DNA of 14,688 bases from Candidatus Thorarchaeota archaeon (GTDB taxonomy: Archaea; Asgardarchaeota; Thorarchaeia; Thorarchaeales; Thorarchaeaceae). Below the pieces are notes generated by a model that searched no databases, was not told the origin of the DNA, and worked only from the letters and a program-made list of their open reading frames with translations. Location: the NCBI GenBank assembly GCA_003345555.1, contig PRDJ01000027.1, positions 1-14,688 of the forward strand, written 5' to 3'. Both the position numbers and the translations under genes were made by a program. Below are positions 1 through 14,688 of the stretch, piece by piece. How positions within the stretch are numbered: the first letter of the stretch is position 1; each line of letters opens with the position of its first letter.

Positions 1-729
1 TTCCAACTTGACGACAATCCCCATGTGTCAAAGCCCATTGACCGGATTACCTCTGATACGGACCTCAAGGCTGGAGATGGAGTCTTGGAGCTGTTCCAGG
101 AGGGCATTCGGCAAGAGCATGTGACAAGACTGCTTTCAGTCGGTCTTCTTGGCATAAGGAAATCCCGAAGACTCGTGCCCACTCAATGGAGCATAACAGC
201 GGTTGATGACATAGTAGGCAAGAGACTCCACAAGCAGGTGTTGAGGTTCCCAGTCGTGAACGACTTCTCTGTCTATGCAGACCATGCGCTGGGAAACACA
301 GTTGTTCTCTTGCTGCTGCCAAGCGCCTGGCAGTTCGAAGCGCTCGAGTGTTGGCTTGGAGGTTCAAACCCGCCTGTTATGTCCGACCACGAGTGGTTCA
401 AGGGACGAAAGGACTACGCGCAGGTGATAGTCGGAGCCTACTATGCAACGAGACTTCCCGCCCTTGAGCACCTCATGGATGCTCACAAGCAAGCAGGCGT
501 GATAGTATTCATGGAAGTGGACCCGAGCAAATGGGTGCCCCTAGGTGTCTGGAGATTCAGAGAGATAGCACGTCGTGCGCTTGCGTCCCCTGCAAAGAGA
601 TTCTCCACGCTGGAAGAGGCAGTAAGTGAGATCAGTCTACATCTCACCAACCCGGTCCAGCGATGGCTAGCTGCAAGCAGGATTTACTCGGAACTGATAT
701 CACAGACGCAGCTCACCGACTTCAGTTAG
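1..729 (+). CDS. nreA: DNA repair protein NreA (Nre family), C-terminal part; 5'-truncated by the window edge
   Basis: Frame 1 is open from base 1 (FQLDDNPHVSKPID...) to TAG 727-729. It contains the Nre-type motif RRLVPTQWSITAVDD and GAYYATRL, and ends in a PCNA-interacting PIP-box-like QTQLTDFS. Confidence 0.9.
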   Translation, partial: FQLDDNPHVSKPIDRITSDTDLKAGDGVLELFQEGIRQEHVTRLLSVGLLGIRKSRRLVPTQWSITAVDDIVGKRLHKQVLRFPVVNDFSVYADHALGNTVVLLLLPSAWQFEALECWLGGSNPPVMSDHEWFKGRKDYAQVIVGAYYATRLPALEHLMDAHKQAGVIVFMEVDPSKWVPLGVWRFREIARRALASPAKRFSTLEEAVSEISLHLTNPVQRWLAASRIYSELISQTQLTDFS

Positions 730-736
730 CGGGCAG

Positions 737-744
737 TTTAAGAA
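737..744 (+). promoter_or_regulatory. Putative archaeal TATA box for the T2SSF gene
   Basis: TTTAAGAA about 40 nt upstream of ATG 783 in the short intergenic gap. The same TTTAAG core recurs upstream of the EamA gene and ATP-grasp 2. Confidence 0.45.
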
Positions 745-782
745 TCGCCTTTGTACGCAAGCTACCAGAGGATTGTCAGGAA

Positions 783-2306
783 ATGTACGAGCGGCTCTGC
801 AGGGTGGGTTTGAAGATACCGCCGTTCGCGCTGCTCGGACGCAGGAAGAAGGACAGAGAGCTCGACCGTGCTGTTCGGTTCTTGGCGCCAAAGATGAACC
901 TAACTTCCCAAGGGGTTGCCTCGACCTCATACTTGGTCGCCTTTCTTGTCCTCGTCGGATTACTGTGGTCGATGTCACTTCTGGCAACTAATCCCTTGGT
1001 CATTGTACCACCTTCAACCATCATAGCAGTAGTTGCATACTATTTCATGGTTTCCTATCCGGTCTCCCTGATGAACAGCTACAAGAGCGCCCTGTCTGAA
1101 GAAGCAGACATTGTCTTCGAGCAATTCGTGTTGGTGTTTCAGTCAAGAGGAACAATCTTCGATGCCATCGAAATGGTGGCACAGTCAGAGCACCCATATC
1201 TTTCGGAATCGTTTCGTCGCATCCTTGATCAGACACAGAACGGTGTCCCGCCGGAGAAAGCTATAGCAGACTTTGCTAGGGACCAGCCCTCTGATGATCT
1301 TCGGCGCTATCTTCTGGCAGTTCTAACTGCGCTTGAGAAGAAAACAGACCTACTCGAACTCCTGTCGGGCGAATCATTTGAAGCGGACACCATGCTGCGT
1401 CAAAAGAACCTCGAGCTGGAAAGCAGACTACTGATTGTTGCTGCTCTTACAACTTACTTGCCCATCATGTTCACCCTAGCAATCTCGCTCACAGGTTATG
1501 GTACGAGCCCCTTCGTACTTCTGATCGCTCCGCTTTTTGTAGGACTGGGTTGGATAATGACTTCACGATTCCGACGACAGTTCTCTGCCTACTTCGATCG
1601 CCCACAGAAGTCAGGAGCAATGTCACCACCGCAGAAGGACATTGCAGCAGAGTATGATGAGTTTGTCAATTTCCTGATTCTTCTTGGCGAGCGTCTTCGA
1701 TCAGGGGATACATTAGAAGTCGCTCTTCCTGCTGTAAGAGACGCAACAAGTGCAGAGATCCAGCGCTTGATTGACCCCGCCATCCAATCTGTCTATTGGC
1801 AGAGCGAAAGCATCAAACAAGCCATGGCTATTGCAGGTGAAAAGGCTCTAGGCAAGAGAGTCGCACAGATGTTGAAAATCATCTCACTTATGTGCGAAGC
1901 TTCGGCATCTGAAGCTGGGGAGAGACTCTCGAAGCTGGCCGCGCACATGGTCAAGAGGTCGGCAATAATCAAGGAACGAGGATCCATAATAGCGGCGCAG
2001 AGACTGAAAGTCTACATATTGGGACTGACAAGTGCGGCTGTACTAGGACTTCTATCTTCGCTTACCCCCTTCTTGTTTATTGGGGCTTTGATGCATCAGG
2101 GTCCTCTCTGGAATCCTCAAGCGCTCTCTCTGATTGACTTGGCCCCGCTCATTATCGCACTCGGTGTGATGACTGTTTCAACCGGCTTCCAGAATTCACG
2201 AATGGTTAATGGCGGAAGACCAGCCCTATTCGGCCTAGCCTGCGGTCTGGTGTTCCTATGTGCATTCGCACTTTCTTCCGCTCTGCTTGGTACTGTTCAC
2301 ATTTGA
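783..2306 (+). CDS. Type II/IV secretion system F-family platform membrane protein (ArlJ/PilC/TadB-TadC-like) with two T2SSF domains
   Basis: 507 aa from ATG 783; the track start at 663 overlaps nreA and is unlikely. Two cytoplasmic helical repeats (EEADIVFEQFVLVFQSRGTIFDAIEMV...ESFRRILDQTQNGVPPEKAIADFA and DEFVNFLILLGERLRSGDTLEVALPAV...) are each followed by transmembrane hairpins. Confidence 0.8.
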   Translation: MYERLCRVGLKIPPFALLGRRKKDRELDRAVRFLAPKMNLTSQGVASTSYLVAFLVLVGLLWSMSLLATNPLVIVPPSTIIAVVAYYFMVSYPVSLMNSYKSALSEEADIVFEQFVLVFQSRGTIFDAIEMVAQSEHPYLSESFRRILDQTQNGVPPEKAIADFARDQPSDDLRRYLLAVLTALEKKTDLLELLSGESFEADTMLRQKNLELESRLLIVAALTTYLPIMFTLAISLTGYGTSPFVLLIAPLFVGLGWIMTSRFRRQFSAYFDRPQKSGAMSPPQKDIAAEYDEFVNFLILLGERLRSGDTLEVALPAVRDATSAEIQRLIDPAIQSVYWQSESIKQAMAIAGEKALGKRVAQMLKIISLMCEASASEAGERLSKLAAHMVKRSAIIKERGSIIAAQRLKVYILGLTSAAVLGLLSSLTPFLFIGALMHQGPLWNPQALSLIDLAPLIIALGVMTVSTGFQNSRMVNGGRPALFGLACGLVFLCAFALSSALLGTVHI

Positions 2307-2477
2307 CACAACAAACCAAGAGACTCACAGCCTTTCATGCTCTACCTACGTCCCACTTGCCGGGGAGGAACAACGAGCTATAGGAGTTCTATCGACAGGG
2401 CGCCCATTACAGTGCTCTATCATCACGACGCCAAACTTTCAAATACTGTCGCGCTGAACCCGTTATAGGTGCTTAAT

Positions 2478-3131
2478 ATGCAATGGTTCGGAATCTTCGA
2501 CGTTAACCTTGGGCAGATAATGACGTTCTTTGCCAGCGAATGGGTCGTCGGCTGGGTGCTAATCATCTCGGGGCTGATTGCTGCTGCTTGGCTCTTGGAG
2601 CGAGCTCTGGATGCGATTCCGGTGATCGGTGACCTTCTGAGGTTGCTGGTTCACATCGGGACTCATCTCGGATTTCTCATCGGATTCCTCGACATGCTTG
2701 TCGGATATGTGGCTTGGACGACTCAACCCAATGCCCCAATCGTCGCCGGAATACTGATTGTTACGGGGTTCGCACTCGTAATGAGGATTCTTGCGAAATT
2801 CCCACTTGCTTTCCTCTTTGCAGCAGGCATTGCAGGCTTCGCAACGTTCACGCTCTACGGTCTGCTAAGCCCTTACAAGGCGGATCCTTTCATCGGCGGC
2901 GTCATTTCCCAGGTCGTTTCCCTCAAGGGAATGATTATTGTTTTCTTCATAGTGTTCGCTGTTGTCTACCTACTCGGTGGATTACTCATCAAGCTGATTG
3001 AACTAATAGGCAAAGTGTTTGCCGCTGCTCCTGTTAGCGTGCTAATCGGTCTTGCATGCATTGGAATCGGCATAATAGTAATCTGGCAGCCAGCGTTGTT
3101 GAGCCTTACAATCCCGTGGCCTGCGCCGTGA
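2478..3131 (+). CDS. Uncharacterised polytopic membrane protein (about 6-7 TM helices)
   Basis: 217 aa, almost entirely hydrophobic Gly/Ile/Leu-rich segments. AGGTG RBS at 2467-2471 supports ATG 2478 (alternative GTG 2469). No family recognised. Confidence 0.75.
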   Translation: MQWFGIFDVNLGQIMTFFASEWVVGWVLIISGLIAAAWLLERALDAIPVIGDLLRLLVHIGTHLGFLIGFLDMLVGYVAWTTQPNAPIVAGILIVTGFALVMRILAKFPLAFLFAAGIAGFATFTLYGLLSPYKADPFIGGVISQVVSLKGMIIVFFIVFAVVYLLGGLLIKLIELIGKVFAAAPVSVLIGLACIGIGIIVIWQPALLSLTIPWPAP

Positions 3132-3141
3132 GAGTCAGGGG

Positions 3142-3444
3142 TCAGCGACCCCTCTCTCCTCTCTTTTTGCCAGCACGTGACCTGCCGCGTTTTACATCGC
3201 CGCAAGTCGGTTCTGGCTTCCTAATTTCACGGAAGACAAGAATCTTGACACCCTTGGCCGAGTAATTCCTCGCAGTTGTCGTCAATTCCTCTTCCGCAGC
3301 AAAGATGGTCGGGTACCATGGTGAAGCGTACAGACTCCCACCGCAGTCTGCCATCTTGCTTTCCACCGGAGCATATTCCTTCGCTGGTTCGATTCCGTCA
3401 AAGAGGAGTAGCATGACACGAAAAGCATTGTCTTCTTCCCTCAT
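3142..3444 (-). CDS. Small hypothetical protein with a basic C-terminal tail
   Basis: Fills the gap between convergent and divergent genes. The MREEDNAFRVMLLLFDG...SPWYPTIFAAEEEL...GVKILVFRE core looks globular. ATG 3444 has GGAG directly upstream; the ORF could extend to GTG 3564. Confidence 0.5.
   Translation of the reverse strand: MREEDNAFRVMLLLFDGIEPAKEYAPVESKMADCGGSLYASPWYPTIFAAEEELTTTARNYSAKGVKILVFREIRKPEPTCGDVKRGRSRAGKKRGERGR
3149..3168 (+). terminator. Possible pyrimidine/oligo-T terminator after the membrane protein gene
   Basis: CCCCTCTCTCCTCTCTTTTT begins about 18 nt after TGA 3131; archaeal intrinsic terminators are oligo-U tracts. It also encodes the basic tail of the opposite-strand ORF. 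Confidence 0.3.
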
Positions 3445-3744
3445 CTCCAGCCAGAATTCGCAGTGAGCCAAGGTACAGTCCCAATCTACTCCCTGCATAA
3501 TGACGATTAAGCATTGTTGGGTCAAACCATCTGTGGTCCTAGACACTGATTTGAGGATGAACACTGGACGCCCGTTTATGCTGAAGGTTGGCCTCTAGTT
3601 GGGTTCGCTTCGTCCCAAAGGATTCATATATCGGAGCAGTGCTTCGGGACCAACGAGACCCCTTCACAGAGAGCAACGCGCATCGATCCTTCCCATGCAC
3701 ACTCTTCCACGCTCCAAGATGAGAGGTCGGGAGGCAACCTACGT

Positions 3745-4446
3745 TTGGCTCGAAAGCCTACAGACCCCGGTATCAAGATTTCCGATGACCCGAAACAAAC
3801 CGGTGTCAACAATGATCCTAAGACCGACACTCCCGTGAGCCGAGATCCCGTAGAAGAGAAGAAGCAAGGGAGAAAGAGGAGACGAACAGACGAGAAGAAA
3901 GAGATCATCAGCGTCACTATGAGCCAGCCGCTTGTTCAACGAATAGATGAGTTGGTCAAGGCACGAGCGGGACGGTCAAGAGCTCAGCTGATTGAGGATG
4001 CAGTCCGATGGTTCCTCGATTTATCCGTTCACAAATGGAGTGACAGAGGAATCTACGTGAACTCATGTCGCGTGGCATTGGAGTCTGAAACACTGTCATC
4101 GCTATTCTTCTCGAAACTCACGCCGACAGAACAGTATGAACTTGGCGTTACGGCTGGCAGCCAAGCACCTGTAGCAGATGCAGTCACACTTCTTCACGGT
4201 CGTAACCCACGAGATGAGTCCAGCAGGGCGTTGGTACTTGGACTCCTTCAGGATAATGGCTGGGGGGCGATCTCATATCATGATGACTTGATAGTCTTCA
4301 GTAGCCCGTTCTACCCAGCACCTTTCATCAAAGGATACCTGGAGTCGCTATTGAGAATCAATCTCGATGTTGTCGAGACAAGCGTAAAGGAGAACGCCGC
4401 ATTTCGTATAATGAAGAAGGGCTCGAAAGGAGCAGGCACTACCTAG
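3745..4446 (+). CDS. Ribbon-helix-helix (CopG/NikR-like) DNA-binding protein with a C-terminal V4R-like domain
   Basis: IISVTMSQPLVQRIDELVKARAGRSRAQLIEDAVRWFLD is an RHH pattern. The C-terminal part (YELGVTAG...LLQDNGWGAISY...FIKGYLESLL) follows the V4R-like pattern. TTG start, exact start uncertain. Confidence 0.7.
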   Translation: MARKPTDPGIKISDDPKQTGVNNDPKTDTPVSRDPVEEKKQGRKRRRTDEKKEIISVTMSQPLVQRIDELVKARAGRSRAQLIEDAVRWFLDLSVHKWSDRGIYVNSCRVALESETLSSLFFSKLTPTEQYELGVTAGSQAPVADAVTLLHGRNPRDESSRALVLGLLQDNGWGAISYHDDLIVFSSPFYPAPFIKGYLESLLRINLDVVETSVKENAAFRIMKKGSKGAGTT

Positions 4447-4467
4447 TCTCATCGCTGCACGTAGCTA

Positions 4468-4893
4468 CTACCATTCGCCATCTATCTCAAGCAATTCGAA
4501 CTCACTTTCGTACAGGCCGGGTATGCTCTCGATGGTTTGACGTATCTCGGCTTCTTTCTCCCGGATGCCGTCTGCCGCGAAGTAGACCTCATAGACACAC
4601 CGGTTCTGCTCAAAACAGAACCCCGTGGTGAAGAGAACCTTCAGGTCGTGTTGCTTGAAAAGATGAGTCATGGTCTGCATCAATGCCGGATTGACCTTTT
4701 CAACCTCTAGTCTCACCCTAGCTCCGGCTTCCTTCGTCATTGGTATAAGACGAATCTCACCTGAGCGTTCGAAATAGATGACCATTGCCGCCTTCATGCC
4801 ATCTACGGCAGGATTCGAAAAGAAATCCTTCGGGAGGCTGATGTACGGTTTCTTCTTTACGTCGGCAATCATTCCTTTCGTGAGTCCCGGCAC
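4468..4893 (-). CDS. Putative regulator: AbrB/MazE-like swapped-hairpin N-terminus plus ACT-like C-terminal domain
   Basis: KPYISLPKDF...AMVIYFERSGEIRLIP resembles the AbrB pattern GxIxlPK...f.v.dg.i.l.P. The remainder shows beta-alpha-beta-beta-alpha-beta alternation (RVRLEV, LMQTMTHLFKQHDLKVLFTTG, CVYEVYF, EIRQTIESIPGL). Start GTG 4893 or ATG 4872. Confidence 0.6.
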   Translation of the reverse strand: MPGLTKGMIADVKKKPYISLPKDFFSNPAVDGMKAAMVIYFERSGEIRLIPMTKEAGARVRLEVEKVNPALMQTMTHLFKQHDLKVLFTTGFCFEQNRCVYEVYFAADGIREKEAEIRQTIESIPGLYESEFELLEIDGEW

Positions 4894-4936
4894 TGCAGTT
4901 CGCCTCTAACCTTTGAGAGCCGAAGCCAATCGGGCT

Positions 4937-4944
4937 TTATTTAC
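4937..4944 (-). promoter_or_regulatory. Putative TATA box of the AbrB/ACT gene with an adjacent short inverted repeat (AAGCC-N5-GGCTT, 4923-4937)
   Basis: The minus strand reads GGTAAATAAAG about 45 nt upstream of GTG 4893. Confidence 0.35.
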
Positions 4945-4990
4945 CTTCGTGTGACCCATTCAGAACCTTATCGTTACGTATTTGATTGCC

Positions 4991-5884
4991 CTAACCGGCG
5001 ATGACAACAGCCAAGAGTATCAGAACTGCCCCGATGAGAACCGCTAACGTCAGAGGTTCAGCCAGTAGAACAACGCCCAATGCTACCGCAACAACTGACT
5101 GCAGGAGAATATAGGCAGCGGACGCCGACCCGCCTATCTCACGAAGACCTGAATAATAGAGCACGTAACCGAGCCCGATCGACATTGTGCCCAGGTATGC
5201 AAGGACGACCCATGGTTCCAAGACGGAGACTGCAGTCAAGTTGTATGGGCCAGCGACTAGTGCGACAAGACTCAGTGTCACAACAGTGTAGGTCCCGTTG
5301 CCGACAGCCAATCGTAGCGGACTTTGCGTCTTCTGAAGACCTCGTTGGGAGACAACTATCCAGAAGGCCCAAGATATCCCCGCACCTAGCGCACTGAGAT
5401 TACCCAGCAGCTCTCCTCCGATCAGCAATTCTGGCTGGCCCTTTGTCGCAACCAGAAACGCACCACAAACGCCAATCAGTAGCCCCCCGATTCGTCGCAG
5501 TGAGACCCTCTCCTTAAGGAGTGCCCAGGTTATTAAGGGCACAAAGGGCACGCCAGCGTTTACCAGTAAACTCGTGTTTGTGGCAGTCGTAAGTGATAGA
5601 GCAATATATTGGAGCATGAATCCCATAGCGTTCAGAGAACCAAGCAGCAAGGACTCGGGCATCGCGAGGATGTTGGTGACTCCCTGCCCGCTACCCTTCG
5701 GTTCTAGCATTCTCATTGCGACAAAGAGGACCGCAAGGCCGATGCAGTTCTCCAAGAATGCAAACAGAATTGGATTGAGATAGGAAACACCTATTCGCCC
5801 TGCAACAAATGACGAGCCCCAGATTCCAGCTGCGACAATCATGAATACACGCGCTCGAACCAAGCGCTTGGTTCCAGTTGTCAT
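4991..5884 (-). CDS. EamA/DMT family drug-metabolite transporter
   Basis: About 297 aa, 10 TM helices in two repeats. Motifs IWGSSFVAGRIG, LQYIALSLTTATNTSLL, WALLKERVS, LYYSGLREIG, LGVVLLAEPLT. ATG 5884 is preferred over TTG 5932 because a TTTAAG box lies at 5917-5924. Confidence 0.92.
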   Translation of the reverse strand: MTTGTKRLVRARVFMIVAAGIWGSSFVAGRIGVSYLNPILFAFLENCIGLAVLFVAMRMLEPKGSGQGVTNILAMPESLLLGSLNAMGFMLQYIALSLTTATNTSLLVNAGVPFVPLITWALLKERVSLRRIGGLLIGVCGAFLVATKGQPELLIGGELLGNLSALGAGISWAFWIVVSQRGLQKTQSPLRLAVGNGTYTVVTLSLVALVAGPYNLTAVSVLEPWVVLAYLGTMSIGLGYVLYYSGLREIGGSASAAYILLQSVVAVALGVVLLAEPLTLAVLIGAVLILLAVVIAG

Positions 5885-5916
5885 CCCGAAGGCCTTCATA
5901 TGCGATAACGACCAAC

Positions 5917-5924
5917 ACTTAAAG
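5917..5924 (-). promoter_or_regulatory. Putative TATA box for the EamA gene
   Basis: The minus strand reads CTTTAAGT about 33 nt upstream of ATG 5884. Confidence 0.4.
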
Positions 5925-6040
5925 AGTGCCAATTAGACTAGCCTGCACAAACGAATTCCGAGATAGGCACGACAGAGACTCTCTTGTTGACCGTGAATCG
6001 CGAGATCGGTCGACAGGCCACATGGCACCAACAACACACT

Positions 6041-6056
6041 TGACAACGTTTATATG
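6041..6056 (+). promoter_or_regulatory. Putative BRE-TATA promoter of rpoH
   Basis: TGACAACG followed by TTTATATG (6049-6056), about 42 nt upstream of ATG 6098; a near-consensus archaeal TATA. Confidence 0.55.
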
Positions 6057-6097
6057 AGCTATGAGAGCGCGGAGCTTTGCGCCCGGGTGCTTCTCCC

Positions 6098-6658
6098 ATG
6101 GTAGACCTTCCAGCATCAGTGATTAAGACCAGAGGTTTGCTTACACTTCGTGGCTACAAGGTCGATGAGCTCTTTGAGTATGAGGACCGATACGTCATGC
6201 TCCCTGTGAAAGAGACAGGTGAAGGTGCTATCAAGTCGGTGGTCTGGATATTCAAGGAGGCGAAAGTCGTTGGCGTCGCGATAGTCAAGGACATCGCACG
6301 AGACATGGAAGAAGCCCAAGCTATTGAAGGAGTCCTAGTAGGCGGTTCTCGTTTCACTCCCGCTGCAAGGAAGTTCGCACGGGCGGCCAAGGTGGAACTC
6401 GTCGAGGGCACCTATTCCTCATTTGACCTGTTCCAGCATGAGCTGGTTCCAAAACACACCATCGTGAGTGATGAAGAGGTTCATATGGTTCTCGAGCACT
6501 ATGGGATCAAGAAGCCACAGCTTCCACGAATTCTGAGGGACGATCCCGCGGCGAAGGTACTAGGAGCCAAGGCAGGGCAAGTCATCCGTGTGGAACGTGA
6601 CAGCCCCACTGCTGGCAAGACATACTACTACCGCGTTGTTGTAGAGGCGAGTCGTTAG
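6098..6658 (+). CDS. rpoH: DNA-directed RNA polymerase subunit Rpo5/RpoH with an N-terminal RPB5 jaw-like (restriction-endonuclease fold) domain
   Basis: 186 aa. Residues from 109 onwards (FDLFQHELVPKHTIVSDEEV...QLPRILRDDPAAKVLGAKAGQVIRVERDSPTAGKTYYYRVV) are a classic RpoH/RPB5 C-terminal domain. The ~105-aa N-terminal extension has LRGYKV, KVVGVAIVK and FTPAARKFA. Confidence 0.93.
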   Translation: MVDLPASVIKTRGLLTLRGYKVDELFEYEDRYVMLPVKETGEGAIKSVVWIFKEAKVVGVAIVKDIARDMEEAQAIEGVLVGGSRFTPAARKFARAAKVELVEGTYSSFDLFQHELVPKHTIVSDEEVHMVLEHYGIKKPQLPRILRDDPAAKVLGAKAGQVIRVERDSPTAGKTYYYRVVVEASR

Positions 6659-6660
6659 GG

Positions 6661-7431
6661 CTACAGCACGACGAGGCCCATCTGCATACCTACTACGAAG
6701 ATTATCAGAGAGGTAAGGAAAGGCAACGTCACATTGTCAGTGCCTCTCGGACTCACGAGTTCTATAAGTGTCGCTGAAATCGACGCTATCAAAGCAAGAA
6801 AGATCATCGGCACCCAGAGGATCTGTCCGCCTCCAATGAAGACACCGTAGTTGAATACTCCGAAGAACCAGAATGCGAGCACTGCACCAAGGAACCCGAA
6901 GGCGAACAATGCAAAACTCCCGGGTGGGCTCCTCTTTGAGCCAAATACGGTGCGCATGTGGTTCTTGCCGTATTTTAGCCCGATTGGAGCAGACATACCA
7001 TCGCCAAACATCATGATGTGGATCGCAGCGGCCGCAACAAAATAGAGGCGATCGTATCCTGTGAAAGTGAATAGGCCTGTCAACAGAGTTATGGACACTG
7101 CATACCAGAATGGCCCTCTTACGCTCCCATGCTCGAGATCTTCAGGACGAGCCATCGCCGCAAAGAATCGTCCAAACCTCTTCGAGTTTGCGACCGCAAG
7201 GAAAACAACGAATGTGAACGCCAAGAGTGTGGCAACCCATGGATGGGGATAGTAGGGAACAGTCCAGATGACGATTCCTGCAAAGAGGTGTATGATTTTC
7301 CGAGTGAAATTCGAACCCTTGTTCAACTTCCTCCGTGTGAGATCTCCAATGCCCAAGACAATAAGCACATACAGGAAACCAATGAAGAAAACGATGACAT
7401 CATTCAAATCAATGGCGAAATCCACAAGCAC
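6661..7431 (-). CDS. CTP-dependent polyprenol/phytol/dolichol kinase family membrane protein (CTP_transf_1-like)
   Basis: Motifs TRKIIHL, GDGMSAPIGLKYGK, KRSPPGS and GTDNVTLP with multiple TM helices. AGGTGA RBS at 7441-7446 supports GTG 7431. Confidence 0.85.
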   Translation of the reverse strand: MLVDFAIDLNDVIVFFIGFLYVLIVLGIGDLTRRKLNKGSNFTRKIIHLFAGIVIWTVPYYPHPWVATLLAFTFVVFLAVANSKRFGRFFAAMARPEDLEHGSVRGPFWYAVSITLLTGLFTFTGYDRLYFVAAAAIHIMMFGDGMSAPIGLKYGKNHMRTVFGSKRSPPGSFALFAFGFLGAVLAFWFFGVFNYGVFIGGGQILWVPMIFLALIASISATLIELVSPRGTDNVTLPFLTSLIIFVVGMQMGLVVL

Positions 7432-7440
7432 AGGACAGAT

Positions 7441-7446
7441 TCACCT
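7441..7446 (-). promoter_or_regulatory. Shine-Dalgarno site (AGGTGA) of the kinase gene; TATA-like TAAGTATATT at about 7472-7481 overlaps the upstream stop codon
   Basis: Matches the archaeal anti-SD complement, 9 nt from the GTG. Confidence 0.5.
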
Positions 7447-7478
7447 TTGTGAGCCGCAGGCGCACCGGGTGAATATAC

Positions 7479-8987
7479 TTATCGGGAATCATCCTGAGAG
7501 TTCTCAGCTGCCGAGACCTTGAGACCCGATTCCTCTGAGAGGGCACTGATGGCCTTATCGACAGAAGTCCTCAACATACTTACCTTTTCCCCTCTTGCAG
7601 AAACCCAGACTCTAAGAACCTTTGAAGATCCGTATGTTTTGGGCATAGACTTTATGTAAACCCCTGGATTCTTCTTCATCACCCTGTCAATGTACGGTGA
7701 GAATACGGTCTCGTCCGATATCTCAAAATCCACGATTCGTTCAAAGTAGTGTTGCGTGCTCTTCTTCTCTACCCACGGACGAACAGAGGTTTCGAAAATC
7801 GCTCTCAGTTCGCGAGGAACACCGGGCAGACAGAAAATCGTGGTTCTATCGTGAATGATCATGGCCCCTGGAGCCCCTCCGACCGTATTATCCATCGGAG
7901 ACGAACCCACAGGCAGACGTGCCATCTTCCTTCTGCTCTCGGTCAAGTCCGGGCTGGTGACTATTCCCTGTTCGTACAGATGTTGGTACTGCCTTTGAAC
8001 GATAGACAATGCAGCTGGGTCTTCTTCAAGTTGAAGCCCGAGAGCTGATGCAATTGCGCTGAGTGTCATGTCATCGTGAGTGGGGCCGAGACCTCCTGAG
8101 GTGATGATAACATTGCAGGTCTCTCTTAGGTACGCAAGCCCTCTACCTATTTCGGCAATAGTGTCTCTGACCGAAGTCTGTCTCTCAACGATGACGCCCA
8201 ATGCTGCAAGGCGGAGCTCCATCCAATTCCCATTCGTGTCCAAGATCACGCCATCCAAGACCTCGTCGCCTATTGTCATTATCCCCGCCTTGAGCTGTGT
8301 GGCAGACTCGGCCTTCTTGGTAGGCGCTGCTGTAGGAGCTACAGTTCGATGCAACTCCGCATCCAGATAGCCGCTCACGGTCTTCAGGTGCTGCAGTCTC
8401 GAACCTGCAACCTGCTTCGCCGCTTGTGTACTCATGCTTGCTGCGATTCTCTCGGCCAGAGGGATGAAGCCCCGAATCTCATGGGCAATTCCCTCCATGT
8501 CCATACCTGGCTTCAGCTTAATGCCATTCAATATATAGTGAACCAACCCTACGATGCCCAATTTCACTAGCTTGTCAGCTTCCCAGAGAGCCTGAGCTTC
8601 AGGTGTGGTCAATGGACCATCCAAGGTAAGGCCAACATGCATCCTAATCGCATCGCACACGCGGTCTATCGTTATTCGGTCAATCCCCTCTTTCGTCAGG
8701 ATTTCCCGTGCGGCTATTGCGCTTGCCTCCCCGTGGTTCGAATCGCCGCCGATGCCAGGTTTTGATATATCGTGGAGCCACGCCGCCATCGTGACCACGT
8801 CGAGGTTTGCACCCGTCTGCTGGGCAAGGTATTTCGAGATTTGGACCACCTGACCCACGTGGTCAAAGCGATAGTCAAACAGAGGAACTAATGCCGAAGG
8901 CTGTGCCTTTGTCCATTCGTCGCGAGCAACAGCCGCGCATTGCGAGGATAGGAGGGCTTCGAGTTTCTCTTCCAGTCCCTGTTTCAT
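7479..8987 (-). CDS. Fusion of an HD-domain metal-dependent phosphohydrolase and a CinA N-terminal/molybdopterin-binding-like (COG1058-type) domain
   Basis: N-terminal YRFDH...AAWLHDISK...NHG...IRMH...EADK (HD at 8769-8774). An Ala/Pro/Thr linker at about 8292-8350 is followed by IMTIGDEVLDGVILDTN, ITSGGLGPTHDDMT, NTVGGAPG and LPGVPREL. No PncC deamidase domain. Start ATG 8987 or GTG 8996. Confidence 0.85.
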   Translation of the reverse strand: MKQGLEEKLEALLSSQCAAVARDEWTKAQPSALVPLFDYRFDHVGQVVQISKYLAQQTGANLDVVTMAAWLHDISKPGIGGDSNHGEASAIAAREILTKEGIDRITIDRVCDAIRMHVGLTLDGPLTTPEAQALWEADKLVKLGIVGLVHYILNGIKLKPGMDMEGIAHEIRGFIPLAERIAASMSTQAAKQVAGSRLQHLKTVSGYLDAELHRTVAPTAAPTKKAESATQLKAGIMTIGDEVLDGVILDTNGNWMELRLAALGVIVERQTSVRDTIAEIGRGLAYLRETCNVIITSGGLGPTHDDMTLSAIASALGLQLEEDPAALSIVQRQYQHLYEQGIVTSPDLTESRRKMARLPVGSSPMDNTVGGAPGAMIIHDRTTIFCLPGVPRELRAIFETSVRPWVEKKSTQHYFERIVDFEISDETVFSPYIDRVMKKNPGVYIKSMPKTYGSSKVLRVWVSARGEKVSMLRTSVDKAISALSEESGLKVSAAENSQDDSR

Positions 8988-9031
8988 GAGCACCACTGAG
9001 GCTGCTGACGTTCAGTTGTTTATGAACCCTA

Positions 9032-9799
9032 TCACTTGACGTGAATCCTGTTATACAGCCTGAGTGTGTTCTCTAGGACGATTGACCTGACTTCCTCCTC
9101 CTCTCTGCCAAGGATTGCACCGATCTCCCTCAGAGCTATCCAGACGTTGGCGGGTTCATTCCTTCCGGTTAGATCTGGACCCAAGACGGGGCTGTCGGTC
9201 TCAACGAGGAGCCGCTCGTACTCGACTGCCTTTACAAGATTCCTCTTCTGCGGCGACCGTACAACCGATGTTGGTATCGAGAAATAATACCCCAGTTCCT
9301 TTGATGCCTCTCGTGCTAGACTGGCCTTGCCGTCAAATGCATGCATCTGAACTTGTGACGCTTCACAGTCACGGAGTATGTCCAGAGCGGCCTTGCCTGC
9401 AGACCTCGAATGAATCTGAATAGGCAATCCGAGCTCACGTGCCACACTTATCATTGCTCTCATGCACTCCTCCTGTTCCTTCCTCAGTTCGTGTTCTCTG
9501 GTAAAGTAGTAATCAAGTCCAGTCTCTCCTACTGCCACTATTCTGGAGGACGAGCCGCGCACATACCGCAAAACAGTCTGTAAGTCCCCGCATCTTCTCG
9601 GATCTAGGCCTATTGCAGCATGGACACACGGGTAGTTCTCAGCCAATCGCAAGCCCTCAGGCAATGCCTCAAGGGTAATCGCTGAGGTTATCATGTCTAC
9701 TCCAGAGGCTGATGCTCTACTGATGACTTGCGGCAGGTCAATTCGAAACTCGTCCGACTCAAGATGGCAATGAGTATCAACCACCCTAAGACCATTCAT
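9032..9799 (-). CDS. tatD: TatD family metal-dependent nuclease/hydrolase
   Basis: Motifs DTHCHL, VGETGLDY, IQIHSR, MHAF and ETDSP. GAGGTG RBS at 9809-9814 supports ATG 9799 rather than GTG 9811. Confidence 0.92.
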   Translation of the reverse strand: MNGLRVVDTHCHLESDEFRIDLPQVISRASASGVDMITSAITLEALPEGLRLAENYPCVHAAIGLDPRRCGDLQTVLRYVRGSSSRIVAVGETGLDYYFTREHELRKEQEECMRAMISVARELGLPIQIHSRSAGKAALDILRDCEASQVQMHAFDGKASLAREASKELGYYFSIPTSVVRSPQKRNLVKAVEYERLLVETDSPVLGPDLTGRNEPANVWIALREIGAILGREEEEVRSIVLENTLRLYNRIHVK

Positions 9800-10027
9800 A
9801 CGCGAAGGCACCTCGTCTCCAGGTTCTTGTAGGTCAGGAGTCTAGCATGCTCTTGATAAGCACACAAGTTCAGAATCTGGAATCAGGTTGACAGCTTGCG
9901 CATCTTTCCTAAATACTCGACGCCCTTCAACTCGAGCACACTAAAGCAGGGTCAACCTACAACAGTCGGCAAGATTCAATAGCGTGACTTAGCTCGAGTT
10001 TGGCGAGAACCGATTGAGGCATCGCGC

Positions 10028-11113
10028 TTGAGAAGACTCATAGTCTTGGTGACAGGTTCTAGCGGAACCTCCTACGGCGATATAGTTAGAGCACTCAAGT
10101 CAAGCAAGAGATACCGAATCGATGTCGTTGGCAGCGATTGTCGAGAATCGCTGAGTTCGAAACACTATGTGAAAAGGAATTACTTGCTACCAGACAACAG
10201 AAACCCAGAGTTCGCGAACGCACTGCTTGACCTGTGCGTCAGACAGAAAATCGATATTGTGTTGCCCACTCAGACAGGAGACCAATTGCCGATTTGCGAG
10301 AGGCTCGGAGACTTCCGGGATGCAAATGTTGAACCTGCTCTGATAGTAACCGACCCATTCTTGCTCGACGTGATCCTCAACAAGCGAAAGATGTTGGAGT
10401 ACTGTAAGGAGATAATACGCATTGAAACCCCTTCATATTCCTACGCTGACACTTCCGAGGGCCTAAGAAGAGCTGTTCAGAGACTTGGGCACCCCGAAAT
10501 ACCAGTCGTAGTCAAGCCGAGCTTTGCAGATGGCGGTCGTGGTACAAGGATCCTGAATGAGCGTGTTGACGCAAGACGACGATTTCTCTCAGAAAAGCCA
10601 GATTCTACTTTCAGCTCTCTGAATCGAGTTCTGAACACAATAGGCGACTCATTCCCCGAGATGCTGGTCATGGAGTATCTGCCGGGCAAAGAATACATGC
10701 TCGATACCTTGTGCAGAAAGGGCAAGACCTTTGCCGTAATCCCCGAAATAGTAACGCGGAATGCTGAAGGCGTCACCACAGGCGGTGTTGTCTCAAAGGA
10801 TGACAACTTTGATTCGCTCGTTAGAGTAGCAGAATCTGTCATCGAAGGCTTTGGACTCTCCTATAGCGTCATCGTGCATCTGAAGGAAAACGCATCAGGC
10901 AAACCGTCAGTGCTGGGAATCCATCCGGGACTTCAGGACACGACTGTCATAAGCATAGCCGCGGGCGTCAACATTCCCGAACTTATGGTCATGATGGCTT
11001 GTCGTGAATTTGACTATGCTTACTCGCCTAGGATTGCCTGGGGCCTAAAGATGCAAAGAGTATGGCGTGAGGTCTTTGAATATGGCGGAAAAATCTGGAC
11101 AAGTGACAAGTAG
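10028..11113 (+). CDS. ATP-grasp fold protein 1 (carbamoyl-phosphate-synthase-like family found in glycan clusters); catalytic motif degenerate
   Basis: N-terminal Rossmann-like LIVLVTG, NK, VVKP, DGGRG and MEYLPGKEY are present. The ExNPR motif is replaced by GIHPG. TTG start with GAGG upstream. Confidence 0.85.
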   Translation: MRRLIVLVTGSSGTSYGDIVRALKSSKRYRIDVVGSDCRESLSSKHYVKRNYLLPDNRNPEFANALLDLCVRQKIDIVLPTQTGDQLPICERLGDFRDANVEPALIVTDPFLLDVILNKRKMLEYCKEIIRIETPSYSYADTSEGLRRAVQRLGHPEIPVVVKPSFADGGRGTRILNERVDARRRFLSEKPDSTFSSLNRVLNTIGDSFPEMLVMEYLPGKEYMLDTLCRKGKTFAVIPEIVTRNAEGVTTGGVVSKDDNFDSLVRVAESVIEGFGLSYSVIVHLKENASGKPSVLGIHPGLQDTTVISIAAGVNIPELMVMMACREFDYAYSPRIAWGLKMQRVWREVFEYGGKIWTSDK

Positions 11114-11519
11114 AACCTTGGTGGTGCTGGACTTTGACCAGACAGTACTACGCACTGGACACGAAGAAGATGGTTCTGCCGTCTTGCTGAAGCTTAAAGG
11201 AATGGGCGTCGAGCTTTGCATCGCATCAAGAAACGACAGGTACTCTTTGCATCGAAAGCTCGAGTCGCTATTCATAGACCGAGCCTTTCGGTATGTTATG
11301 TCGGACTTCAGGCCAAAGTTCTATCAGATGAGACACATCCTATGGTTGTATTCAGGAAGCGGTATCGTGTTCTCTAGAGTAATCTTCGTTGATGACGACT
11401 TGCAGAACATCGAACAGATGAAAGCTAATGTACCGAACATTGATTGCTACCAGATGGGAGTCGACTTGCAGGGAATCCAGGATCTGCCAAGAGTGGTTGT
11501 ATCGGATGGGTCTGATTAA
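11082..11519 (+). CDS. HAD-superfamily phosphatase, MDP-1-like (subfamily IIIC, capless)
   Basis: Motif I LDFDQT, motif II IASRN, Lys in RPK, motif IV IFVDDD..N. Overlaps the end of ATP-grasp 1, suggesting translational coupling. Alternative start GTG 11103. Confidence 0.85.
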   Translation: MAEKSGQVTSRTLVVLDFDQTVLRTGHEEDGSAVLLKLKGMGVELCIASRNDRYSLHRKLESLFIDRAFRYVMSDFRPKFYQMRHILWLYSGSGIVFSRVIFVDDDLQNIEQMKANVPNIDCYQMGVDLQGIQDLPRVVVSDGSD

Positions 11520-11750
11520 TGCCGCTTCGTGATAATCCATGTCGTAACCTAGTCTACGCGGTCAAAGCCAGATGTATTATGCCTCGTCATATGAGATGCA
11601 TCTGCTCGTAAGGTCTTGGTGGGCTCCCCGCAGATCGTACTGGGATACGCCCTAAGATACGACTCGCTGAGAGGAAGCGAGCCTCGGCTCAACAACACAC
11701 ATACTGATAGTGAATGACACAGATGCTGCAAGCGGTGTGCACGCCAATGA

Positions 11751-11766
11751 TGAAAAGGCTTTAAGT
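11751..11766 (+). promoter_or_regulatory. Putative BRE-TATA promoter of ATP-grasp 2
   Basis: TGAAAAGGC followed by TTTAAGT (11760-11766), about 50 nt upstream of ATG 11815; purine-rich BRE next to the TATA. Confidence 0.55.
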
Positions 11767-11814
11767 CCCAGACAGGCTTCACGAGCCAGAATCTGATTCC
11801 TCCGTCGTGGTCTT

Positions 11815-12891
11815 ATGCGAAAGCATGTGAAGTTGCTGCTAACTGGCTTTTGCGCGCCGGGCTTCGCAAGCATCGTCTACGCTCTCAGAAAAAGCGCACT
11901 CTATCAATTCTATGTCTTCTCTACGGACTGGAAACCAAACCTCGCGGCAAGCTTCGCGGACAAGTCTGAGGTGATCGGAGATGACCTCGCACCGGACTGG
12001 CCAGACAGAATCATAGAGAGTGCCAGAAGAGAGAAGATCAAGGTCTTGGTTCCCATCCGTACAGACGACTTGGCACCACTTGCAAGGAATGTCAAGAGAC
12101 TCAAGGAGATTGGTGTAATACCTACACTGCCAACCGAGAATCCGGAACTCATCCAGACAATGACTAACAAAGGTGATGCATACGGTGCTCTTACCAAGCT
12201 TGGAATATCCGTGCCAAATCACTTCCGGGTGAACGATCTTGACAGCATGCGAGAAGCGGCATACTCTCTCGGATACCCTGACGTACCCGTGTGTGTCAAG
12301 CCCGTCGTCGCAGATGGAAGCAGAGGATTTCGGATTCTGAACGAAAAGATGGACAAGAAGAGACTATTCTTCCAAGAGAAACCTAGCTCGGTCCTTTCGG
12401 ACTTAGATTCTGTCTGTTCGGTTCTCGGGGATGAGTTCCCAGAAATGCTAGTAATGGAGTATCTCCCAGGGAAAGAATACACGGTTGATGTCCTATGCAG
12501 AGAGGGGACAACCTACACAGTAGTTCCAAGACTTAGGACACAGATGACGGCGGGAATCTCCACTGATGCTGTGCTTTCCAAAGACGAGCACTATGGATAC
12601 ATCTGCGAACTTTCGGAGAAGATAGTCCGGGGATTCAGACTGTCATACAACATTGGGGTTCAGGTGAGAGAGGACAGAAATGGCAATCCCAAGATCTTGG
12701 AGATTAACCCAAGATTGCAGGGTACAACGATAATTAGTGTAGAAGGGGGTGTGAACATACCTGAACTCATGGTCCAAATGGCACTCGGGGATTTCAATCC
12801 GGACTACAGGCCAGAAATCAAGTGGGGTCTTAAGCTTCACAGGGTATATAGAGAGATATTCGAGCTTGAAGGCAAAGTGTGGACAACGTGA
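11815..12891 (+). CDS. ATP-grasp fold protein 2, probable ATP-dependent carboxylate-amine ligase with intact motifs
   Basis: KLLLTG, NK, CVKP, DGSRG, MEYLPGKEYTVD, VVPRLR..AGIS and the canonical LEINPRLQG. Clear paralogue of 10028-11113. Confidence 0.9.
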   Translation: MRKHVKLLLTGFCAPGFASIVYALRKSALYQFYVFSTDWKPNLAASFADKSEVIGDDLAPDWPDRIIESARREKIKVLVPIRTDDLAPLARNVKRLKEIGVIPTLPTENPELIQTMTNKGDAYGALTKLGISVPNHFRVNDLDSMREAAYSLGYPDVPVCVKPVVADGSRGFRILNEKMDKKRLFFQEKPSSVLSDLDSVCSVLGDEFPEMLVMEYLPGKEYTVDVLCREGTTYTVVPRLRTQMTAGISTDAVLSKDEHYGYICELSEKIVRGFRLSYNIGVQVREDRNGNPKILEINPRLQGTTIISVEGGVNIPELMVQMALGDFNPDYRPEIKWGLKLHRVYREIFELEGKVWTT

Positions 12892-12966
12892 TGGACCCGG
12901 AACAGACAACGTGAGCATGATTCTTTCATGAACGTGCTGTTGAGGATAGCGAAGCAAACAAGGACC

Positions 12967-13674
12967 CTAGCCCTCGGATTGTGATCGGCGGGCAAGGCGA
13001 TGCCTGCCGTTGTCGCGTGTTTGGTCTATGTTTAGTGTTCCCTTTACTAGTATGAAGGCCTCAGCAAACCTTGCATTTATGTAGACGCCCCTGCTACGCA
13101 TTTCAGCCCAGAAGTTTTCCAGGTTGAACCAGTTGCCACGGAACTTGAGCTGGGTTTCATAGCACGAAATTGCCTTAATCTTGAGGTCAGCCTCCTCGTG
13201 GCTCACAGGTATGTACAGGTTCGGATTGAAGTCCTTTGAAGTACCTATGACGGGATATTGAAGTATTGTGACAGGGTGCCTCGTGGACGCTCTGAGAGCC
13301 TCTTCAGCAACTGTCTGGTGGTCCTGATGAAAGTCACCCACGTAGGGTGCAATGACCAAATCCAGCTTCTCGTTCTTTCTGTATCCGTATATTATATCCA
13401 ATATCTCCTGTCTTGAATTCCCAAGGTGTTTGTTTTCGAAATCATACTGGACGATGTCTTCGACTCCGAGGACCGATGCCGCAGCGATGTCCTCCCTCGC
13501 GATGGTTCCCTTGGGATATCCTGTCCCTTCAAGCGTATCATCGCATGTGCAGAATACCCTGTACAAGACTTTGCATCCATGCTGGACCAACTTGTACATC
13601 AGCACACCGGCACCTGTTATCGCATCGTCTGTGTGAGGTGAAAGCACTAACGCCTCTCTAAACCGGACACTCAT
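12967..13674 (-). CDS. PIG-L/LmbE family N-acetylglucosaminyl de-N-acetylase
   Basis: Zn-binding motifs SPHTDD and FHQDH, plus KIKAISCYETQ and AEAF; 235 aa. Confidence 0.9.
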   Translation of the reverse strand: MSVRFREALVLSPHTDDAITGAGVLMYKLVQHGCKVLYRVFCTCDDTLEGTGYPKGTIAREDIAAASVLGVEDIVQYDFENKHLGNSRQEILDIIYGYRKNEKLDLVIAPYVGDFHQDHQTVAEEALRASTRHPVTILQYPVIGTSKDFNPNLYIPVSHEEADLKIKAISCYETQLKFRGNWFNLENFWAEMRSRGVYINARFAEAFILVKGTLNIDQTRDNGRHRLARRSQSEG

Positions 13675-13812
13675 CAGTCTCTTCTCCGTCAGTTAGGCGG
13701 TTCCTGTGAAGGCGAATAATAGCCTTTCTATGAAGGAGATGTCTACACATCAGATGCGTCATCCTGTCTATCAAAAGAGTTAAGGAGCGTCATCAACCTG
13801 CGCAGTCATGAC

Positions 13813-14688
13813 ATGCCCGGGTATCAGACTCTGAACCTGCTTGTTGTTGGTCCCTATGGCGAAACAACGAGTGGTCCTTCAAGAGTTATAACTGAGGTAG
13901 TTCACGGCCTGTCCTCTGATATTCATGTTGTTGTTGTTTCTCCCAAGAAGAGGCGAGATGTGGACCGGAGAGGTTTCGTCGATGGAAACGTTGAGGTTGT
14001 TTATCAGGCATGCGGACAGGTACCTGGGGTTCCTGGGTCGCACAATCTAGTCGAGATTCTCAGACTGGCGTCTCGCCTGAGAAGACTTGAGTACAAGCCA
14101 AACCTCGTGTGGGTTCACAGCGAGGCGGCATTCTGGGCCTACTGGCTCTCAAAGTTCAGAAGAACGCCCTGCGTGGCAACGATTCATGGCGTGTTCGGCG
14201 ATTTCTATCAACGCGAGACCATGCTGAAGCTGAGAGCATCTCCGAGCCATCTGTTCTCATCTCTCATGCGGTGGCTGCAGAAGACTGAGTTCAGGAAAGC
14301 CTCGGTGCTCACCACTTATTCAGACTACCTCGGTCAGTTGATCCTAGCAATAAGCCCTCGGTCAAGAGTTGTTATCATACCCAACGGAGTGAACACAACG
14401 AGATTCCAGCCACTGAATGAACCCCGGGAGAAAATCATCCTCTACGTGGGCCGCATGGCTGCCATAAAAGGGGTGCATGTTCTTGTGGAAAGTATGAAGA
14501 AGGTGGCTCGACGTCTCCCTGAATGGAGACTCTGGTTGGTTGGAGGGGCTCTGGACCAGCCCATTTCGTTCTTCGAAAGATTCATGGACTCCTCAACCCG
14601 GCAACGAATCGAATTCCTAGGGGCGATATCGAATGCAGAACTTCCAGGGCTTCTCAGCAGAGCAAGCATCTTTGTCATGCCGACTCTA
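13813..14688 (+). CDS. GT4 (GT-B fold) glycosyltransferase; 3'-truncated and absent from the supplied ORF track
   Basis: My translation from ATG 13813 is open to the window end: MPGYQTLNLLVVGPYGETTSGPSRV...VWVHS...VATIHG...VIIPNGVNTTRF...ILYVGRMAAIKGVHVL...IEFLG...LLSRASIFVMPT. These are typical GT4 motifs. Confidence 0.92.
   Translation, partial: MPGYQTLNLLVVGPYGETTSGPSRVITEVVHGLSSDIHVVVVSPKKRRDVDRRGFVDGNVEVVYQACGQVPGVPGSHNLVEILRLASRLRRLEYKPNLVWVHSEAAFWAYWLSKFRRTPCVATIHGVFGDFYQRETMLKLRASPSHLFSSLMRWLQKTEFRKASVLTTYSDYLGQLILAISPRSRVVIIPNGVNTTRFQPLNEPREKIILYVGRMAAIKGVHVLVESMKKVARRLPEWRLWLVGGALDQPISFFERFMDSSTRQRIEFLGAISNAELPGLLSRASIFVMPTL

Follow-up and report, generated by a model that had tools for sequence, protein, structure and literature searches.

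The long rpoH gene and its genomic setting

The window, by which we mean the whole stretch of 14,688 nucleotides analyzed, carries a long form of rpoH (rpo5), the gene for RNA polymerase subunit H. The gene, an element upstream of it, and the parts of its product are located as follows.

6040..6056, + strand: upstream element TTGACAACG-TTTATATG, 42-58 nt before the ATG; read from the sequence, conserved in relatives.
6098..6658, + strand: rpoH/rpo5 coding sequence, long form, 186 aa plus stop; open reading frame and translation, Pfam, NCBIfam.
6098..6421, + strand: N-terminal domain, residues 1-108; model, Mrr_cat match, jaw superposition, PDB profile matches.
6416..6445, + strand: inter-domain linker, residues 107-116, predicted to be flexible; pLDDT falls below 50 here and nowhere else in the full-length model.
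6422..6640, + strand: RpoH/Rpb5_C assembly domain, residues 109-181; PF01191, PDB Rpo5 matches.

As read from the sequence, the frame runs without interruption from an ATG at 6098 to a stop codon at 6656-6658. An alternative in-frame TTG at 6077 could give a product of 193 aa. However, the same M-[VI]-[ED]-L-P start occurred in more than 100 homologue clusters, and the N-terminal domain (N-domain) measured 108 residues in nearly all of ~120 related clusters. We therefore took the ATG at 6098 as the likely start codon.

A six-frame search of the genome to which the window belongs (2.28 Mb, 82 contigs, 93% complete) returned one PF01191 match and no second Rpb5_C-encoding gene. The gene is thus present as a single copy in this assembly, and the 186-aa protein is the RpoH of the organism. 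The closest database relatives carry the name Thorarchaeota, along with a few Lokiarchaeota, which identifies the genome as that of a Thor-type Asgard archaeon.

The long rpoH sits in a transcription-unit context separate from that of the large polymerase subunits. It is flanked by an EamA transporter gene on one side and a membrane protein gene on the other, both on the minus strand, with an HD/CinA-like gene and a TatD gene farther downstream. The rpoA'/A'' and rpoB genes are on a different contig, where the region upstream of rpoB has a gap of ~680 nt and a divergent SIS-domain gene but no rpoH. In a genome of the same phylum that has the short form, a 91-aa rpoH lies 46 nt upstream of rpoB. 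Long rpoH genes without an adjoining rpoB were also observed at one Heimdallarchaeaceae and two Bathyarchaeia loci, that is, at all of those examined, though this is a small sample.

The TATA-box-like part of the TTGACAACG-TTTATATG element occupies 6049-6056, 42-49 nt before the ATG. A TTGAYAAYS-TTTATATG block was also present equally far upstream of the gene in three related genomes, including one from a different genus (69% protein identity). Because the block looks like an archaeal TATA box, rpoH probably has a promoter of its own; this function is inferred.

A conserved N-terminal domain precedes the RpoH assembly domain

The two-domain composition of the protein was clear. Pfam RNA_pol_Rpb5_C (PF01191) matched residues 109-181 over the whole profile (1-73 of 73) with E 1e-28 and 99 bits against a cut-off of 23.5, and the NCBIfam equivalog NF007129, "DNA-directed RNA polymerase subunit H," scored 104 bits against a cut-off of 83. 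In the PDB, the C-terminal domain (C-domain) matched best the archaeal Rpo5 of Pyrococcus (E 7e-22) and Thermococcus (E 2e-20), and the eukaryotic match (E 3e-20) came behind the best archaeal one.

In an alignment of 60 homologues, spanning 49-89% identity to the N-domain of the window protein, residues 1-108 showed a mean column identity of 71% and 15 invariant positions. This indicated that the N-terminal extension is not a chance feature. Its net charge is about zero. The linker and junction that join it to the assembly domain are likewise conserved among homologues. An AlphaFold2 model of the N-domain built on the 60-homologue alignment reached pLDDT 92 and pTM 0.83, with the order helix, three strands, helix, strand, helix, strand (alpha-beta-beta-beta-alpha-beta-alpha-beta), which is typical of PD-(D/E)xK nucleases. 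The full-length model had a pLDDT of 84 and was uncertain only at the linker.

The N-domain is Mrr-like but lacks the canonical catalytic set

In Pfam, the N-domain matched Mrr_cat (PF04471) over residues 14-104, with 34.2 bits against a cut-off of 21. It also matched NA-iREase1 (PF22722), a family made up of inactive restriction-endonuclease domains, with 29 bits against a cut-off of 27. In contrast, the family of the eukaryotic jaw, RNA_pol_Rpb5_N (PF03871; gathering score 27 bits), gave no match to the window protein even at E<=10. The profile of the Thor-type N-domains aligned with true Mrr nucleases at an hhalign E of 1.8e-18, which places the Thor type as close to these nucleases as to the Bathyarchaeia N-domains, and among 1.8 billion representative sequences it found Mrr nucleases at E down to 3.5e-10.

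Despite this likeness, the D...(E/Q)xK positions of the Mrr nucleases are not kept. In the Thor-type group, the Asp falls on a gap or, by MAFFT, on V33, and both hhalign and MAFFT put W50 at the (E/Q) position and F/L52 at the Lys position. The canonical Asp and (E/Q)xK positions were hydrophobic or missing in 60/60 Thor-type members. K53, one residue past the canonical Lys position, was conserved in 58/60, E27 was invariant among the homologues, and E/D29 was conserved. Heimdall-type N-domains keep the catalytic Asp only, with V-R-F at the remaining positions, and they share with eukaryotes an F-P (FFP in eukaryotes) at the region of the Mrr catalytic Lys. The absence of the canonical catalytic set is hence established, while the lack of nuclease activity is an inference from sequence.

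The fold matches the Rpb5 jaw but does not discriminate it from nucleases

The best PDB matches of the full-length model were eukaryotic Rpb5 proteins (~200 columns, E 1.6e-14), and the short archaeal Rpo5 ranked behind them (~1e-9). When the N-domain alone was searched with Foldseek, EndoMS came first (2.8e-5), followed by Rpb5 (3.5e-4, TM 0.61-0.63), AF1548 (8e-4), and MspJI (1e-3). VIA-align likewise gave similar Z scores to EndoMS (11.0), to AF1548 of the Mrr family (10.3), and to the Rpb5 jaw (10.0-10.1). The superposition on Rpb5 included 103-105 of the 108 residues at an rmsd of 3.1-3.4 A and extended over the entire jaw (chain 4-137/142). The sequence identity with Rpb5, 16-19%, was the highest among the VIA-align matches. 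Thus, the N-domain has the fold of the Rpb5 jaw, but this fold is common to nucleases and is not specific. Given the tied Z scores, we rejected structure as a discriminator between jaw and nuclease. A complex prediction that paired the N-domain with two other chains, Rpo1'' and the RpoH C-domain, scored 0.00 and was not evidence either way.

Family-level sequence evidence links the N-domain to the eukaryotic jaw

Since structure was tied, what decides the matter is sequence evidence at the family level, obtained without the C-domain. All PDB searches with N-domain profiles were run in this way. The N-domain of the window protein gave no meaningful match when searched against the PDB as a single sequence. 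The Thor-type profile returned Rpb5 for all of its top nine sequences, with a marginal E of 0.034. The Heimdallarchaeaceae N-domain matched fly, human, and Arabidopsis Rpb5 even as a single sequence (residues 1-115; E 5.9e-5 to 2.4e-4); as a profile of 32 sequences it reached E 1.2e-7, its top 11 matches were all Rpb5, and the alignment with Arabidopsis Rpb5 covered nearly the entire jaw. The Bathyarchaeia profile found Rpb5 at E 7.9e-6. Neither the three profiles nor the single Heimdallarchaeaceae sequence returned a nuclease from the PDB. The control, a profile of the true Mrr nucleases nearest to the Thor-type family, showed the reverse, with AF1548 at 2.9e-7, LlaBIII at 2.2e-5, and Rpb5 only at 0.69.

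The archaeal N-domains themselves are mutually homologous. With hhalign, the Thor type aligned with the Bathy type at a probability of 99.1% (E 4e-19) and with the Heimdall type at 96.3% (E 1.7e-9). In full length, the window protein and a Heimdall form shared 29% identity over 173 aa (E 1e-22). Moreover, full-length phmmer alignments of the window protein to Rpb5 were unbroken over residues 48-180, the junction between the domains included. When 49 N-domains were placed in a maximum-likelihood tree, the 13 true nucleases formed one clade (100/97), and every RpoH-linked domain fell outside it. The nuclease sample was small and had been picked by similarity to the RpoH-linked family, and the tree contains no eukaryotic sequences.

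Collectively, these data support a sequence homology of the archaeal N-domains to the eukaryotic jaw that is closer than their relation to nucleases; this holds at the family level, while the Thor type taken alone remains marginal. The similarities can be read as a graded series from Mrr nucleases through the Thor/Bathy type and the Heimdall type to the eukaryotic jaw. This series is inferred from sequence similarity, with no eukaryotes in the tree, and common descent of the archaeal N-domains and the eukaryotic jaw is likewise inferred, not shown phylogenetically.

These results bear on an earlier note, made from the sequence alone, which had described the protein as an RpoH with an Rpb5-type, non-catalytic N-terminal jaw domain. 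This main reading is supported, with the caveats above. Its count of 186 aa with about 108 residues before the RpoH core held, with Rpb5_C at 109-181. So did its four motif pairings with human RPB5 (RGY; KVVGV/KVGI; the MEE.../MQE... helix; FTPAA+K/MTPSAK), which were recovered in HMMER alignments to human, fly, and yeast RPB5, and the absence of a PD-(D/E)xK catalytic set, which was confirmed in the hhalign and MAFFT alignments to Mrr nucleases. The comparison it had proposed between the Rpb5_N and Mrr_cat models went against it for the window protein (34 bits for Mrr_cat, nothing for Rpb5_N). It had also named two outcomes that would refute it. A failure to superimpose on the RPB5 jaw did not occur, as the N-domain does superimpose (Z ~10), although nucleases tie. 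Clustering with stand-alone Mrr nucleases was not seen either, the true nucleases being a separate clade in the tree without eukaryotes. As for its claim of a full-length RPB5 orthologue, homology of the N-domain is supported, but vertical descent to eukaryotes is not shown by a tree.

The long form is widespread in Asgard archaea and Bathyarchaeia

A diverse full-length profile matched an RpoH in 193 of the 201 Asgard genomes sampled. The long form is carried by at least 131 of these 193, which belong to at least 18 of 27 families. The count of 131 takes every genome whose best match had E <=1.4e-33; listed matches within this limit span about residues 4-21 to 171-185, apart from four exceptions cut at contig ends. 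Six Asgard families (~50 genomes) appeared to have the short form only, and three further families were unresolved. The short form was seen directly in three genomes, as frames of 81-100 aa, and was inferred from scores in the rest.

In a wider scan, 185,579 species genomes were searched with long RpoH queries that proved to be of the Bathyarchaeia type. The best 80 loci were all of the long form, and all but two bore Bathyarchaeia or Bathyarchaeota in their titles, the exceptions being MAGs labeled "uncultured archaeon" and "Methanocella." The long form thus also occurs outside Asgard archaea. The wide conservation of the architecture is well established: proteins of 185-190 aa with this make-up formed more than 100 clusters from NCBI, JGI, ENA, and Logan, a six-frame search of 20 related genomes found the long RpoH without stops, and long forms diverge down to ~20-30% identity. 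Some metagenomic representatives are chimeric or truncated, such as P0140, which carries a chaperonin piece, and P0144, which carries an MscS piece. A search for longer proteins with residues 73-186 gave only mis-started Asgard forms and no eukaryotic Rpb5.

We also scanned the 201 Asgard genomes with Pfam Rpb5_N (PF03871). This yielded 18 weak matches, with a single genome above the cut-off. The scan led to an RpoH of 221 aa, encoded in closed genomes from a different family, and the relatives of this protein are named Heimdallarchaeaceae. The two Heimdallarchaeaceae matches that were checked (G085 and G039) coincide with a long rpoH. The Heimdallarchaeaceae homologue scored 23.5-25.9 bits against Rpb5_N, below the cut-off of 27, and its summed score in the genome scan was 27.1 bits. 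One match in a family with short RpoH (L006) was rejected, as it lies in an unrelated 264-aa zinc-ribbon protein and covers the first Rpb5_N helices only; matches of similar size and range in other genomes of that family were taken as chance.

Proposed origin and function

We propose that the long rpoH encodes the single RpoH subunit of the organism as a two-domain, Rpb5-like protein, whose N-domain is a dead Mrr-type PD-(D/E)xK domain that shares ancestry with the eukaryotic jaw, the fusion having most likely occurred once in archaea and then been inherited by eukaryotes. We regard this as the likely explanation; incorporation into the polymerase, the jaw position, and contact with DNA or factors are inferred.

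In this model, the C-terminal 78 residues would act as the universal assembly domain and dock on the largest subunit, Rpo1, as in the solved enzymes. The N-domain, carried on a flexible linker, would take the place that the Rpb5 jaw has at the lower jaw, by analogy with Pol I, II, and III, and would close the space separating Rpo5 from the clamp head, where Rpo13 sits in Sulfolobales. From homology, it may serve as a guard rail and as an interaction surface for downstream DNA and factors. Its net charge of about zero suggests a steric or protein-docking module rather than a strong DNA binder, which again is an inference. The fusion would have arisen most likely once in archaea, either before or around the divergence of Asgard archaea and Bathyarchaeia or with later spread by transfer between them. 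Eukaryotes would then have inherited it, and their jaw would have diverged and gained ~30 extra residues.

A bolder reading, which we favor only by a small margin, is that the Rpb5 jaw is an archaeal invention. A dead Mrr-type nuclease would have been fused once to RpoH, in the ancestor of Asgard archaea and Bathyarchaeia or in one of them with exchange between the two; the Thor/Bathy forms would have stayed nuclease-like, Heimdallarchaeaceae would be intermediate, and eukaryotes would have inherited and elaborated the domain. Loss of the linkage to rpoB/rpoA might then have been an early step toward the dispersed polymerase genes of eukaryotes.

Alternative explanations

The alternative that survives best, though we consider it unlikely, is an independent fusion, in which an Mrr-type domain joined RpoH in archaea separately from the eukaryotic jaw, so that the same architecture arose by convergence within one fold superfamily. 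In its favor, the best Pfam match of the window protein is Mrr_cat with none to Rpb5_N, the hhalign score to true Mrr nucleases is strong (E 1.8e-18), and structural Z scores tie. In addition, representative libraries returned nucleases (E 3.5e-10) and no canonical eukaryotic Rpb5 reaching E 1e-3. Yet, these libraries appear to hold few or no eukaryotic proteins, so the missing Rpb5 is uninformative. Against an independent fusion, three C-domain-free archaeal profiles match Rpb5 (E down to 1.2e-7) and no nuclease, and the nuclease control is reversed. The domain order is identical, and the alignment is collinear through the junction. The F-P replacement at the catalytic Lys region is common to Heimdall forms and eukaryotes. 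Finally, the true nucleases form one clade apart from the RpoH-linked domains.

A second possibility is transfer from eukaryotes to archaea, whereby Asgard archaea and Bathyarchaeia would have taken the long form from an Rpb5 gene of eukaryotes or giant viruses. The patchy occurrence in Asgard archaea, with six families apparently having the short form only, and the location of the long rpoH outside the rpoB/rpoA operon would fit. However, the archaeal N-domains are far more Mrr-like than the eukaryotic jaw, and they are without its ~30 extra residues (108 residues versus chain 4-137). The C-domain matches archaeal Rpo5 (E 7e-22) before eukaryotes (E 3e-20), and long forms occur in no fewer than 18 families of Asgard archaea and in many Bathyarchaeia, with identities falling to ~20-30%. 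We therefore hold such a transfer to be very improbable.

Just as hard to sustain is the view that the N-domain plays no jaw-like part and is only joined to RpoH in one polypeptide, either as an active nuclease or as an unrelated module serving, for instance, defence or repair. The Mrr_cat score above the Pfam cut-off, the presence of K53 (58/60) next to the canonical Lys position, the invariant E27, and the conserved E/D29 speak for it. Against it, none of the 60 members retains the canonical Asp or (E/Q)xK, whose positions are either hydrophobic or absent, and the remnants vary between groups (Heimdall only the Asp), which fits a domain preserved for its shape. Moreover, the genome has no other RpoH gene, and NA-iREase1 also matches.

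An artefact, with two adjoining genes read as one or a chimeric contig, can practically be discarded: some metagenomic family representatives are indeed chimeric or truncated (P0140, P0144), but here the frame is uninterrupted, the linker and junction are conserved, and the same architecture recurs in more than 100 clusters and, without stops, in a six-frame search of 20 related genomes.

Relation to known systems

Eukaryotic Rpb5, or RPABC1 (PF03871 plus PF01191; PDB 1dzf, 5xog_E, 7eu0_E), is a subunit shared by Pol I, II, and III. The long archaeal RpoH resembles it in having an endonuclease-like jaw domain without a catalytic set followed by the assembly domain, in the same order, and in the RGY, VG(V/I), helix, and (F/M)TP(A/S)AK motifs, which align. 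It differs in that its N-domain is shorter by ~30 residues (108 versus chain 4-137), is unrecognised by Pfam Rpb5_N in the window protein, and lies much nearer in sequence to active Mrr nucleases than the eukaryotic jaw does; the organism also has one polymerase instead of three. Relative to the canonical archaeal Rpo5/RpoH (77-84 aa; PDB 8cro_H, 4qiw_H, 7ok0_H, 2waq_H), the C-terminal 78 residues are alike, with 40-57% identity and TM 0.85-0.89, whereas the 108 additional N-terminal residues and a gene that is not upstream of rpoB set the long form apart. With Mrr_cat (PF04471; AF1548 1y88, MspJI 4f0p) and NA-iREase1 (PF22722) it shares the fold and Pfam scores above the cut-off. Unlike the Mrr_cat enzymes, it does not keep the D...(E/Q)xK, and its N-domain is fused to RpoH instead of DNA-recognition or ATPase modules. 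The true Mrr nucleases form a separate clade, and the nuclease control profile reaches Rpb5 only at E 0.69.

Archaeal Rpo5 has been stated to be without the jaw, which was assigned to no archaeon (PMC2675907, PMC3479171), and Rpb5_N appears as Eukaryota only in a published overview of the PD-(D/E)xK superfamily (PMC3424549). The small subunits of archaeal polymerases were surveyed in 2026; that work covers changes in Asgard Rpo6 and Rpo8 but does not discuss a long Rpo5 (PMC13257274). We found no description of a long archaeal Rpo5 in the literature searched; coverage was incomplete, and novelty is thus not proven. Long RpoH proteins are already public, annotated simply as subunit H. What the analysis describes is an archaeal Rpo5 with an Rpb5-type jaw domain that can still be recognised as Mrr-like. 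The earlier note had stated that most archaeal Rpo5 are short, which agrees with the solved chains of 77-84 aa. It had also mentioned reports of longer Rpo5 in a few archaeal lineages such as Korarchaeota; the lineages confirmed here are Asgard archaea and Bathyarchaeia, and it is Rpo13, not a long Rpo5, that has been assigned to Korarchaea by inference (PMC3479171).

The presence of an RpoH with two domains in Bathyarchaeia and in the majority of Asgard families would move the origin of the jaw module into archaea, and the archaeal long forms supply a graded series from nuclease-like to Rpb5-like sequences. It also adds a trait at the level of the polymerase to the eukaryote-like features of Asgard archaea, though one that is not exclusive to them. 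A simpler system with a single polymerase is thereby available for testing the presumed role of the jaw in guiding downstream DNA and docking factors.

The eukaryotic jaw has been described as a "guard rail" for downstream DNA, and the same space is taken in Sulfolobales by Rpo13 (PMC3479171, PMC2675907), which was proposed to lie in the gap that Rpo5 and the clamp head leave next to downstream DNA. Rpo13 is a helix-turn-helix protein with a gene of its own and is unrelated to the long RpoH in sequence and in fold. Because it is proposed to fill the same place on the polymerase, Rpo13 is likely a functional analogue of the archaeal jaw domain, whose own position is inferred.

Copy number and genomic position of long rpoH

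In several genera belonging to the same family as the window's genome, full-length long rpoH is repeated in tandem, usually with two copies but with as many as three or four.

Tandem long rpoH loci in related genomes (genome:contig:positions)
G005:C31:10603-11843
G006:C19:28810-30011
G008:C32:7989-9181
G012:C3:205388-206584

The tandem copies are 57-68% identical to the window's RpoH, have retained both jaw and core intact, and are free of stop codons. A possibility is that these paralogous subunits give rise to alternative polymerase forms.

In the short-form Asgard genome G020, the short rpoH (locus L095:4182-4457) lies immediately upstream of rpoB, whereas in the window's own genome the matching slot by rpoB (L094:3590-4269) is an empty gap of ~680 nt, adjoining a divergent SIS-domain gene. 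This comparison suggests that gain of the jaw is coupled with loss of operon linkage, an inference that rests on only a handful of loci.

Length variants of the long RpoH

The long RpoH of Heimdallarchaeaceae (representatives P0205-P0238; locus L007:1432-2097) bears an extra C-terminal tail, bringing its total length to 220-350 aa; this tail is absent from the Thor-type protein. The tail of P0202, another RpoH of this family and the single tail that we read, was strongly acidic, and two Heimdallarchaeaceae long RpoH proteins have a precomputed match to PF07382.

We also noticed rpoH reading frames of 430-500 aa in the Asgard families f14 and f26.

Examples of enlarged rpoH in f14/f26 (genome:contig:positions)
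G028:C63:11504-12067
G151:C107:5011-5565

In the 481-aa representative P0134, additional Mrr_cat-like domains precede the jaw and the RpoH core, and we therefore regard it as a multi-jaw form.

Doubtful matches

In the metagenomic representatives P0140, P0144, and P0176, jaw/RpoH sequence is joined to unrelated pieces, which are part of a thermosome, an MscS beta-domain, and an Smr domain, respectively. Such proteins are likely assembly or gene-call chimeras, which calls for caution with family counts drawn from such metagenomic libraries.

G195, whose family has the short RpoH, encodes a 264-aa protein (L006:1156-1950) that ends in a C-terminal zinc ribbon and matched Pfam Rpb5_N weakly (20.8 bits), over the first helices only, around an RGY motif. 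Matches comparable in size and profile range, which we did not inspect, occur in other genomes of that family. The match probably arose by chance, although the genomes that show it have an RpoH without the jaw.

Other genes in the window

Further genes in the window (positions, strand, description)
7479-8996, minus, HD phosphohydrolase domain fused to a CinA/MoCF_biosynth domain, 505 aa
9032-9811, minus, TatD-family gene adjoining the HD-CinA/MoCF_biosynth fusion gene
10028-11113, plus, ATP-grasp gene (PylC-like N-domain and ATPgrasp_Ter)
11815-12891, plus, paralogous ATP-grasp gene of the same domain composition

The two ATP-grasp genes are spaced by ~700 nt, with a 150-aa ORF in between, and this arrangement may constitute a cluster forming peptide or amide bonds.

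Follow-up and report, generated by a model that had tools for sequence, protein, structure and literature searches.

A de-N-acetylase of the PIG-L/LmbE family, an ATP-grasp ligase and a small HAD phosphatase lie close together on a contig of a Thorarchaeota archaeon. We propose, with a probability of about 0.5, that this deacetylase-ligase-phosphatase trio swaps the N-acetyl group on a hexosamine of a cell-surface glycan for another acid. The identities of the genes, the catalytic motifs that they keep or have lost, their order in many lineages and the glycan loci in which they lie were observed directly. Deacetylation followed by re-acylation is known chemistry from the synthesis of mycothiol, bacillithiol and lipid A; here it would proceed through an ATP-grasp ligase, with a phosphatase slot filled by three families. 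The set is widespread across archaeal and bacterial phyla, and in the literature library searched we found no paper that combines ATP-grasp with PIG-L, LmbE or a deacetylase.

The window analysed is the entire 14,688-bp contig (Candidatus Thorarchaeota archaeon, PRDJ01000027.1). The last gene is therefore cut at residue 292, and the rest of its locus lies beyond the contig end. The sequence-only reading had described five adjacent genes; the five open reading frames were present and matched the named families with Pfam and curated profile models, as follows.

10028-11113, + strand: AG1, ATP-grasp paralogue, 361 aa (PF15632 ATPgrasp_Ter, 9e-17; PylC-like_N)
11067-11519, + strand: small cap-less HAD phosphatase, about 145-150 aa (HAD-IIIC / MDP-1-like)
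11520-11814, no strand: spacer of 295 bp between the AG1/HAD side and the AG2 side
11815-12891, + strand: AG2, ATP-grasp carboxylate-amine ligase, intact by its motifs, 358 aa (PF15632, 2.7e-32)
12967-13674, - strand: PIG-L/LmbE-family zinc de-N-acetylase, 235 aa (PF02585, 2.9e-13)
13675-13812: intergenic region of 138 bp between the divergent PIG-L and GT4 genes, read directly from the sequence; presumably their shared promoter region
13813-14688, + strand: GT4 glycosyltransferase, first 292 of 385 residues (Glyco_transf_4, 1.5e-18; Glycos_transf_1)

The canonical operon is broken in the window, where PIG-L and AG2 are convergent and the HAD gene is coupled to AG1, the apparently dead member of the ATP-grasp pair.

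Two ATP-grasp proteins had been counted from the sequence, and only AG2 looks like an active ligase. AG2 retains all 47 family positions that are conserved at 90% or above, whereas AG1 deviates at 12 of them. The fold, the Mg/acyl-phosphate site E-x-N-x-R and the conserved Lys/Arg mark an ATP-grasp carboxylate-amine ligase; AG2 has this combination, with the sequence EINPR, and AG1 does not. Its site is lost through E296G, N298H and R300G (GIHPG in place of the family EINPR), and R239E, R241V and Q283H change further conserved positions. In the tree, AG1 is nested among the Thor orthologues on a long branch (0.70); by synteny, too, AG1 is the copy that goes with the HAD gene, to which it is coupled. 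Judged from these residues, AG1 is probably catalytically dead and AG2 is likely the working ligase of the pair. AG2 matched PF15632/PylC-like models and no other ligase family. Its AlphaFold2 model (pLDDT 96) gave as best fold match 2pn1 (TM 0.79 on the target), an Exiguobacterium protein named 'carbamoylphosphate synthase large subunit (split gene in MJ)'; biotin carboxylases, PurT/PurK and L-amino-acid ligases came next. The best sequence models for the ATP-grasp proteins of the window were PF15632 and PRK12767 ('carbamoyl phosphate synthase-like protein'), the latter reaching at most 97 bits where the cut-offs are 218-390, and among solved ligases of known function none resembles them closely in sequence. 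Identification of the product would give a first function to a large branch of PF15632/PRK12767 'carbamoyl-phosphate-synthase-like' proteins. AG2 is 62% identical to a copy co-transcribed with PIG-L in a genome of another genus (G020), which also keeps a dead AG1-type copy with a HAD gene beside this AG2-type copy. A dead ATP-grasp protein retained beside the phosphatase in two genera makes a small pseudoenzyme case.

The HAD protein carries the motifs of a HAD phosphatase (motif I DFDQT, motif II IASRN, motif IV VDDD). Its profile matches to HAD-IIIC (TIGR01681, 1.7e-7), MDP-1 (1e-4) and Acid_PPase (3e-4) are all below the curated cut-offs, and in the PDB it matches MDP-1 (4e-4). The gene overlaps the end of AG1, and translation may actually begin at the ATG at 11082. 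PIG-L scored 50.9 bits with PF02585 (gathering cut-off 28.2) and contains the metal/base motifs PHTDD (residues 13-17) and HQDH (116-119); its best PDB match is the archaeal diacetylchitobiose deacetylase (8e-9). The full GT4 of 385 aa was found on a metagenome contig, L109, which is 98.6% identical over 3,097 bp (gene at L109:2240-3397), and a further open reading frame, translationally coupled, begins there on the GT4 stop codon. The full-length protein contains both domains of a GT4 enzyme, Glyco_transf_4 and Glycos_transf_1, with 67 and 94 bits. No orthologue of it lies beside the module in the relatives; orthologues occur elsewhere, on contigs that differ in length from those with the ATP-grasp orthologues. 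The window GT4 is not a conserved partner of the module.

The linkage of the other genes was evaluated in 80 related archaeal and bacterial loci, where PIG-L is commonly followed by ATP-grasp and this by a phosphatase, which can be of three types. PIG-L was present in 58 of the 80 loci; in about 46 it stood immediately upstream of ATP-grasp and on its strand, and the two genes often overlapped. The lineages with this pair include Asgard, Halobacteria, Thermoplasmata, Methanosarcinales, Bathyarchaeia, Bacteroidota, Bacillota, Patescibacteria and others. A phosphatase directly followed ATP-grasp in 41 of 67 loci and belonged to the PHP (17), HAD_2 (17) or HAD-IIIC-like (7) families, all 47 members being checked with Pfam; orthologues of the window HAD protein hold this place in seven loci. 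Because three families swap in the slot, we argue that selection acts on the phosphatase step as such. Of 32 loci that could be scored, 22 had a glycosyltransferase directly upstream of PIG-L, of type GT4 (17, including one GT4 that clustered by itself), DUF354 GT-B (3) or GT2 (2). The adjacency of PIG-L, ATP-grasp and phosphatase is more than chance. The cross-genome co-occurrence proposed earlier as a check was borne out for these three genes, across many phyla and both domains, but not for the window GT4.

The genes around the module are GT2, GT4, Wzx-type flippases, YfhO, Bac_transf, DegT and GFO/IDH/MocA, together with UDP-sugar 6-dehydrogenase, LbH acetyltransferase, Epimerase_2, AsnB-like and WbqC; in the Thor relatives, GT2 and GT4-like genes flank PIG-L. 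Since glycosyltransferases of types GT2 and GT4, flippases and nucleotide-sugar enzymes recur in the loci, a surface glycan is favoured, which had been the most conservative of the products first suggested. We also counted for this reading the near identity of the coding regions in two strains between which the spacer diverges (10 differences in 2.7 kb of AG2, PIG-L and GT4 coding sequence), the reading frame coupled to GT4 on L109, and the C. jejuni capsule, in which an amide ligase and a HAD phosphatase are proven to act on a glycan (PMC11800397). Against it stand the broken operon, the GT4 that is not a conserved partner, the uronic-acid genes of some loci and the truncation by the contig end, and no gene supplying the acid was identified.

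According to the glycan-tailoring model, a neighbouring glycosyltransferase would attach an N-acetylhexosamine (GlcNAc being the likeliest) to an acceptor at the cytoplasmic side, and PIG-L would strip its N-acetyl group. AG2 would then activate a carboxylic acid as acyl phosphate and couple it to the freed amine, and the HAD protein would remove a phosphate carried by the substrate through the ligation. This phosphate would belong to the acceptor or else to the incoming acid, which would then be a phospho-hydroxy or phospho-amino acid. AG1 would be a dead paralogue retained beside the phosphatase, possibly as a non-catalytic partner, and the product would be an N-acyl-swapped hexosamine for a cell-surface glycoconjugate. 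We infer which substrate is used, how the steps follow one another, which acid is added and what AG1 does; the logic of deacetylation, re-acylation and dephosphorylation is supported by the conserved linkage. This part of the pathway drawn in the sequence-only reading persists; the window GT4 is not a conserved member of it, and the thiol among its suggested products is unlikely. Once worked out, the product would name a recurring unannotated surface-glycan step (or a new glucosaminide), and the little-known envelope chemistry of Asgard archaea would gain an addition.

Mycothiol is made by the GT4 enzyme MshA, the phosphatase MshA2, the PIG-L-family deacetylase MshB and the ligase MshC. The window offers genes for the same four chemical roles: one to transfer GlcNAc, one to dephosphorylate, a PIG-L/LmbE enzyme to remove the N-acetyl group and a ligase to form an amide on the freed amine at the expense of ATP. 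However, the mycothiol ligase is class-I tRNA-synthetase-like whereas the window ligase is an ATP-grasp enzyme, and the module lies in glycan loci, unlike mycothiol genes. The window GT4 scored 19.2 bits with MshA (TIGR03449; cut-off 462.5), PIG-L did not match MshB (TIGR03445) at E <= 0.01, and the window holds no MshC-type tRNA-synthetase-like ligase. Bacillithiol synthesis is similar in its GT4, PIG-L-family deacetylase and ligating enzyme, and among the curated models BshB1 fits the window PIG-L best. The scores were nevertheless 53.2 bits against a cut-off of 182.5 for BshB1, 17.9 against 195.25 for BshB2 and, for the GT4, 21.1 against 273.7 for BshA (TIGR03999), and no gene of the window matches BshC. 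On another contig of the same genome, C1, a GT4 passes the BshA cut-off with 372.4 bits and stands beside BshB-like and BshC-like genes, the latter being the only BshC-like gene of the genome (51.6 bits, below cut-off). Such a BshA/BshC/BshB-like cluster has been reported for Asgard archaea (PMC7278568). Given the missed curated scores and this separate cluster, an undescribed thiol from the window is unlikely, and the module is probably not the mycothiol- or bacillithiol-like pathway that had been suggested for it.

Other chemistries were weighed against the glycan-tailoring model. The C-terminal amidoligase of Cj1438, followed by the HAD phosphatase Cj1435, provides a proven glycan logic in the C. 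jejuni HS:2 capsule (PMC11800397). By this precedent, the ATP-grasp ligase could amidate the C6 carboxylate of a (HexNAc)uronic acid with a phosphorylated amine, the phosphatase would then dephosphorylate it, and PIG-L would act on a different group or just supply the amine. Room for this comes from the uronic-acid genes that recur in some loci: UDP-sugar 6-dehydrogenase, WbpA/B/E-like and AsnB-like amidotransferase genes are neighbours of the module in Haloferax, Heimdall, Methanomassiliicoccales and several Thor loci, and a PLP decarboxylase, located between PIG-L and ATP-grasp in clostridial variants, could make an amine. We consider it unlikely, because it leaves the tightest and widest linkage, that of PIG-L with ATP-grasp, unexplained, because a UDP-sugar dehydrogenase is rare near the module (within 6 kb in 9 of 80 loci, none of them from Bacteroidales) and because of the ligase matches described above, confined to PF15632/PylC-like models and far from solved ligases of known function. 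The two systems have only one logic in common, in which an ATP-dependent amide ligase works on a growing glycan and a HAD phosphatase then takes off a phosphate borne by the ligated substrate. In C. jejuni the carboxylate is glucuronate, the amine a phospho-amine and there is no deacetylase, whereas the window module has PIG-L. A mycothiol-like route to a soluble aminoacyl-glucosaminide (solute, cofactor or thiol) appears rather unlikely. Here the glycosyltransferase would move GlcNAc to a phosphorylated alcohol or acid (inositol-P, glycerol-P, 3-phosphoglycerate), PIG-L would deacetylate it, ATP-grasp would add an amino acid and the phosphatase would remove the acceptor phosphate, steps with which the order of the genes is colinear. 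Glycosyltransferase plus HAD phosphatase is an established logic in the synthesis of sucrose, trehalose, glucosylglycerate and mycothiol; the best PDB sequence matches of the window GT4, although weak, include sucrose-phosphate synthase, PimA, MshA and BshA; and in Bacteroidales the four genes occupy a fixed place next to housekeeping genes. But most loci contain further glycosyltransferases, flippases and initiating transferases, the glycosyltransferase type swaps freely among GT4, DUF354 and GT2, and the MshA, BshA and BshB scores and the C1 cluster argue against it as well.

The glucosaminyl-lipid route, GPI-like or ArnD/NaxD-like, in which a GlcNAc linked to archaetidylinositol or dolichyl phosphate is deacetylated, re-acylated, flipped and transferred, is very improbable. 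The founding member of PIG-L acts on GlcNAc-PI, as its Pfam name records, and the first steps of GPI synthesis (the GT4 PIG-A, then PIG-L) resemble the window in the GT4 gene adjoining a PIG-L-family deacetylase. It is suggestive that three loci have an LPG_synthase_TM gene directly upstream of PIG-L, that Bacteroidales loci contain YfhO-type GT-C genes and that small GT2 genes adjoin PIG-L in Thor relatives. GPI synthesis, however, has no counterpart of the window's ligase and phosphatase, the phosphatase step has no obvious place in such a route, all module proteins appear soluble, and Pfam found generic GT4/GT1 domains and no PIG-A-specific domain on the GT4, partial or full-length. We regard as distinctly unlikely the broader claim that the conserved cassette of glycosyltransferase, PIG-L, ATP-grasp and phosphatase makes an undescribed non-glycan N-(amino/hydroxy)acyl-glucosaminide (a soluble cofactor or solute, or the precursor of a GlcN-lipid anchor). 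Such a compound would occur in many anaerobes, Asgard archaea among them, and in the Thor lineage its synthesis would involve a dedicated ATP-grasp subunit that is not catalytic.

Finally, this genome might have no working pathway: the window would contain what is left of two modules, of which one has a dead ligase and the other is rearranged, and the GT4 would adjoin them by accident. AG1 is indeed degenerate, the PIG-L/AG2 operon is inverted relative to G020, the module was not found in the three same-genus genomes searched (83-88% complete), and the spacer contains a sharp divergence boundary. This is nonetheless improbable: AG2, PIG-L, HAD and GT4 are full-length with intact motifs, the two strains differ little in coding sequence, and G020 keeps the same two pairs. 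The spacer at 11520-11814 holds no gene remnant and no Rfam match. Its left part is about 20% divergent from the sister strain, whereas the two are identical over the last 78 bp or so (starting near 11737), a stretch with a TTTAAG box; the spacer probably comprises the AG2 promoter and a recombination boundary.

The five open reading frames that the sequence-only reading had proposed exist in the window where it had placed them, and their family matches are as it claimed:

10028-11113, plus strand: AG1, ATP-grasp protein (ATPgrasp_Ter, 9e-17)
11067-11519, plus strand: HAD, small cap-less phosphatase, HAD-IIIC/MDP-1-like (scores under cut-off; DFDQT and VDDD motifs present)
11815-12891, plus strand: AG2, ATP-grasp protein (ATPgrasp_Ter, 2.7e-32)
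12967-13674, minus strand: PIG-L deacetylase (PF02585, 2.9e-13; PHTDD and HQDH motifs)
13813-14688, plus strand: GT4 glycosyltransferase, cut by the contig end

The window spans all of contig C27, which belongs to a 2.28-Mb metagenome-assembled genome of 82 contigs. Archaeal Nre, RpoH/Rpb5 and a FlaJ/T2SSF-like gene lie on the same contig, and its nearest relatives are classified in their records as Thorarchaeota/Promethearchaeota. The cluster is thus Asgard archaeal and not a bacterial contaminant. Elsewhere on the contig, RpoH carries a Mrr_cat-like domain at its N-terminus (6077-6658), and a CinA/MoCF-type domain is fused to an HD domain (7479-8996).

Alignment of AG2 with 96 homologues defined 47 positions at which 90% or more of the sequences agree. 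AG2 has kept all 47, whereas 12 of them are changed in AG1, E296G, N298H and R300G among them; R239E, R241V and Q283H are further changes in this protein. The residues E296, N298 and R300 form the E-x-N-x-R site, through which ATP-grasp enzymes bind Mg and their acyl phosphate. AG1 is probably a dead ligase, so that of the two ATP-grasp proteins initially noted only AG2 looks active. In a quick tree of the ATP-grasp proteins, AG2 was sister to a copy from G020, a genome of another genus (support 100), and AG1 was nested among Thor orthologues on a long branch. The ATP-grasps linked to HAD-IIIC-type phosphatases all fell into a single clade (support 100). In G020, PIG-L and an intact AG2-type gene are co-transcribed from contig C176, and a degenerate AG1-type copy, with FDVIPH replacing LEINPR, is found on contig C278 (L114, C278:2373-3300), directly followed by an overlapping HAD gene (also L018:5613-5885). 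Since the same pattern recurs in this other genus, an apparently dead ATP-grasp copy has been kept beside the phosphatase in two genera. The predicted fold of AG2 is of high confidence (pLDDT 96); the solved protein closest to it is the uncharacterised 2pn1, followed by biotin carboxylases, PurT/PurK and L-amino-acid ligases; because these neighbours are generic, the fold search gave no hint of the substrate.

The genomic context of the ATP-grasp gene comes from 80 loci, retrieved when the ATP-grasp alignment was used to scan genomes, one per species; open reading frames in the fetched loci were called mechanically. The hosts include Asgard archaea, Halobacteria, Thermoplasmata, Methanosarcinales, Bathyarchaeia and Nitrososphaerota among the archaea, and Bacteroidota, Bacillota, Patescibacteria and Campylobacterota among the bacteria, with others besides. 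Cultured organisms that carry orthologues include Haloferax sp. YSSS75, Paenibacillus eucommiae DSM 26048 and Ruminococcus sp. JL13D9. Of the 80 loci, 58 contain PIG-L, which mostly lies directly upstream on the same strand and overlaps the ATP-grasp start. After clustering of the neighbours, the next gene after the ATP-grasp was a phosphatase in 41 of 67 loci (PHP 17, HAD_2 17, HAD-IIIC-like 7, every member confirmed by Pfam). The trio of PIG-L, ATP-grasp and phosphatase therefore co-occurs across genomes, as the proposed pathway had implied. The gene directly before PIG-L was a glycosyltransferase in 22 of 32 loci: GT4 in 17 (one in its own cluster), DUF354 GT-B in 3 and GT2 in 2. Other neighbours of the module encode DegT, GFO/IDH/MocA, UDP-sugar 6-dehydrogenase, LbH acetyltransferase, UDP-GlcNAc 2-epimerase and AsnB-like amidotransferase, together with Bac_transf, GT2s, Wzx flippases, YfhO, methyltransferases and WbqC. 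Such genes are typical of glycan loci, and they favour the surface-glycan option, which had been put forward as the most conservative. A variant in Clostridia (L077, L078, L084-L087) consists of PIG-L, a PLP decarboxylase of the Orn/DAP/Arg type, ATP-grasp and then GT2, without phosphatase; this decarboxylase may act on the acid after ligation or be the source of the amine. Proteins of about 250 aa that form one family without Pfam match (cluster c7, 9 loci; e.g. L051:6573-7346, L062:6056-6796) recur directly beside PIG-L and ATP-grasp in both bacteria and haloarchaea. The ATP-grasp tree over L021-L100 mixed the domains strongly, with Thermococci beside Saccharibacteria, Methanosarcinales beside an unclassified bacterium, Flavobacteriaceae inside an archaeal group and Methanomassiliicoccales beside Heimdall. 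This mixing suggests that the module has often been transferred.

L109, a JGI metagenome contig from a sister strain, is 98.6% identical to the window over 3,097 bp and extends 466 bp further, which gives a full length of 385 aa for the GT4. A 62-aa ORF fragment (L109:3394-3579) starts on the GT4 stop codon; it looked GT2-like by eye, and this identity was not adopted as the fragment had no significant match to Pfam, PDB sequences or our own cluster HMMs. No close orthologue of the GT4 was found in 40 relatives. Its orthologues in other Thor/Sif genomes (53-63%) are on contigs that, judged by length, are none of those with ATP-grasp orthologues, a weak negative as only the longest contig could be compared. 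Nor was the window GT4 adopted as the cognate transferase of the module, an HMM of the GT4s upstream of PIG-L in other loci ranking C78:9246-10463 best in the genome instead. From these comparisons, the GT4 is not supported as a conserved partner, contrary to its place in the sequence-only reading; the glycosyltransferase slot of the module is taken by differing families in differing lineages. Contig C78 (C78:1-25456) is itself a glycan locus: it encodes five or more GT4 proteins as well as a UDP-sugar 6-dehydrogenase (C78:24095-25456). The cut GT4 with which it begins was considered as the continuation of the window GT4 and rejected as a different gene, and no overlap was found between the 3′ end of C27 and any other contig end of the genome.

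The proposed likeness to mycothiol and bacillithiol synthesis failed on the curated NCBIfam models. The window GT4 scored 21 bits on BshA (cut-off 273.7) and 19 bits on MshA (cut-off 462.5), and the window PIG-L 53 bits on BshB1 (cut-off 182.5), all far too low. A bacillithiol-like cluster, with an archaeal GlmM nearby, is present elsewhere in the same genome, at C1:43951-47676 (L117:3951-7676):

C1:45705-46877, minus strand: GT4, passes the BshA equivalog cut-off (372 bits vs 273.7)
C1:43951-45690, minus strand: BshC-like protein of 579 aa, next gene after the GT4 (sole match BshC, 51.6 bits, under cut-off)
C1:47008-47676, plus strand: divergent PIG-L (BshB1, 85 bits, under cut-off)

Its proteins are 23-24% identical to those of the window. 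This set makes C1, and not the window, the thiol candidate of the genome. It fits the published remark that BshA and BshC homologues are known in Asgard archaea, where the archaeal homologues cluster (PMC7278568).

The tight coupling of PIG-L to the ATP-grasp gene argues that the ligase would join an acid to the amine freed by the deacetylase. Furthermore, the slot directly after the ligase is filled by three phosphatase families, which argues that the ligated substrate would carry a phosphate, attached either to the acid or to the acceptor, to be removed last. Such a final dephosphorylation of a ligated substrate has been demonstrated for Cj1438C/Cj1435 of the C. jejuni capsule (PMC11800397). 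An N-acyl swap on an amino sugar of a surface glycan is our main reading, with a probability of roughly 0.5. Behind it comes a uronamide variant, which is unlikely, followed by a soluble glucosaminide, which we regard as improbable. That this genome holds no working pathway appears quite improbable, and a lipid route very improbable. Within the library searched, we found no paper pairing ATP-grasp with PIG-L, LmbE or a deacetylase; the logic of the module is already known, and the enzyme set appears undescribed.

Comparison with L109 also bears on the limits of the module. The coding sequences of AG2, PIG-L and GT4 differ at 10 positions across 2.7 kb, against 34 differences in the left part of the 295-bp HAD-AG2 spacer (about 20% divergent; compared stretch 11594-11814). 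The transition at about 11737 is abrupt: no differences occur over the ~78 bp that precede AG2, and the sequences remain nearly identical rightwards for 3 kb. This pattern resembles a junction left by recombination or insertion and fits a module boundary in the spacer. Neither RNA families nor gene remnants were found in the window spacers. In four relatives, ATP-grasp (with a divergent PIG-L) and HAD are directly followed by a CCG/Fe-S gene and an FAD-oxidase gene, both on the opposite strand. C70, another contig of this genome, is cut inside the CCG gene; its first genes encode 70 aa of the CCG/Fe-S protein N-terminus and the FAD-linked oxidase (C70:3-1653; 68-78% identical to kin). Because this pair opens C70 and follows HAD in the relatives, AG2, PIG-L, GT4 and what lies downstream would sit between HAD and the pair in this genome. 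These data suggest the contig order C27 ... C70 and a conserved link between the module and the glycolate/D-lactate-oxidase-like pair.
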